Positions 1 to 63,133 of a stretch of 63,133 bases of DNA are shown piece by piece; within the stretch, counting starts at the first letter, position 1, and each line of letters begins with the position of its first letter. The notes beneath the pieces are model-generated. The model made no database searches and was not told the origin of the DNA. It saw only the letters and a list, made by a program, of their open reading frames with translations. The DNA comes from Planctomycetota bacterium (GTDB taxonomy: Bacteria; Planctomycetota; Phycisphaerae; UBA1845; Fen-1342), in NCBI GenBank assembly GCA_036729165.1, contig DAIMSQ010000004.1, positions 8,125-71,257 of the forward strand, given 5' to 3'. Position numbers and translations under genes: made by a program.

Positions 1-149
1 GTTCGGGCTTTACTCCGGCAGATTACAAAGCGCTCAAGTGTATCCGACTCTAGGTGTCTTGGTTGTAAGCCCCCCTCGGCTGCGCAAGATTACAGCGCGA
101 ACCGCGTTCCTTGACGTGCGAGCCGGGCGCTAAGTACCTTCAAACCTCG

Positions 150-1064
150 TCAACCGCCTCGAACCACGTCGACCATCTGTCCGATGGTCTGCTCAAATAG
201 CGGCCAGCCCCCGAACTGCATTCCTAATGCCCGGATTCGATCCGTGTTAATCTCGTTCAACGGCTGCTTCTGCTCGCCCGCGATGTCGGCTGCGCTGCCG
301 GCCAACTCACGGGCCGTCACCGCGACGTCGAATTCGGATATGTAGCGATCGTAGCAGTTGTAGACCTCGCCCGTGACGTTCTTCTCCTCGGTGGTGAGCA
401 TCAGGTCTACCGCGCGCGCCACGTCCGCCGCATGAACCTCCTTGCCTCCGCCGCTGACGGTAACCGCCTCGCCGCGCGCCACCCGCCGCACCAGATCAAA
501 CCACTTCGATTCTTCGGGCGGATTGGCCAGCCCATAAACCCCCGTCGGCCGCAGCGCGCAAATCGGATAGCCCTGCCCATAGCCGTAGCTGCGGACGAAC
601 GCCTCAATCGCGGCCTTATGGGCCCCGTAATGGGTATATGGCAGCAGGGGATGAAACTCGTCCAACTCGCGGTCTTGGAGGATCCTCTCGTGCACCGCAC
701 AACTGGAGATGAAGATGAAGCGCGGCACCTCAGCCTGCCGGGCTGCTTCAATGAGCTCGAGCGTGCCCACGATGTTCTTCTGGGCGAACTCGATCAACGT
801 CTGCTGGCTGCCCCCTGCGAAGCGCCGGCCCGGATGGTGCAGCGCGGCGTGCACCACCGCCGAGCAGTCGCGGACCAGCGACCGCCCCGCTTCGCGATCG
901 CCTAATTCGCCGGGCAGCCATTCAAGCTGACCGCCCGCATCTTCAAAGCCGGACCGGTCGCTGCCGGGACGATACCAGCAGCGGCACTCGCGGCCTCGTT
1001 CGAGAAGCAAATTGACGATGTAACGCCCGAGAAAACCGGTCGCCCCAGTGACTGCCACGCGCAT
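150..1064 (-). CDS. NAD-dependent epimerase/dehydratase (extended SDR) family protein
   Basis: 304-aa ORF. N-terminal Rossmann motif VTGATGFLGRYIV and catalytic YGAHK (YxxxK). Confidence 0.8.
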   Translation of the reverse strand: MRVAVTGATGFLGRYIVNLLLERGRECRCWYRPGSDRSGFEDAGGQLEWLPGELGDREAGRSLVRDCSAVVHAALHHPGRRFAGGSQQTLIEFAQKNIVGTLELIEAARQAEVPRFIFISSCAVHERILQDRELDEFHPLLPYTHYGAHKAAIEAFVRSYGYGQGYPICALRPTGVYGLANPPEESKWFDLVRRVARGEAVTVSGGGKEVHAADVARAVDLMLTTEEKNVTGEVYNCYDRYISEFDVAVTARELAGSAADIAGEQKQPLNEINTDRIRALGMQFGGWPLFEQTIGQMVDVVRGG

Positions 1065-1120
1065 GCTTTCTCCTCTGCCGCGCAGAGCCTGTTTTTGTTC
1101 CGCTGCGCGGCGGCTAGCGG

Positions 1121-1348
1121 CTATTTTTTTGTTCCGCCGAGTGCGCTGAGAATTTCGCCAGGTTCCGGGAACCTGCCCGTCTCCGCCTTGCTGAAAATCA
1201 GCCGGCCGTCGGCCTTGACCTCGAACACGCCACCCGAGCCCTCGATAAGTTTCGGCTGGACGTTGAATTCACACTTAATCTCCGCCGCCAGACTGGCGGC
1301 CTTGGGCAGGTAGTTTCAAACACCGCAGTAAGTAATGCTGATGTTCAT
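1121..1348 (-). CDS. SelW/SelT/Rdx-family selenoprotein (75 aa) with in-frame UGA (Sec) at 1316-1318
   Basis: Minus-strand ATG 1348-1346 follows an AGGAGG SD. Translation is MNISITYCGV-U-NYLPKAASLAAEIKCEFNVQPKLIEGSGGVFEVKADGRLIFSKAETGRFPEPGEILSALGGTKK. The CxxU redox motif follows beta-1, and the GGxFEV...GRFPE core is typical of the Rdx fold. The ORF track only shows an opposite-strand shadow ORF here. Confidence 0.8.
1284..1300 (-). promoter_or_regulatory. putative bacterial SECIS hairpin
   Basis: mRNA sequence GCCGCCAGUCUGGCGGC starts 15 nt after the UGA. It forms a 6-7 bp GC stem with a small apical loop containing GU. Confidence 0.55.
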
Positions 1349-1727
1349 GGCGTCCTCCTGGCCTTTGAGTTACGGCCTTGCAAGGGATCGTGAGTTACGG
1401 CCTGGCAACGGATTGGCCGATAATAGCGCCGGCGTCCGCGCAGTGCAATCGAAGCTTGAGACGCGTGAGAGACCTACGGCGGCCAACGGGATCCCGGCCG
1501 GCGCCACCTTGACGCCCGCGGGTAAAGACGGTCACACTTTGCAGGTTGTGGAAAATTGAACGGCCGGTGCGCTGCCGAGAGCCGCGCTGGCGATGTCAAA
1601 AAAAAGGCCCGACTGGCGGCGCTGCCGCGCGAGCGGGCGGCCGAAGCTTCATAGGGAACATGAGCAAGCGGCCAATGGCTCAACGGGCGTGATGAAGCGG
1701 GCAGAGCTTCAAAAGGGAGCGTGATAA

Positions 1728-2981
1728 ATGAGACTGCAATCGATAACTCTTATGGTGTTGCTCGGTCTGGCGTCGGCGGTTTTGGCGCAAAACGTCCCGC
1801 CGCGCGAACGGCCTGATGCGCCGAACCAGCCGCGTCAGAATCAACCATCTCAGAATCAGCAGGTTCCGAATCAGGCGGGACAAAGCCAGACGGGACAAAA
1901 TGAGCCGGGACAAAAACAGCCGGAGCTGAATCAGCCCGGAGACAATGAGAAAGTGAAGAATCCGCCGCCGGTTCGCCCGCCTAAAGACCAGCCGCGCGGT
2001 CCAGGTGCGATGTTGGACCGCATGGGAACGCGAATGATCCAGACGCTAAACCTGACGCCGGCTCAAGCTGAACAGGTTCGTGCGATCATCGACGAACTCC
2101 GTCCGGATTTTGAAGCCGCCGAGCCGCGTGAGCTGGTGCTCGAACTGAACGAGGCCAAGGCCAGCGGCGACGAGCAGCGGATTGCGGCGCTGGAAGCCCA
2201 GATGAAGGCGGCCCGCACGAAGCAAGACAATCTGCGAATCGAGTTCTTTGACCGCGTCGAACCGATACTCAACCCGCAACAGCAGTCGGGCCTGGAGCAA
2301 CTCCGCAGCCAATTTAAGGGCGAGCCGCGCGGCGCGGCACGGCTGGAAGGGATGATCGAGAGTTTGCCGGAGGAGCTGCAGCTCACGCCGCAGCAACGCC
2401 AGAAATACGATGAACTGGTGGCTACGTGGCGTGCGGCCCGCGACCAAAACCGGGAGCAGAGACGCGCCCTGACGAGAGAACTGACTGAGGCCCAAAAAGC
2501 CGGCAATGAGCAGCTTCGCGAGGAGCTTCGCCAGAAACTCCAGGAGGTTCGTGCCAACAGGCCGAGCGACGCCTTCTACGCCGGCCTGGAGAAGATTCTC
2601 ACTGGGGAACAGAGCGAGAAGCTAAGTGAGATACGAGCGGCCGTCAGCGGTGGCCGCGAGCGGCAGCAAGGTTTGCGAGTGCGCAGCGTGGTGCGGGCGG
2701 CGGGGCGCCTGGACCTGACGAAGGAGCAGCGTGAGGCGATTCGCGAAATGACGCGTCAAGCGATGCGCCAGACTCGGGAAGCCAAACCCGAAGAGCACGC
2801 CCAGACCGAAGCGCAGATCGCGGAGCGCCTCAAGAAGGATATCACCGCGCTGCTGACGCCCGAACAGGTCACACAGTTCGAACAGGCCCTCAAGGAACGC
2901 GGCCGCGGCGGACCGCGCCGCCCTCTGCCACAGACTCAGCCGGCCCCACAGGGCGATCAGTCGCAGCCGAAGCAGCCCTGA
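1728..2981 (+). CDS. secreted Spy/CpxP-like LTXXQ-repeat protein with Q/N/P-rich N-terminal region
   Basis: 417-aa ORF with signal peptide MRLQSITLMVLLGLASAVLA. Four LTxxQ-type motifs (LNLTPAQAEQV, LQLTPQQRQKY, LDLTKEQREAI, LLTPEQVTQF) sit in charged helical sequence. Confidence 0.7.
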   Translation: MRLQSITLMVLLGLASAVLAQNVPPRERPDAPNQPRQNQPSQNQQVPNQAGQSQTGQNEPGQKQPELNQPGDNEKVKNPPPVRPPKDQPRGPGAMLDRMGTRMIQTLNLTPAQAEQVRAIIDELRPDFEAAEPRELVLELNEAKASGDEQRIAALEAQMKAARTKQDNLRIEFFDRVEPILNPQQQSGLEQLRSQFKGEPRGAARLEGMIESLPEELQLTPQQRQKYDELVATWRAARDQNREQRRALTRELTEAQKAGNEQLREELRQKLQEVRANRPSDAFYAGLEKILTGEQSEKLSEIRAAVSGGRERQQGLRVRSVVRAAGRLDLTKEQREAIREMTRQAMRQTREAKPEEHAQTEAQIAERLKKDITALLTPEQVTQFEQALKERGRGGPRRPLPQTQPAPQGDQSQPKQP

Positions 2982-3138
2982 AGTGCCTGGGCTGCCGCAG
3001 CGGGGAGAAGCTAGCGCTGAAGCGGGCCCCAGGCGCCAGCGAAGGCAAACGACGCCGCGCTACGTCGCGCAACCGTGAAGACTCGTCGCATAGACGGGCG
3101 CGCAGTAAAATCGCCCACTGAGCCTCGGAGAACCGCCC

Positions 3139-3732
3139 ATGTCCGGCGAACAACCGGGTCCGGTAACGCAGCTTTTGCAGGCCGCCGGCCAGGGGGACGG
3201 TGCGGCGCGCGAGAAAATTTGGGCCATGGTTTATAGCGAGTTGCACCGCTTGGCGCAGCAACAACTGGCGGGCGACGCGCTGCGGCGCGGGCTTCAGCCG
3301 ACCGCGCTGGTGCACGAGGCCTATCTGCGGCTGGTCGGCGGGGCGGAGGTAACCTGGAGCAATCGTCGGCATTTTTTCGCGGCGGCCGCGCAGGCCATGC
3401 GGCGCATTCGGATCGAGGACGCGCGGCGGCAGCACCGGCTCAAGCGCGGCGCCGGGCAGCGGCCGGCCGCGCTCTTGGACGATCCGGCGCAATCCCCTTC
3501 CGACCCGCTGGAAATGCTGGCAATCGACGAGGCGTTGCGCAAGCTCGAGCAGCAGGACCCGCGCAAGGCCGAGATTGTGACCTTGCGTTTTTTCGCCGGA
3601 CTGACGGTGGACGAAACGGCCCGCGTATTGGAGATTTCGCCGCGTACCGTGGATGCGGAATGGCGGTTTGCCAAGGCATGGTTTCACCGCGAACTGAATG
3701 CCGGCGAGCGTTCCCCAGGCCCCGCTGAGTAG
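3139..3732 (+). CDS. ECF-type RNA polymerase sigma factor (kinase-associated ECF family)
   Basis: 197-aa ORF with GGAGA SD. N-terminus VTQLLQAAGQGDGAAREKIWAMVYSELHRLA and LVHEAYLRL are typical of the Sigma70_ECF family. C-terminal HTH region (LRFFAGLTVDETARVLEISPRTV). Confidence 0.85.
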   Translation: MSGEQPGPVTQLLQAAGQGDGAAREKIWAMVYSELHRLAQQQLAGDALRRGLQPTALVHEAYLRLVGGAEVTWSNRRHFFAAAAQAMRRIRIEDARRQHRLKRGAGQRPAALLDDPAQSPSDPLEMLAIDEALRKLEQQDPRKAEIVTLRFFAGLTVDETARVLEISPRTVDAEWRFAKAWFHRELNAGERSPGPAE

Positions 3733-3737
3733 TTGCC

Positions 3738-6700
3738 ATGTCGCCCGATCGCTGGCAACACGTGCAGGCGCTTTTCGAGCAGGCTCTGGCGCTGGCACCC
3801 AAGCAGCGGGACGAGTTTCTCACCCAAGCATGCGCCGACGACGCCGAGCTGCGCCAGGAAGTCACCACGCTGCTGGAGCACTATACCAACCTGCCGACCA
3901 ACTTCATGCAGCCTCCCAAAATCCCGTGCAGCGGGGCCGCCGCGCCCGACGCGCTGGTCGGCCAACAGATCGGGCGTTACAGGGTCAAGTCGGTAATTGC
4001 GACCGGCGGCATGGGCACCGTGTACGAGGCGGTCCAGGAGCAGCCGCGGCGCGTCGTGGCGTTGAAGGTCGTGAACCGCAGCCTCCTTTCGGCCGCGTCG
4101 GTGCGGCGCTTCCAGTTCGAGGCGCAAATCCTTGGCCGGCTGCGGCATGCCAACATCGCGCAAATTTACGAGGCGGGCACGCACGGCGACGGCCGCTGCT
4201 CGCTGCCGTTTTTCGCGATGGAGTACGTTCCGGGCGCCAGGAGCATTACCGCCTACGCGGCTGAAAAGAGGCTCTCCACCGCCGAGCGTCTGCGGCTGTT
4301 CGCCCGCATATGCGACGCAGTGGACCACGGCCACCAGAGGGGAATAATTCACCGCGATCTGAAACCCGCCAACATGCTGGTGGACTCCAGTGGCGAGCCG
4401 AAGGTAATCGACTTTGGCGTAGCCCGCGCCACCGATTCGGACCTCGCCCTGACGACGCACCAGACCAACATCGGCCAACTCGTCGGCACGATGCAATATA
4501 TGAGCCCCGAGCAGTGCGACGCCGACCCGCACGATCTCGACACGCGCAGCGATGTGTATTCGCTGGGTGTGGTGTTGTACGAATTACTGACCGGCGAACT
4601 GCCGTATCAGACGACTGGCAGCACTATCATTCAGCTCACCCATACCATTAGGGAGCAAGCCGCGCGGCGCCCTTCGCGCCTCAACCCGCGTCTGCGGGGC
4701 GACGTGGAGACCATAGTCCTCAAGGCGCTCGAGAAGGACCGCGAACGGCGCTATCGCTCGGCCGCGGCGCTGGCCGATGACATACGCCGTTACCTGGATG
4801 GGCGTCCCATCGCGGCCCGCCCACCCAGCCTGGCCTACGTCGCGTCCACCTTCGTGCGGCGCTATCCGTGGCCGATGGTTGCGACCGGCCTAGCGGTGCT
4901 GCTGCTCTTCAGCGGCTTGATCGGTTTTACCGTCACCGCCCGCTTAGCAAAGACAGCCGCGGAAAAAGAGCGCGTTGCGGCCGAGCAAAAGCAACAGTTG
5001 GCCCAGCGGATCAGCGCGCTGCGCGGAGCGGAAACGGCTCTGTGGGCCTACGACGTCGGAACTGCCCGCCGCCTGCTGGAGACAGCCGAGGCCAGCGGCA
5101 CGAGCTGGGAGCTGCGGCACCTGAAGTCGCGCCTGGATCAAAGCGCCGCGACGCTGGCCCAGCTCCCGCATCCGGTGCACCACATTTCGGTTGACCCGCA
5201 GGCGCGCTTTGTGGCCGTTTGCCTGGAGGGGCAGCCGGAGGTCGAGATTCGGGCTTTCAGCGACGGGCGGGTCCTGGCGCGGCTCGACCTCGATGGGCAC
5301 GTACCCCTGACGTCGGCCATAAAGCCGGATGGCGTCCTATTGGCGGTCGCCTCCGCCGACCGCTCAAATGCAACAGCCGGGCATATATGGCTTTTCGACT
5401 TGAGCTCTTCGAATGGGGCTCTGCTCGAGCGCTGGCCGGCCGATGAGCAGTCGCCCGTATCGAGTCTGGCCTTTCATCCGAGGGAACCGGTGCTGGCGAG
5501 CGCCTCCGGAAATCCTGGAGTGGTGCGACTGTGGCGGCTCGTGCGCCCGCCGGCCCGGCATACCTCGGACGACAATTACCTCCGTGAACCCCTGGCCACA
5601 CTCGCTGGGCATGGCGGTCCGGTGCAGACGCTGGCTTTTAGTCCCAGTGGACGATGGCTGGCGTCGGCCGGCAGGGACAGCACGGTGCGCGTCTGGGACT
5701 TCCGTGCGGCGGCGGAAGGCAACGCGAGTACGGCGGCCATCTTGTGCGGGCATAGCTGGTCAGTCAGTTGCCTGGATTTCAGCCCCGATGAAGGCCGGCT
5801 GGCCTCGGGCGGAGTAGACGGGACTATTCGCATTTGGAATCTGGAAACCGCGCTCGCAGGTTCGCGCGCGGATCAATATCTGTATGGCCCGGAAGTTCAG
5901 ATCGACGTGCTATATGGACACGATGCCCCGGTGCGCGCCGTCCGCTTCGACGATACGGGTCTGCGGCTGGTCTCCGGCGGTGATGATCGGGCCCTGCGCC
6001 TGTGGGAAACGAACGAGTCCGCGACCGTGCCCGATCCTGGCAGCGAACGGCGCGAGCTGCGCGTCCCGCGCCGACGCCTGCTTTCGGCGCTACGCGGGCA
6101 CCAGGGACCGATCGTGGGGCTGGCGCATGTGCCCGACGGACGGATTGTCTCCGCCTCGCTCGACGGCACGGTCCGGCTGTGGTGGCCGGAGGGCGAGGAC
6201 ATTCCGCGCCTACGCGGGCATTATGCCGGCGTGCGGGCCGTCACGTTTACGCCGGACAGCGCCTACGTCATATCGGCCGACGCGGATGATGGGATCATCA
6301 TCTGGGACGCGGACCTGTGCGTGCCGGTTGCCCGGCGCCACGTGCGATTGCGTGAGGGACTGGCGGGCATTCTCTGCTGGAATACGGGCACGCTCCCCGC
6401 GCGGACGCTGTTGGCCGTCGGCACCAGTGGGTACGGCGTGGGGAGCAAGGAAGGCGGGCGCGTGATCCTGTGGGACATCAGCGACCCGCGCGAGCCGCAG
6501 TGCATCAGCGACGTTGCCACAGGCGCGGGCGAGGCCGCCGGCGCTGTCTGCGCGCTCGCCATCAGCCCCGATAAGCACCGCTTGGCCGTCGGCGACGAAC
6601 ACGGCACACTGCGAATCTGGCCGGTTTCGGAAAGCGGCCTCGACGCGGGCGCCGGCCAGCGTATGAAACTGGCCGACCAGCCGGTTTCGGGTCTGGCTTT

Positions 6701-7865
6701 CCTGCGCCCAGAAATCCAAGGCTCTGCTTTACATTCGTCGTCAGGGCGGCAGACAGAGGAGGGTGGCTTCATCCTGGCCGCCTGTGGTTATTCGGAGGGC
6801 GCCCCGGCGCGGACGGGGACACTGTGCATTTGGGACATTGCGGAGAACCGCGCGGTGTGGACCGCAGCGCAGAGCCTCCCCAGCGGGTACGTGTCGGCGC
6901 TCGCGGTTCACGTGGACGGCAAGCAAGTCGCCACCGCTTCGCACAACCCGCAGTCCGGCACGTTTCCGATCTGCCTCTGGTCTGTTGACTGGGGCTCAGG
7001 CCTTCCTCGAATGACGTGCGAACAAACGCTCGAAGGGCACACCGACGCGATATCCGCTTTAGCCTTTCACCCGGCCGAGCCCCGTCTGGCCTCCGGCTCG
7101 CGCGATCAGACCATCAGAATCTGGGACCTCACGACGCAGGTTGAAGTTGCGACGCTTTTTGGGCACAAGGGCTCCGTCCGCGGGCTGGCCTTTGATTCAA
7201 ATGGAGAACGCCTGGCTTCGGCCTCCGCGGGCTCGCTCGGATCGGACAACGTCGTCTGGCTCTGGGAAGCCGTAGCGCCGCAGCGAGTCCGGCAATATGC
7301 GGGCGAGCGGGCCGTCAATTCACGCGCTTACCGCGAGGTACATCAGGCGGTTCGCATCAATCTGCCGTCGCTGCAGAAGGCTCAAGAACGCCTGGCGGAC
7401 CTGCGCTCGCGTTCGCCCTGGCTGCAGCGCGTGCATGACGTCGCGGTGCGGCACTTTCTTGACTTCGCATCTCGTCCGGCCTGGCTCAATGCCGGAGCCT
7501 GGGACATTGTGTCGCGCGAAAACCTGCCCGCCGAGCAATACGAGCAGGCGCTCCGCTGGGCGCAGCGCGCCTGGACGATCGCGCCCTGGGACGGCCAGGT
7601 GCTGAACACACTCGGGATCGCCCTTTGCCGCTGTGGCCAATTTGAAGAAGCTGTGGAGGCGCTAAAGAACGCCGGTGAGCTCAATAACTGGCATCCCGTA
7701 GACCATGCCTTTCTGGCCGTGGCGTACAACCGGCTGGGAGATTCGTCGGCGGCCCGGGCGGAACTTCAGCGCGCCCGGCAACGCGCAGCGGAAACAGGCC
7801 TTAGCCAGGCTCCGGAACTGAAGCAGCTCATGCAAGAGGCTGAGCAACTCATTGAAGGGCGCTGA
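3738..7865 (+). CDS. Ser/Thr protein kinase with TM segment, WD40 beta-propeller repeats and C-terminal TPR region
   Basis: 1375-aa ORF starting 6 nt after the sigma-factor stop. Kinase motifs HRDLKPANMLV, DFG and MSPEQ. TM segment WPMVATGLAVLLLFSGLIGFTV. Many GH...WD-type repeats (SGGVDGTIRIWN, SGSRDQTIRIWD). TPR-like tail. Confidence 0.9.
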   Translation: MSPDRWQHVQALFEQALALAPKQRDEFLTQACADDAELRQEVTTLLEHYTNLPTNFMQPPKIPCSGAAAPDALVGQQIGRYRVKSVIATGGMGTVYEAVQEQPRRVVALKVVNRSLLSAASVRRFQFEAQILGRLRHANIAQIYEAGTHGDGRCSLPFFAMEYVPGARSITAYAAEKRLSTAERLRLFARICDAVDHGHQRGIIHRDLKPANMLVDSSGEPKVIDFGVARATDSDLALTTHQTNIGQLVGTMQYMSPEQCDADPHDLDTRSDVYSLGVVLYELLTGELPYQTTGSTIIQLTHTIREQAARRPSRLNPRLRGDVETIVLKALEKDRERRYRSAAALADDIRRYLDGRPIAARPPSLAYVASTFVRRYPWPMVATGLAVLLLFSGLIGFTVTARLAKTAAEKERVAAEQKQQLAQRISALRGAETALWAYDVGTARRLLETAEASGTSWELRHLKSRLDQSAATLAQLPHPVHHISVDPQARFVAVCLEGQPEVEIRAFSDGRVLARLDLDGHVPLTSAIKPDGVLLAVASADRSNATAGHIWLFDLSSSNGALLERWPADEQSPVSSLAFHPREPVLASASGNPGVVRLWRLVRPPARHTSDDNYLREPLATLAGHGGPVQTLAFSPSGRWLASAGRDSTVRVWDFRAAAEGNASTAAILCGHSWSVSCLDFSPDEGRLASGGVDGTIRIWNLETALAGSRADQYLYGPEVQIDVLYGHDAPVRAVRFDDTGLRLVSGGDDRALRLWETNESATVPDPGSERRELRVPRRRLLSALRGHQGPIVGLAHVPDGRIVSASLDGTVRLWWPEGEDIPRLRGHYAGVRAVTFTPDSAYVISADADDGIIIWDADLCVPVARRHVRLREGLAGILCWNTGTLPARTLLAVGTSGYGVGSKEGGRVILWDISDPREPQCISDVATGAGEAAGAVCALAISPDKHRLAVGDEHGTLRIWPVSESGLDAGAGQRMKLADQPVSGLAFLRPEIQGSALHSSSGRQTEEGGFILAACGYSEGAPARTGTLCIWDIAENRAVWTAAQSLPSGYVSALAVHVDGKQVATASHNPQSGTFPICLWSVDWGSGLPRMTCEQTLEGHTDAISALAFHPAEPRLASGSRDQTIRIWDLTTQVEVATLFGHKGSVRGLAFDSNGERLASASAGSLGSDNVVWLWEAVAPQRVRQYAGERAVNSRAYREVHQAVRINLPSLQKAQERLADLRSRSPWLQRVHDVAVRHFLDFASRPAWLNAGAWDIVSRENLPAEQYEQALRWAQRAWTIAPWDGQVLNTLGIALCRCGQFEEAVEALKNAGELNNWHPVDHAFLAVAYNRLGDSSAARAELQRARQRAAETGLSQAPELKQLMQEAEQLIEGR

Positions 7866-8074
7866 ATGTCTGGCAGCACGGAGAGCATTGCTGAGCGGTA
7901 ACAACCGCCCATGAGCCTCCGCGTCTGAGGCGCGTGCGCCCACAACTCCGCCCCCTACAGAATCTGCAAGCCGCCAGTCCGGACTCGCGTATTCGTGAAT
8001 TCCGCTTCAGTACACCTGCCAATAGGACACCGCCGATTAGAATCAATCAGTTCAGGGCGCCTCGACGACGGTGT

Positions 8075-8509
8075 ATGTGGAGCAAGAGCATGATGCGGCA
8101 GACTGTACCCCTGCTGGTATTCGCGGCGCTTGCTGCCGGTCTGGCGGCATGTATACCCCAAGCGTTCACGCCCGTGACGGTAGGCAACGTCAATGGAGTT
8201 GTCCTTCCGTTCGGCGTTTTTGTCCCCGGGGCGAACGTTCCCGTTTTGACTAACCCATTCTTCTTCCCTCTCTTCCCTGTCACCCGCGGCGAAGACGTAG
8301 TAAACGTTAATGGCGTGACGAATGCCGTAGTCAATAATGCTGTAGTCAATTTCAACCCCGCCTTCGTCCCGAATTTCAACTCGTTCATCGTGAACGCAAA
8401 CAGGCAAACACAGGTGCCCCCGGCGTTCAATTTCACCGGCGTATTTGATCTAGACTTCACCGGCGTGTTCAACATGAACAACGCGGTTCAGAACACCTCC
8501 ACTCCGTAA
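8075..8509 (+). CDS. small N/V/F-rich lipoprotein (hypothetical)
   Basis: In-frame ATG at 8075 of ORF 7934-8509. Signal peptide with lipobox (LLVFAALAAGLAAC). Low-complexity Asn/Val/Phe-rich mature part. Locally lower GC. Confidence 0.55.
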   Translation: MWSKSMMRQTVPLLVFAALAAGLAACIPQAFTPVTVGNVNGVVLPFGVFVPGANVPVLTNPFFFPLFPVTRGEDVVNVNGVTNAVVNNAVVNFNPAFVPNFNSFIVNANRQTQVPPAFNFTGVFDLDFTGVFNMNNAVQNTSTP

Positions 8510-8595
8510 GATCATGACCTCGTAACAACGACTCGCCCTCGGTCGCCGCCAGAGCGGCCGAGGGCGATGGTTGCCAGAACTGCCCGCCGCCTGCG

Positions 8596-9153
8596 TCAAT
8601 CCTCCCACTCCCAGCCGTTATCCCACTTCCAGTATCCGTCGTCGTCGTCGTCCCAGTCGAAACGGAAGGTAACGCCCGGGTACGCCGCGTAGCTATATGG
8701 CGCGTAACCGTAAACAAACCCGGTGTCCGGGTAGGCCGCATACCTGTATGGCACGTAGCTGTAAGTGTAAGCATAGGGGCGGTAGTAGTACGTATAGGGC
8801 GCACTGTAACTGTAGGAGTAAACAGGCGGCCGGTAGACGTAGCCGTGATAGTACGGCGTGGAGTACGAATAATGGCGGACCGGCCCGGAGTAGTAGCGCG
8901 GTCCGGCCCAGCCCCAAGAGAAGTTTCTGCCACCATAGTAGCGCCCGTCACGCCAGCCCCAGTCACTACCACCGCGCCACGTGTAACCGCGCTGTCCGTC
9001 GCGACCCGACTGCACTTGGCGGTAGTAGGCCGCGTCGCCTCGGAAGGCGGCGCCCTGGCTCTTGTTCCGGCCACGATCTTCAGCCGTTGCGGACGTCAAC
9101 CCACCAAGCAGCACAGCCGCTGAAAGCAACGGTAGTATCAGCCGATGCACCAT
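8596..9153 (-). CDS. secreted Tyr/Gly/Trp/Arg-rich low-complexity protein with acidic Trp-rich C-terminus
   Basis: Internal start MVHRLILPLLSAAVLLGGLTSATA (signal peptide) of ORF 8596-9207. Mature part has about one Tyr per five residues (YSYSAPYTYYYRPYAYTYSYVPYRY). The tail is FDWDDDDDGYWKWDNGWEWED. Confidence 0.6.
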   Translation of the reverse strand: MVHRLILPLLSAAVLLGGLTSATAEDRGRNKSQGAAFRGDAAYYRQVQSGRDGQRGYTWRGGSDWGWRDGRYYGGRNFSWGWAGPRYYSGPVRHYSYSTPYYHGYVYRPPVYSYSYSAPYTYYYRPYAYTYSYVPYRYAAYPDTGFVYGYAPYSYAAYPGVTFRFDWDDDDDGYWKWDNGWEWED

Positions 9154-9326
9154 AACATGTCTCCCGTGATTTCCGGCTCGTTGTTCGCTGATCTCGGATA
9201 AAACCAACGTGCTTGATGCTAGCTATCGGCGATTGAGCGAGTGCTGAAAAACTGGTCAAACTTGTGGCGTCGCGCGCAGCACCCCGGCCCCCTTCTTTGT
9301 CCTTTTGCGAACCCAGGTGTCCCGCG

Positions 9327-9872
9327 CTACCTCTGCCTTACCCGAATGTAAACCGTGTTCTTTTGGTCGTCTATTACAACTTCCGCCCAGTTGGCATGGC
9401 GATCCGGCGCAATGGCGTACATGCGCCCCTTCTCGCGCACCTGTGGATCGAACCATGGAATGCGTTCGTTCGCGGCGTAGTAGATAGCCGCCCTGCCTTC
9501 GCCCGGAGCTTCACGTTGCGAATCGGGCAAGTACATTTGCGCCGGCCCAAGCAACTGCGGCGCACGTACTTTTAGCTGCGGAGAATTCGCTATGAAACGC
9601 TCGATTTCTTCAGGCGATGCGCTGAATCGGAGGTAATAAGTGCTGTCCGCTACGCCGGCATACTGTAAGTCCGTCGCGCCGCTCGGGATGGCCCCTAGTT
9701 GCGCCTTGCGCAACACCGCGTTCAGGTCCCCTTTGCCCCCAATCGTGGCCACGGCCAAAGTGCCTAGTCCCACTACTAAGAGCAACCCGACCGCCATCAA
9801 CCCTATCAACGACCAGCGCGGCCCCCGCTTCTTGAGCCACGGCTTGGTTTGCGTCCGCTGTTTCTTGTGCAT
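9327..9872 (-). CDS. membrane-anchored hypothetical protein
   Basis: 181-aa ORF with basic N-terminus plus a single TM (WSLIGLMAVGLLLVVGLGTLAVATI). Its start codon overlaps the stop of the upstream radical SAM gene (TAATG). Confidence 0.6.
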   Translation of the reverse strand: MHKKQRTQTKPWLKKRGPRWSLIGLMAVGLLLVVGLGTLAVATIGGKGDLNAVLRKAQLGAIPSGATDLQYAGVADSTYYLRFSASPEEIERFIANSPQLKVRAPQLLGPAQMYLPDSQREAPGEGRAAIYYAANERIPWFDPQVREKGRMYAIAPDRHANWAEVVIDDQKNTVYIRVRQR

Positions 9873-11530
9873 TACGAATCAACCTTCCCGGTTTCGTGGG
9901 CAAACGCCCCGGCCATCTGCACGATAGGGTTGCTCGCCGCCGCGGCTGTTAATGCGACCGCTTCGAGACTGGCGGGCCCACCCCCCTGCTCGTCCGTGCT
10001 TTCATGATCGGCCGGCAGCCGCAGAGCGCGCCTGCTGCCCGGCGCGGCAGAGGCTTTCGCCCATTGTTCGTCGGGATAATCCCAGGCCCGCGCGTCCCGA
10101 TCCAGGAAATCCCGGAAACTCGGCACCTGGCGGCCCTTTTGCGCGTAGTAGTAACGAATACCTTTCCAGATGGCCAGGTTCGCCACCCACGCCCGCGATT
10201 TGAGCGGGAACAGTTGCAGCCGCCGCAGTGCCGAGCGCGGCGAAAAGAACTCGGCGAAGGCCGCCATTTGTGCGTGCCGTAGCTGCTTAGCGCTCATCTG
10301 CTTCGGTTCGAAAACGACCGACGCGCCGTTATAACGCAACCAGTCGCGCGTCCGCAGCCGCCCCTCGCGCTCGAACTGGTCGTAAAAAGCGGTGCCAGGA
10401 TAGGGCGTCAAAATCGGGTAACAGCTCATGGCCAGGTTCATGCGCTGCGCGAACCGGCACGCCCGCATGCAATCCTGCCAGGTATCCGTGTCAAAGCCAA
10501 AGATAAACGCCCCCCACAGGCTGATCCCGAAACTCTGTATCTTGCGGATGCGCTCGGCGTAGGTCTCGCTCTGCACGAATTTTTTGCCCGCCACCGCCAG
10601 CGTGTCCTGCTTCGGGCTTTCCAACCCCAAAATCAGCCCCACGCACCCGCTTTCACGCATCGTCGTTAGGAGCCGGTCATTGCGGCTGATCAGAATGTCG
10701 CACTGCGTGGCCCACGCCACTTTCAACGGCCGCAGCGCTTCGCACAGCTCGATCGCCCACTTGTGGTTTCCACCGAAGTTGTCGTCCGCGAGGATGAAGC
10801 ACCACGGCCGCCGCCGCTCACAGACGGCCCGAATTTCCTCGACGATGTCCGCAATCTCGCGCTGGCGATACTTGCGCCCGAAGACGGCCGGCGTCGTACA
10901 GAAGTTGCAGTTGTGCGGACAGCCGCGCGTCGTCTGGATCGGGTTAGCGACGAGGTAGTCGGCGGGGTTGTAGATGTCTTTACGTGGCGTGGCGATCGGC
11001 GCCGTTTCGAACATCGCCCAGTCATAAATGCGCCGCATGCCCTGCCGCGGGTCCACCCCCCGATCGGCCGCCTCCTCCCAATCGCGAATCACATGCGGCA
11101 AAGTTGACTCGGCATCGCCCTGGCACACCACGTCACAATGTTGCAGCGCCTCGCTCGGCATCGCACTCGGGTGAATCCCACCCATGACGACCGTCACACC
11201 CAGCCGCCGATACGCGTCCGCCAACTCGTATCCCCGCGGAGCTTGCGGCGTCATGGCCGAAATGCCGACCATGTCCACGTCTGCCCGCGGTTGATGCGGC
11301 TGTTCGAGCACGCATTCGTCGATCAACTCGACATGCCAGTGCCGTGGGACGACCGCCGCGCAGATCGTCAAGCCCGTAGGTGCGAATAGGGCGCGGCGAT
11401 TGAACGTCATCTGCCGAATGATCTTCGGCATAGTGATGTTCGAGAGCGGCGAATTCGGGTTGATCAGACGTATCCTGCGCCGGCGGGCGGCCTGGGCGAA
11501 GACGGTTCCTTCCCGTTGCGAAGCTGTCAT
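9872..11530 (-). CDS. B12-binding-domain radical SAM protein
   Basis: 552-aa ORF. N-terminal cobalamin-binding-like segment (VGISAMTPQAPRGYELADAYRRLGVTVVMGGIHPS). CxxxCxxC cluster motif (TTRGCPHNCNFCT). Confidence 0.85.
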   Translation of the reverse strand: MTASQREGTVFAQAARRRRIRLINPNSPLSNITMPKIIRQMTFNRRALFAPTGLTICAAVVPRHWHVELIDECVLEQPHQPRADVDMVGISAMTPQAPRGYELADAYRRLGVTVVMGGIHPSAMPSEALQHCDVVCQGDAESTLPHVIRDWEEAADRGVDPRQGMRRIYDWAMFETAPIATPRKDIYNPADYLVANPIQTTRGCPHNCNFCTTPAVFGRKYRQREIADIVEEIRAVCERRRPWCFILADDNFGGNHKWAIELCEALRPLKVAWATQCDILISRNDRLLTTMRESGCVGLILGLESPKQDTLAVAGKKFVQSETYAERIRKIQSFGISLWGAFIFGFDTDTWQDCMRACRFAQRMNLAMSCYPILTPYPGTAFYDQFEREGRLRTRDWLRYNGASVVFEPKQMSAKQLRHAQMAAFAEFFSPRSALRRLQLFPLKSRAWVANLAIWKGIRYYYAQKGRQVPSFRDFLDRDARAWDYPDEQWAKASAAPGSRRALRLPADHESTDEQGGGPASLEAVALTAAAASNPIVQMAGAFAHETGKVDS

Positions 11531-11636
11531 CTATCCCTCACGCTACGGGCGTTCCGCGCGGCTGCCGCGGACGACGTGGCGCTTCTTGCGCCCATGATAC
11601 AGCCGCGGTTCCGATCCCTTAACCACTGATTTTGAA

Positions 11637-12386
11637 TTATCTTCGACTGGCGATAGCTTCTCGCAGCGGCCGAACCACGTGCGGAATCACGCGGCTGGCG
11701 GCGTATTCCTCCCCGAGTTCCAGCAATTCCTGGTGCGTTCGCAGCAAGTCGGACGGCGCGGTGCGGAGATCGCGCCGCAGGGTCAGGTAGACGGTCAAGG
11801 GCTGCGGCTCATATTCGCCTGAGCGAATTTCAAACATCGAAGTCCGTCCGCGGACGTCGATGTATGCGTGCGTGCTCAGGTCCTCGGACCCCAGCGCCAC
11901 TCCGATACACGGCTGGCACTCAATGATCCGCCGCTCGCCCCCCCTGACGGCGGCCATGAGCGGGTTGTCGCCCAGCAACGTTTCCGCGACCAGTTCGTCA
12001 TGGTTGCCTGCGTATTCCAGATCGAACGCGTACAAGACTTCCATATTCTGGTAGTCGAGGTCGCTGAGGCTGAGTTGTACCGGGGCCTGGGTGAAAACTA
12101 CTCGCCCGAACTGCGCTACCGCCTCCCGGGCCGGGGGGCCGAACTGTCCGAAGCGAAGGGCGTTGGTACCGATGCGAAGGTAACGCCGGCCGGATTGCTC
12201 GCGCTCTTCCTCATCCAGGACGACTGCCCCGTCAGCGCGGCGGCGAAAGCGGGTCATGCTGGGAAAGGCACGCCGTATCTGCTCGCAGAAGTGCAGCAGT
12301 GTTTCACGCGACGGCGCTAGGTCGAGCTTGAGATAGAGTCGCGTGGCGACGCAGAACTCGTCGCAAAACGTTTCGAAGATCCACAT
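11637..12386 (-). CDS. hypothetical protein (first gene of the radical SAM operon)
   Basis: ORF 11637-12473. Start placed at MWIFETFCDEF (12386) because the upstream extension is Arg/Gly-rich. No recognisable motif. Confidence 0.5.
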   Translation of the reverse strand: MWIFETFCDEFCVATRLYLKLDLAPSRETLLHFCEQIRRAFPSMTRFRRRADGAVVLDEEEREQSGRRYLRIGTNALRFGQFGPPAREAVAQFGRVVFTQAPVQLSLSDLDYQNMEVLYAFDLEYAGNHDELVAETLLGDNPLMAAVRGGERRIIECQPCIGVALGSEDLSTHAYIDVRGRTSMFEIRSGEYEPQPLTVYLTLRRDLRTAPSDLLRTHQELLELGEEYAASRVIPHVVRPLREAIASRR

Positions 12387-12466
12387 CGCGCCGGTCCTCG
12401 CGGTCGCCCCGGTATAGGCTCGTCCTTTTGATATTATCCCAAGCCGCCTGCTAACGGTAAACGGGT

Positions 12467-13130
12467 TTGTCACGCCGTTGGTTCAGCGAGATTACAGAGG
12501 CGAGCGAGGCATTAAGCGTGCCGCATGGCTTGAGCGACTCGTCCAGATTTATGATGGGCGAACTACGCCGCTGGCGCCGCTATCTTCATGCTAATCCGGA
12601 ACTTAGCGTCCAGGAACGGCTCACTGTGGACTACTTGGCGGACCAAATGCAGGCATTGGGCCTCAACGGCAGCGCGGCATCGGCGGCACTTTTGGGCTCG
12701 TCACAGACCTGGAGGGCGGACCGGACCGGCCGTCGCGATACGCGCCGCCATGGACGCCCTACCGGTGGAGGCTACCGGCCTGTCATTCGCCTCCAGCAAT
12801 CCCGGGCGTAATGCACGCCTCCGGGCATGACGCGCACGTGCCATGCTGGCCGGGGCGGCCCGCTTGCTGAAAAATTGTCAAGCGGGACTGCCGCACCCGA
12901 TCGGCCTCATTTTTCAGCCTTGCAGAGGAATACGGAGGCAGTGGGGAGGCGATGATCGCGGGCGGTGGCCTGGACGGCGTGGCCGCCGTTTTCGGGATTC
13001 ACGTGTTGCCCCAGCATCACCCCCAGTTCGACATCGACGAAGAAGTCTTGCCGCTGGGGGCTGCGATGCTAGCGGAGGTCGCGTCGACCGCGCCAGTTCA
13101 TTGGGAGAGATTGATAGCGGGAATAAACCA
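12467..13130 (+). pseudogene. decayed M20D amidohydrolase (N-acyl-amino-acid/hippurate hydrolase-like) pseudogene
   Basis: Family signatures are spread over at least four frames. These are LRRWRRYLHANPELSVQERLTVDYLADQMQALGL, AIRAAMDALPVEATGLSFASSNPG, VMHASGHDAHV (family MHACGHD with Cys to Ser), MLAGAARLLK...IGLIFQP, GGLDGVAAVFGIHV and FDIDEEVLPLGAAMLAEVA. Total length is about half of a normal family member. Confidence 0.75.
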
Positions 13131-13137
13131 GGAGCCG

Positions 13138-13941
13138 TTAGGCCACCAGGTCGCAGGCCGAGTCCACGAACCGGGCGCGCAGTTGTTCCATTATTTCCGC
13201 GTGGCGCTGGCAGACGCGCGACTCACTCACGCCCAGGACGGTGCCGATGGCGGCCATCGTCAGCTTTTCGTAATAGTAAAGCGTCAGAATCAGGCGATCC
13301 TGTTCCTTGAGGCCGCGCGTGATGTGCTCGCGAATTAGCTCGCGCTCGGTGTGATGGACCGGGCTCGGGCCTGGATCGACCGGGACTAATGCGCTGGCGC
13401 GCGGGTCGTCGCTACGATCGCTGCCGGACTCAAGCGGGACGCAATGCGAGGCTAGAACCGTGTTCTTCATTTTGATAAAGCGGCTCAGCGGCAGGCCCAT
13501 ATGGCGTGCCAACTCGTCCGAATTGGGGACGCGGCCGGTGCGCGCCTGCAAATGATCCTCGGCAGCCGTCACGGCCCGTTCGAAGTTACGGCCGGAGCGT
13601 CCGAGGGGGTCGATTTCGCGTTGCCAGTCGCGGATGGCGCCGAGAATGCGTTGGCGACAGAAGGTTTCGAATTTGACGCCGCGCTTCGGATCGAAGGAGG
13701 TCACCGCTCCTATCAGGCCATCGTACCCAGCACTGGCGAGTTCGTCGGCGGTGACTCGAGGCCAGAGCCGGCGGGCGATGATCTCGGCTAATTTGTGCAC
13801 CAGCGGCATGTAGTACTCAACGAGTTGATTGCGATGCTCCGTCGAGCGTGTGCGCTGGTAATCGCGCCAGACTCGGGCGACATCCTTGTTGCCGGGCCTG
13901 GCTTTGGCCGTTTTCGCGGTTTTGGCGGGCATCTTCGCCAC
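13138..13941 (-). CDS. FliA/WhiG-type (group 3) sigma-70 family sigma factor
   Basis: 267-aa ORF. Region 2 (NQLVEYYMPLVHKLAEIIARRL, GYDGLIGAVTSFDPKRGVKFETFCRQRILGAIRDW). Region 4 HTH (LTMAAIGTVLGVSESRVCQ). Confidence 0.75.
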   Translation of the reverse strand: MAKMPAKTAKTAKARPGNKDVARVWRDYQRTRSTEHRNQLVEYYMPLVHKLAEIIARRLWPRVTADELASAGYDGLIGAVTSFDPKRGVKFETFCRQRILGAIRDWQREIDPLGRSGRNFERAVTAAEDHLQARTGRVPNSDELARHMGLPLSRFIKMKNTVLASHCVPLESGSDRSDDPRASALVPVDPGPSPVHHTERELIREHITRGLKEQDRLILTLYYYEKLTMAAIGTVLGVSESRVCQRHAEIMEQLRARFVDSACDLVA

Positions 13942-14269
13942 TCTCCTTACTCGTTTCTTCTCGCGGGGGCTGACGACGAAATTCCTGCGATCCCGCGAGA
14001 CATCCTTAAGAACTAAGTAGGACGCGGATGCTGTATTTATCGAACTAACGGGGGCAGGTACTTTAACAAATTGCCAGAAAAAGGGACGTTAAACTTTAAC
14101 TATATTCACTGCGACGGCAGTTTGAGCGCTAAAACAGTAAAATTCAATCTTTCCAGAAAGTTATCAGACGTTTGTCAAGTGGCCCGGAGCTATGGAGTCG
14201 TCTCCGGGCACAGCGGTAAATAACCGGGCACAGTGGCGAACAAAGTGGTGATATGTTGAAACGTTGCCC

Positions 14270-15982
14270 TTACCCGCCGCCGCGAGCAGGATTCGAGATC
14301 TGAAGCGCAGCACCATTCGAACACGGCACCTGACGCATAGCCGTCAGAATATGGTCGTCATCCCCTGGCTTAGTGAACAGGTAAACGCGCTTGTACTGTT
14401 CTGACACCGCCCCGCGAGCTTTCATCAATTTGTTGTCCATCGCCGCCAGGCTGCCCGGCGCGAGGAGGCGCAGTTGCACAGCCCCCAGACGCATGGACGC
14501 GCGCCGTGATGCATACTCCTCGTTTTGAACACACAGCTCACGATCCAACGCCTCGACTTGTGCTGAGCTGAGCTCAACCTCGCAGTTGAGCCGGTAATAG
14601 GGTGGGTCGCCCCAGCACGGCGCCAAGACGAAGTCAAGTTCGGGCAGCTTGAAGGCTTGGCAGACGTTGCGAACCGCCGCAGCACAGTGATGCTCCGTGA
14701 GCTTTTCGCCGGCCAGTGAAGCCACCCGCCCGGCGCGATATAGAAACTCCAGTACCGGCGCATTTCCGAGCCAACCGTGGACGCGCACCACGTCATCCAG
14801 CCGATAGCGCACCAGCCCCGCCGTGTTGGTCAACACGACAGCGTAGTCCTGCCCTGTCTCAAGCTCGCTCGCGAGAAGCGTCTGCGGCTGGTCCTGATGA
14901 CAGCATTCGATTGGGATGAACTCGAAGAACGCGGCGGTCACGTCGAGGGCGCCCGCTGGAACGCCGTCCTCGAACGGAATGGTGACTCGTCCCTCACTGG
15001 CTAGAAGCCCGATGTCGCGAATCGGAATATCGCCGTACCAGCTTCTTAGCGTGTCCAGGTAGTGCCCCAGGCTGCCGCCAGTCCAGCATGCAAGGAAACT
15101 CAGCTTCCAGTAGTCGCGCGGCCGGAGCGTGCCGTGAGCGGCCCGCAGGCGCTCGAGTTCAGCGGCCCTGGAGCGGTCGGGTTTCAAGCCGGACGCAAGA
15201 CGTTCGCGGAGGGCCGCGTCCGGCACGACTCGGCGCGAGAGGCTGCCGTCGGCGACGTCTCTAATAAGCTCCTCGCTTTCCTGCGCGGCAGTCCGCGCCA
15301 TCTGTATGAGAGTCGCCGGATTGGCAGTGATCGCAAAGCTGACATCGCGGCTAATTCCCAGGCGCATCAAGGTGTAATAGCGTGCCCGCGCGTCAGGTAT
15401 GTTCGCCACTTCCGGCTGACCGACGTAGAACCGCCGGACGATTCGCTTCTGCATCTTCGCCAGCAACCCCGTGATCGCTCCGCACGGAATGCCCGCGGGG
15501 CTGCACTGGCTGTTGTAGCGGCTGGTAACCTGGAGAATGGGTCGCAGGACTGCGGCCGTGTGATCGGTCAGCATTTTGAGGCCGAAGACGTTCCAACCGC
15601 GGCGATAATCCCGTACGAATTCCTTTGTTACAGGTATCAGCTTGGCCTTAGCGGTGGTGCCGCTGCTGGTGGCGAACATGAGAATGGGTGAACGGGCTCG
15701 GAAGAGCGCGCGAACGTCGCCGGCCCAAACGCGTTCGATGTACGGACGGAGGCCCTCGTAGCCGCACAACGGAACCATGCGGCGCAGGTCGGCGGCCGTG
15801 GTGTCCGGCGTCAGTCGATGGCGGCGTGCGAAGTCGCTGCCGTCGATTACCTGCAGAGCGCGGCGCAAAGCACGGGTCTGCTCATGCGGCGCATCGTCGA
15901 CGGCTTTCTGAAAATGGCGATACACTCGCTGGGCATGGAAGAGGGCGAGCTTGCAGCCTATTCGCTCGAGTAAAGTGGGCAT
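14270..15982 (-). CDS. GH3 family (acyl-adenylate-forming, auxin-responsive-promoter-like) protein
   Basis: ORF 14270-16120. Start placed at MPTLLERIG (15982), 13 nt after the upstream gene stop. GH3 signature FATSSGTTAKAKLIPVT. Confidence 0.75.
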   Translation of the reverse strand: MPTLLERIGCKLALFHAQRVYRHFQKAVDDAPHEQTRALRRALQVIDGSDFARRHRLTPDTTAADLRRMVPLCGYEGLRPYIERVWAGDVRALFRARSPILMFATSSGTTAKAKLIPVTKEFVRDYRRGWNVFGLKMLTDHTAAVLRPILQVTSRYNSQCSPAGIPCGAITGLLAKMQKRIVRRFYVGQPEVANIPDARARYYTLMRLGISRDVSFAITANPATLIQMARTAAQESEELIRDVADGSLSRRVVPDAALRERLASGLKPDRSRAAELERLRAAHGTLRPRDYWKLSFLACWTGGSLGHYLDTLRSWYGDIPIRDIGLLASEGRVTIPFEDGVPAGALDVTAAFFEFIPIECCHQDQPQTLLASELETGQDYAVVLTNTAGLVRYRLDDVVRVHGWLGNAPVLEFLYRAGRVASLAGEKLTEHHCAAAVRNVCQAFKLPELDFVLAPCWGDPPYYRLNCEVELSSAQVEALDRELCVQNEEYASRRASMRLGAVQLRLLAPGSLAAMDNKLMKARGAVSEQYKRVYLFTKPGDDDHILTAMRQVPCSNGAALQISNPARGGG

Positions 15983-15995
15983 TCGTTGGCCCCGT

Positions 15996-17174
15996 TCAGC
16001 CCGGCGAGCGGGTTCCGTCCACGGCCAGGTCATGCTCGACCGCGCCGGCTCCGGAGGCTTCGATCGGGGGCGCGTCGGCAGGCTGCCAAGCCTGCGGCAT
16101 GCGGGCCAGGTGGCGGTCAAAGAAAGAAGTCGTCAACCAGGCATAGAAGTCGGCGTGCCGGACTACGGCCTGGTTGTGGCGCGAGCCCGGCGCGACCCAC
16201 AGGTACTTCGGTTGACCGGCCAATGCGTAGAGGCGGCGACTGGCGTATTCGACGGGCAGATATGAGTCCTTCTCGCCGTGAATGAAAAGGATGGGGCGCG
16301 GCGTCATGCGCTGAATGGCCTTGCGGACTGAGGGAAAGCGGCATTTAAACTCGCGGGCGGCAAAGTACATCATGGCCCAGCGCAGAAAACGCCAGAACAC
16401 AGGCGGGTGGTTCTCATAAACAATGCGCACGCGCGCGAAAATGTACGCCCAGCGCTTCATGAAATATTCGATGGTCGTGTCGGTGCTGAAGGCGCCGTCG
16501 GCCACGATGGCGCGAATCTCGGGGTTCTCGACCGAGGCCAGGATAGCGGCGCACGCGCCGCGCGAAATGCCGAAAATACCAACCTCCCTGGGCAGGCCGC
16601 GTTCCTCGAGCCAGTTCTGAATGAAAGCCACCGCGCCGCGCATGTCGTGCAATTCGCGATCCGTGACCCACTGGCGCGGCGTGTGATCCGGCTCGCAGGC
16701 GGACCGCCCGTGACCGCGGAAATCGAAGGTGAACACGTCGTAGCCCCGGGCCAGCAGCGGGCTGCAATAACGCGCGCAGGAGAACATATCCGAGCAGAAT
16801 TCGTGGGCGAAAATGATCATTCCGCGGCGCGGCCCGGCCGCCCTGCCGTGCAGGATCATCCCGGCCAGCGGCAGGCCATCGTAGGCCGGAAAGCTGACCG
16901 GTTCACCCGTCAGCCGCTCAAAATCGAGCGGGTTGCGCGCCAGGGGGGGGTTGGTAGTCCGCATGATGTTGAGCGAAATACGGACATATTTCGCCACAAT
17001 CAGGAGGGGAACCACAATCAGGGTAATAATTGTCGAGACAATGGCCACCAAGGCCCAGTTGTGTGTAAGGACCTCGGTGATTATCCACGCCAAGGACATT
17101 GCAAATCCGTGTCGGGCCGGCATGCAAATCGCGTTGTGTGCGGGATGGTAGCGGACGGGACAATTAAAGTCCAT
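15996..17174 (-). CDS. membrane-anchored alpha/beta hydrolase
   Basis: 392-aa ORF with N-terminal TM (WALVAIVSTIITLIVVPLLIV) and nucleophile elbow GISRG. HG...F motifs of the alpha/beta fold. The exact start is uncertain. Confidence 0.7.
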   Translation of the reverse strand: MDFNCPVRYHPAHNAICMPARHGFAMSLAWIITEVLTHNWALVAIVSTIITLIVVPLLIVAKYVRISLNIMRTTNPPLARNPLDFERLTGEPVSFPAYDGLPLAGMILHGRAAGPRRGMIIFAHEFCSDMFSCARYCSPLLARGYDVFTFDFRGHGRSACEPDHTPRQWVTDRELHDMRGAVAFIQNWLEERGLPREVGIFGISRGACAAILASVENPEIRAIVADGAFSTDTTIEYFMKRWAYIFARVRIVYENHPPVFWRFLRWAMMYFAAREFKCRFPSVRKAIQRMTPRPILFIHGEKDSYLPVEYASRRLYALAGQPKYLWVAPGSRHNQAVVRHADFYAWLTTSFFDRHLARMPQAWQPADAPPIEASGAGAVEHDLAVDGTRSPG

Positions 17175-17324
17175 ACCGGCAGTCAGTCCCGCAAGCTGCC
17201 AGGCGGGCGACGCGCGGCGTCCGTCCGGCGGCCGGCACTACAATTGCCTTCCACCTACCGCCGCCCATGACGCTTCGCGCCGGTTGGGTTAATATGCCCC
17301 CTTTCGTTGGACCCGGATGAGGAA

Positions 17325-18839
17325 ATGAACATGACTAACGACACCAGCTCCGCCGTGGCAAGCCTCGAACCGCAGGCCGTTTGGCAGTATTTCAGTGGCA
17401 TCGCCGCCGTCCCGCGTGCTTCCAAGCACGAAGAGCGCATCCGCGAGCACGTCCGCCGCCTGGCCCAGGAACGCGGCTTCAACGTCCGCGAGGACGCAGC
17501 CGGCAATCTGCTGATCGAAGTGCCCGCCAGCCCGGGCCACGAAAACGCTCCAATCACAGTCCTTCAAGGCCACCTTGACATGGTCTGCGAAAAGAACGCC
17601 GGCACCGCCCACGACTTCGACCGCGATCCGATCCGCCTGATTCTCGACCGCGATCCGGCCACCGGCGAAGAAATCGTCCGCGCCGATGGCACCACGCTTG
17701 GCGCGGATAACGGCATCGGCGTCGCCCTGGCGCTAGCCGCCGCAACCTCGCCCGACGTGGTCCACGGCCCACTCGAAATACTGTGCACAGTCGACGAGGA
17801 ACAGGGCATGACCGGGGCGGCCGCGCTCCAGCCCGACTTCTTCCGCGGCAAGCGCTTGCTTAATCTCGACTCCGACGAGGATACGGTCATCTACATCGGT
17901 TGCGCCGGCGGCGGCGACATCACCCTGAGTTGGGAGTTTCCCACGCGGCCCGTATCCGGACGCCTCGAACTGGCGCGCCTCACCGTCAGCGGCCTGCGCG
18001 GCGGCCATTCCGGCGGCGACATCCACGAGAACCGTGGCAATGCCAACAAAATCCTCGTCCGCACGCTGCTCGATCCCGACGTGAAACGGGTGCAGATCGC
18101 GTCAATCACCGGCGGCAGCAAGCGCAACGCCATTCCGCGCGAAGCGAACGCCGTGATCGTCGCCTCGAAGCGTACGCTATCCGCCTTGAAAGGGGCGGCC
18201 GCCAAGGTCCAAGAAGCCGTCCGGCGTGAATCCGCCGAACCGAACCTCAACATCGCCGTCGAGCCCGTCGACCGCGCCGCGGTTCCCGCCGCGCTCACGG
18301 TTATCGACACGCAGCGTCTGCTTTGGGCGCTGGAAGCCTTGCCGCATGGCGTGCTCGAGATGCACCAGAAGCTCAAGGGCCTGGTGCAAACTTCGAATAA
18401 CGTCGCCACCATAGTCAGCGAGCCTCAGCCCGAGCGCAAACGCCTGCGCATCGTCGTCGGCTGCCTCAGCCGCAGCTCGATGGAAGGCCGCGTGCAGACC
18501 ACCTGGTCCCAGATCGCAGCCGTCGGCCAACTGGCCCGGGCGACGGTCGAAACGGGGAACAGTTACCCCGGCTGGAACCCGAATCCCGAGTCGCTGCTGC
18601 TGGGCATTTGCCAGCGCGTTTACCGCGAACTGTTCCAATCGGAGCCGAACGTGGCCGCGATTCACGCCGGCCTGGAATGCGGGATCATCGGCAGACAAAT
18701 GGGCGGCGACCTGGACATGGTCTCTTTCGGCGCGAAGATCCACGGCGCGCACAGCCCGGACGAGCGGACTTATCCGGCCTCGGTACAGAAGTCATACCAA
18801 TTTCTTAAGGCGATTCTGGCAGAGCTGGCGCGCGCGTAG
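17325..18839 (+). CDS. pepD: aminoacyl-histidine (Xaa-His) dipeptidase, M20C family
   Basis: ORF 17307-18839 with in-frame ATG at 17325 after GAGGAA. Full-length PepD-like sequence (LEPQAVWQYFSGIAAVPRASKHEERI, GADNGIGVA, VDEEQGMTGA, HAGLECG, HSPDER). Confidence 0.85.
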   Translation: MNMTNDTSSAVASLEPQAVWQYFSGIAAVPRASKHEERIREHVRRLAQERGFNVREDAAGNLLIEVPASPGHENAPITVLQGHLDMVCEKNAGTAHDFDRDPIRLILDRDPATGEEIVRADGTTLGADNGIGVALALAAATSPDVVHGPLEILCTVDEEQGMTGAAALQPDFFRGKRLLNLDSDEDTVIYIGCAGGGDITLSWEFPTRPVSGRLELARLTVSGLRGGHSGGDIHENRGNANKILVRTLLDPDVKRVQIASITGGSKRNAIPREANAVIVASKRTLSALKGAAAKVQEAVRRESAEPNLNIAVEPVDRAAVPAALTVIDTQRLLWALEALPHGVLEMHQKLKGLVQTSNNVATIVSEPQPERKRLRIVVGCLSRSSMEGRVQTTWSQIAAVGQLARATVETGNSYPGWNPNPESLLLGICQRVYRELFQSEPNVAAIHAGLECGIIGRQMGGDLDMVSFGAKIHGAHSPDERTYPASVQKSYQFLKAILAELARA

Positions 18840-18868
18840 CCCGACTTTTGCGAGACGCCCCGGCTCTG

Positions 18869-18924
18869 CACGTTCCCACGTTCTCACTTTCACACGCGCG
18901 GGAAAGTGGGAACGTGGGAACGTG
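18869..18924. terminator. long hairpin between convergent pepD and ykgJ-like genes, built from GTGGGAAC octamers
   Basis: CACGTTCCCACGTTCTCACTTTC (18869-18891) pairs with GAAAGTGGGAACGTGGGAACGTG (18902-18924) with one mismatch. The right arm continues as a third GTGGGAAC copy. Confidence 0.6.
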
Positions 18925-18956
18925 GGAACGTACGGCGCGTAATGAAGCGGCCGCTC

Positions 18957-19457
18957 TCAGAGGGGCAAATCAGCGTTTGCGCTAAGGCAGGTCCGGATTG
19001 TGGGCAGCGGGTGAATCCGGCCGTGATTCATGCCCGGGCAGCCACGGCCGGCGCGTTCCCAGGCTTTGGGCGAACTCAGATTGGATTGCCAGAATGGCCA
19101 GGTGCGGCATTGGACGGGGCGGACGTCATGGACTTTACAGTTTGTAAGGCCGTCCGGCGTGCGCACCAGGAAAACGCAATCACCGCCCTTGAGTTCGATC
19201 AGACTAAGCCGGCTCCCGACGCGCCGCGTGTACCGGCGGGTGAAGTCGGAGAGTTTGAGACTCAGGGCATCCGCGATCTGACCGGCTTCCTGAAGCGTTA
19301 CCCAAACGTAGCCAGGGGCTCCGCTACAGCAGTTCCCACATTGGGCGCAAGAAAACGCGATGCCGGCGCTGTACCACGGGGTGTCCGCCGAGGCTGGCGA
19401 GGAAGGCGGTGAAGACGGTGAAGAGGCCGCCGAGGAGCGTTCTGACGAGGCGCTCAT
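18957..19457 (-). CDS. YkgJ-family (UPF0153) cysteine-cluster protein
   Basis: ORF 18957-19520. Start at MSASSE (19457) forms an ATGA overlap with the upstream SEC-C gene stop. CxxCxxCC motif ([16 protein letters not shown]). Confidence 0.7.
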
Positions 19458-19675
19458 GCCTTCTTGCCGTCTTTCAGGAAGCAGCATTTTTTGTATTTTT
19501 TTCCCGAGCCGCAGGGGCAAGGGTCGTTTCGTCCTATAACGTGTTCGGACTTGGCCTGCTCAACGGGCATGTCGGGAATGGGAACATCGTCGTCCGACAC
19601 AACCGCCGCGTCGCGCAGCTTCTTTTCCTCCTGTTTTCGCTGATATCTCTTCGTGAATTTATCGAACACGCCCAT
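19454..19675 (-). CDS. small SEC-C metal-binding-motif protein
   Basis: 73-aa ORF. C-terminal [18 protein letters not shown] is the SEC-C zinc-binding motif. Confidence 0.75.
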
Positions 19676-19779
19676 CGACCAACCCTTTACGAAACCGGTT
19701 TCGACAGTATAGCTAATTGGCGGCGCCTATGCTAATTGCCGCGGCTGATTAGCTCGGAGCGAGATTCCGAAAAAGTCGC

Positions 19780-19808
19780 TTGACGAATGCCCCGACCCGA
19801 AGTATTAA
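19780..19808 (+). promoter_or_regulatory. sigma-70-like promoter TTGACG-N17-TATTAA
   Basis: Read directly. It lies about 40 nt upstream of the GGAAGGAG SD and ATG 19850. Confidence 0.5.
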
Positions 19809-19849
19809 GCCGCGCGTTGAGTCAGGAAATCATCGGAAGGAGCGCACGT

Positions 19850-20197
19850 ATGTTCCAGTTATTGGAGATGCGGCCGTTGCACGCCCCCGAGGCGGAACCG
19901 GACGTTACGGTTCCCGCCGAATACGGGACGGACCTTCTGTTCGAGCTTGAAACCGATCAGGCGTCAGAGGAAACAACGGAGCATGCCGACTTCGACAGCG
20001 CCGGCGCGCTAGGCCTGGTGGCCGACGGGCGTCGCCGCGGCAGCCAGGAAGATGAGCCCGAGGACGAAGACTTCTTCGAGCTCGAGGACGAAGAGGACGA
20101 GGAAGAAGACGAAGAAGAATTCTTCGACGACGACTTTGAAGACGAAGACGAGGAGGACGAAGACCTCGAAGACTTCGAGGACGAAGACGAGGATTAG
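19850..20197 (+). CDS. hyper-acidic small protein (D/E-rich C-terminal half)
   Basis: In-frame ATG at 19850 with strong SD GGAAGGAG. The C-terminus is EDEPEDEDFFELEDEEDEEEDEEEFFDDDFEDEDEEDEDLEDFEDEDED. Confidence 0.6.
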   Translation: MFQLLEMRPLHAPEAEPDVTVPAEYGTDLLFELETDQASEETTEHADFDSAGALGLVADGRRRGSQEDEPEDEDFFELEDEEDEEEDEEEFFDDDFEDEDEEDEDLEDFEDEDED

Positions 20198-20426
20198 CGC
20201 GTCCGCTTCGATTCAGGTGCAAATCGGGCCGGCCGCGACTGCTGGGCGGTCGCGGCCGCTTAGTTGACCGTTACGAACTTAGCGCAGGATACGCCAATCA
20301 CGCTGCCGTCGCGTGGCCGGGGAGGCCACGCGACGGCGGAACCGTATTGGGGCTGGAGGCATGCTACGGCTGCCAAGCGGGGGCCTTGCGCTCAGGGTGG
20401 GCGGCAGGGGCGCCGATAATGCGAGT

Positions 20427-20810
20427 ATGCAGACTCACCCCGAAGATGCGGACCATTCGGGCTGCGAACCGACGCAGCCGGAAGAAGCAGCCACCTGCGA
20501 ACGGCGTTCGGGCGAGCGGCGCTCAAAATTTGACCGGCGCCGCGGTCCGGGGCGCCGCCGCACGGACTACCGCCGGGCGGCTGAAGAAGGCTGCATGAAT
20601 GAAGAGCAGTCCGACTTCATCCAAGCCATCGATGAATATAAGCGTGTCAATAACCGCCCGTTCCCAAGCTGGACCGAGATTCTGGAAGTCGTGCTCTACC
20701 TGGGTTACCGGCGGGTCGCTCCGGTGGGCGAGTTCGGGTTGACCAAGCCACGCCAGACGCCGTTGCCGACAAAGGCTCGGAAGGCCGGTCAGGAGCCAGA
20801 AGGGAATTAG
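20427..20810 (+). CDS. hypothetical protein with Arg-rich N-terminal half
   Basis: ORF 20313-20810 with in-frame ATG at 20427 (alternative at 20595). The globular-looking C-terminal part is MNEEQSDFIQAIDEYKRVNNRPFPSWTEILEVVLYLGYRRV. Function unknown. Confidence 0.5.
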   Translation: MQTHPEDADHSGCEPTQPEEAATCERRSGERRSKFDRRRGPGRRRTDYRRAAEEGCMNEEQSDFIQAIDEYKRVNNRPFPSWTEILEVVLYLGYRRVAPVGEFGLTKPRQTPLPTKARKAGQEPEGN

Positions 20811-20955
20811 GTCGCCGGCCGAGGAGTCGGGTGTCAGGGGGATGCCCCAATTTTTGGAATGCGAACGGTAGGCGAGGCTCCCGAGGGCATGCTCGCGCTT
20901 AGAGCTTGAGCATGGCACCCGGCTTGAGCCCAGCGCCCGGCGGCGGGGGCCTCTC

Positions 20956-21027
20956 GATCTCCGGATCCCTTGATCCCTCGATCCCTCGAATCCTGATCCC
21001 TCAACCCCCGAGATCCCTCAATCCGCC
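20956..21027. repeat. degenerate tandem octamer repeat GATCCCTC (about 8-9 units)
   Basis: gatctccg gatccctt gatccctc gatccctc gaatcct gatccctc aacccccga gatccctc aatccgcc, immediately upstream of the rpmF promoter. Confidence 0.8.
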
Positions 21028-21039
21028 GGCCGTGCTACC

Positions 21040-21068
21040 TTGACACGCGCGGGCGTTCTGCGTACTGT
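21040..21068 (+). promoter_or_regulatory. sigma-70-like promoter TTGACA-N17-TACTGT upstream of rpmF
   Basis: Read directly. It lies about 85 nt upstream of rpmF ATG 21153. Confidence 0.45.
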
Positions 21069-21152
21069 CATCCAAATTGTGGCTTGATCCAGGGCCGTAC
21101 ACAGCCGGCATTTGCCGGCCGGGGTGGTTATCCGGCTTCCGCAGGAGTAGCA

Positions 21153-21338
21153 ATGCTTCCGGTAACGAAGAAATCAAAGATGCGCAAACGCACTCGCCGT
21201 TCACACCACGCGTTGCGTCCGGTTCAGTTGGTGGCCTGCCGACAGTGTGGGCAGGCGCGACGACCGCACTTGGCCTGCCCGAATTGCGGATACGTCAACG
21301 CTCATACCTCCGTCGAGATCGAGAAAGAGGAGTCATAA
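21153..21338 (+). CDS. rpmF: 50S ribosomal protein L32
   Basis: ATG 21153 after AGGAG. MLPVTKKSKMRKRTRRSHHALRPVQLVACRQCGQARRPHLACPNCGY (L32 with CxxC...CxxC). Confidence 0.9.
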   Translation: MLPVTKKSKMRKRTRRSHHALRPVQLVACRQCGQARRPHLACPNCGYVNAHTSVEIEKEES

Positions 21339-21343
21339 ATACC

Positions 21344-22354
21344 ATGCGGATCGCGCTGGACGCCATGGGGGGCGACCACGCGCCGCGGGAGATCATCCGG
21401 GGCGCGATACGCGGGCTGGAGCGGCTGGGAGCGGACGACCAGCTCGTTCTGTTTGGCCTACGCGAGCCGCTGGAGCAGGAATGCCGGACCCTCGAGCTGA
21501 GCGACCCGCGCGTCGAGTTTGTCTACTGCACTGAGACGATCGGCATGCACGACACGCCGGTCGAGGCACTGCGCCAGAAGCGTGATTCTTCAATCGTGCG
21601 CATGGCGGTCGCCGCGGCCCACGGCGAGGTTGATGCGGTCATCTCGGCGGGCAACACCGGCGCTTTCGCAGCCGCTTGCCAGCTCAAACTGGGGCCCGTG
21701 GAGGGGGTCTCGCGGCCGGGCATTGCCGTGGTCATGCCCACGTTTTGCGGCCCGGTGCTGATCTGTGACGTCGGCGCGAACGTTGCGCCGAAGCCGCACC
21801 ATCTGCACGAATACGCCCGCATGTGTACCTGCTATGCGCGTGAGTTGCTGCACATTCCGCAGCCGCGGGTCGGGTTGGTTTCCATCGGCGAAGAAGAGGT
21901 GAAGGGCAACCACTTGGTAAAAGAAGCCCGCACGCTGATCAAGCAGGATCCGCTGCTGAACTTCGTCGGCAACATGGAAGGCCGCGACATATTCAGCGGT
22001 CATGGCGACGTCTTCATTTGCGACGGATTCGTGGGCAACGTGGTGCTGAAGCTGACCGAGGGGCTGGCCGAAGGGCTGTTCCAAACGATCATTCACGAAA
22101 TCGAGCAGGAAAGCGCCGAACTGGCCCGCAATTTCCAGCCCATCGTCGATCGCATCTGGCGGCGGCACGACTTCACCGAGTATGGCGGCGCTCCCTTGCT
22201 GGGCCTCAATGGCATCGCCATCATCTGCCACGGCCGCAGCGACCAGCGGGCCATCGCCAACGCCATCCGCGTGGCCCAGGAGCAGGTTAAGGTGGGGCTT
22301 CCCGCCATGATTGCGTCCCAGTTCGTACAGCCGCCGGCACAGGGTGCCAAATGA
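21344..22354 (+). CDS. plsX: phosphate acyltransferase PlsX
   Basis: MRIALDAMGGDHAP start 5 nt after the rpmF stop, with full-length PlsX similarity and the classical rpmF-plsX-fabH order. Confidence 0.9.
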   Translation: MRIALDAMGGDHAPREIIRGAIRGLERLGADDQLVLFGLREPLEQECRTLELSDPRVEFVYCTETIGMHDTPVEALRQKRDSSIVRMAVAAAHGEVDAVISAGNTGAFAAACQLKLGPVEGVSRPGIAVVMPTFCGPVLICDVGANVAPKPHHLHEYARMCTCYARELLHIPQPRVGLVSIGEEEVKGNHLVKEARTLIKQDPLLNFVGNMEGRDIFSGHGDVFICDGFVGNVVLKLTEGLAEGLFQTIIHEIEQESAELARNFQPIVDRIWRRHDFTEYGGAPLLGLNGIAIICHGRSDQRAIANAIRVAQEQVKVGLPAMIASQFVQPPAQGAK

Positions 22355-23343
22355 AAGTGAATTGGGAGGTGGAGGTTGCCGGCACGGGGTTCAGCGTTCC
22401 CGAGCGCATCGTCACGAACGCGGAATTCGCCAGCCGCATCGATACGAGCGACGAATGGATCGTTCAGCGGACGGGAATCCGCGAGCGCCGTTTCGCCGCG
22501 CCCGACGAAAGCACGCTGACGTTTGCCGTCGCCGCGGGGCGCACGGCCCTGGCGCAGGCCCAAATGAGCCCCACCGAGCTGGACTTGATCGTCTGCGGGA
22601 CGATCACGCCGGACCACACGTTGCCTTCGACCGCCAGCCTTTTGCAGGCGCAGCTAGGCTGCCGCTGGATCCCGGCGTTCGACTTGGCCGCGGCTTGCAG
22701 CGGCATGGTCTGGTCCCTCATCGTAGGGGCGCAGTACATCGCGAGCGGCACGGCGCGCAACGTCCTGGTGGTTGGCGCGGAAACGCTCACGCGCATCACT
22801 GACCAGGAAGACCGCGGCACCGCCGTCCTCTTCGGCGACGGCGCCGGGGCGGTCATCCTCCGCCCGTCCACCGCGCCGCAGCGCCGCATCCTGGCCATGC
22901 GCCAGGGCGCCGACGGCACGCGGGCTATGCTCATCAACGTTCCGGCCGGCGGGGCCAAGTATCCGGCCAGCCCCCAGACCCTGGCGGAACGCATGCACTA
23001 CATGCGCATGCGCGGCCGCGAGATATACAAGTTCGCGGTGACGCAGATGTGCGACATCATCCACGAGACCGCGGCGGATGCAGGCCTGCGCGTCGAGGAT
23101 GTGGCGCTGATTATTCCGCATCAATCCAACCTGCGGATCATTGAATTGGCCTGCCACAAGGCCGGCGTGGCGCCAGAGCGCGTGCTGGTCAACATTGACC
23201 GTTACGGCAACACCTCGGCCGCCTCGGTCGGCATTGCCTTGCACGAAGCGCGAATGGCGGGACGTATCAAGCCGGGCGACGTGGTGATGCTGGTCGCATT
23301 CGGGGCCGGCCTGACGTGGGGTTCGATTCTGCTGAGGATGTAA
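22351..23343 (+). CDS. fabH: 3-oxoacyl-ACP synthase III
   Basis: 330-aa ORF with ATGA overlap with plsX. Active-site context AAACSGMVWS. HQSNLRII and GNTSAAS motifs. Confidence 0.9.
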   Translation: MKVNWEVEVAGTGFSVPERIVTNAEFASRIDTSDEWIVQRTGIRERRFAAPDESTLTFAVAAGRTALAQAQMSPTELDLIVCGTITPDHTLPSTASLLQAQLGCRWIPAFDLAAACSGMVWSLIVGAQYIASGTARNVLVVGAETLTRITDQEDRGTAVLFGDGAGAVILRPSTAPQRRILAMRQGADGTRAMLINVPAGGAKYPASPQTLAERMHYMRMRGREIYKFAVTQMCDIIHETAADAGLRVEDVALIIPHQSNLRIIELACHKAGVAPERVLVNIDRYGNTSAASVGIALHEARMAGRIKPGDVVMLVAFGAGLTWGSILLRM

Positions 23344-23344
23344 G

Positions 23345-24265
23345 ATGACGGCGAGCGCAGCCATCTTCCCCGGACAAGGGGCGCAAGAAGTAGGCATGGG
23401 CAAAGACGCGGCGGAGGTTTGCGCCGTCGCGGCCGACACTTTCGCCCAGGCCGACGAGATACTTGGGTTCGGGCTTTCGCAGCTTTGCTTCGAGGGGCCG
23501 GCGGAGCGTCTGAACGCGACCGACATTCAGCAGCCGGCGATTTTCACGACCAGTGTCGCGCTGTACCGAGCGGCCCTGGACCGCAAGAAGATTCGCCCGG
23601 ACCAGTTCGCGGCGATGGGCGGGCTGAGCCTGGGCGAATACACGGCGCTGCACCTGGCTGGCAGCGTGCCGTTTGACGCCGCGCTGCGCCTGGTGCAGCG
23701 GCGCGGGCAGCTCATGCAGCAGGCGGCTCAGAGCAGCCCCGGCGGCATGGTTTCGATCATGGGGCTGACCGAGGAACAGGTACTGGCCGTTTGCGAGCGG
23801 GTGGCCGAGTCCGGCCGCGTCGGTCCGGCCAATTTCAACTGCCCCGGACAGATCGTGATCTCCGGCGACAAGGCGGCCTGCGCGGCCGCGGTCCGTGCGG
23901 CGGAGGAACCCGGCGGGCGCGCGATCCCGCTCGACGTGGCCGGGGCGTTCCATAGTGAGCTGATGCGGCCGGCGGCGGAGGAGTTGCGGGAGGCGCTGCG
24001 GGCGACGGAGTTCGTCGCGCCGCGGTTGCGCGTCATCTCTAACGTCAACGCCGATTATCACGCCGGTCCGGACGAAATTCGCGACTGGCTGTATCGCCAG
24101 GTGGTCAGCCCGGTGCGCTGGCAGGAATGCGTGCAGCGGCTGATCGCGGACGGCTGCCAGGAATTCTGGGAGATCGGGCCGAAACGCGTGCTGGCGGGCT
24201 TGCTGCGCAAGATCGACCGAAGTGCGAAGGCGGTGAACGTTGGCAAAGCCGCCGACCTGGGCTAA
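23345..24265 (+). CDS. fabD: malonyl-CoA:ACP transacylase
   Basis: 306-aa ORF. FPGQGAQ and GLSLGEY (GxSxG) motifs. Confidence 0.9.
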   Translation: MTASAAIFPGQGAQEVGMGKDAAEVCAVAADTFAQADEILGFGLSQLCFEGPAERLNATDIQQPAIFTTSVALYRAALDRKKIRPDQFAAMGGLSLGEYTALHLAGSVPFDAALRLVQRRGQLMQQAAQSSPGGMVSIMGLTEEQVLAVCERVAESGRVGPANFNCPGQIVISGDKAACAAAVRAAEEPGGRAIPLDVAGAFHSELMRPAAEELREALRATEFVAPRLRVISNVNADYHAGPDEIRDWLYRQVVSPVRWQECVQRLIADGCQEFWEIGPKRVLAGLLRKIDRSAKAVNVGKAADLG

Positions 24266-24335
24266 ATAGCGCTGTGCGATGTGCGGCGCGCGGGTCTCAT
24301 CGAGCAATGCGGGTTTCCGCGGCCGGGTGTGACAG

Positions 24336-24394
24336 CGGTAGTGCAAACCTGCGGTTTGCATAGACAACACGGTAGTGCGAACCTCGGTTCGCAT
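24336..24394. repeat. two tandem copies of a hairpin repeat (CGGTAGTGCRAACC..GGTTYGCAT)
   Basis: 24336-24361 and 24370-24394 in the fabD-fabG spacer. Each copy folds into a 7-8 bp hairpin. A related GGCAGAG hairpin (GCAAGG-CAGAG-CCTTGC) follows. Confidence 0.7.
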
Positions 24395-24472
24395 CTGTAA
24401 GGGCAGAGACTCGCAACAAGCTTTGGATTCGCAAGGCAGAGCCTTGCGCTACTGTCTGCTGGAGGTGGCAGG

Positions 24473-25219
24473 GTGTGCGTTGATCTGAAAGAGCAGGTGG
24501 CGATCGTAACCGGCAGCTCGCGCGGCATTGGGGAAGCGATATGCCTGGAGCTGGCGCGCGGGGGCGCGAGGGTGATCGCCGCATCGCGCAACGTGGATCG
24601 CATGCGCTCCTGGATCAGCGAGCACCCCGACCTGGCCGACTTGATCGCGCCCACCGCCCTGGACGTGACCGACCGGGCCGCGGTCGAAGGCGCGATTGAG
24701 GAAACGCTCGAACGCCACAACCGGCTGGACATTCTCGTCAACAACGCCGGCATCACCGCCGACGGCCTGGTCATGGGCATGAAGGACGAGCAGTTCGATA
24801 GCGTGCTGGACACCAATCTGCGGGCCGCATTCTGGACTATTCGAGCGGTCTGCCGGCCGATGATTCGCGCCCGCCGCGGCCGCATCATCAACATCGCCAG
24901 CGTGTCCGGCATAATGGGGAATGAAGGCCAGGCGAACTATGCCGCGGCGAAGGCGGGCCTGATCGGCTTGACCAAGTCGGTCGCGAAGGAGATCGCCAAA
25001 CGCGGCGTGACGTGCAACGCGGTGGCGCCGGGGTTCATCGAAACGGACATGACCAATGTGCTGCCGGAAGAGTTGAAGGCCCGCGTGAAGCAGGTGGTCC
25101 CGATGCAGCGTTTTGGGCGTCCGGAAGAAGTGGCGGGCATGGTCGCCTTTCTAGCCGGCCCGGCGGCCAGTTACATCACGGGGCAGGTGTTCGTGGTCGA
25201 CGGCGGGCTGCATACGTAG
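24473..25219 (+). CDS. fabG: 3-oxoacyl-ACP reductase
   Basis: 248-aa ORF with GTG start after [17 protein letters not shown] and YAAAK motifs. Confidence 0.9.
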
Positions 25220-25238
25220 GTCAGAAAGCCCTCGCGCC

Positions 25239-25344
25239 GCATTGCTTGCAGCTCCCGCTTCGTGCAGTGGCACCACGCACACACGACGGATTGCTAACCA
25301 GGCCCGCACTGCTTGAAGCTGCGCTTTCAAGCAGTGGCTCACGC
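25239..25344. repeat. two copies of a ~40-nt hairpin repeat (GCAYTGCTTGMAGC...GCAGTGGCWC.ACGC)
   Basis: 25239-25278 (degenerate copy) and 25306-25344 (perfect 9-bp stem CTGCTTGAA/TTCAAGCAG) in the fabG-xylB spacer. Confidence 0.65.
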
Positions 25345-25349
25345 GAGAG

Positions 25350-26891
25350 ATGCACATGCCCGAGTCGCCTCTGCTGCTAGGTATTGACGTCGGCACCACC
25401 GGCGCTAAGGCCATACTGGTCACTGCCGCCGGGGCCGTTCTGGCCGAAGCCAACAACGAATATCCGATGGTGACCCGGCGGCCGCTGTGGGCCGAACAGA
25501 ATCCCCACGACTGGTGGAGCGCGACGGTTGCCAGCGTGCGCGAGGTGCTGCACCAGGCGGCGGCGCCCGCAGAAGCGGTAGCCGGGGTCGGCTTGACCGG
25601 GCAAATGCATGGGCTGGTGCTGCTCGACGAGCGCGGCGACGTGCTGCGCCCCTGCATCATATGGAACGACCAGCGGACCGGGCCGCAGTGCGCCGCGATT
25701 ACCGGGCAAGTGGGCGAACAGCGGCTTCTGCAGCTAACCGGAAATCCCGTTCTGCCGGGCTTTACGGCGCCAAAGATCGTCTGGGTACGCGAGAATGAGC
25801 CGGAGGTCTACGGGCGGATCAAACGCCTGCTGCTGCCCAAGGATTACATCCGCTACCGGCTCACGGGCGAGTTCTTCAGCGACGTGTCGGACGCCTCGGG
25901 CACGGCCATGTTCGACGTCGGGCGGCGCTGTTGGTCTGAGGAGATGTTGGCCGCGTTGGATGTGCCGCGCGCCTGGTTGCCGGAGGTTACCGAATCGCCG
26001 GTGGCCAGCGCGGCCGTAAGCGCGGCCGCGGCTGGGGAAACGGGCCTCAAGGCGGGCACACCGGTCGTCGGCGGAGCGGGTGACCAAGCAGCGCAAGCGG
26101 TGGGGACGGGCGTCGCATCCGAGGGCATAGTTTCGGTGACGATAGGCACGTCGGGCGTCGTGTTCGCAGCACGCAACGCTTATCGCCCGGAGCCGCGCGG
26201 CCGATTGCATGCCTTCTGCCACGCCGCCCCGGGGCTGTGGCACTTGATGGGCGTAATGCTGGCGGCGGGCGGAAGCTTCCGGTGGTATCGCGACACGCTG
26301 GCGGAGGTGGAGCGCTCGCAGGCCGCGGCCAGCGGCGGCGATGCGTACGACATCCTGACCGCTGACGCGGCCCAGGCGCCGGCCGGCTGCGAGGGGCTGC
26401 TGTTCCTGCCGTACTTGTGCGGCGAGCGGACGCCGCACCCGGATCCGCACGCACGCGGGGCATTCGTGGGTCTGACGCTACGGCATACGAAGGCGCATCT
26501 GACGCGGGCCGTCATGGAGGGCGTCACCTTCGGCCTGCGCGATTCGTTGGAGCTGATGCGCGGGCTGGGCCTGGAAATTCGGCAAGTTCGCGCTTCCGGC
26601 GGCGGAGCCCGCAGCCCGGTATGGCGCCAGATGCTGGCTGACGCATTCAACACGGAAATCGTCACCGTGAACGTGACCCAGGGGGCCGCCTTCGGCGCGG
26701 CACTGCTGGCAGGTGTGGGGACTGGTCTGTACGCCGACGTGCCGAGCGTCTGTCAGGCCGTCGTCAAGATCAACGAGCGCTGCGCACCAGGACCGGATGC
26801 GGCTGTGTACGCACGGTACTACCCGCGCTATCAGGCGCTGTATCCGGCGCTGGCGCAGGAATTCGCGGCGCTCGCAGAAGCAGAACGGTAG
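25350..26891 (+). CDS. xylB: xylulokinase (FGGY carbohydrate kinase family)
   Basis: 513-aa ORF. LGIDVGTTGAKAILV N-terminal motif and a GGGARSPVWRQMLADAF C-terminal FGGY signature. Confidence 0.8.
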   Translation: MHMPESPLLLGIDVGTTGAKAILVTAAGAVLAEANNEYPMVTRRPLWAEQNPHDWWSATVASVREVLHQAAAPAEAVAGVGLTGQMHGLVLLDERGDVLRPCIIWNDQRTGPQCAAITGQVGEQRLLQLTGNPVLPGFTAPKIVWVRENEPEVYGRIKRLLLPKDYIRYRLTGEFFSDVSDASGTAMFDVGRRCWSEEMLAALDVPRAWLPEVTESPVASAAVSAAAAGETGLKAGTPVVGGAGDQAAQAVGTGVASEGIVSVTIGTSGVVFAARNAYRPEPRGRLHAFCHAAPGLWHLMGVMLAAGGSFRWYRDTLAEVERSQAAASGGDAYDILTADAAQAPAGCEGLLFLPYLCGERTPHPDPHARGAFVGLTLRHTKAHLTRAVMEGVTFGLRDSLELMRGLGLEIRQVRASGGGARSPVWRQMLADAFNTEIVTVNVTQGAAFGAALLAGVGTGLYADVPSVCQAVVKINERCAPGPDAAVYARYYPRYQALYPALAQEFAALAEAER

Positions 26892-26941
26892 CCACCGCTT
26901 CGACGCACGACTGCGAGCCGGGCTTAACCGGGGCGCACCAT

Positions 26942-28384
26942 TTACCGCTTCGCAGTCTTCGGCGTCTTGCCCTGTAGATACTGATCGATCGAGCGGGCCG
27001 CTTTCTTGCCGTCGCCCATGGCCAGAATCACCGTCGCGGAGCCGCGGGTGATGTCGCCGCCGGCGTAAACGCCCGGCTTGCTGGTGGCGCCGCTTTCGTC
27101 CACCTCGATGTAGCCCCACTTGTTCGTCTTCAGGTCGGGCGTGGTCGAGGTCAGCAGCGGGTTAGCGCGCGTGCCGATGGCCGGAATCGCAACGTCGCAC
27201 TCGATCACGAACTCGGAGCCCTTGACCGGCACAGGCCGGCGGCGGCCGGACTCGTCCGGCTCGCCCAGCTCCATCTGCTGGCACTCAACGCCGCGGATCC
27301 AGCCGTCCTCCGTACCGAGGTAGCGAACCGGGTTGGTCAAGAACTTGAAGATGATGCCTTCCTCTTCCGCGTGTTTGACCTCTTCGGCGCGCGCCGGCAT
27401 TTCATTGCGGCTGCGGCGATAAACGAGGGTGGCCTCCTTAGCACCCAGGCGTTTGGCGGTGCGCACGGCGTCCATCGCGACGTTGCCGCCGCCGATGACG
27501 ACCACGCGCTCGGCGCGGATGATCGGTGTGTCGAAGTCAGGGAAGTCGTAGGCCCGCATCAGGTTGGAACGGGTGAGGTATTCGTTCGCTGAATAGACGC
27601 CCTTGAGGTTCTCGCCGGGGATGTTCATGAAGATCGGCAGCCCGGCGCCGTTGGCGATGAACATGGCGTCGAACCCCTCTTCGGTCAGCAGCTCATCGAT
27701 CGTAAACGTGCGCCCGATGACGACGTTGCAGATGATCTTGACGCCCATCTGCCGCAGGCGATCGACCTCGCCGTCGATGATCTTGTTCGGCAGGCGGAAC
27801 TCAGGGATGCCATACGTCAGGACGCCGCCCGGCTGATGCAAAGCTTCAAAGACCGTGACATTGTGGCCTTTGCGGGCCAACTCGCCGGCGCAGGTCAGCC
27901 CGGCCGGTCCGGAGCCGACGACCGCCACGCGGAAACCGGTGGGCGACCCGATCAGTTGCTTCATATCCAGGTTTTCGCGGGCCCAGTCGGCGACGAAGCG
28001 CTCCAGGTGCCCCACGGCTACCGGTTCGCCCTTCTTGCCGCGGATGCAGACCTGCTCGCACTGCTCCTCCTGCGGGCAGACGCGGCCGGTGATGCCGGGC
28101 AGCGCGTTGGCGCTGAGGAGTAGCTCGGCGGCGCCGCGCAAGTCGCCGGCGGAGACTTTTTCGAGGAAGCCGGGAATATCGATGCCGACGGGACAACCGC
28201 TGACGCACTTGCGGTCTTTGCATTGCAGGCAGCGGTTAGCCTCGAGTTGGGCGAGGGCCACGGAAAAGCCCAGGTTAACCTCGCGGAAATCGCGATTGCG
28301 CTCCATGGGCTCGCGCTCCGGCATGTGCTGCCGGCTGATTGCCATACGCTCTTTGGCGGTCATCGACATGGGACTCAACCTCAA
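26942..28384 (-). CDS. GltD-like NADPH-dependent oxidoreductase, large subunit of NfnAB / sulfide dehydrogenase SudA type
   Basis: 480-aa ORF. N-terminal Cys clusters (CLQCKDRKCVSGCPV, CPQEEQCEQVC). Two GxGxxG dinucleotide sites (VVGSGPAGL, VIGGGNVAMD). Confidence 0.8.
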   Translation of the reverse strand: MRLSPMSMTAKERMAISRQHMPEREPMERNRDFREVNLGFSVALAQLEANRCLQCKDRKCVSGCPVGIDIPGFLEKVSAGDLRGAAELLLSANALPGITGRVCPQEEQCEQVCIRGKKGEPVAVGHLERFVADWARENLDMKQLIGSPTGFRVAVVGSGPAGLTCAGELARKGHNVTVFEALHQPGGVLTYGIPEFRLPNKIIDGEVDRLRQMGVKIICNVVIGRTFTIDELLTEEGFDAMFIANGAGLPIFMNIPGENLKGVYSANEYLTRSNLMRAYDFPDFDTPIIRAERVVVIGGGNVAMDAVRTAKRLGAKEATLVYRRSRNEMPARAEEVKHAEEEGIIFKFLTNPVRYLGTEDGWIRGVECQQMELGEPDESGRRRPVPVKGSEFVIECDVAIPAIGTRANPLLTSTTPDLKTNKWGYIEVDESGATSKPGVYAGGDITRGSATVILAMGDGKKAARSIDQYLQGKTPKTAKR

Positions 28385-28495
28385 AATCGTGCCGAAATTA
28401 ATGACCCGGCACGTGACTCTATAAACCGCAACGCGGTGTTAAGTTCTCAAGCATCCGGCCTACGGAGCGCCGACCGGCGCCGCCTCTCATTAGCA

Positions 28496-29365
28496 TCAGC
28501 GGCTTGCCTTGGCCGCTTCATTGAGCCGGCACTGGTGGCCGGCGTGCTCTGCGCGCTCCAGCGAAATCTGTTCCTGCTTGCGATACGTGGTCAGACGGTC
28601 CGACAACTCGGCGAAGTTGACCAGGTGGCCGTCGAACTCCGGCCCGTCCACGCACGCGTACTTGGTCTTGTCGCCGACCGTCACCCGACAGCCGCCGCAC
28701 ATGCCGGTGCCGTCGATCATGATCGGGTTCAGCGAGACAATCGTCTTGATCTCGGCCGAGCGGGTCAGCTCGCAGACGGCCCGCATCATCGGCACCGGAC
28801 CGGCCGCATACACGACGCCGATCGGCCGGCGCTTGTCGGCCATCAGCTCACGCAGCTTGTCGGCCACCGTGCCTTTGAAGCCGTAACTGCCGTCGTCGGT
28901 GGTCGCGTAGACCACGTTCGAGACTTTGCGCAGCTCATCTTCGAGCACGACCAGCTCTTTCGTCCGGCCGCCCGTAATAGATGATACGAAGCAGCCGACC
29001 GCCTGCAGGGCGCTGGCCAGCGGGTAAATAACCGCCGTGCCGACGCCGCCGCCGACCAGGACGGCGTGGTCGACGCGCATGATCTCGGTCGGGTGCCCGA
29101 GCGGCCCCATCACGTCGGCGATGGAGTCGCCGGCTTCCTTTTTGCAGAGCTCGCGCGTGGTCTTGCCGATTGCCTTGACGATCAATTCGATCGTGCCTTC
29201 GTTGCGGTCGGCGTTGGCCATCGTCAGGGGGATGCGTTCGCCGGTTTCGTGGAGGCGCAGGATGACAAACTGTCCCGGCTGGCGGTGCTTGGCCACCAGC
29301 GGGGCCCTGATGCGGAACCACTTGACGTCCGAGGCAAGCTGCTTGGCATCCAGAATCTTGAACAT
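28496..29365 (-). CDS. ferredoxin-NADP reductase-like small subunit (NfnA / SudB / PyrK-like)
   Basis: Start at MFKILDAKQL (29365) within ORF 28496-29572. FAD/NAD-binding fold. C-terminal 2Fe-2S motif CGGCRV...C. Confidence 0.75.
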   Translation of the reverse strand: MFKILDAKQLASDVKWFRIRAPLVAKHRQPGQFVILRLHETGERIPLTMANADRNEGTIELIVKAIGKTTRELCKKEAGDSIADVMGPLGHPTEIMRVDHAVLVGGGVGTAVIYPLASALQAVGCFVSSITGGRTKELVVLEDELRKVSNVVYATTDDGSYGFKGTVADKLRELMADKRRPIGVVYAAGPVPMMRAVCELTRSAEIKTIVSLNPIMIDGTGMCGGCRVTVGDKTKYACVDGPEFDGHLVNFAELSDRLTTYRKQEQISLERAEHAGHQCRLNEAAKASR

Positions 29366-29562
29366 ACGGGCTCCGTGGCGGGTGCCATGGGGACAGGTCA
29401 ATCCCACTCCACCCGCCTTGATTTGCTGCAAGTGCCGTACCAAGGCGATCCTATCCGATGTCTGAAAACCGGCGTGCCTGAAAACACTGTCATGTCCGCC
29501 GGTGCGAAAATTTCCCCAGCCAGGCGCAAATATGACCGCGGACCGGCCCGCGCATTGGGGGC

Positions 29563-32500
29563 TCACCTCCAACCTGGACCTCGGATTTCCGAACGGTTAC
29601 CTGATACGGGCCTATCCGGCTGCAAGGAGGGCGTCCGCCACCTCCTGCCAAAGCTGGGCGCGCGACGGGTCGGGCAGTCCGACGGACACGAAGGACAGGC
29701 GCCCGTGAGGCACAGCACGAACGGGTCTATGTCAAAGGAATTCACGGTGCCGTCACAGTTGATGTCGGCTCGATCACATGAACAGCCCGGGTACGGCGTT
29801 CCGCTCACCAGGCAACTGATGAACGGGTCCAGGTCGAACGAGTTGACCAACCCGTCGCAGTTGACATCGCCCCTTCGGCCGACGGACAGCGCAGCTGGCG
29901 CGCTGATGACCTCACCACAGTCGTTCCACACTATCACCCAGTATTCTCCGCTGTCCGCCACACCGGCGTTCGATATGGCCAGACTCGCGGTAGTAGCGCC
30001 GCTGACCGTCCCGCCGCCAATGCTGGGCCCATCGGCAATCAGTTCGCCGTCTCTCAGCCACTGATACGCCGGGACCGGCGTCGCAACGCTGCGAACGACA
30101 AAGATCGCGTCGGCGCCATCCAGGAGCGATTGGCTTTCGGGCCCTTCGATGATTGAGGGTGCGCGCCGCCCATCCCAGAAGGCAATTCGCGATGATGCCA
30201 CGCCGCCTGCCTGGCTGAAGTTGCCCCCTCCCACAACTTGTGGCGCCAGGGGCCCGACGTCGTCGGGATCCCACGTTGCGAGGGCATATGGCTGGCTGCT
30301 AAGGCCGGCTCCGAAGGGCCACCAGGAGCTCCCGTCCCAGCGGGCGATGCGGCTTGCGGGGCTGCCGCCAGCCTGCGTGAAATAGCCGCCCACCACGAGT
30401 TGCGGAAGCAGCGCGCCCTCGCCGTCAGGATCCCAAGTTGCAAGCGCGTAGACCGTACTGTTGACGCCGCTGCCGCACGGTTGCCATACGGACCCGTTCC
30501 AGCGGGCGATACGCGACGCCGCAGCGCCGCCAGCCCCCGTGAAATCACCGCCGGCAACCAACTGCGCTGGCAGCGGACCCGCGCCATCAGGATCCCACGT
30601 AGCTAGCGCCCGAACGTAATTGGTCACGCCGGTACCAAGCGTCTGCCATGCTGAGCCGTTCCAGCACGCGATGCGATTGGCCGTGCTGCCGTCGGCTTGT
30701 GTAAAGGCTCCTCCTGCCACGAGCAACGGCGGCAGCGGGCCATCTCCATCCGGGTCCCAACTCGCCAGGGCGTATACGGTGCTGTTGACTCCGCTGCCAC
30801 ACGGCTGCCACGCGACCCCATCCCAGACGGCAATGCGCGACGCCGCGTTGCCGCCAGCCGTCGCGAAATCGCCGCCGGCGACCACTTGCGCCCAGAGCGG
30901 CCCGTCACCATCGGGGTCCCACGTTGTGAGTGCCCAAACGGTGTTGTCCAGCCCTGTTCCCAGCGGTTGCCAGGCCGCCCCATCCCACATAGCAACGCGG
31001 TTGGCTGCGCTGCCGTCGGCCTGCGTGAAGCTACCGCCGGCCACGACGTACGCCGGCAGAGGCCCGTCATCGCCATCGGGGTCCCACGTGGTGACGGCAT
31101 ACGCGTACCCACTAAGACCCAGTCCGAAGCGACGCCAAGCGTTCCCGTTCCAACTGGCGATGTAGTTCGCCACAGTGCTGCCAGCCCTAGTGAACTGCCC
31201 GGCGGCGACGAGCTCGGGCAGGAGCGGGCCACCCCCGTCTGGATCCCAGTTTATCAGCGACCGGACTTCCGCGTAGGTTCCACTCATCCCAGCCCCGCCT
31301 ATCGAGCACCAAGCGGATCCGTCCCACCGTGCGATGTAGTTGACGACCGCGGAGCCAGCCTGACTGAACTCGCCTCCTGTCACGACTTGCGCGACGCCGG
31401 TGCCACCACAATCCCACTCAACAAGCGCGTGGACCCTGGACGCCACGCCGCTCGAAAACGCTTGCCAACCAGACCCGTCCCAGCACGCAACCCGGGTCGC
31501 GGGCTGTCCCGTTGCAGGAGTGAAGTCACCCGCTGCCACCAGGCGCGCCGGAGCCCCGGCACTCTCGTGCCACAACGCCAGCGCGCGAATTGAACTGTTC
31601 ATTTCCATCCCTGTACCAAAGGCCTGCCATGCTGACCCATCCCAGCGTGCGACGTGGCGAATCATGGTGTTGCTACTGCCGATGTACGTAAAATTGCCAC
31701 CGACCACAAGCTGCGGGTGCGCCGGCCCTGCGCCATCGGGATCCCATGTCGTGACGGCGTTGACCGTGCCGTTGAGCCCCGCCCCCAGCGCCTGCCAGTT
31801 TGACCCGTCCCAGCAGGCGATGCGGCTCGCAGCGCCGCCCCCGGCATGGGTGAAGGATCCCCCCGCCACCAGGAGCGGTGGTTGCGGTCCCTCGCCATCC
31901 GGGTCCCACGTCGCGAGGGCATAAACCGTGCCGTTGACGCCCGTTCCAAGCGGCCGCCATAGCGGCTCGTCCCAGGTGGCGATATACGGCAGGCTGACAC
32001 CGCCGGCCTGCGAAAAGCTGCCGCCGGCAACGAGTTGCGCGGGCAGCGGTCCGTCGCCGTCAGGGTCCCAGTTCACCACCGCGTTTACACGGGAATTGAA
32101 CCCGGGCCTCACGAATCCCGGGAGCCAATCGGGGCACGGGCAATCCTGGCATTCGTCCGGAACGCCATTGTGGTTGCAGTCGAGGCTGGTGCCGGCTTCC
32201 ACATCGCACTCATCGGGTGTGTGGTTGCCGTTGCAGTCCTGGCTGACGCCGGAGCTGATATCGCATACATCCGGAATCCCGTTGTCGTTGCAGTCCGGCT
32301 GGCATTCATCCGGTACTCCATTCCCATCGTAGTCCAAACTGAACCCGGAACTCACGTCGCAACTATCCGGCACGCCATTGCCGTTACAGTCGCTGCTCCT
32401 GAGCATCTCCAAATCACACGAGTCGGGCAGGCCGTTGTCGTTGCAATCAGCGCTGGGCACGAAACCGTCAAACTCCATCGCCTCATACGCGGAAGTCGTA

Positions 32501-33977
32501 GCCGCCCGCCACAGGCTGAGGTGTGCGCCGTCGTGTCCGTACAGGTTCAGGTCGCGCACCTCGTACGGGCCGTCGATGCCGTGCGCGCCGATGTGGGCCC
32601 CGGCGAACTCCAGCGTCAGTGTCTGAAGGCCGCTCACGAGAGGTACAGGGTTCGATATGCACTGAAAATAGGCCCCGCAGTCGGCGACGAGGCAGGCGCT
32701 GCAGGCATACTCATCGGCCGCGCGCGCGTAGAGGCCCAACGTCACCTGCAACCGGTCGAAATCGCCGTCAGTGTCGTCGTCGATCGCAACGTCGCTGACC
32801 TCCCCGGTCAGGTAGAGGGGTGGGCCTTCAAACTGGCTAAGCAAATATGCCTGTGTCTGCTGCGATAGGTCGTGCAGCGCATCGGCCGGCACGGCCCCCT
32901 CACTGCTCACGTACATCAGGTCCGCCTCGCGAATCGTGTATGGCCCGTTCTCGCCCGTTGCCAGGATAGCCGCCGCCTGGATGCACGCGGTCATGCTTTG
33001 CGGACCGCCGGCCAGCGTCGCGTAGCCATAGGCCCGCAGCGGCTGGCCGGTGGCGGTTTCCAGCATGATGCTCAGGATGTAATCGCCCGCGGTGATGATC
33101 GAAATGGGCGCGGTGATGCACAGACGGTCGTACAAGCCGTTGCCGTTGGTATCCACGCCCTGGTCGGTGAACGCCCCGCTGCCGAAAGTGGCGCTTTGCG
33201 CGACGACCCGGACTCTGGCGCTGGCCACGCGCGCGAAAGGCACTTCGTTGCTCGTCAGCCCGGTGATATCCGCGACTGCCAGGTACTCGCCCACCTGTTC
33301 AGCTAGGAACACGGCGCTGTACAGCCCGTCGCCGACGGCGTGGTCGCCGTCCTCCCCGTTGTCCAGGAGCGCGATCGTAACGGAATCTCCCACCGGCGGC
33401 TTCAGCCAGACCGAAACCTCGGCCCCGCTGACCGGTGCCGCATTCTCGAAAACGAACGCGGTCAGCACCGGGGCTGTCCCCTGCGTCACTACGGGGTCTA
33501 ACGCCAACAGGTTACAGCCGACGGCGCTGTCGGTTATGAGCTCGATGATAAGCGCCGCCTGATCGGAAAGGCCGCCCGGTGGGGCGTACAAGTTCACAGT
33601 ATAGCTTCCGGGACCAGCCAGGGAAATACGTATATGTAGTGAAACCCTGGTTGATCGCAGGGCGACATGATGAAGCCGCTGGGAGCGGGCGGGCCTTCGC
33701 AAAATTGGAAGCACCCATAGTACGTCTCGACGGTTTGCTCGTTCAGCAGCTCGCCGCCCGGCCCTATGATCTCCGTGGCAACATCGTTTGCTGTGGAGGC
33801 GATCAGAATCTGAACCTCGGTAGCCTCGTCCACGTCAAGCACGACGGTGTCCGAAGGCACGTCAGGCGCCAGGCGCGCGACGGCAACTTGCGTCGAAGTC
33901 AGGGCAAGCTCGGCTCCCAGCGCACAAGTCGCGGCTCCCAGTGCAAACGAAACCACCACGATCACCCGCGCGCTCAT
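29563..33977 (-). CDS. giant secreted repeat protein; reading frame as given is broken (-1) near 33600-33640
   Basis: Signal-peptide ORF 33977->33594 (MSARVIVVVSFALGAATCALGA) overlaps the 1383-aa body ORF 33714->29563 in the -1 frame. The body has five CNxNGxPDxCD repeats and about a dozen ~55-aa WDPDGxGPxxPxLVxGGxFxxAGG...W..LG repeats. It also has an Ig-like domain and two dockerin-like DxNCDGxVNSFD motifs. Confidence 0.7.
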
Positions 33978-34017
33978 TCTCGTCACGCGCACCTTCGCGC
34001 ACTCGCACTCGCAGTCC

Positions 34018-34934
34018 TCATGGAGTGGTCTCCTCCCCAAGGTCAACCCGAACAATGCACAGGCGGGTATAGTGAACGTCCCGATATATTACATAGCGCC
34101 CGTCCGGCGACCAGCAGGCGTCCAAGGCGTCCGGATAGGATACCAGCGGCAGACGAACCGCCTCTCTGACAAATGCGCCGTCCCTCAGGCGAACAACCTG
34201 ATGATAATGCTGGCCCTTGGAGCCGAAGTTGCCCAGGAACCCGACCCGCGTGTCAATGATTGGATCGTCGGCGGACAGGACGGCCGAGAATTCGCCCGCC
34301 TGATCAGACCAGCACCGCACAACTGCCCGCCCTGCTGTTTCCAGAACCCGCCTCTCATAGCGCAGCACGTGCTCACGGTCGTCCAAAGTCACCTGGACCG
34401 CCGGTTGCGATGTTGTCCGCGCTCGCCACCCGCAGCCGATCAGCCCACAGTCGCAGATGACCCCCGTAGCCGCGTTCCAGTCTTGCGCCCTCGTCGCTTG
34501 TAGCGTGCGCGCCCCGGGGTCGTAGCGGTAGACGTCGTCCCTCGGGCAGCGGACTATGAAGTCCGCGTCTTCGTAATCGACTTTCAGTCGCTCATCGGGC
34601 GTCAGTACGCGCATTAGGAGGACGTCGCTGCCGTCGTTCTCCGCGCGGATGAGCAGCGAGCCGAATCTATACCACAAGGGCGTTTCGAAGCACGCCACGT
34701 GAGACGGCGGATCCTGAGCGGGCTGCTGCTCGTAGCGTGGAGGTGCCGGACAGCCCCCATTCGCCCGGGCGTCCACTGCCCCATCGCCACCGGGACCACG
34801 ACGCGAGTGCTCAGCAGTAGCGAGACGATCAAACGCCGGAACACTCCGCGAGACGTCCAGACCGGCCGCACTCCGGCCCATGTTGACAACCTGTGAACCT
34901 CTCTCACCCACTCTCCGACTCTCGCAGCTCTCAT
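34018..34934 (-). CDS. secreted hypothetical protein, tandem paralogue 1 (frame broken after signal peptide)
   Basis: ATG 34934 has a GGGAGGAG SD and an ATGA overlap with the upstream stop. It gives ...RRLIVSLLLSTRVVVPVAMG in one frame. The protein-like body (CFETPLWYRFGSLLIRAENDG...CWSPDGRYVIYRD) is in the -1 frame (track ORF 34018-34959). Confidence 0.6.
34458..34794. repeat. 337-bp block, one mismatch to 35371-35707
   Basis: Direct alignment by eye of the two paralogue 5' regions. The offset is 913 bp and the flanks are clearly more diverged. Confidence 0.85.
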
Positions 34935-35799
34935 CGCCTGGTCTCCTCCCCAAGGTCAACCCGAACGATGCACAGCCGGGTAAAGTAAACGTCGCGGTAT
35001 ATTACGTAGCGCCCGTCCGGCGACCAGCAGGCGTCCAAGGCGTCCGGATAGGATACCAGGGGCAGACGCAGCGCCTCGCCGACAAAAGTCCCGTCCCTTC
35101 GGCGGACAATCTGATGGTAATGCTGGCCCTTGGAGCCGAAGTTGCCCAGGAATCCAACCCGCGTGTCAATGATTGGACCGTCGGCGGAAACGGCTGCCGC
35201 GAATTCGCCGGTCGGGTCCACGACGGATGCGACAACCACTGGTCCCGCTGTTTCCAGAATCCGGCTCCCATAGCGGAACACGTGTTCGTTGAAATCCCAC
35301 CCCGCCATGACCGCCGGACGCGATGCCGCCTGCCTTCGTTGCCCGCAATTTGGCAAGCCGCAATCGCAAATGACCCCCGTAGCCGCGTTCCAATCTTGCG
35401 CCCTCGTCGCTTGTAGCGTGCGCGCCCCGGGGTCGTAGCGGTAGACGTCGTCCCTCGGGCAGCGGACTATGAAGTCCGCGTCTTCGTAATCGACTTTCAG
35501 TCGCTCATCGGGCGTCAGTACGCGCATTAGGAGGACGTCGCTGCCGTCGTTCTCCGCGCGGATGAGCAGCGAGCCGAATCTATACCACAAGGGCGTTTCG
35601 AAGCACGCCACGTGAGACGGCGGATCCTGAGCGGGCTGCTGCTCGTAGCGTGGAGGTGCCGGACAGCCCCCATTCGCCCGGGCGTCCACTGCCCCATCGC
35701 CACCGGGGTCGCGATACCGATGCACAGAAGTATCCAGAGGATCCCCCTCCTATGCCCATGACCTGGCGCGCACGGTGCCAAGGTGCCGATGTGCATCAC
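34931..35799 (-). CDS. secreted hypothetical protein, tandem paralogue 2 (frame broken after signal peptide)
   Basis: GTG/ATG 35799/35796 after AGGAG gives MMHIGTLAPCAPGHGHRRGILWILLCIGIATPVAMG. The body is in the -1 frame (track ORF 34931-35725) and is about 65-100% identical to paralogue 1 depending on segment. Confidence 0.6.
35371..35707. repeat. 337-bp block, one mismatch to 34458-34794
   Basis: See the partner repeat. Confidence 0.85.
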
Positions 35800-35808
35800 T
35801 TTGCTCTC

Positions 35809-36329
35809 CTACTTCAGGTCCCCAAGGGCCTGCTCGGCCGCCTTCAGCCACGGTGCCACAGTTGACACGCAGTTCGCGTCGGCGACGCTGGCATGATTGC
35901 GCGCGCCCACCGGTCCCGCAGGACCGCTGAACGTCGCGCTGTTGGTGACGCGCGGAGCCAGACTGCGGGTTCCTAACGCGCTGGGTATCGAGACCATTAT
36001 GTCGTTGCCAAACGGCCCGCCCGCTGATGCTCCAGAAAACTCAGCCCGCTTGATGCCAAATGTGCTCCTGATCGTATATGACACGCTGGAACAGTTCCGC
36101 AGGATTTGGTACATGGTGTCAGCAGTGGAAGGCCACAAGAGGTACCCACTTTCGACGCGCATTTCCCACGATTCATCGGGGAACCAGTTGCCGCTGGCGG
36201 CGCCCACGACTGGTACCGCCCGGGCTCATCGCACGGATCGTCATGATCGTCCGCCCAGGCGACCGCGCAGAAGGCTAGAACCATGCCTGCGAAAATCCCT
36301 CGTCGCACCCGGTTTGCAACCCGTCTCAT
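35809..36329 (-). CDS. small secreted hypothetical protein (frame broken after signal peptide)
   Basis: ATG 36329 after AAGGAGAG gives MRRVANRVRRGIFAGMVLAFCAVAWA|DDHDDPCDEPG. The protein-like body with higher GC3 (GAASGNWFPDESWEMRVESGYLLW...) is in the -1 frame (track ORF 35809-36207). Confidence 0.6.
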
Positions 36330-36599
36330 CCTGCCTCTCCTTCGAGAACCCGCGCCCGGCTACCGCGCAGCCCGGCTATTCGTGTGAACTGTTTCTACTA
36401 TTATGAACAGCGGCATCGCAGGTGTCAAGCAACCACTCGAAGGCCGGTTGCGCCGAGAAGCACATAACGGTCGCGGCGGTCACCTTGCAACCGGCCCCTG
36501 TGGCGAACTTGACCCCGGAGTTCGACGCTGGGCAATGTGCTGCGCTGACGCCCGGCCTGCGCCGTCGCCAACCCCTGCGTCGCCTACGGATGGACGCCG

Positions 36600-37643
36600 C
36601 TATGCGCCATGCCGTGCCCCTGGCTCCCCTTCCGCAGTGCCGCCCTGCGGGCCGACGCACGGCGTTTCCTCAGTCGACGCCTGCGCGTGGACCGCATCTG
36701 CCGCCGAGCGAACGATGTAAATCGGGCGCTGCTTGACCTCTTCGTACAGCCGGCCAACGTATTCGCCCAGTATCCACAGGACGACCAGGTTCACTCCACC
36801 CAAGGCCAGGACGGCCGCCAACGTGGACGCCCAGCCCGGAACGGTCCGGTCGGTGAAGAAGTACGCCCCGAGGACGAACAGCAGATACAACGTCGCGACG
36901 ACCGAAACACACGCCCCGGCCAATCCTGCCAGCCGCAGCGGCAAGGACGAAAACGAGAAAACTGCATCGCCCGCCAGGCGGAGCATGGCGCCCCAGGAGT
37001 ATTTCGAGCGCCCGGCGTGCCGCGGGGCGGCGTCGTACAGGATTTCGCGCCGCGTGAATCCGATCCACTGCACCAGACCGCGGTTGAAGCGACAACGCTC
37101 GGGGCAGGCTAGGAATGCGTCCACCGCCGGGCGAGACATCAGCCGGAAATCCGAAGCTCCGGGCGTGACCGCCAACCGCGAAACCGCTGACAGCAGCCGG
37201 TAGAACGCCCGGGAGCCGGCTCGCTTCAGCGGGCTTCGGTCCGCGGGCTCCCGCCGCACGGCTTGAACAACGTCGACTCCCTCATCCCACGCGGCCACCA
37301 GTTGTGGAATGAGTTCCGGCGGGTGCTGGAGATCGCCGTCCATGGTGATGACGGCCGCACCGCGCGCCTGCGCCAATCCGGCCACCAAAGCAGCCTGATG
37401 TCCGAAGTTTCGCGAGAGCCGCACCAGTCGCACAGCCGGGCAATCGACGGCGGCGGCGGTGATTCGGCTGGCGGTTTCATCGCAACTGCCATCGTCCACG
37501 AACAAGAGCTCAAATTCGCGGTTCAACGCCTGCAGAACGCGGAGAGTACGGTCCAGAAAGGCCGCAACATTCGCGGCTTCGTTGTACACCGGGACGACGA
37601 CGGACAGAATTGGTCGAAACTGGGCCGAACGCATTCGATCCAT
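36600..37643 (-). CDS. family 2 glycosyltransferase (polyprenol-phosphate sugar transferase, GtrB/ArnC/DPM1-like) with C-terminal TM helices
   Basis: 347-aa ORF. SVVVPVYNEAANV and LLFVDDGSCDET motifs, then two TM segments (LAGLAGACVSVVATLYLLFVLGAYFF, LAAVLALGGVNLVVLWILG). Confidence 0.85.
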   Translation of the reverse strand: MDRMRSAQFRPILSVVVPVYNEAANVAAFLDRTLRVLQALNREFELLFVDDGSCDETASRITAAAVDCPAVRLVRLSRNFGHQAALVAGLAQARGAAVITMDGDLQHPPELIPQLVAAWDEGVDVVQAVRREPADRSPLKRAGSRAFYRLLSAVSRLAVTPGASDFRLMSRPAVDAFLACPERCRFNRGLVQWIGFTRREILYDAAPRHAGRSKYSWGAMLRLAGDAVFSFSSLPLRLAGLAGACVSVVATLYLLFVLGAYFFTDRTVPGWASTLAAVLALGGVNLVVLWILGEYVGRLYEEVKQRPIYIVRSAADAVHAQASTEETPCVGPQGGTAEGEPGARHGA

Positions 37644-37699
37644 GTTACGGCGTGGGCCGATTTCGTGCAGCCCGGGCGTAAATTTTCTTGTTGACTCTC

Positions 37700-37729
37700 T
37701 TGACAGAAGTGCCCATAGGTCCGGATTAT
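37700..37729 (+). promoter_or_regulatory. sigma-70-like promoter TTGACA-N18-GATTAT (a second TTGACT lies at 37691)
   Basis: Read directly in the AT-richer divergent region between the GT2 gene and the micropeptide array. Confidence 0.4.
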
Positions 37730-37736
37730 GTTTTTT

Positions 37737-37785
37737 GGTTGGGTTTGCGCGGTCCTGCCATTGTGGCGGGAACCAACCCTTTTTT
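37737..37785 (+). terminator. terminator-like hairpin flanked by T-runs, upstream of micropeptide a
   Basis: The stem is GGTTGG...TCCTGCC-ATTGT-GGCGGGA...CCAACC. It is followed by CTTTTTT and preceded by TTTTTT. Confidence 0.5.
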
Positions 37786-37811
37786 CAGTCTCGCAGCAAT
37801 GGAGAAGCGCG

Positions 37812-37886
37812 ATGGATTTTTGGGGATTGTTGATCTGGATCGGAATCGGGGCACTCGTGTTCTGGCTGTTCACGCAGGCCGTCTAA
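37812..37886 (+). CDS. micropeptide a, 24 aa, single TM: MDFWGLLIWIGIGALVFWLFTQAV
   Basis: GGAGA SD 6 nt upstream. GC3 is 19/24. Followed by hairpins (37892-37907 and 37917-37940) and a T-run at 37954-37960. Paralogous to b and c. Confidence 0.55.
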   Translation: MDFWGLLIWIGIGALVFWLFTQAV

Positions 37887-37973
37887 CAGGAATCCGCTGG
37901 CGCGGATGAGAAGCATGGCCCCCGCCGGTTTGCGGGGGCCGCTTTGACCTGCCTTTTTTTCGAAGGAGTTCAA

Positions 37974-38060
37974 ATGTTTGGTGGATGGATTGAGTTGCTG
38001 TTCTGGGGCGCAATCGCCGCGGTCATTATTTTCATTCTCACCGGCCAGGCGGCTGCCTAG
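37974..38060 (+). CDS. micropeptide b, 28 aa, single TM: MFGGWIELLFWGAIAAVIIFILTGQAAA
   Basis: AAGGAG SD 5 nt upstream. GC3 is 20/28. Followed by hairpin GCTCCCCA-TGCATG-TGGGGAGC (38123-38144). Confidence 0.6.
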   Translation: MFGGWIELLFWGAIAAVIIFILTGQAAA

Positions 38061-38164
38061 GTGTAGAAGTGCTGGTACGTCGCGGTTGCGACTTTATCCA
38101 GTGACAAGCGACTTCTGAACGAGCTCCCCATGCATGTGGGGAGCCTAATGTGAAGGAGGACAGC

Positions 38165-38245
38165 ATGGTAGGATGGTGGTGGTGGCTGACTTGGGCCGGC
38201 GTCATCCTATTTGTTGCGGCCCTGCTCGCCGGTCAGAACGTCTGA
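38165..38245 (+). CDS. micropeptide c, 26 aa, single TM: MVGWWWWLTWAGVILFVAALLAGQNV
   Basis: GAAGGAGG SD 6-7 nt upstream. GC3 is 20/26. Followed by an imperfect hairpin around 38262-38296. Confidence 0.6.
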   Translation: MVGWWWWLTWAGVILFVAALLAGQNV

Positions 38246-38310
38246 TTACTGAGGCGATTTGAAGAGGGCTCGAGGGCTCAATGCCCGTGAGCTCTTTGTG
38301 AGGTGTGCTT

Positions 38311-38394
38311 ATGACTTGGTTGCTGGGTTTGTTGTTTTTCGGCGGCATCGGCCTGATTCTCGGGCTTCTGATCCCGTCGTTGATCCCGGCTTAG
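38311..38394 (+). CDS. micropeptide d, 27 aa, single TM: MTWLLGLLFFGGIGLILGLLIPSLIPA
   Basis: GAGGTG SD 6 nt upstream. GC3 is 21/27. Followed by two strong hairpins (38423-38444 and 38453-38487). Confidence 0.5.
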   Translation: MTWLLGLLFFGGIGLILGLLIPSLIPA

Positions 38395-38452
38395 TCTACA
38401 AGCAGTGCTCTTACGCTAATGCGAGCCCCGCAGCCGCGGGGCTCTCCCCAAC

Positions 38453-38497
38453 GCGCCGATCCTCTCCGAACTGGAGAGCATCGGCGCGTTCTATTTT
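38453..38497 (+). terminator. rho-independent-type terminator closing the micropeptide array (convergent with the protease gene)
   Basis: GCGCCGATCCTCTCC-GAACT-GGAGAGCATCGGCGC forms 14 bp with one mismatch, followed by GTTCTATTTT. Confidence 0.65.
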
Positions 38498-38557
38498 GGA
38501 TTGGACGGCCGGCACATCAAAACCCGCGCGGCCAGCTCAGATATCCGCGGACTCCGC

Positions 38558-41500
38558 TTAGTTCTTTCCGCGCTCGTTCTCCAAGCCCATGCCGCTGCGG
38601 TCCGGCGGCGGAGGCGGCGGAGGTTCAATGAACGGGTGCAGCGAGATTTCTTCGAGCATCAGCTCGATCGCGCGATCAAGTTGCGGGTCGCCGCCGTCGA
38701 CCATCCTTGACGGGTCGTCGATCACCTCGATGTCCGGATCAACGCCGTGCCCCTCGATGGCCCACGTGCTGTCCAGGTTGTAGGCGCCGAACGTGGGCAC
38801 GCTCAAGTGCCGCCCGTCGATGAAATCGGGGTTGCCCGAAATCCCGACCAACCCGCCCCAAGTCCGCGTGCCGATCAGCTTGCCCAGACCGACCTGCCGA
38901 AAGTACGCCGGAAAAGCATCACCGCCCGAGCCGGCCAAGCCGTTTATCAGCATGCACTTCGGCCCTTGATGACTTTGTGGCGGCGTGCGACCCGGGCGCC
39001 CGTGGCGCCGCGCCCACATGCTCAAGAGCGGGCGATTCAACAGCTCGATGAACCGATCTGGAATCTGACCGCCGCCGTTCCAGCGGTCGTCGATGATCAG
39101 CGCTTGTTTGAAGCGTTGGCCGTGGAATTGGCGCACCAGTTCGGCCTGCCCGTCGCGCCCGGTGTTGGGAACGTAGATGTAGCCGACTTTGCCACCGCTG
39201 CGCTCATCCACGTAAGCCCGTTTGGCCTCGACCCAGGCGCGATAGCGGAGCGCGCGTTCGCTGGCCAGTAGCTCGACGACAACGTCGCGCGCCTTGTCAT
39301 TCAGCACAGGCTGGTCGCTGACGGTCAGGACAACCGTGCGGCCCGCCAGACCCTGGAAAGCCGCCCACGGATCTTTTCGCGTGTCGAGCGGCAATCCGTT
39401 CACCGCCAATAGGTAATCGCCCTCCTTCACCTCAATGCCGGGCTGGCTCAGCGGTCCGCGGACATCGAGGTCCCACGGCCCACCGGCGTGAATCTTGCTG
39501 ATTCGATAGGCGCCATCCTGCAGCTCGAAATCGACCCCGAGCAACCCCACCGAAACGCGGGGCCCCTGGTCGGGATCGGTAGCGTTGTAGTAGGCGTGCC
39601 CGACGTTCAACTCCGAAATCATCTCCTTGATGATGAAACTCACGTCCTCGCGGCAAATGCAATCATCCAGCATCTTGCCGTATCGTGCCCGGATATCCGG
39701 CCAGTCAATGCCGTGCATGTTGGGCACGTAGAAGAAATCGCGCATGATCCGCCAAGCCTCGCTGAAAACTTCACGCCATTCCTGCCGCGGATCGATGCTC
39801 ACCACCATGCCGCTGGTGGGCATGGGCTTGTCGGTCTTCTGATCCGGCCGAGCCTTGACGATGAACAGCTTGCCGTCCTTGCGAACGAGGATTTTTTTAC
39901 CGTCGGCGCTGAGGCCGAAGCCGCGCACGTCCTTAAGCACGGTCTTCTCTTTCTTCTCGTCGTCCTTGACGTCGAAGATTTTGATGGCCGGCTTCTCGTC
40001 CGAACCGCGCAGCGGACGACGCACGTACAGCAAATGCCCCTCGTCGTTGACCGCGAGGTGGCTGAAATTGCCGGCCGGCACCGGCAATGGAATGGCCCGC
40101 GCCTCGAACCCCTCGAGTTCGATTTCCACGGGCTTGACCTTCTTTTTCTTCTTGCCTTTTTTGCTTTCTGCTTCCCGCTCTTCGGCTTCCTTGGGCTGTT
40201 CGGCCGGCGCGCTGGAGGTTGCCGGCTGCCCGGCGTCGCCCTCCCCCGAGTCATCCTTTTCCGCTTCGCCCGGATCGTCCTTATCTTCTCCGCCGGATTC
40301 GTCCTTTTCGTCTTTCTGTTTCTCCTCCTTCTCCTTCTCCTTCTTTTCCTTCTTCTCGCCCTTCTCCCGGGCCTGGCCCCACTTCTCCTCGTCGCTCTTG
40401 GGCGCCCACGGCGAGCCGACCTCCGCGCGCAGCGGCACCAGGCACAGCATTTCCGTCTTTACATATACCCAGGTGTTGCCCAGCTCAGTGTAGATCGGCG
40501 TATCGACGTTTCGATTCGTGGTGAAGTAGAGATAATCGCCCTCGCGATCGAATGTCGGGCTGGTGCTGTTGAAGAGTGCGCTCGTAAGCTGCCGCTTTTC
40601 GCCGCTCTCCGCGTTGTACAGCCAGATCGTGCTCAGATCGCTGTCGGTCCGTTTGGTGTAAGCGATCCAGCGCGAATCCGGCGACCAACTCGCCTCGGGC
40701 AACCTGGCATCCGGGTCGGTGTCCACCAGCTTCGATTCGTCCTCTTCAATCGCCCGCAGGTACAGGTTGCCGGCGTTGTCGCCGTAGACCACGGACTTCG
40801 CATCCGGCGACCAGAGAATGCCGTAGCGGAAGCCTGGCCCGTGATTCGTCAGCTTGCGCGGCTCGGACTTGCCGTCGGATTGCACCAGGTACAGCTCATT
40901 TTCGTCGGTGGCGTCCGACCAGTACGCGATCCAGCGCCCGTCCGGGCTCCAGCTCGGATAGCGCTCATGCGTGCCCACGCTGCGCGTCAGATTCCGCGGC
41001 GAGCCGTCTCGCGCCGGAGCCGTCCAGATGTCGCCGCGTGCTTCCATCACGGCCCGCTTACCGCTCGGCGAAATCGCAATGCTGCGAATGTCGCTGCTCA
41101 CATCGATGAGCTGTGGCCGAATCTTCGGCCGATCGCCGGGAATCGTGACGTCGACCGCGCGGCTCTGGCCGCTGGCCAGGTTGAGCAGATACAGCTCCGT
41201 GCCGTTCTGAAAAACAATCTCGCCCTCACCGTTCGGGCCGGGCCCGATCGCCGGCCACTTGATGTCGAACTCTGCGAATTTCGTGATCTGCCGGCGTTCT
41301 TTGCTGACCCGGTCGTACGACCAGATGTTGAGGCGGTGTTCCGGGCCCGCGTCGGACATGTAGTACAGCATGTTGCCGTGCCACATCGGCTGCGAGTCGG
41401 TGCCCGCCCAGCAGGTGATGCACTCCGCGCGGTGGTCCTTCAAGTTGAACAGCCAGATGTCAGTCGCCATGCCGCCGCAATAACGCTTCCACGTGCGGTT

Positions 41501-42052
41501 ATCCGTGGTGTGCAGGGTGTACGCCAGCCACTCGCCGTCGGGGCTGATGGCCGCGTTCGCCCCATAGGGCACGGGCAGTTTCTCGGGCAAGCCGCCGTTG
41601 GAGGCGACCGTGAAGAGCTGTGCCATGCGCGCGAAGGGCGCCTGGGCGTTCGAGAAGAATATCAGCCGGCCGTCCGGAGAAAAGTCGCACAGATTCTCGG
41701 TCGCCGGGTGGTGCGTCACACGAAAGGGCACGCCGCCGGTCACCGGCAACGTGTACAGATCGGTATTGCCGTCATAGTTGGCCATGAACGCGATCGTCTG
41801 CCCGTCGCTGCTGAAGCGCGGAAACGACTCCACGCCGGCCGGACTGGACAAGGGATGGGCCATGCCGCCGTCGCGCGGCACGACCCACAGGTCATTCGCA
41901 TAAGAAAACACGATGTGCGTGGCACTCACGTCTGGGTTGACGAGCATCCCCGCGTGTGGCCGCACGTCCCCGCGTGCGGCGTGCATCCCCAGCCCCGCCG
42001 TCCAAACCAGCGTTACCACAAGCGACATCCCCCGCACGCTGCACCCGCGCAT
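38558..42052 (-). CDS. tricorn-protease-like S41 peptidase (TolB-like propellers + PDZ + C-terminal peptidase) with a K/E/D-rich insertion
   Basis: 1164-aa ORF with signal peptide (MSLVVTLVWTAGLGMHAARG). Repeated SPDG.. propeller motifs (FSPDGRLIFF, ISPDGEWLAY, WSPDGRWIAYW, WSPDSRWIAY). S41 core (GSGGDAFP, TWGG). The low-complexity segment is encoded at ~40135-40400. Confidence 0.85.
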   Translation of the reverse strand: MRGCSVRGMSLVVTLVWTAGLGMHAARGDVRPHAGMLVNPDVSATHIVFSYANDLWVVPRDGGMAHPLSSPAGVESFPRFSSDGQTIAFMANYDGNTDLYTLPVTGGVPFRVTHHPATENLCDFSPDGRLIFFSNAQAPFARMAQLFTVASNGGLPEKLPVPYGANAAISPDGEWLAYTLHTTDNRTWKRYCGGMATDIWLFNLKDHRAECITCWAGTDSQPMWHGNMLYYMSDAGPEHRLNIWSYDRVSKERRQITKFAEFDIKWPAIGPGPNGEGEIVFQNGTELYLLNLASGQSRAVDVTIPGDRPKIRPQLIDVSSDIRSIAISPSGKRAVMEARGDIWTAPARDGSPRNLTRSVGTHERYPSWSPDGRWIAYWSDATDENELYLVQSDGKSEPRKLTNHGPGFRYGILWSPDAKSVVYGDNAGNLYLRAIEEDESKLVDTDPDARLPEASWSPDSRWIAYTKRTDSDLSTIWLYNAESGEKRQLTSALFNSTSPTFDREGDYLYFTTNRNVDTPIYTELGNTWVYVKTEMLCLVPLRAEVGSPWAPKSDEEKWGQAREKGEKKEKKEKEKEEKQKDEKDESGGEDKDDPGEAEKDDSGEGDAGQPATSSAPAEQPKEAEEREAESKKGKKKKKVKPVEIELEGFEARAIPLPVPAGNFSHLAVNDEGHLLYVRRPLRGSDEKPAIKIFDVKDDEKKEKTVLKDVRGFGLSADGKKILVRKDGKLFIVKARPDQKTDKPMPTSGMVVSIDPRQEWREVFSEAWRIMRDFFYVPNMHGIDWPDIRARYGKMLDDCICREDVSFIIKEMISELNVGHAYYNATDPDQGPRVSVGLLGVDFELQDGAYRISKIHAGGPWDLDVRGPLSQPGIEVKEGDYLLAVNGLPLDTRKDPWAAFQGLAGRTVVLTVSDQPVLNDKARDVVVELLASERALRYRAWVEAKRAYVDERSGGKVGYIYVPNTGRDGQAELVRQFHGQRFKQALIIDDRWNGGGQIPDRFIELLNRPLLSMWARRHGRPGRTPPQSHQGPKCMLINGLAGSGGDAFPAYFRQVGLGKLIGTRTWGGLVGISGNPDFIDGRHLSVPTFGAYNLDSTWAIEGHGVDPDIEVIDDPSRMVDGGDPQLDRAIELMLEEISLHPFIEPPPPPPPDRSGMGLENERGKN

Positions 42053-42344
42053 AACTCGTCCTCTTCAGAAACCGTCGGTGCGGACCCAACCTACGCAAAC
42101 CTTACACACGTCAACCGTACCTTAACGAAAAAAATGCTGGAGCGCCACCGGCACGACAAGTCTCGACAGCCGGCAGGCGGCGCGGGCTCCGCAGAGGGCG
42201 GGCGCGTTACGGCGGGCGAGATGCTCAAGCGCAGCGTTGGTCTCCGCACACCCGACGATCGCGCAGCACAGAAGCGCAGGGCCGGGCTCCCCACTCCCGT
42301 GTCCCCCCTGCCTCCCTTATCCCCCTGTCCTCTCTCTTTAGGAA

Positions 42345-43313
42345 CTAGAACCACCACGCCGCGCCGGGCTGCTCCTTGATGAGCACGCCCCGCAGATACG
42401 CCACTGCCTTCTCGAAGCCCTCCTGGACGCTCATGTACGCGTCCTCGTGCTCAATGCTGACCACCCCGTCGTAGCCGACGCGCTTCAGCATGCTGATGAA
42501 CGGCTTCCAAAACTCGTCCCCGTGGCCATAGCCGCAGGTGCGGAAAACCCAACTTCGGGCCTTCAGATCGCCGTAGGATTTGGCGTCCAGCGTGCCGTTG
42601 ATGCGCGTGTTGTGCGGGTCGATGCCGGTGTCTTTGCCATGCACGTGGAACAAGCAGCCGGCTTCGCCAAAAACGCGCGCCGCCTCGATCGGATCGATGC
42701 CCTGCCAGAAAAAGTGCGACGGGTCCAGATTGGCCCCCAGGCTCGGCCCGCAGGCGTCGCGCAAGCGCAACAAAGTGTCCGGGTTGTAGACACAGAACCC
42801 GGGGTGCGCCTCAAACGCGATCTTCACCCCTTCATCCGCCGCCTCCCGAGCCTTCTTTTTCCAGAAGGGCACCAAGACCTCGTTCCACTGATACTCCTGA
42901 ATCTTCGTGAAATCCGGCGGCCAGGCGGCGGTAACCCAATTGGGCGTCTTATCGCCGGGCGCGCCGCCCGGGCAGCCGCTGAACGTGATGACCACGTCCG
43001 TGCCCAGTTTCGGCGCCAGGCGAACGGCCGTCTCATGCGCCTTCAAATGCTGCTGCGCAATGGCCGCATCGGGGTGAATCGGGTTGCCATGCACGGCCAG
43101 GCCAGTGATCGCCAGCCCGCGGCGGGCGCAGTCGTCCTTTATCTTCTGCTGTGCGGCCGGTTCGCGCAGCAGTTGCTCGGGATCGAAGAACGGCGTGCCC
43201 GGGTAGCCCCCTACCGGCAGCTCGATGGCTTCCAACCCCAGCGTTTTGCAGTAATCCAGCGCCTTCTCCCACCCCAGGCTGGCCAGTCCCGCCCCCATTA
43301 CGCCCAGTTTCAT
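42345..43313 (-). CDS. sugar phosphate isomerase/epimerase (xylose isomerase-like TIM barrel)
   Basis: 322-aa ORF with typical AP-endonuclease-2/TIM-barrel pattern (GLEAIEL, AFEAHPG, HVHGKD, SIEHED). Confidence 0.75.
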   Translation of the reverse strand: MKLGVMGAGLASLGWEKALDYCKTLGLEAIELPVGGYPGTPFFDPEQLLREPAAQQKIKDDCARRGLAITGLAVHGNPIHPDAAIAQQHLKAHETAVRLAPKLGTDVVITFSGCPGGAPGDKTPNWVTAAWPPDFTKIQEYQWNEVLVPFWKKKAREAADEGVKIAFEAHPGFCVYNPDTLLRLRDACGPSLGANLDPSHFFWQGIDPIEAARVFGEAGCLFHVHGKDTGIDPHNTRINGTLDAKSYGDLKARSWVFRTCGYGHGDEFWKPFISMLKRVGYDGVVSIEHEDAYMSVQEGFEKAVAYLRGVLIKEQPGAAWWF

Positions 43314-43410
43314 CGGATGCTCCTCGTCCTCGAGTAATCGATTTTCACTTAGCGGCCCGGCAGGCTTCTTATCTCCTGTCCTACCCCGTGGACGTACCGC
43401 GTTCGCGGGC

Positions 43411-43695
43411 TTAGGAATCCGGCTCGCACGTCACGTTCAGTTTGCAGCTCGCGAACTGCTCGACATATAGCTCGGCCCGCTCTTTATGCGTGACCAGCAA
43501 CATGCTTGAGCCCGTCTCGTGCGCTTCAAGAGTGCGGGCCACGGCTTCTTCCGTGTTCAGCGGTGTGAGTTTCACGATCGTGCGCACGACGTGGTCGACG
43601 GTATTTACGTCGTCGTTATGTAGGATTACGCGGAACGGCGGCAGCCGCCGGGTCTTCTGGTCTTGCTCAATGGTCGGTTTGATGCTCTCGACCAA
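43411..43695 (-). CDS. clpS: ATP-dependent Clp protease adaptor ClpS
   Basis: 94-aa ORF. PPFRVILHNDDVNTVDHVVRTIVKL...AELYVEQ is the ClpS core. Confidence 0.9.
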   Translation of the reverse strand: MVESIKPTIEQDQKTRRLPPFRVILHNDDVNTVDHVVRTIVKLTPLNTEEAVARTLEAHETGSSMLLVTHKERAELYVEQFASCKLNVTCEPDS

Positions 43696-43830
43696 GATGC
43701 TCTCCCGGGCTGCGGGCGAGTGCGCCAGACAGAATCGCCCGGCATTACCTTCAAGTGCAACGTCGCCCCGGAACCGGCCGCATGCCTAGTGAGGTTATTA
43801 TATCCTCACCCAAATGAACTCAAGTCCCGG

Positions 43831-44409
43831 TCACGCAATCAGACTCCCCTTCTCCATCATCACCAACGGGTCAAAGGTCGCGAAATCCGCCTGGTGAATA
43901 AGAATCGTCTCCAGACACTTCGGCGCCCCTTCGCCTTCCTTCGCGTGGCAGGCGATCGTATTCAAGACCGCCTCATCGCGAATCCCGGCTTCATGCGCCA
44001 AGGCCGTTCCAGAAATTGGATGGCGCAGGCACTTCCCGGCCCGGCTCTTGCGATAACCGCCCTTTCCATCTTTCTCGGTCTCGACCAGCTTGCCCACGTC
44101 GTGCAGCAGCCCCCCCGCCAGCAACCGGTCGTAATCGACGTTGTACGGCAGCTTGGCGTAAGCCGCCTCCTGGGCTTTCGCCAGCCCGTATGCGCCCTCC
44201 GTGACGGCAATCGTATGCTGAATGAAGTTGACGCCGTGGCAATTCGTCAGCAGCGTAAACGGCATCTTTTGGAGTTCGTCCACACTGGTCCACCCGCCGC
44301 GCTCGCAGGCCATCACCCAGGTCTTGACGACCTTGTCGCGCAGCTCGGCGTTGCCAATGCGCCCAAGAACCGATTGAAAAAAGCCACGAATGTCGGATTC
44401 GGTGATCAA
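43831..44409 (-). CDS. HD-domain phosphohydrolase
   Basis: 192-aa ORF. H...HD motif (IQHTIAV, GGLLHDVGKL). Confidence 0.7.
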   Translation of the reverse strand: MITESDIRGFFQSVLGRIGNAELRDKVVKTWVMACERGGWTSVDELQKMPFTLLTNCHGVNFIQHTIAVTEGAYGLAKAQEAAYAKLPYNVDYDRLLAGGLLHDVGKLVETEKDGKGGYRKSRAGKCLRHPISGTALAHEAGIRDEAVLNTIACHAKEGEGAPKCLETILIHQADFATFDPLVMMEKGSLIA

Positions 44410-44849
44410 GTGTCGCTCCTTCCCTTACGGTCAGGTGGTATGGTCGGACTCGGACGAGAGTGGACCAAACACCTCGCTCAATCCACGCTCGCGGGTTGCA
44501 CTACGTTACGTGTGGTATTTTGCCACCAGGCCGCTCGCCGAGCAAACACCACACGCGGGTCGCCGGCGCTTACGTCCGCGTCCAGCGGTGCCGTGGATCG
44601 ACCCTTGCTGCACGTGGTGCCTGTGCTTTCTGAAATTAACGATCGTTGAAACTTGTTTTTTTCGGTGAACAGGCCGTTGCCGCCGTCAGCCGCCGGTTAC
44701 CCAACGAATTCCGCCCAGCCCCGCGCTTGACCCGGCACGGAGCGCCAGCAAACGCCGCCGTCAAGGGGTCCCAAAACCGGGTTCCGACCGGTCCAAAAAA
44801 ACCGCCCGGTTGACCCCCGCCAGGTGCGATAGACCTGTCCTTGGCCCCC

Positions 44850-44878
44850 TTGGCAAGTTTGCCGCACGGGTTTAATAT
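44850..44878 (+). promoter_or_regulatory. sigma-70-like promoter TTGGCA-N17-TAATAT upstream of acpP
   Basis: Read directly, about 170 nt upstream of acpP GTG 45049. Confidence 0.5.
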
Positions 44879-45048
44879 CGCGCTCCGTTGCGGCGACCGC
44901 ATCGCGACCGCCGCGCCTACAATCTTGCCGCCTTAGTTCGGCGGCGTGCACGGGCAACCCGGCTTTATGGTGCCGCCAGCGCCTCAGCTTGGTGTCCCGT
45001 ACATCCAGGGTTGCTTCGGAGTCCCAGTATTCTGGCGGAGGAACCGGC

Positions 45049-45306
45049 GTGCCGGAAATTGCAGAAATCGAAGCCAAGGTCAAGAAGATCGTGGCCGAAC
45101 AGATGGGGGTCCCGGAAAGCGAGATCAGCCGGGACACTTCATTTGTCAATGATTTGAATGCCGACTCGCTCGACACGGTCGAGCTGGTCATGGAATTCGA
45201 GGACGAGTTCGAGATGAGCATCCCCGACGAGGAAGCGGAGAAAATCCAGACCGTCGGGATGGCCATCGATCACATTCACAAATACCTGCAAACCGCCGGC
45301 AAATAA
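45049..45306 (+). CDS. acpP: acyl carrier protein
   Basis: GTG 45049 lies 7 nt after [24 protein letters not shown] contains the phosphopantetheine DSLD motif. Confidence 0.9.
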
Positions 45307-45329
45307 CGCCTGGCTCAACGGGTCGTCCG

Positions 45330-46565
45330 ATGCACGAGCGACGCGTCGTCGTCACCGGAATGGGTGCCATTACCCCGCTGGGATGCTCCGTCTCCAGTTT
45401 CTGGGACGGTCTCATCTCCAGCCGGTGCGGCATCCGTACCATCAAGCACTTTGACTGCAGCCGTTTCGATGTCCATTTCGGCGGCGTCTGTGCCGACTTT
45501 GATCCGGCCCGCGAGATCGATCCGCGGCGCATCAAACGCATGGACCGCTTTGCCCAACTGGCCCTCGTTGCTGCGCGCCAGGCCCTTAACGAAGCCGGCC
45601 TGCAGAACAACTTCGATCCGCCGCGGGTCGGCGTTATTCTCGGCACGGGCATCGGCGGCCTGGCAGAAATCGAGGAACAGCACCTGCGGCTGCTACAAAA
45701 AGGCCCCAGCAAAGTCTCGGCCTTCACCATTCCCAAGCTGATGGCCAACGCCGGCTCGGCGACCGTCTCGATTGAGTTCGGTTTCCAGGGCGTCAACGCC
45801 ACCGTCTCGACCGCGTGCGCCTCGGCCGGCAATGCCATGGCCGATGCCTGGCGCAGTCTGCGGCGTGGCGATGCGGACATCATCTTTACCGGTGGCGCCG
45901 AGGCGACCGTCACCCCCCTGGGCATCGCCGCTTTCGCGGCCATGAAGGCCCTCAGCACGCGCAACGACGACCCAGAGCACGCCTCGCGGCCGTTTGACAA
46001 GGACCGCGACGGCTTCATTCTCAGCGAGGGCGCCGGGCTGCTGGTCTTCGAGGAGTACGAGCACGCCCGCAAACGCGGCGCGCCCATTCTTTGCGAAGTC
46101 ATCGGCGCCGGAACGACGGCCGACGCCGGTGATGTCGTCCAGCCTGACCCCGAGGGCCGTGGCGGGGCTCGGGCCATGGCCGAAGCCCTGGCCAGCGCCC
46201 GCCTGAACCCGGAAGACGTTGACTACATCAACGCTCACGGCACCTCCACGATGCTCGGCGACATTGCTGAAACCAAGGCGATCAAAGCGGTGTTCGGGAG
46301 CCGTGCCTATAAAGTGCCGGTCAGCAGCACCAAGAGTGCCGTGGGCCATTTGCTTGGCGCCAGCGGCGGCGTAGAGGCCATCGCTTCGATCATGGCGCTG
46401 CGCAGCAATACGCTGCCCCCGACGATCAACCTCGAGCACCCCGATCCGGAGTGCGACCTGGATTACGTCCCCAACACCGCCCGCGACGCGCGCCTGCAGG
46501 TGGTAATGAGCAACTCCTTCGGTTTTGGCGGACATAACGCCTGCGTGGTTTTCCGGAAGATTTGA
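45330..46565 (+). CDS. fabF: 3-oxoacyl-ACP synthase II
   Basis: 411-aa ORF with active-site ACASAGNA. HGTST and GHLLGASG motifs. Confidence 0.9.
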   Translation: MHERRVVVTGMGAITPLGCSVSSFWDGLISSRCGIRTIKHFDCSRFDVHFGGVCADFDPAREIDPRRIKRMDRFAQLALVAARQALNEAGLQNNFDPPRVGVILGTGIGGLAEIEEQHLRLLQKGPSKVSAFTIPKLMANAGSATVSIEFGFQGVNATVSTACASAGNAMADAWRSLRRGDADIIFTGGAEATVTPLGIAAFAAMKALSTRNDDPEHASRPFDKDRDGFILSEGAGLLVFEEYEHARKRGAPILCEVIGAGTTADAGDVVQPDPEGRGGARAMAEALASARLNPEDVDYINAHGTSTMLGDIAETKAIKAVFGSRAYKVPVSSTKSAVGHLLGASGGVEAIASIMALRSNTLPPTINLEHPDPECDLDYVPNTARDARLQVVMSNSFGFGGHNACVVFRKI

Positions 46566-46616
46566 AACAACAGCTCGGCGCATAGCCCGGCCGGCCGTCG
46601 GTGACGGTCGTCCGGG

Positions 46617-47021
46617 CTATCGCCGCCCCAGCAGTTCCGCCACCTTGTCCAGCAGCTTCTGGGGCGGGATGGGCTTGTCGAAGTACGCGTCGATCGACAT
46701 GGCGGCCAAGTCTTCCCGCGTGCGCGGGCGGAAATCCAGGCCGGCCTGACTCGTGATAGCGGTGGCCATGATGATCGGCACGTCTGCCAAGCGCGGATCC
46801 TGCTTTACCTGCCGGGCCAGCGAGAAACCGGAGTCCAGGTTTGCCATCATCAAGTCCGTGATGATGAGGTCGGGCTTTTCGGTTTGCAGGCGCTGCCAGG
46901 CCGCCTGCGGGTCGGTATCGCACGTTACGCGATAACCTCTCGGCTCCAGGATGTGTCGATTGATCTCGAGGAAATCGAGGTCGTCATCGACCAACAGGAT
47001 CAGCGGAGCGGGTTCAGGCAC
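46617..47021 (-). CDS. single-domain response regulator (CheY-like receiver)
   Basis: 134-aa ORF. LLVDDD start, phospho-acceptor context DLIITDLMM, conserved K (FDKP). Confidence 0.8.
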   Translation of the reverse strand: MPEPAPLILLVDDDLDFLEINRHILEPRGYRVTCDTDPQAAWQRLQTEKPDLIITDLMMANLDSGFSLARQVKQDPRLADVPIIMATAITSQAGLDFRPRTREDLAAMSIDAYFDKPIPPQKLLDKVAELLGRR

Positions 47022-47207
47022 CTATGGCTCCGGACATTAGGCCAGATTTCGCCCGGCGCGCCGGTCGCGGCGACGGCTCGCCGCAGCGAGGTCGCGTCGT
47101 TCCAAACGCCACTGAGCGTGTTTTACCGCGCCCGCGGCAGCGTGCAAACGCCGCGGGGGCGGCCTAAGCCCGCAAGCACCACTGAGGTCGGACCGCCCGC
47201 GCTCCGG

Positions 47208-48308
47208 CTACCTACGCGTCGGCAGAGCCTCAGCCTCCCCCTCCCGGCCGGCATCGTGAGGCACGGCCGGGCCACGGGGGGCGGCGGGGTCGCCGATGAC
47301 CACGTTCTGCGGCGCGCCGCGCGCGAAGGCCTCGATGTTTTCGCGCGTCACCTCGAGAATTTGCTGCACAGCCTCCTCCGTGCAAAACGCGCTGTGGGGC
47401 GTGACGAACACGTTTCGCTGCCGCAGCAGGATGTGGTCGGCCAGCAGCGTCTCCAGATCGTGCTCGGTACGTATCGCACGGTGCAACAGCTCCGCTTCTT
47501 CGCGCATCATGGGCTCTTCCGGCAACACGTCCAAGCCGGCTGCCCGGACCTTGCCCGCCGCCAACGCTTCCATGAGCGCCTGCACGTTCACAATGCTGCC
47601 GCGGGCCGTGTTGATCAGCACCACTCCTTGTTTCATCCGCGCGAACTGCTCGTGGCCGATCATGTCCCGGGTCTCAGGCGTGTCCGGAACGTGCAGGGTC
47701 AGCACGTCGGCCGCTGCGAGCACGTCCTCGAACGGGCGGTATTCAAAACCTATGTGCACGGCCAAATCCGGTCGCGGCCGCACGTCATAGGCGAGCACCC
47801 GCATGCCGAAGCCGCGGGCGATACGTATCACGTGCAGTCCGATGTTGCCGGCGCCGATCACGCCCAGCGTGCGGCCGTAGAGCTGGAACCCGCGTAGCCC
47901 GACCAACGAGAAGTCGCCCTTGCGCGTGCGGTCGATGGCGTCATAGAGCTGGTGACTAATCGTCAGCAACAGGCCGAAAACGTGCTCGGCGACAGTCCGG
48001 TCACCGTAGCTGGGCACGTTGCTGACCAGAATATTGTGTGCCTGGCAGAAGGCCGCATCGACGTGATCGAAACCGGTGGAACGGGTGCAAATGAATCGCA
48101 AGTTCTTGAACCGGCTGAGGACTTTCTTGTCCAGCTTAGAGTAGATGAAGGTGCAGATGACCTCGGCGTCGGCGTAATCGGCGGCATTGGTTAGATCGAG
48201 GCGGCGGTCCGTATAGCGCACGTCGAAATCCAGCGCCAGTTGCTCGAAAGCGACGCGTTCCCACGACTCCACTTCGAATGCGGCGATTTTCACGCGCGTC
48301 CCCGACAA
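47208..48308 (-). CDS. D-isomer-specific 2-hydroxyacid dehydrogenase
   Basis: 366-aa ORF with NAD site GVIGAGNIGLHV and catalytic R/E/H pattern (NTARG...TPHSAF). C-terminal Pro/Ala/Arg-rich extension. Confidence 0.8.
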   Translation of the reverse strand: MSGTRVKIAAFEVESWERVAFEQLALDFDVRYTDRRLDLTNAADYADAEVICTFIYSKLDKKVLSRFKNLRFICTRSTGFDHVDAAFCQAHNILVSNVPSYGDRTVAEHVFGLLLTISHQLYDAIDRTRKGDFSLVGLRGFQLYGRTLGVIGAGNIGLHVIRIARGFGMRVLAYDVRPRPDLAVHIGFEYRPFEDVLAAADVLTLHVPDTPETRDMIGHEQFARMKQGVVLINTARGSIVNVQALMEALAAGKVRAAGLDVLPEEPMMREEAELLHRAIRTEHDLETLLADHILLRQRNVFVTPHSAFCTEEAVQQILEVTRENIEAFARGAPQNVVIGDPAAPRGPAVPHDAGREGEAEALPTRR

Positions 48309-48397
48309 TGATTTTCACGGCAAATTTGGAGCTTAGGCGCCGGCGTTTACGACGAAGTAACGCCGGGATGAAATGTCCGTAAATCGAACGCCCGCCG

Positions 48398-49306
48398 CTA
48401 GCGTAGCAGCCCGCGTTGCCGCAAGTACGACATCACCAGCACGTCAAACGGCACGCGTGTACTGGTAAAGAGGTAAGTAATGCCCCGCCGCGTGCAGTGC
48501 TCTTTCAGCTCACTGCAGTAAGCCTGGAGATTGGCTTTGTACTTGTCGAGCAGCGGCTTGCTGATAGTGACCTCGGCCGTGTCGTCGTCCTCCACGTCGC
48601 GCAGGCGCAAGTCGCCCACCAACGTCGGGTCGATTTCGTCGGGCGCCAAAGTTTGGACGACGTAGATATCCAGGTCGCGTGAGAGCAGGTAGCGCAAGCC
48701 GCCCGCGTACCCGCCTTTGTCGAGAAAATCGCTCAACACGATGACCACGCCCTTGCCCTTGTGGCGCAGGGCGAAATGCCGGCCGACCGCCGTAAAGTCC
48801 GACGTACCCTCGAACGGCAGATCGCGCAGGAACGGAATGACCTGGCCGATCAGGCGCCGCCCGCGGATGCCGCGCATTTCGTGTACCAGCTTGCTGGAGT
48901 AGCCGTACAGGCTGAGCCGGTCGTAGTTGATCAGCCCGATGTAGGCCAGGGCGGCCGCGACCCGCTTGACGTACAGCCCCTTGTGCGGGTCGCCCCAGTC
49001 CATGCTTTTGGAAACGTCGAACAGGATGCTGACGTTAAGGTCCTCCTCCTCCATGAACAGCTTCAGCAGCAGGCGCTCCAGACGGGCATAGATATTCCAA
49101 TCCAGGAAACGGAGGTCGTCCCCGATCACGTAGTTGCGGTAATCGGCGAATTCGACCGACTCCCCCTTCCGCTTGCTGCGGCGTTCGCCCTTCATGCGCC
49201 CGATGAAGATCTTGCGCGAGAGAATTTCGAGGCGCTCCAGGCGCGTCATGAAGTCAGGCGAGAGCAATTCCTCGTCGCGCGGTTGTCGGGCGGGCAGTGC
49301 GGCCAA
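48398..49306 (-). CDS. DUF58 (vWA-like, MoxR-associated type) protein
   Basis: 302-aa ORF. Signature FADYRNYVIGDDLRFLDWNIYARLERLLLKLFMEEEDL. Confidence 0.75.
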   Translation of the reverse strand: MAALPARQPRDEELLSPDFMTRLERLEILSRKIFIGRMKGERRSKRKGESVEFADYRNYVIGDDLRFLDWNIYARLERLLLKLFMEEEDLNVSILFDVSKSMDWGDPHKGLYVKRVAAALAYIGLINYDRLSLYGYSSKLVHEMRGIRGRRLIGQVIPFLRDLPFEGTSDFTAVGRHFALRHKGKGVVIVLSDFLDKGGYAGGLRYLLSRDLDIYVVQTLAPDEIDPTLVGDLRLRDVEDDDTAEVTISKPLLDKYKANLQAYCSELKEHCTRRGITYLFTSTRVPFDVLVMSYLRQRGLLR

Positions 49307-49403
49307 AGCGGTCCTCGATTACTGAACCGCCCGTCATTGTAACGGTTGTGCGCAGGCCGGGGAGTAGCGCGTCAACCGAACCTAAATCGCGCGGCGCGCC
49401 ACC

Positions 49404-50117
49404 TTATTTCGCCAGGTGCAGAACCTGCCGCGGCCGGGAGCAGTAATACACGCCGCCGGGCGGGACATTCCGCCAGACCATGCGATACTCGACGTGTTCG
49501 AACAGGCGGTCGTAAAACGGCTTGAAAAAGAGCGGCGCGACAGTGATCTGGATGAACAGGCCGTTCGGTCCCAGCGCACTGCGCAGCCAGCGCCACAGGT
49601 TGATCTGGGAGCGCCTCGGCAGCGACGGCGTGGGCAGCCCGCTCAGGACGTAATCTACTTTGTGAATTCCCATCCGGGCCAGCGGCTCCGCCACGAGCGT
49701 CGCGTCCATCTCCAGCAGCGCGGTTTCAGGAAAGCGGCGGCGAAGGATCGCGCAAAAGTCTGCATCGTTCTCGACCGCAACGAACCGGTGCTGCGGCCCC
49801 AGACGTTCAACTATCTGCTCCGTCACAGGACCGGTACCGGCCCCCAGCTCCACGATCGTGCTCGGCCGCTCGAAGTCAACCAGCTTCAGAACGCCCTCCA
49901 CCAGCGAGCGGCTTGACGGAACCGCAGACGAAATGGTCCGCCCTTTGGCCAAGAACTTCAGCAGGAACAGCCCAAAATCCGCCGGCCGGGCCTTACGCTG
50001 CCGAAGTAGCGACTCGCCCAACGCCGCTTCGGCTACATGCGCCTGCGACTGATGTCTACTCACGTGTTCTCCACTCGCTCGAATGGCTGTCCGGCAGACT
50101 CGCGCCTGAGCCGCCAT
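49404..50117 (-). CDS. class I SAM-dependent methyltransferase (phospholipid N-methyltransferase/rRNA adenine MTase-like)
   Basis: 237-aa ORF with motif I VELGAGTGPVT. The start is uncertain. Confidence 0.65.
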   Translation of the reverse strand: MAAQARVCRTAIRASGEHVSRHQSQAHVAEAALGESLLRQRKARPADFGLFLLKFLAKGRTISSAVPSSRSLVEGVLKLVDFERPSTIVELGAGTGPVTEQIVERLGPQHRFVAVENDADFCAILRRRFPETALLEMDATLVAEPLARMGIHKVDYVLSGLPTPSLPRRSQINLWRWLRSALGPNGLFIQITVAPLFFKPFYDRLFEHVEYRMVWRNVPPGGVYYCSRPRQVLHLAK

Positions 50118-50264
50118 TGGCCCCGCTCGGCTACCGACCGGGAGCCACGCCGCAGGCCCGGCGACCGCCGTCGGCTCCCACGGTGATGGGCGTACATCAT
50201 AGCGTCTCGCTGGAGTCTATGGTAGTACGGTTAAACCGAATTCGGGGGATGGTCGTCCCGGTCC

Positions 50265-52268
50265 TCAGTGCGAGGCGGGGGATCGGTACAAAGCCTGATA
50301 CAGGGGGCAGCGCCCGATCAGCTCGGAATGCGTCCCGACGTCAACAATGCGGCCGTAATTCATCACAACCAGCCGGTCGGCCATTTCCATTACCGTGTGG
50401 CGATGAGCGATCAAAAAAGTCGTCTTACCTTCGCGCAATTTGCTTAATGCGGCATGTATTTTGTGTTCGCTATCGGCGTCGACCTCGCTGGTGGCTTCGT
50501 CAAAGATGAGGATTGAAGCGGGCTTAAGAAAGGCCCGCGCAATGGCGATCCGCTGCCGCTGTCCGCCGGAAAGCGCGCTGCCAAACTCCCCCAGCGGTGT
50601 TTCGTAACCGTCAGGCCACTGCTCGATGAACTCGGCGGCGTAGGCCTGACGGGCGGCGGCCCGAATCTCGTCCAGGCTGGCCCGCTCGTTGCCGTACGCA
50701 ATGTTCTCGCGGACCGAGCGGGCGAAGATGACCGGGCGTTGAGTTACCACGGCGATCTGTTCGCGCAGGTTCTTCAAACTCAGTTCCCGCACGTCGATCC
50801 CATCGATGGTGGTGCGACCCTCCTGCGGTTCGAGCAAGCGCGGCAGCACCTTCAAAAGCGTGGATTTCCCACTGCCGTTCGGGCCGACGATGGCCAGGCA
50901 TTCACCCGGGCGGACGTCGAGCGTGACACCGTCCAGGGCCGGCGGTTCCTGCCGCGGCGTGTAACGGAAGCGCAGGTTTTCAAAACGCACGGCACGCGCC
51001 CCGTTACGCGGCAAAATTTTCGCCTGCGGCGGTGAACTCTCTTCGGGCTGGTCCAGAAACTCGAAAATCCGCGAAGATGCGGCGCCGGCACGCTGCACCA
51101 CGTTGTACACGTTGGCCACCTTGCGCACCGGGTCCAGCATGGCCGCCAGAAGCGCTACCATCGTGATGAAGTGATCAGCTTCTATGTCGCCATGGAACTG
51201 GCGCCAGGCCAACCAGACCACGCCCCCCGCCGTACATATCACCCCAACTGCTTCGATCGCCGGCGAGCTGATCGCCTCAATCCAGGCCAGGCGGAGGTTC
51301 TGTTTCAGCATTTGCCGTTCGAGCCGCCACATCCGCTTGCGCTCGTGGTTCTCACGCGCGTAGCCTTTGACTACGTCGATCCCCTGCAGCGATTCCTCAA
51401 GCGAACTTAGCATTGCACCGTAGCCCTGGAGAAGCCGCACCACAGCGTTGCGAATCTTGCGACCGTAATACCACAGGATGAGCACGGCCGGAGGAGCTAC
51501 GGCCAATACGAGCAGCGTTAGCCGCAGGTCTATGTACAGTGCGACGGCCAGCACGCAAATGGCCTTGAGCGGCTCGCGCGCCACCTTGCCGAAAAGCGTG
51601 GTCACACCGGCAAACATCTCGCGCGCGTCGGACATGAACTGGCTGACGCGGTTGGAAACATCCCCTGAGAGCTGGCTTACCGGCACGCGCAGGGCCTTGC
51701 GGTACATGAGACGGCGCAGGTCCATCATCATGCGATTGGAAGCATCCAGAACGAAGTACGTCGATGCGCAGCGAAGGACATTCCCGACCAAATTTACCAG
51801 CACGAGAATTGAGATCAGGATCAGGAGCGTCGTTATTTGTGCTTTAGGAGTCAGCGAGTCGGGGAAAAACTGGGCCGCCCACGTGAGGACCGGTGCATAC
51901 CAGTGTAGTCCCTTGGTCCCATCGGCCAACACGACCTCTTGGCCGGCTGCCTTGAGCAAGGTCTGATGGAAGGTCGTCTGGTCGTTGATGATAACTCTGA
52001 GGACCGGCAGGAGCCCGCCGAGGCTGGCCGCGTATGTCAACGCGACGCCCAGCCCGAGAACGATCCCCAACGTCATCCGCCGCCGGTGTGGCCGCACGAG
52101 GGCCAGCATGCGCCAGAAAGCCTTGCGCGACCGGGCCTTAGGAACCGCTGGCTGGCGCTGGGCCAGTACGCTGGGGACCGGCGCGGCTGGGGTTAGGACC
52201 GTGTCGCTCACTCCGTGAACCTCGTCTGGGTCAAGGTTGAAGGCTCTCCGTCCCCGATCGCATGGCAA
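50265..52268 (-). CDS. ABC exporter, fused permease/ATPase (MsbA-like)
   Basis: 667-aa ORF with six-TM exporter domain. Walker A GPNGSGKST, signature LSGGQRQR, Walker B ILIFDEATS. Confidence 0.85.
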   Translation of the reverse strand: MPCDRGRRAFNLDPDEVHGVSDTVLTPAAPVPSVLAQRQPAVPKARSRKAFWRMLALVRPHRRRMTLGIVLGLGVALTYAASLGGLLPVLRVIINDQTTFHQTLLKAAGQEVVLADGTKGLHWYAPVLTWAAQFFPDSLTPKAQITTLLILISILVLVNLVGNVLRCASTYFVLDASNRMMMDLRRLMYRKALRVPVSQLSGDVSNRVSQFMSDAREMFAGVTTLFGKVAREPLKAICVLAVALYIDLRLTLLVLAVAPPAVLILWYYGRKIRNAVVRLLQGYGAMLSSLEESLQGIDVVKGYARENHERKRMWRLERQMLKQNLRLAWIEAISSPAIEAVGVICTAGGVVWLAWRQFHGDIEADHFITMVALLAAMLDPVRKVANVYNVVQRAGAASSRIFEFLDQPEESSPPQAKILPRNGARAVRFENLRFRYTPRQEPPALDGVTLDVRPGECLAIVGPNGSGKSTLLKVLPRLLEPQEGRTTIDGIDVRELSLKNLREQIAVVTQRPVIFARSVRENIAYGNERASLDEIRAAARQAYAAEFIEQWPDGYETPLGEFGSALSGGQRQRIAIARAFLKPASILIFDEATSEVDADSEHKIHAALSKLREGKTTFLIAHRHTVMEMADRLVVMNYGRIVDVGTHSELIGRCPLYQALYRSPASH

Positions 52269-52502
52269 GGAGCGTAAAGGGACGCTTCTCTTTTTGGATC
52301 GCCAGCCACGATAGCCGGTCGGTCACGACGAGGCAACCGGCGCGGCCCCTACCAATCTGCTGGCGCGCCTGTCAGAATGGCAGTTTCCGCCGCCATCCGG
52401 CGAAACGGCGGGCCGCCCGGCGCGGGCCGCGACTCCTGGCGGCGTGACGCTAAGCTCTGGGTTTCACAAGTGTTAGGCGCAGTCCCGCGCTGCGCAGCAG
52501 GC

Positions 52503-52518
52503 TGGCATTGTGTTTGCA
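52503..52518 (+). promoter_or_regulatory. sigma-54-type -24/-12 element TGGCAT-N6-TTGCA
   Basis: TGGCATTGTGTTTGCA has GG and GC at exactly the consensus spacing (TGGCACG-N4-TTGCW). It lies about 150 nt upstream of groEL1 ATG. Confidence 0.4.
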
Positions 52519-52670
52519 TCAAGGCAGTAGTCGCTCGGCGCGGCGGACGGCCTATTTGTAGCCTGGCCTGACCTGCCCTCAGGCCGGCGACGGACTTCCG
52601 GCTCAACACGTGCCGGCTCTGCAAAATACCCGCGGCTCGTACGAGCCGCCTCTGCAAAGGAGACGTCTGA

Positions 52671-54341
<1,671 letters not shown>

Positions 54342-54480
54342 TGACAACGGCGACACGCACCGGCTGCGCGCCGTGTCGCGTGGAGCAGACGAAGCCATAG
54401 TCCCAGAAAGGGAATCGGATAAACGGTAGACAAGCGGGCTCACCGGCGTGCCGCAGAGCCCCAGTTCAAGGAGATTGAAA

Positions 54481-54795
54481 GTGCCAACCGCAACTGCGAA
54501 GAAACTGAAAATTCGTCCGCTGGATGACCGAGTAGTCGTCGAACCTTCCGAGCCCGAAGAGAAAACCGCCGGCGGGATCGTGCTGCCGGACACGGCCCGC
54601 GAAAAGCCGCTGCACGGCAAGGTCATCGCCGCCGGCCCCGGTAAGTTGCTCGAGAAGAGCGGCGAGCGCGGCAAGATGTCGGTAAAGGTCGGCGACACCG
54701 TGATCTACGGCAAGTACTCCGGGACCGAGGTCGAGCTCGAGGGCGAGAAGTACGTGATCCTGCGGGAAAGCGACATTCTGGCGATTCAAGAGTAA
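54481..54795 (+). CDS. groES: co-chaperonin GroES
   Basis: GTG 54481 lies 7 nt after [34 protein letters not shown] is the Cpn10 signature. Confidence 0.9.
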
Positions 54796-54811
54796 TTCAC
54801 AACACCAATGG

Positions 54812-54891
54812 CAAATGACAAATTCTGCGAGCACGCCCGATGCTTACCTCCGGGCCGCTCATTTGAAATTTGAAATTTGTCATTTGAAATT
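54812..54891 (+). promoter_or_regulatory. AT-rich inverted and direct repeat block in the groES-groEL2 spacer
   Basis: 13-nt inverted repeat CAAATGACAAATT (54812-54824) / AATTTGTCATTTG (54874-54886). TCATTTGAAATT occurs at 54859-54870 and 54880-54891, and the last copy abuts the GAGGA SD. Confidence 0.5.
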
Positions 54892-54902
54892 GAGGAACGC
54901 AC

Positions 54903-56519
54903 ATGCCTGCAAAGCAATTGATGTACTCCGAGCACGCCCGGCGGCAGATGCTCAACGGCCTGCGCAAGCTTTCTCGCGCGGTCGCCTCCACGCTCGGCCC
55001 GGTCGGCCGTAACGTGCTACTCCAGAAATCCTGGGGCTCGCCGCGCATCACCAAGGACGGCGTCACCGTCAGCAAGGAAATCGAGCTGCCCGACCCGTTC
55101 GAAAACATGGGCGCCAAGCTGGTTAATGAAGTGGCCAGCAAGACCTCCGACGTGGCCGGCGACGGCACGACCACGGCCACCGTCCTGGCCGAAGCCATCT
55201 TCAGCGCCGGGCTGAAGAACATCACCGCCGGCGCCAACCCGACGGCGGTAAAGCGCGGCATCGACGCCGCCGTTGAAATCGCGGTCAAGAGCATCAAGGA
55301 CCAGTCCGTCAAAGTTCGCGGCAAGGACGACATCGCCAAGGTGGCCACCATCAGCGCCAACGGCGACCAAGACGTCGGCAAGATGTTGTCCGAGGCCTTC
55401 GAAAAGGTCGGCAAGGACGGCGTAATCGAGATCGAGGAAGGCAAGAGCCTCGAGACCACCTGGGAGCACGTCGAAGGCATGCAGTTCGACAAGGGCTACG
55501 TTTCGCCCTACTTCATCACGAACCCGACGACTCTCGAGACGGTGCTCGAAGACCCGTACATTCTCATTTATGAGAAGAAAATTTCCTCGCTGCGCGACCT
55601 GATCCCGGTGCTGGAGAAGATCGCGAATGTCGGCAAGCCGCTGCTCATCATCGCCGAGGACGTCGAGGGCGAGGCCCTGGCAGCTTTGGTCGTCAACAAG
55701 CTCCGCGGCGTGCTGCACACCTGCGCGGTCAAGGCCCCCGGCTTCGGCGATCGCCGCAAAGCCATGCTGGGCGACATCGCCGTCCTGACCGGCGGGATCT
55801 TCATCAGCGAAGACCAGGGCATCAAGCTCGAGAACGTCGACCTGAACATGATGGGCCGGGCCAAGAAGGTCGTGGTCACCAAGGACGAGACGACGATTAT
55901 CGAAGGCGCCGGCAAGAAGAAGGACATCGAGGCGCGCATCGGCCAGATCCGCTCGCAAATCGAGAAGACCACTAGCGACTATGACCGCGAGAAGCTCCAG
56001 GAGCGGCTGGCCAAGATGACCGGCGGCGTGGCGGTCGTAAAAGTCGGCGGCGCCACCGAGGTCAACGTCAAAGAACGCAAGGACCTGGTCGACGACGCTT
56101 TCCACGCCACCAAGGCGGCGGCCGAGGAAGGCATCGTGCCCGGCGGCGGCGTGGCCCTGTTGCGCGCCACCAAGCCGGTACAGGCCGCGGCCAAGAAGGT
56201 CGAAGGCGATGAGGCCATCGGCTACCGCATCATCGCGCGGGCCCTGGAAGAACCGGCCCGGCAGATCGCTGAGAACGCCGGCGTAGACGGCGGCGTGGTA
56301 GTGGACGAAATCCTGTCGCGCGGCAACAACATCGGTTACGATGCGGCCCGCGGCGAATACGTCGACATGTTCGAGGCCGGCATCATCGATCCCGCGAAGG
56401 TGGCCCGCGTCGCTCTACAGAACGCGGCCAGCGTCGCCGGCCTGATGCTGACCACCGACGTGTTGTGCACCGAATACAAGGAAGAGAAGCACGAACACAT
56501 TGAGGGCGCGATGCGCTAG
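54903..56519 (+). CDS. groEL: chaperonin GroEL, copy 2 (no GGM tail)
   Basis: 538-aa ORF with full-length Cpn60. The C-terminus is [15 protein letters not shown]. Confidence 0.95.
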
Positions 56520-56739
56520 TCCGCCTTCGTCGAGATAGAGCAAAGCTCCGGCTTTGCCGCCCGAAGTCCCGTTATAAGGACAGGGACGGTCGCTCCGCGC
56601 GAGCCGCCCCTGTCTTGCTTCGGGGACCGGCTCTCGGCCGCCTAGTGGGACCGGTATCTAACCGGTCAGTCCCACCAGGCGACCCCGCCGATCCAAAAAA
56701 AGAGCGGCACGGGATTTGCTCGAAAAGCGCGGGGCGACT

Positions 56740-57921
56740 ATGAACGGATCCGTGGCTAACAAACGTGACTACTACGAGGTGCTGGGGGTGGCGCGGACCG
56801 CCGCGCCCGAGGAAATCAAGCGCGCGTACCGCCAAGCGGCCTTGAAGTACCACCCCGACCGCAACAAGTCGCCCGACGCCGAGGGGCTTTTCAAAGAAGC
56901 CGCTGAAGCCTATGAGGTCCTGTCCGATCCGGAGAAGCGGGCCCGCTACGATCGCTATGGTCATGCCGGCCTGCAGGGCGCCAGCATGCATGACTTCTCC
57001 GGCATGGGCATCGACGACATCTTCAGCGTCTTCAGCGATCTTTTCGGCGAGGCTTTCGGCGGCGGGCGTGTGCGAACGCGCGGGGGGCGCGGAGTGGACA
57101 TCCAGGCCCTGGTCGAGATCGACCTGCGCGACGTCGCCACCGGCGTGGAGAAAACGCTGCGCTTCGAGCGCGCCGACTACTGCGACCGCTGCGGCGGCAA
57201 CGGCGCCGAGCCCGGTTCCAAGCGCCGCACCTGCCGCACCTGCGGCGGCTACGGCCAGGTCGAGCGCCAGACTTCCATGGGGTTCTTCGTGACGCGCACC
57301 GTGACCGAGTGCCCCACGTGCCAGGGCCGTGGAGACACAATCGAAAAGCCCTGCCGCGATTGCGAAGGCACCGGCCGCGTGATGAAAGAGCGCGTGCTGA
57401 ACGTGAAGATCCCGCCGGGCATTCACGACGGCCAGACCATCCGCATCCGCGGCGAGGGCGAGCCTGGCCCCAGCGGCGGCTCGCGCGGCGACTTGCGCTG
57501 CGTTGTCCAGATCCGCCGTTCGCAGTTCTTCCAGCGCGACGGCGACCACTTGGTGTGTGTGCTGCCGATCAGCTTCACGCAGGCCGCTTTGGGCGGTCAG
57601 GTGGACGTTCCGACGTTAACCGGCACCGCCCCGATCCGCGTGCCGCCCGGCACTCAGCACGGGACGGTCTTCCGGCTGCCGGGCAAGGGACTGCCGAACC
57701 TGCAAACCGGGCGCGTGGGCGATGAAATGGTCCAGGTTGTGATCGAAATCCCGCGTAAGCTTAACCGCGAGCAGGAAGAACTGCTGCGGAAGTTCGCGGC
57801 CACCGAGGACAAGCAGGTCCTGCCCGAATCCAAAGGCTTTTTCGATCGCGTAAAGGAGTATTTCACCGGCGAGGGCGCGTCCGACCAGGAAGAGCGCTCC
57901 TCAGGAAGCGGCGCCGCCTAG
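56740..57921 (+). CDS. dnaJ: molecular chaperone DnaJ
   Basis: ATG 56740 within ORF 56716-57921. J domain ([10 protein letters not shown]...HPD). G/F region. Four CxxCxGxG zinc motifs. Confidence 0.9.
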
Positions 57922-57991
57922 AATCGCAGACAGGCGGCGCGGGGCGTCTGACCTTAGAAAGGCGCCTGAGCAACAGAACAGGTATCAGGCA

Positions 57992-58600
57992 ATGGCTGAC
58001 ATGGATTCCAAGAAAACAAACGCTGGAGGGGCAGCCGACAGCCGGGCGGTCGGCGAAGCCGCTGCCCCCGCGGCCGGCCAGGCGGCCGCTTGCGATCCCG
58101 AACGCCTGCGGGCGCTCGAAGAGGAAATCGCTAGCCTCAAGGACCAGAACCTGCGGCTCGTTGCCGAAACGCGCAACATCCAGCACCGGGCGCAACGCGA
58201 CATAGCCGAAGCCCTTAAGTACGCTGAGGCCGATTTCGCACGCGAGTTGCTGCTCGTGGTCGACGACCTGGTCCGTACGCGCGACGCGGCTCAAAAGCGT
58301 GAGGACGTCGGTGTTATCGGCGAAGGCATCCGCCTCGTGCTGGAGCACTTCCTCAAGCTACTCCGTTCCCGCGGCATCACTCCCATCGAGGCGCTTGGCC
58401 AGCCATTCGATCCGCATTTGCACGAGGCCATGCTGCAACAGCCGAGTGGGGAGTATCCGGCCGGCATCGTGATGCAGGAAATAGCCACCGGATACAAAAT
58501 GCACGACCGCGTGCTGCGGTCGTCGCGCGTCGTCGTCTCGGCCGGTCCCGGCCCGGCCGCGGCAGAGTCTGAGGAGCCGGAGGCCAAGAGCGGCGAATAG
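57992..58600 (+). CDS. grpE: nucleotide exchange factor GrpE
   Basis: 202-aa ORF. Coiled-coil N-terminus, then GrpE core (FDPHLHEAMLQQP, GYKMHDRVLRSSRVVV). Confidence 0.9.
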   Translation: MADMDSKKTNAGGAADSRAVGEAAAPAAGQAAACDPERLRALEEEIASLKDQNLRLVAETRNIQHRAQRDIAEALKYAEADFARELLLVVDDLVRTRDAAQKREDVGVIGEGIRLVLEHFLKLLRSRGITPIEALGQPFDPHLHEAMLQQPSGEYPAGIVMQEIATGYKMHDRVLRSSRVVVSAGPGPAAAESEEPEAKSGE

Positions 58601-58695
58601 AGGCGGAAATTCGAGCAAGGCGCTTTTGTATTTGACGTGACGCTGCTCGTAAATTCCCAGCGGCGATCCAGAACTGAGGTCGCGACGAGGAGTAT

Positions 58696-59016
58696 ATGCC
58701 TACATATGAGTATCGTTGTGAAGCTTGTAGTCACGAGTTTGAGCACTTCCAATCCATTAAGTCACCGTGCTTGGAAGTTTGCCCGGCGTGCGGCAAGAAA
58801 AAGTTGAAGCGTCTGATCGGCACCGGCGGCGGCATAATATTCAAAGGCTCAGGCTTCTACGAGACCGACTATCGCAGCGACTCGTACAAAAGGGCCGCCG
58901 CGGCCGAGAAGAGCGGTTCCACCAGCGGTTCGACCAGTAAATCCACCAGCGAGAAGAGCGGCAGCAGCGAAAAGGCCAAATCCGAATCCGGCACTAAGAA
59001 AACAACTGCAGCATAG
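58696..59016 (+). CDS. FmdB-family zinc-ribbon protein
   Basis: MPTYEYRCEACSHEFE...CPACG, with a Ser/Lys-rich tail. Confidence 0.8.
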   Translation: MPTYEYRCEACSHEFEHFQSIKSPCLEVCPACGKKKLKRLIGTGGGIIFKGSGFYETDYRSDSYKRAAAAEKSGSTSGSTSKSTSEKSGSSEKAKSESGTKKTTAA

Positions 59017-59040
59017 ACCATTCGTTCAAACTGGCCAGTA

Positions 59041-60618
59041 TCAGGTCGCGCGGCCGTATGTCTCGGTCATCTGCCGCAGCCGCTCGGCCAGCTTGTCGGT
59101 CAGCGCCCCCGGCTGCAGGCGCCATTCCCAGTTGCCCTTTCGCCGGCCGGGGAAGTTCACGCGGGCCTCGTTTCCAAGCCCAAGCAGGTCCTGCACGGGC
59201 ACGATCGCCAGGTCGGCCACGGACATCGAGGCAATGCGGATCAGGTCCCAGTTTATGTCGCCGCCACTCGTACCTGTGTAGCGTAGCACCCGCTCGTAGG
59301 GTGTGTCCGCAACGCGCCTACCGCTTTGGCGACGCGCCTTCTTCTTGGCCGCCGCCCGCAGATTTGTAAACCAGCCCACCGCCGTCTCGTTATCGTGCGT
59401 GCCTGGGTAGACCGCACAGTTGCGGGGATAAGAGTGCGGCTGGTGATAACGGCTGCCGGGCCCATCGTCGCCGAATGCGAATTGCAGTACCCGCATGCCC
59501 GGAAAGCCAAACTCGTCGCGCAGCGCCAGCGCCTGCGGCGTCACTGCGCCCAAATCTTCCGCGATTATCTGCACGGGCCCGAGCGCGCCGGTTACCGCTC
59601 GGAGCAGCGCCCGGCCGGGCGTGCGCGTCCAACGCCCGTGGCGGGCGGTAGCCGCCTGAGCGGGAACTTTCCACAGGCGGTGAAAACCGAGGAAGTGGTC
59701 CACGCGAACAGCGTCGAAAAATGCGAAAGCCTGGCGGAAACGAGCTACCCACCAGGCGAAGCCCGTCGCCGCGTGGCGCGGCCAGCGGTAGTGTGGGTGC
59801 CCCCAAAGCTGACCGTTGCGGTTGAAGTAATCCGGCGGCACGCCTGAGACTACCAGCGGCCGGCCCGCGCTGTCGAGGCAAAATAGCTCGCGATGCGCCC
59901 ACACGTCGGCCGAATCGAGTGCGACGAAGATCGGCATGTCGCCCAACAGGCCCACGCCGCGTTGCCGCGCGTAAGCCCGCAGCGCCGCCCACTGTTGAGC
60001 AAACTTGAATTGAACGAACTTCTCGAACGCGATTTCACGCGCCAATTCGGCCCGCGCCTTGACCACCCCCCTGCTTCGCCGCAGCCGCACCTCTTCCATC
60101 CAGTCCAACCACGCTCGCCCGCCCTGGAGGTGTCGCAGTGCGGCATAAAGGGCGTAATCCTCCAGCCAGTGCCGCTGAGAACGACAGAACTGCCGGAACG
60201 CGCACTGGTCCGTCGCCGCAGCAGAAAAACGCTCAAAAGCCCAGCGCAGCCGTTCCATCCGATAACGCCACACGGCCGGATACACACCGCGGTTAGCGCT
60301 GAACTCGGGCGCAGGCGCCAATTCCCGCCGCTCCAGCAGGCCCTCGTTCGCCAGCAGCTCCAGGCTGACCAGCAGCGGATTGCCTGCAAAGGCCGAGTGG
60401 GCGCTATATGGCGAGTTACCCCGCCCTGGTGGGCCGATAGGCAGCATCTGCCACCAACGCTGCTTGGCGCTCGCCAGAAAATCGACCAGTTCGCGGGCCG
60501 GGCGTCCGAGATCGCCGCAGCCATGTGGGCCGGGCAGCGAAAGCGGGTGCACCAGCACGCCCGCAGCGCGCTGCTTCAGCGAGAAACCGGTTCGTTTGCC
60601 GGAGCGTGCCATCGCCAT
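59041..60618 (-). CDS. malQ: 4-alpha-glucanotransferase (GH77 amylomaltase)
   Basis: 525-aa ORF. GDMPIFVALDSADVW, VRVDHFLGF, IAEDLG and GTHDN motifs. Confidence 0.9.
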   Translation of the reverse strand: MAMARSGKRTGFSLKQRAAGVLVHPLSLPGPHGCGDLGRPARELVDFLASAKQRWWQMLPIGPPGRGNSPYSAHSAFAGNPLLVSLELLANEGLLERRELAPAPEFSANRGVYPAVWRYRMERLRWAFERFSAAATDQCAFRQFCRSQRHWLEDYALYAALRHLQGGRAWLDWMEEVRLRRSRGVVKARAELAREIAFEKFVQFKFAQQWAALRAYARQRGVGLLGDMPIFVALDSADVWAHRELFCLDSAGRPLVVSGVPPDYFNRNGQLWGHPHYRWPRHAATGFAWWVARFRQAFAFFDAVRVDHFLGFHRLWKVPAQAATARHGRWTRTPGRALLRAVTGALGPVQIIAEDLGAVTPQALALRDEFGFPGMRVLQFAFGDDGPGSRYHQPHSYPRNCAVYPGTHDNETAVGWFTNLRAAAKKKARRQSGRRVADTPYERVLRYTGTSGGDINWDLIRIASMSVADLAIVPVQDLLGLGNEARVNFPGRRKGNWEWRLQPGALTDKLAERLRQMTETYGRAT

Positions 60619-60788
60619 AGTGTAACTGCAAATGGGCGGAGCTGGGCAGATCAGGCTGTCTTATCGCCCGCGCGGGCCTGGTATGCGCAAAGGCGCATGC
60701 AGAAGCCCCTTTAACTCGCCGAAGAAGAGGTGCGCACCGGGCTGTTCCCGGAGCGCAAGATACGGCGCGATCCATGAATTTTTTGGGA

Positions 60789-60820
60789 CCCAGCCGACCG
60801 ATTCCAATCGGTCGGCTGGG
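60789..60820. promoter_or_regulatory. 32-nt perfect palindrome in the divergent malQ / response-regulator promoter region
   Basis: CCCAGCCGACCGATT-CC-AATCGGTCGGCTGGG. Confidence 0.5.
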
Positions 60821-60923
60821 CCGCACGCGGGCCCGTTGCAACAACCAGGCTGCCGTCGCGCAGCCATAAAACTGCGACGCGCGCCAGCCAGGCCCGGGGC
60901 GGGATCAGATCAGAGGGATAGGC

Positions 60924-62054
60924 ATGGATTCGCAACAAAAGCTGCGGATCAACAGTGCTGACATAAAACGCATTCTCGACACGCTCGACGCACACGAAAA
61001 GTACACTGAAGGCGGCAAGCAGAGCAATCCGCCGCGCTACCCCTACCGAGTCCCCGCGCTAAACGTCCACCTGCAGCAGAGCGACGGCGAAATGGTGCGC
61101 CACGTTTTGCCAAGCCGCAGTCTCGGCCCGGATGGCATATCCTTCCTGCTCAACAAATTCATGTATCCGCAAACGCCTTGCCGCTTTGACTTGATCACGA
61201 CCCATAACAATTGGCATTCGGTCACCGGGTTCCTCACTGACTGCAACTACATTCACGGAACCGGCGGCGTATACGACGCCCATGCCCGCTTCACCCAGCC
61301 CATCGATATTGCGCTCTTTACCGCCGCAGCCCTGCGCGTCCGAGTGCTGCTGGTGGATGACAGTCCCACGGCCCGCGGTCTGCTGGCTCAGATGCTCCGC
61401 GGCTGCAACGCTGAGGTCGTAGCCTGCGACAACGGGCAGCAGGCGCTCGACCTGGCGACGACAGCGCCGTTCGATGCCGTCCTGATGGACATCGAAATGC
61501 CGGTGCTCAATGGTTACGAGGCAACGCGCCAACTGCGGGCCAGGAATTTCGTCCAGCCGATCGTGGCCGTGACCGGCCTCAACTCCGCCGAGGACCGCCA
61601 GCGCTGCTTCGAGGCCGGCTGCGACGAATATCTGCCCAAACCCGCCGACCGCAACGCCATCGCTGAACTTGTCAATCGCCTGCGGCCCGAGCCGCTAATG
61701 ACGACGTTGGACCTGGGAAATCCTGAGCTGGCTCTGCTGATCGACCAGTACGTGGCCGAGATCCAGGAGCGCGCCGTGCAAATGCAGAGCTGCTTCACGC
61801 AAGGGGATTTGGCGGGCCTTACCCACCACCTGCGAAACCTCAGGTGCGAGGCGCCCGGTTTCGGGTTCGAGCCGATCGGACGCGCTGCCGCCGAACTCGA
61901 GGACCAGATCGCACAAGGCGCGCCGCCCGCTGACATCGCCCTCAAGCTCGGACGCTTGGCGCGGCTGTGTTGCGCGGTTCGGCCGCTTGCCATGCAACCC
62001 ACCGAGCCGCCGCCAGCGCCGCCCGGCGCCGTTCGCATCGCCATTCAGGCCTGA
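60924..62054 (+). CDS. hybrid response regulator: PilZ-like N-terminal domain + receiver + HPt domain
   Basis: 376-aa ORF. RYPYR ...SLGPDGISF (degenerate PilZ motifs). REC (VLLVDDSP...DAVLMDIEMP...KP). C-terminal HPt-like HHLRNLRCEAPGFGF. Confidence 0.7.
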   Translation: MDSQQKLRINSADIKRILDTLDAHEKYTEGGKQSNPPRYPYRVPALNVHLQQSDGEMVRHVLPSRSLGPDGISFLLNKFMYPQTPCRFDLITTHNNWHSVTGFLTDCNYIHGTGGVYDAHARFTQPIDIALFTAAALRVRVLLVDDSPTARGLLAQMLRGCNAEVVACDNGQQALDLATTAPFDAVLMDIEMPVLNGYEATRQLRARNFVQPIVAVTGLNSAEDRQRCFEAGCDEYLPKPADRNAIAELVNRLRPEPLMTTLDLGNPELALLIDQYVAEIQERAVQMQSCFTQGDLAGLTHHLRNLRCEAPGFGFEPIGRAAAELEDQIAQGAPPADIALKLGRLARLCCAVRPLAMQPTEPPPAPPGAVRIAIQA

Positions 62055-62540
62055 GATTGCGTGACCGCCCGCAAATTGAAAGGGGCAGAGCCCACCGCCT
62101 GGGTTCTCGCTCAGCGTGTGGGCCTTCTTCTCCGGTGCGGGCCCCCCTTTTCACCGAAAGTGGCGAGCTGCGCAAAGGCGCAATCAGCCCGGACGACAAT
62201 TCCACCGATTAACCTGCTGTGGCGTTGAGCAGGCGACCTGACCGGTCGTAGCGGCTGCCACGCGACGTAGTCTTTCCAGTCTCCTGTAAATCGTTCTTCT
62301 GCCCAAGCGCGGCGCTGGCTGTGCCCGGCCAGCGCCGCGGTCCTCTTTGCCTGAGGATCACGGAGCGGGTCGAACGAGGGCAGCCGGGCAGTTCCGCGGG
62401 CTCGACGTCAATTGCTACGTTTCCTGGTATAATCCCGATGTGGCGGCGCATGGCGCTTTGCAGGCTGGAGCCGGCGGCGTTTGGCTGCCGGACCGGCTGG
62501 GCCACTTGCCGTGCGCGCCGGCGATCTTTGACAAGTGCAT

Positions 62541-62929
62541 GGGGGCGAATGGTCTCGACCGGGCAGGTTGAGGTCTGGGTGGCGTGTCGAGGTTGCTAGG
62601 AGGCCTCGTAAAACACCTGGCACACTCTTTACATGCCAGAGATGGCTACCGAATGGCTGCCTAAGTAAGGCAACCCGTCGGCCCCGCGACGCCTGCTAGC
62701 GGGTGCCGGCGCCATTAGCAGGCTGGCTCGTGCGGCTTGGTTGGGGACTGGTTCAACCGGTCAGCAATCGGGAATGCCTGGCGACGCACGGGCGACACTA
62801 AGCCGGGCTCGGTCCGCCGATGAGCTGTCGGCCGGTCTGCGGCGGACTCAGATTTAAATTGACCGAACACACACGTAGAGGCTCAGGCTGAAGTGTTCCG
62901 GGACGCGGGTTCGATTCCCGCCGCCTCCA
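62541..62929 (+). ncRNA. ssrA: tmRNA (SsrA), CCA not encoded
   Basis: 5' GGGGGCGAATGGTCTCGAC pairs with 3' ...GGGTTCGATTCCCGCCGCCTCCA. The acceptor stem GGGGGCG/CGCCTCC has G3:U, the Ala identity pair. T-arm GGTTCGATTCC. The tag frame ends ...ARDGYRMAA-TAA (stop 62662-62664). Confidence 0.85.
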
Positions 62930-62932
62930 TTC

Positions 62933-62953
62933 GACGAGTCCTCGCGACTCGTC
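62933..62953 (+). terminator. hairpin immediately after tmRNA
   Basis: GACGAGTC-CTCGC-GACTCGTC, an 8-bp stem. Confidence 0.55.
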
Positions 62954-63133
62954 TCTGGCCCAAACAAGGCCCGTTGCCCATCAGCAGCGGGCCTTGTGCG
63001 TTTCGGCCAGTAAACAAAGGGGTTTCGCCACTTCGCCGCCGGCCCGCGCCGCCAAACCACGTGACGGGGTAGCGCCCGAAAAGGCAGTTTCGGGGGCCGA
63101 GATCGTCTCAGAGTCTCTGAATCGCGTGACGGG

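Follow-up and report, generated by a model that had tools for sequence, protein, structure and literature searches.

A family of tryptophan-rich, predicted single-span micropeptides encoded in tandem arrays in Phycisphaerae

Four consecutive micro-ORFs of 24-28 codons (a to d) lie unannotated in the window, by which we mean the whole 63-kb stretch of DNA that was analysed. The evolutionary evidence indicates that all four are real, translated genes and belong to a family that had no name so far and, as far as sampled, appears to be restricted to Phycisphaerae (Planctomycetota). We consider the best explanation, at a probability of roughly 60%, to be that the products are single-span membrane peptides of a new family, abundantly expressed, which would probably oligomerise or bind a partner. 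Our computations support the coding status of the ORFs, their conservation, the helical and hydrophobic character of their products, the regulatory RNA elements around them and the absence of the family from known ones. The array and its signals comprise the following features, all on the + strand.

37700..37729, +: predicted sigma-70-like promoter, TTGACA-18-GATTAT, before the array
37741..37785, +: hairpin of the 5' leader (37741-37779), then U6; fold of -20.2 kcal/mol
37812..37886, +: ORF a, 24 aa, MDFWGLLIWIGIGALVFWLFTQAV; type-1-like, with 'WIGIG'; family HMM E = 6.5e-7
37887..37960, +: hairpins in the a-b spacer, with a U7 tract; -37.4 kcal/mol, z = -2.75
37974..38060, +: ORF b, 28 aa, MFGGWIELLFWGAIAAVIIFILTGQAAA; type 2; family HMM E = 3.1e-11
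38061..38144, +: hairpins in the b-c spacer; -37.4 kcal/mol, z = -3.89
38165..38245, +: ORF c, 26 aa, MVGWWWWLTWAGVILFVAALLAGQNV; type 2; family HMM E = 1.5e-7
38263..38297, +: hairpin between c and d; -24.1 kcal/mol, z = -3.55
38311..38394, +: ORF d, 27 aa, MTWLLGLLFFGGIGLILGLLIPSLIPA; GxxxG-like motif; either a type of its own or a diverged one; family HMM E = 1.6
38423..38444, +: GC-rich hairpin past ORF d, found by folding
38450..38499, +: conserved array-end terminator hairpin, AACGCGCCGAUC...GAUCGGCGCGUU, with a U-rich tail; 18-nt arms, 94% complementary

A preliminary description, made from the DNA letters of the window, had proposed these ORFs, and its coordinates and translations were reproduced exactly. 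When both strands of the window were scanned for ATG-initiated ORFs of 20-40 codons that follow a Shine-Dalgarno sequence (SD), have no more than one charged residue and are 80% or more hydrophobic, a to d were the only ORFs returned. Each ATG is preceded, as that description had it, by a purine-rich SD (GGAG(A), AAGGAG, GAAGGAGG and GAGGTG for a, b, c and d, respectively); the spacing measured here is 5-7 nt. The G/C counts at third codon positions are 19/24, 19/28, 19/26 and 21/27; the earlier hand counts were right for a and d, and one too high for each of b and c. With values of 0.68-0.79 set against 0.76-0.82 in the flanking genes, the ORFs are gene-like in this respect, and the GC content of the gap outside them is 0.58. 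The locus is indeed AT-richer than its surroundings (0.525-0.58 vs 0.62-0.70). On one side the array is directly divergent from a polyprenyl-phosphate-type GT2 gene, as had been noted, and on the other the next gene, which encodes a tricorn-like protease, is convergent. Several tentative ORFs downstream of the GT2 gene, probably read in the wrong frames, had no Pfam match.

Homologous ORFs, one to five per array, were found in 12 distinct metagenome or MAG lineages of Phycisphaerae relatives. The family comprises more than 30 members or units that retain start, stop, frame and SD spacing across these lineages, with a GGAG SD at an unvarying distance in every unit and the shared motif M-x(1-6)-WWxWL-x-WGGIA-x3-YxLLTG(Q/T)T. 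Arrays were present in 11 of the 11 loci having both a GT2 at least 66% identical and upstream sequence, and further arrays came from loci retrieved by the peptide alone, including L101, L102 and L103. The order of paralogues is kept between L016 and L103, and likewise among L018, L019 and L102. Matches to the family HMM are confined to the arrays: the rest of the window gave none, and neither did 75 control loci whose GT2 is distant, which were drawn from the same metagenome scan that gave five close relatives. The HMM also bears out the proposal that a to c are paralogues (E values above); ORF d showed no significant relatedness to them by this measure. A profile search with a self-duplicated peptide alignment against 5.8 billion proteins (1.84 billion cluster representatives) returned seven matches, all unnamed, and a protein identical to that of ORF b (P0123) has been called on 30 JGI contigs. 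Broader scans added little: the peptide pattern gave a single false positive in viral contigs, within a phage protein, and 192 pattern matches in metagenome contigs of which none was confirmed, while a contig scan with the tricorn-like protease found, as the best among the matches listed, in which Lys/Glu low-complexity patterns abounded, one that was 54% identical and not syntenic.

Comparison of these homologues points to selection on the encoded peptides. Among distant members pS ranges over 0.55-0.76 and pN over 0.12-0.32 (pairs with pS/pN of 0.55/0.12, 0.71/0.28 and 0.70/0.32), and the means of 231 pairs are 0.65 and 0.44. Between the window and L012, the closest informative comparison, omega is 0.65-0.83, which may reflect weak constraint in the window's own lineage or fast-evolving peptides. 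Frame-breaking indels had been named beforehand as evidence that would speak against coding. The sole indel between ORF a of the window and its L012 orthologue is of 3 nt and in frame, ORF c aligns at the DNA level with L012 MLGGWWQWLLWGGIALFVIFLLTGQTLG, ORF d is conserved there as MTWLLGLIFFGGIGLIIGLLIPR, and the ORFs are conserved in relatives. The coding status claimed for the ORFs is thus borne out by homologues, by pS exceeding pN and by constant SD spacing.

The peptides are 23-36 aa long, and each has a hydrophobic 17-residue window. Their composition is extreme, with 12.3% Trp (2-8 Trp codons per ORF), 14.1% Gly and 0.7% Lys plus Arg (6 of 889 residues, next to 14 of 889 for Asp plus Glu), and the tails consist of Thr, Gly, Gln and Ala. 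The hydrophobic moment is low (0.01-0.19), and on an approximate scale the apparent insertion free energy of the best 17-residue window is about zero or below for most members. AlphaFold predicts a single helix (residues 7-31, pLDDT 86) for the homologue P0121. Composition and this one predicted helix agree with the earlier characterisation as Trp-rich single-TM peptides. Since Lys and Arg are nearly absent, there is no positive-inside signal; either topology is possible, and insertion may be interfacial rather than stably transmembrane. Searches of Pfam, NCBIfam and PADLOC at E values up to 10 gave no relevant match, toxin families included, and sequence searches of PHROGs and PDB gave none; together with the Rfam searches described below, they uphold the statement that the peptides belong to no named family. 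The sequence properties generic to small membrane proteins, namely a conserved small ORF with an SD, purifying selection and one hydrophobic helix, are all present, and of the three options offered in the preliminary description a new small membrane protein family is the only one to have gained support.

The arrays are also rich in RNA structure. In the window, segments with hairpins between and after the ORFs have z-scores of -2.75, -3.89, -3.55 and -7.13, and the whole region one of -7.2. A hairpin had been reported after every ORF, which holds; the repeating unit had been drawn as SD-ORF-hairpin and is better described as (promoter)-5' hairpin-SD-ORF, with a conserved terminator closing the array. 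The strong terminator reported at the array end is conserved as an element, present at array ends in 10 related loci with compensatory changes in 8 of 15 pairs, but the U-tail of the final hairpin (38450-38490) is weak (CUAUUUUGG), and the hairpin failed a strict terminator rule. The hairpin and U7 tract after ORF a are probably a terminator-like, partial stop. Ahead of the array, the -35 element CTTGACAGA and the position of the -10 element are conserved in L012, where the sequence of the leader hairpin is kept in front of two units. This hairpin with its U6 tract (37741-37785) did not figure in the preliminary description.

Every unit in the relatives comes with a promoter-like site of its own (TTGACG-N17-nAnnAT) and with a sequence-conserved 5'-UTR stem-loop of about 45 nt. 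Pairing in this stem-loop holds in 93.9% of cells, as opposed to 33-48% when the partners are slid, and a covariance model of it matches only ahead of family ORFs, including those of L023 and L101, on which it was not trained. The strong SD is unpaired in the consensus fold. The canonical motif was not found in the window with the covariance model run with filters off; the window's leader hairpin is its positional counterpart, though diverged. Rfam contains no counterpart of the stem-loop, its covariance models gave a best E of 1.3 in the window, far under the gathering score, and six related loci had no Rfam match at E up to 1. Sense-strand promoter matches numbered two in L016, against 0.3 expected, and none in L019; a consensus scan for antisense promoter-like sites, which an sRNA could escape, found none in either array. 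Two other readings of the UTR motif were rejected: a DNA-palindrome operator, because the consensus includes G·U pairs that are functional only as sense-strand RNA, and an ECF-sigma promoter, because the spacing is far too short. Possible CsrA binding at the SD context ACAUGGAG, suggested by a resemblance, was also dropped.

From these observations we infer how the array is transcribed, that the peptides insert into the membrane and oligomerise or bind a partner, and what their cellular role may be. Transcription in the window would start at the promoter-like site 37700-37729 and yield an mRNA that opens with the 5' hairpin. Spacing and promoter-like matches suggest that a, b, c and d are carried as one operon with stable hairpins between the cistrons, each of which would be translated from its own strong, unpaired SD. 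The U-tract hairpin after ORF a would probably stop some transcripts, and the remainder would end at the conserved terminator 38450-38499. Most units in the relatives would instead be monocistronic, each consisting of promoter-like site, stem-loop of about 45 nt, SD, ORF and terminator. Each peptide would form one almost uncharged membrane-spanning helix of a natural 'WALP-like' design, with a Trp cluster at the N-terminal interface, Tyr and Thr-Gly-Gln at the C-terminal interface and a face of small residues, a central GG or GxxxG-like motif, in mid-helix. That distinct paralogue types occur in the same order across lineages argues for non-redundant roles. The peptides most likely serve as abundant, membrane-resident, subunit-like modulators that pack together or with a larger membrane protein, rather than as toxins or leaders. 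A more elaborate proposal, which we put forward tentatively, is that each array is a self-contained, co-regulated module. Its non-redundant, uncharged, Trp-flanked micropeptides might build a hetero-oligomeric membrane structure (for instance one that forms a pore, organises lipids as a scaffold or shapes the membrane), and their synthesis could be controlled by a new cis-regulatory RNA, the sequence-invariant 5'-UTR stem-loop with CCCGUCGGCGCGGCGGG inside GUUUCGG/CCGAAGC followed by GAGUGG, bound by a dedicated protein, an sRNA or a small ligand.

Small hydrophobic single-TM peptides encoded in tandem, in a long gap free of annotated genes and amid strongly structured RNA, bring to mind type I toxin-antitoxin loci. 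The peptides would then be membrane-depolarising toxins checked by antisense or trans-acting small RNAs, the copies would be duplicated modules, and the sequence-conserved stem-loop could be an sRNA target. Searches for type I toxins count a TM segment and repetition in tandem among their criteria, duplicate copies in a single intergenic region being frequent though not obligatory, and a charged or bulky polar C-terminal cluster is a stated hallmark (PMC2887945). The peptides described here are shorter than 60 aa, have a predicted TM segment and occur in tandem (four copies in the window, one to five in relatives). They share with ibs-sib, ldr-rdl and zorO-orzO (PMC2887945, PMC3919570) short hydrophobic TM products, a single long intergenic region, tandem repeats, extensive RNA structure and lack of annotation. 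They differ from these loci in having neither a charged or bulky polar C-terminal cluster (K+R 6/889), nor an antisense promoter-like site in the L016 and L019 arrays, nor homology to toxin families in Pfam, NCBIfam or PADLOC. The SD is open, and the paralogue types are old, distinct and ordered, unlike near-identical, recently duplicated toxin copies. Synonymous sites, moreover, are near saturation, so that no overlapping antisense gene constrains the ORFs. The toxin-like option of the preliminary description is therefore disfavoured, and we judge it unlikely. Its other option, accessory subunits of a membrane complex, could be realised if the peptides were subunits, anchors or substrates of the divergent GT2, either in the manner of DPM2/DPM3 with DPM1 or through O-glycosylation of a Thr-rich tail. 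This gene is the immediate divergent neighbour of the array in the window, as it is in each of the 11 related loci sampled via GT2; the GT2 side is constant while the other flank varies (the window has the tricorn protease there, L012 metG and L017 a ParA-like gene), and Thr and Gln are frequent in the C-terminal tails. However, the sampled genomes are all fairly close relatives, so this synteny can be plain inheritance, and the arrays found by peptide adjoin PEPCK (L101), PfkB (L102) or an unrelated 665-aa protein (L103) with GT2 not adjacent. The GT2 itself carries C-terminal hydrophobic segments, and its distant homologues lack such peptides. This weakens the accessory-subunit option, which we regard as rather improbable. 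A glycocin or other RiPP precursor, also suggested by GT2 adjacency, was rejected, there being no leader, Cys or transporter and no obligatory GT2 link.

The remaining explanations fare worse. Tandem, SD-led, unannotated ORFs of about 25 codons formally resemble the staphylococcal psm-alpha operon, and Trp richness is common in leaderless bacteriocins, so that secreted or released peptides (bacteriocin-like, or a PSM-like surfactant or signal) could be envisaged. The peptides are neither amphipathic nor cationic, though, their uniformly hydrophobic core suits a membrane-resident helix, and transporter, immunity and processing genes were absent among the scanned neighbours in the window and the related loci; we hold this to be very unlikely. 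Regulatory leader peptides, in which Trp-tRNA supply would govern attenuation at downstream hairpins and hence downstream genes, might account for the Trp codons, for the hairpins after each ORF, some with U-tracts, and for the presence of metG downstream on the same strand in eight related loci. Attenuation would call for a regulated gene downstream in the same transcription unit and for alternative terminator and antiterminator folds, but in the window there is no downstream gene on the strand of the array, and in relatives array and metG are set apart by the conserved terminator and by a distinct promoter-like element that is also conserved. Trp sensing ahead of a Met-tRNA synthetase would make no physiological sense, and a leader peptide needs none of the amino-acid-level selection seen over the whole hydrophobic helix and LTGQ tail, which leaves this reading scarcely credible. 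Equally implausible, and already largely refuted, is the view that the ORFs are accidental and that the locus consists of repeats or of a structured non-coding RNA. The region does fold far better than its shuffles, hairpins are conserved at the nucleotide level, and omega between the window and L012 is high. Nonetheless, the conserved RNA elements are located outside the ORFs; within them, conservation is at the amino-acid level and synonymous sites are saturated. The retention of start, stop, frame and SD spacing, the gene-like GC3 and the absence of an Rfam match likewise count against it.

Small membrane proteins systematically go unannotated, especially in uncultured phyla. A family validated by evolution, with more than 30 members, ordered paralogues, an extreme composition and two conserved RNA elements, could provide a test case for small-ORF annotation in Planctomycetota, a natural parallel to the WALP-type helices that serve as models in membrane biophysics, and a way into a possibly new 5'-UTR regulatory motif.

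The new membrane peptide family that we favour has its nearest likenesses in the E. coli small membrane proteins AcrZ, KdpF, MgtS and CydX, which are shorter than 50 aa and were found as unannotated small ORFs. They resemble it in size class, in having a strong SD and encoding a single hydrophobic helix, in being overlooked by gene callers and in being conserved only within a limited clade. The N-terminus of CydX is aromatic and contains Trp (MWYFxW...), a further similarity; neither a CydX/YbgT profile match (Pfam, PDB) nor a cydAB context was found, the neighbours being GT2, tricorn-like protease, metG, PfkB and PEPCK. The E. coli proteins are encoded by single genes in or beside the operon of the partner complex and show no sequence relationship to the peptides in Pfam, NCBIfam or PDB, whereas the Trp-rich arrays hold one to five ordered paralogues and are free-standing, with putative promoters of their own and no constant neighbour. 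With 12% Trp and Lys and Arg nearly absent, the peptides are also unusual among small membrane proteins. The psm-alpha operon of Staphylococcus, four tandem genes of about 21 codons that were long unannotated, shows the same layout, a short transcription unit with four SD-led micro-ORFs in a row. PSMs are exported, amphipathic surfactant helices, cationic or neutral; the Trp-rich peptides, in contrast, are hydrophobic throughout and their hydrophobic moment is low. In physical character the closest parallel is with WALP, the synthetic model peptides GWW(LA)nLWWA, which are likewise uncharged, Trp-flanked hydrophobic helices of about 20 residues with aromatic residues at the membrane interfaces. 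WALP peptides are designed and are not genes, while in the natural peptides most of the Trp lies at the N-terminal end, with Tyr-Tyr/Thr-Gly-Gln at the opposite end and Gly-Gly in the centre.

The micropeptide array lies between the polyprenol-phosphate-type glycosyltransferase (GT2) gene (36600-37643, minus strand), from which it is divergent, and a convergent tricorn-like protease gene (38558-42052, minus strand).

Features of the array in the window
37700-37729, plus strand, sigma-70-like site TTGACA-18-GATTAT just 5' of the leader hairpin
37741-37785, plus strand, leader hairpin with a U6 tail, upstream of ORF a
37812-37886, plus strand, ORF a, translation MDFWGLLIWIGIGALVFWLFTQAV
37974-38060, plus strand, ORF b, translation MFGGWIELLFWGAIAAVIIFILTGQAAA
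38165-38245, plus strand, ORF c, translation MVGWWWWLTWAGVILFVAALLAGQNV
38311-38394, plus strand, ORF d, translation MTWLLGLLFFGGIGLILGLLIPSLIPA
38450-38499, conserved terminator-like hairpin, also at 10 related loci

The coordinates and translations given for the four ORFs in the preliminary description match exactly, and the locus has a higher AT content than its flanks, as had been stated (GC 0.58 in the non-ORF portions of the gap). Its counts of G/C at third codon positions hold for a (19/24) and d (21/27) and had been off by one for b (19/28) and c (19/26); the resulting values of 0.68-0.79 are similar to those of the flanking GT2 (0.76) and protease (0.82) genes. Shine-Dalgarno (SD) sites (GGAG(A), AAGGAG, GAAGGAGG and GAGGTG) end 5-7 nt before each ATG. 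When both strands of the full 63-kb window were scanned for SD-preceded ATG ORFs of 20-40 codons in which at least 80% of the residues are hydrophobic and no more than one is charged, a-d were the sole matches.

ORFs a-c are genuine genes and belong to a conserved family. Relatives were gathered via the neighbouring GT2, whose homologues in MAGs and metagenomes of Phycisphaerae/Planctomycetota share 63-94% identity with it. A near-identical array is present in L013-L015 (GT2 89-94% identical), and L012, the closest informative diverged relative (GT2 87%), carries the diverged copies MGWSWFMWVGIGALVWFLFTSVQ, MLGGWWQWLLWGGIALFVIFLLTGQTLG and MTWLLGLIFFGGIGLIIGLLIPR; the single indel that separates ORF a from its orthologue there preserves the frame. 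Seven more distant loci (L016-L019 and L023-L025, GT2 66-74% identical) all keep an apparently empty gap of 1-1.4 kb, in which 1-5 similar small ORFs, such as MWSNWWMWLVWGGVALVVYYLLTGTTLT, MLFGNTWWHWLVWAGIGVLLYLLVTGQTTAAG and MWDGWWHWMIWIGIAGILYYLLTGAIATT, lie on the strand divergent from GT2, each with GGAG 6-9 nt 5' of its ATG. An HMM of 14 peptides, searched against six-frame translations of the window and 100 loci, matched only micropeptide arrays, with no match elsewhere in the window or in 75 control loci with GT2 at most 50% identical. ORF d reaches only E = 1.6 with this HMM; it is conserved as a gene in L012-L015 and belongs to a type that is separate or has strongly diverged. Synonymous change exceeds non-synonymous change among family members, with weaker constraint between the window and L012 (omega 0.65-0.83).

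Synonymous (pS) and non-synonymous (pN) change between family members, Nei-Gojobori counts
L019_2 / L018_0: pS 0.55, pN 0.12
L016_3 / L018_0: pS 0.71, pN 0.28
L018_1 / L016_1: pS 0.70, pN 0.32
Mean of 231 pairs: pS 0.65, pN 0.44

The signs that had been named as speaking against coding, namely frame-breaking indels, loss of the ORFs and conservation of nucleotides instead of codons, were looked for and are absent from the ORFs. This codon-level conservation contradicts a locus that is non-coding RNA only, a reading we consider very improbable.

The window ORFs and region matched no family in Rfam, Pfam or NCBIfam, and an exhaustive profile search of 1.84 billion cluster representatives returned only 7 proteins, all unnamed. 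The family is present in databases only as a handful of unnamed 'hypothetical' calls, some with wrong starts. The 52-aa protein P0126, present on 35 contigs, corresponds to an extended ORF a (37728-37886, plus strand); its called start is probably wrong, since L012 does not conserve the extension, which runs across the leader hairpin and the -10 element of the promoter. The database proteins P0122 and P0129 are likewise over-extended, with the 5'-UTR motif described below translated as '...AAGPKRV...' and '...RRRGG...'. The only viral-contig match to the peptide pattern (IMG/VR contig L020, 3001-3066) was rejected as a chance match, RLIWSWLEWGGVYRL, within a 207-aa phage ORF.

Across 30 non-redundant members of 23-36 aa, the peptides consist of 16% Leu, 14% Gly, 12.3% Trp, 9% Ile and 8.8% Thr and are nearly devoid of charge (Lys+Arg 6/889, Asp+Glu 14/889). 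They are strongly hydrophobic on average, and with a very low helical hydrophobic moment (0.01-0.19) the helices are not amphipathic. For most members the apparent insertion free energy of the best 17-residue window is estimated at about or below zero, and AlphaFold2 with a small family alignment predicted that residues 7-31 of the homologue P0121 form a single continuous helix (mean pLDDT 86). The consensus, M-x(1-6)-W-W-x-W-L-x-W-G-G-I-A-x3-Y-x-L-L-T-G-(Q/T)-T, has a cluster of Trp at one end and Tyr/Thr-Gly-Gln at the opposite end, with a Gly-Gly or GxxxG-like face mid-peptide.

Paralogue types keep the same order across lineages. Type 1 (WWHW...W[IAV]GI) comes first and type 2 (MWSNWW.W...) second, followed by types 3 (M.(N/K)WFFDGT.GS.IGF..VA.LYIFA..., 36-39 aa) and 4 (MFFGIG[ND]G.WYW...) in L016 (reverse complement 905-1024) and L103 (3107-3217, 3289-3393), or by type 5 (MWDFSWNWRN...) in L018 and L019 (last units) and L102 (2122-2134). 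In the window, a is type-1-like, b and c are type-2-like, and d stands in place of types 3-5. Old paralogues in fixed order argue for non-redundant roles.

The hairpins described between the ORFs and after d are present as discrete structures, and the array region folds far more stably than shuffled sequence (z = -7.2). With gaps as short as 65-104 nt between neighbouring ORFs, a-d most likely form one operon in the window. Most units surveyed in L016-L019, L023-L025, L101 and L103 have four elements: a promoter-like site (TTGACG-N17-nAnnAT), a 5'-UTR motif that is strongly conserved (GCGUUUCGG-UUnnnn-CCCGUCGGCGCGGCGGGG-CCGAAGC-GAGUGG), a spacer of 8-14 nt, and (A)CA(U/C)GGAG(U)-N7-AUG. The motif, about 45 nt long and located between promoter-like site and SD in nearly every unit, folds into a two-helix stem-loop.

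The 5'-UTR stem-loop in relatives
L016: 2841-2889, 2592-2640, 2357-2405, minus strand
L017: 2845-2894, 2272-2320, 2007-2055, minus strand
L018: 2811-2858, 2573-2622, minus strand
L019: 2524-2572, 1890-1938, minus strand
L023: 3307-3357, minus strand
L024: 3283-3332, minus strand
L025: 3301-3352, minus strand
L101: 3930-3978, plus strand

Pairing holds in 93.9% of cells, against 33-48% with partners slid, and 7 of 15 RNAalifold pairs show compensatory changes; G·U pairs in the consensus imply that the motif works only as sense-strand RNA. Its covariance model R1 gave 13 matches of 49-69 bits, all before micropeptide ORFs, and finds loci outside its training set (L023, 57 bits; L101, 70 bits). 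The stem-loop has no Rfam counterpart. Since CGGCGCGGC within it shows no variation against a background of saturated synonymous sites in the ORFs, the comparison suggests a trans-acting binder. The canonical motif was not found in the window, where, as in L012, a different hairpin with a U-run holds the same position.

The arrays are closed by another conserved, terminator-like hairpin, AACGCG(Y)CGAUC-loop-GAUCG(R)CGCGUU with a U-rich tract behind it (L012, L016, L018 and L019 with two copies each, L023, L025, L102, L103). Of its 15 pairs, 8 have compensatory changes, such as U-A to C-G in the window's copy. Some relatives also have a copy between units, its 3' arm entering the next unit's 5'-UTR motif. 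At eight loci (L012, L016, L018, L019, L023, L024, L025, L103) metG follows on the same strand, separated from the array by this terminator and a distinct promoter-like element, (C/T)TACCATCCG, conserved about 50-60 nt before the metG start. The tricorn-like protease gene takes the place of metG in the window lineage, which indicates a rearrangement breakpoint at the array's terminator. The protease has PD40, Tricorn_C1, PDZ_Tricorn and Peptidase_S41 domains and a Lys/Glu/Asp-rich low-complexity insert of about 80 residues (~557-640; EKKEKKEKEKEEKQKDEKDE...); in L001, a homologue of 54% identity bears a distinct acidic insert at this place. Elsewhere in the window, a large secreted or cell-surface protein is probably encoded by a 1383-aa ORF (29563-33714, minus strand) that combines DUF5122 beta-propeller repeats with Ig-like domains and a type I dockerin domain.

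We favor, at a probability of roughly 0.6, an autonomous and probably highly expressed module yielding several single-span, uncharged, Trp-flanked membrane peptides that would pack together or against a larger membrane protein. The analysis shows that the genes code and what their peptides are like, while how the module is transcribed, and that the peptides insert and bind partners, is inferred. It is unlikely that these are type I toxins, which resemble them in size, in tandem repetition and in RNA structure; the cluster of charged residues taken as a C-terminal hallmark of such toxins in PMC2887945 is absent, no antisense promoter-like site was found in the L016 or L019 arrays, ORF synonymous sites are free, the SD is open in the consensus fold, and PADLOC and Pfam gave no match. 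Slightly less likely still is an accessory subunit or substrate of GT2. Synteny among close relatives is the sole basis for this idea: the array is divergent from GT2 in all 11 loci sampled via GT2 with upstream sequence. However, arrays found by peptide have other neighbours (PEPCK upstream in L101, a divergent PfkB in L102, an unrelated 665-aa protein upstream in L103/L104), and GT2 linkage is therefore not obligatory.

Small hydrophobic peptides might also be secreted in the manner of PSMs or bacteriocins, which we regard as improbable, as they are neither amphipathic nor cationic and no transporter was seen among the scanned neighbours in the window or in the related loci. Their Trp content could recall Trp-sensing leader peptides, an explanation given very little credence because no regulated gene lies downstream and selection acts on the entire helix. 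The preferred membrane-peptide module would gain in interest if its peptides assembled as a hetero-oligomer in the membrane, or if the stem-loop of the 5'-UTR turned out to act as a new riboregulator.

The evidence gives good support to a new family among the already known small hydrophobic membrane proteins, one of unusual composition and organization, accompanied by two conserved RNA elements absent from Rfam. In its layout, the consensus peptide resembles a natural version of the WALP-type model helices.
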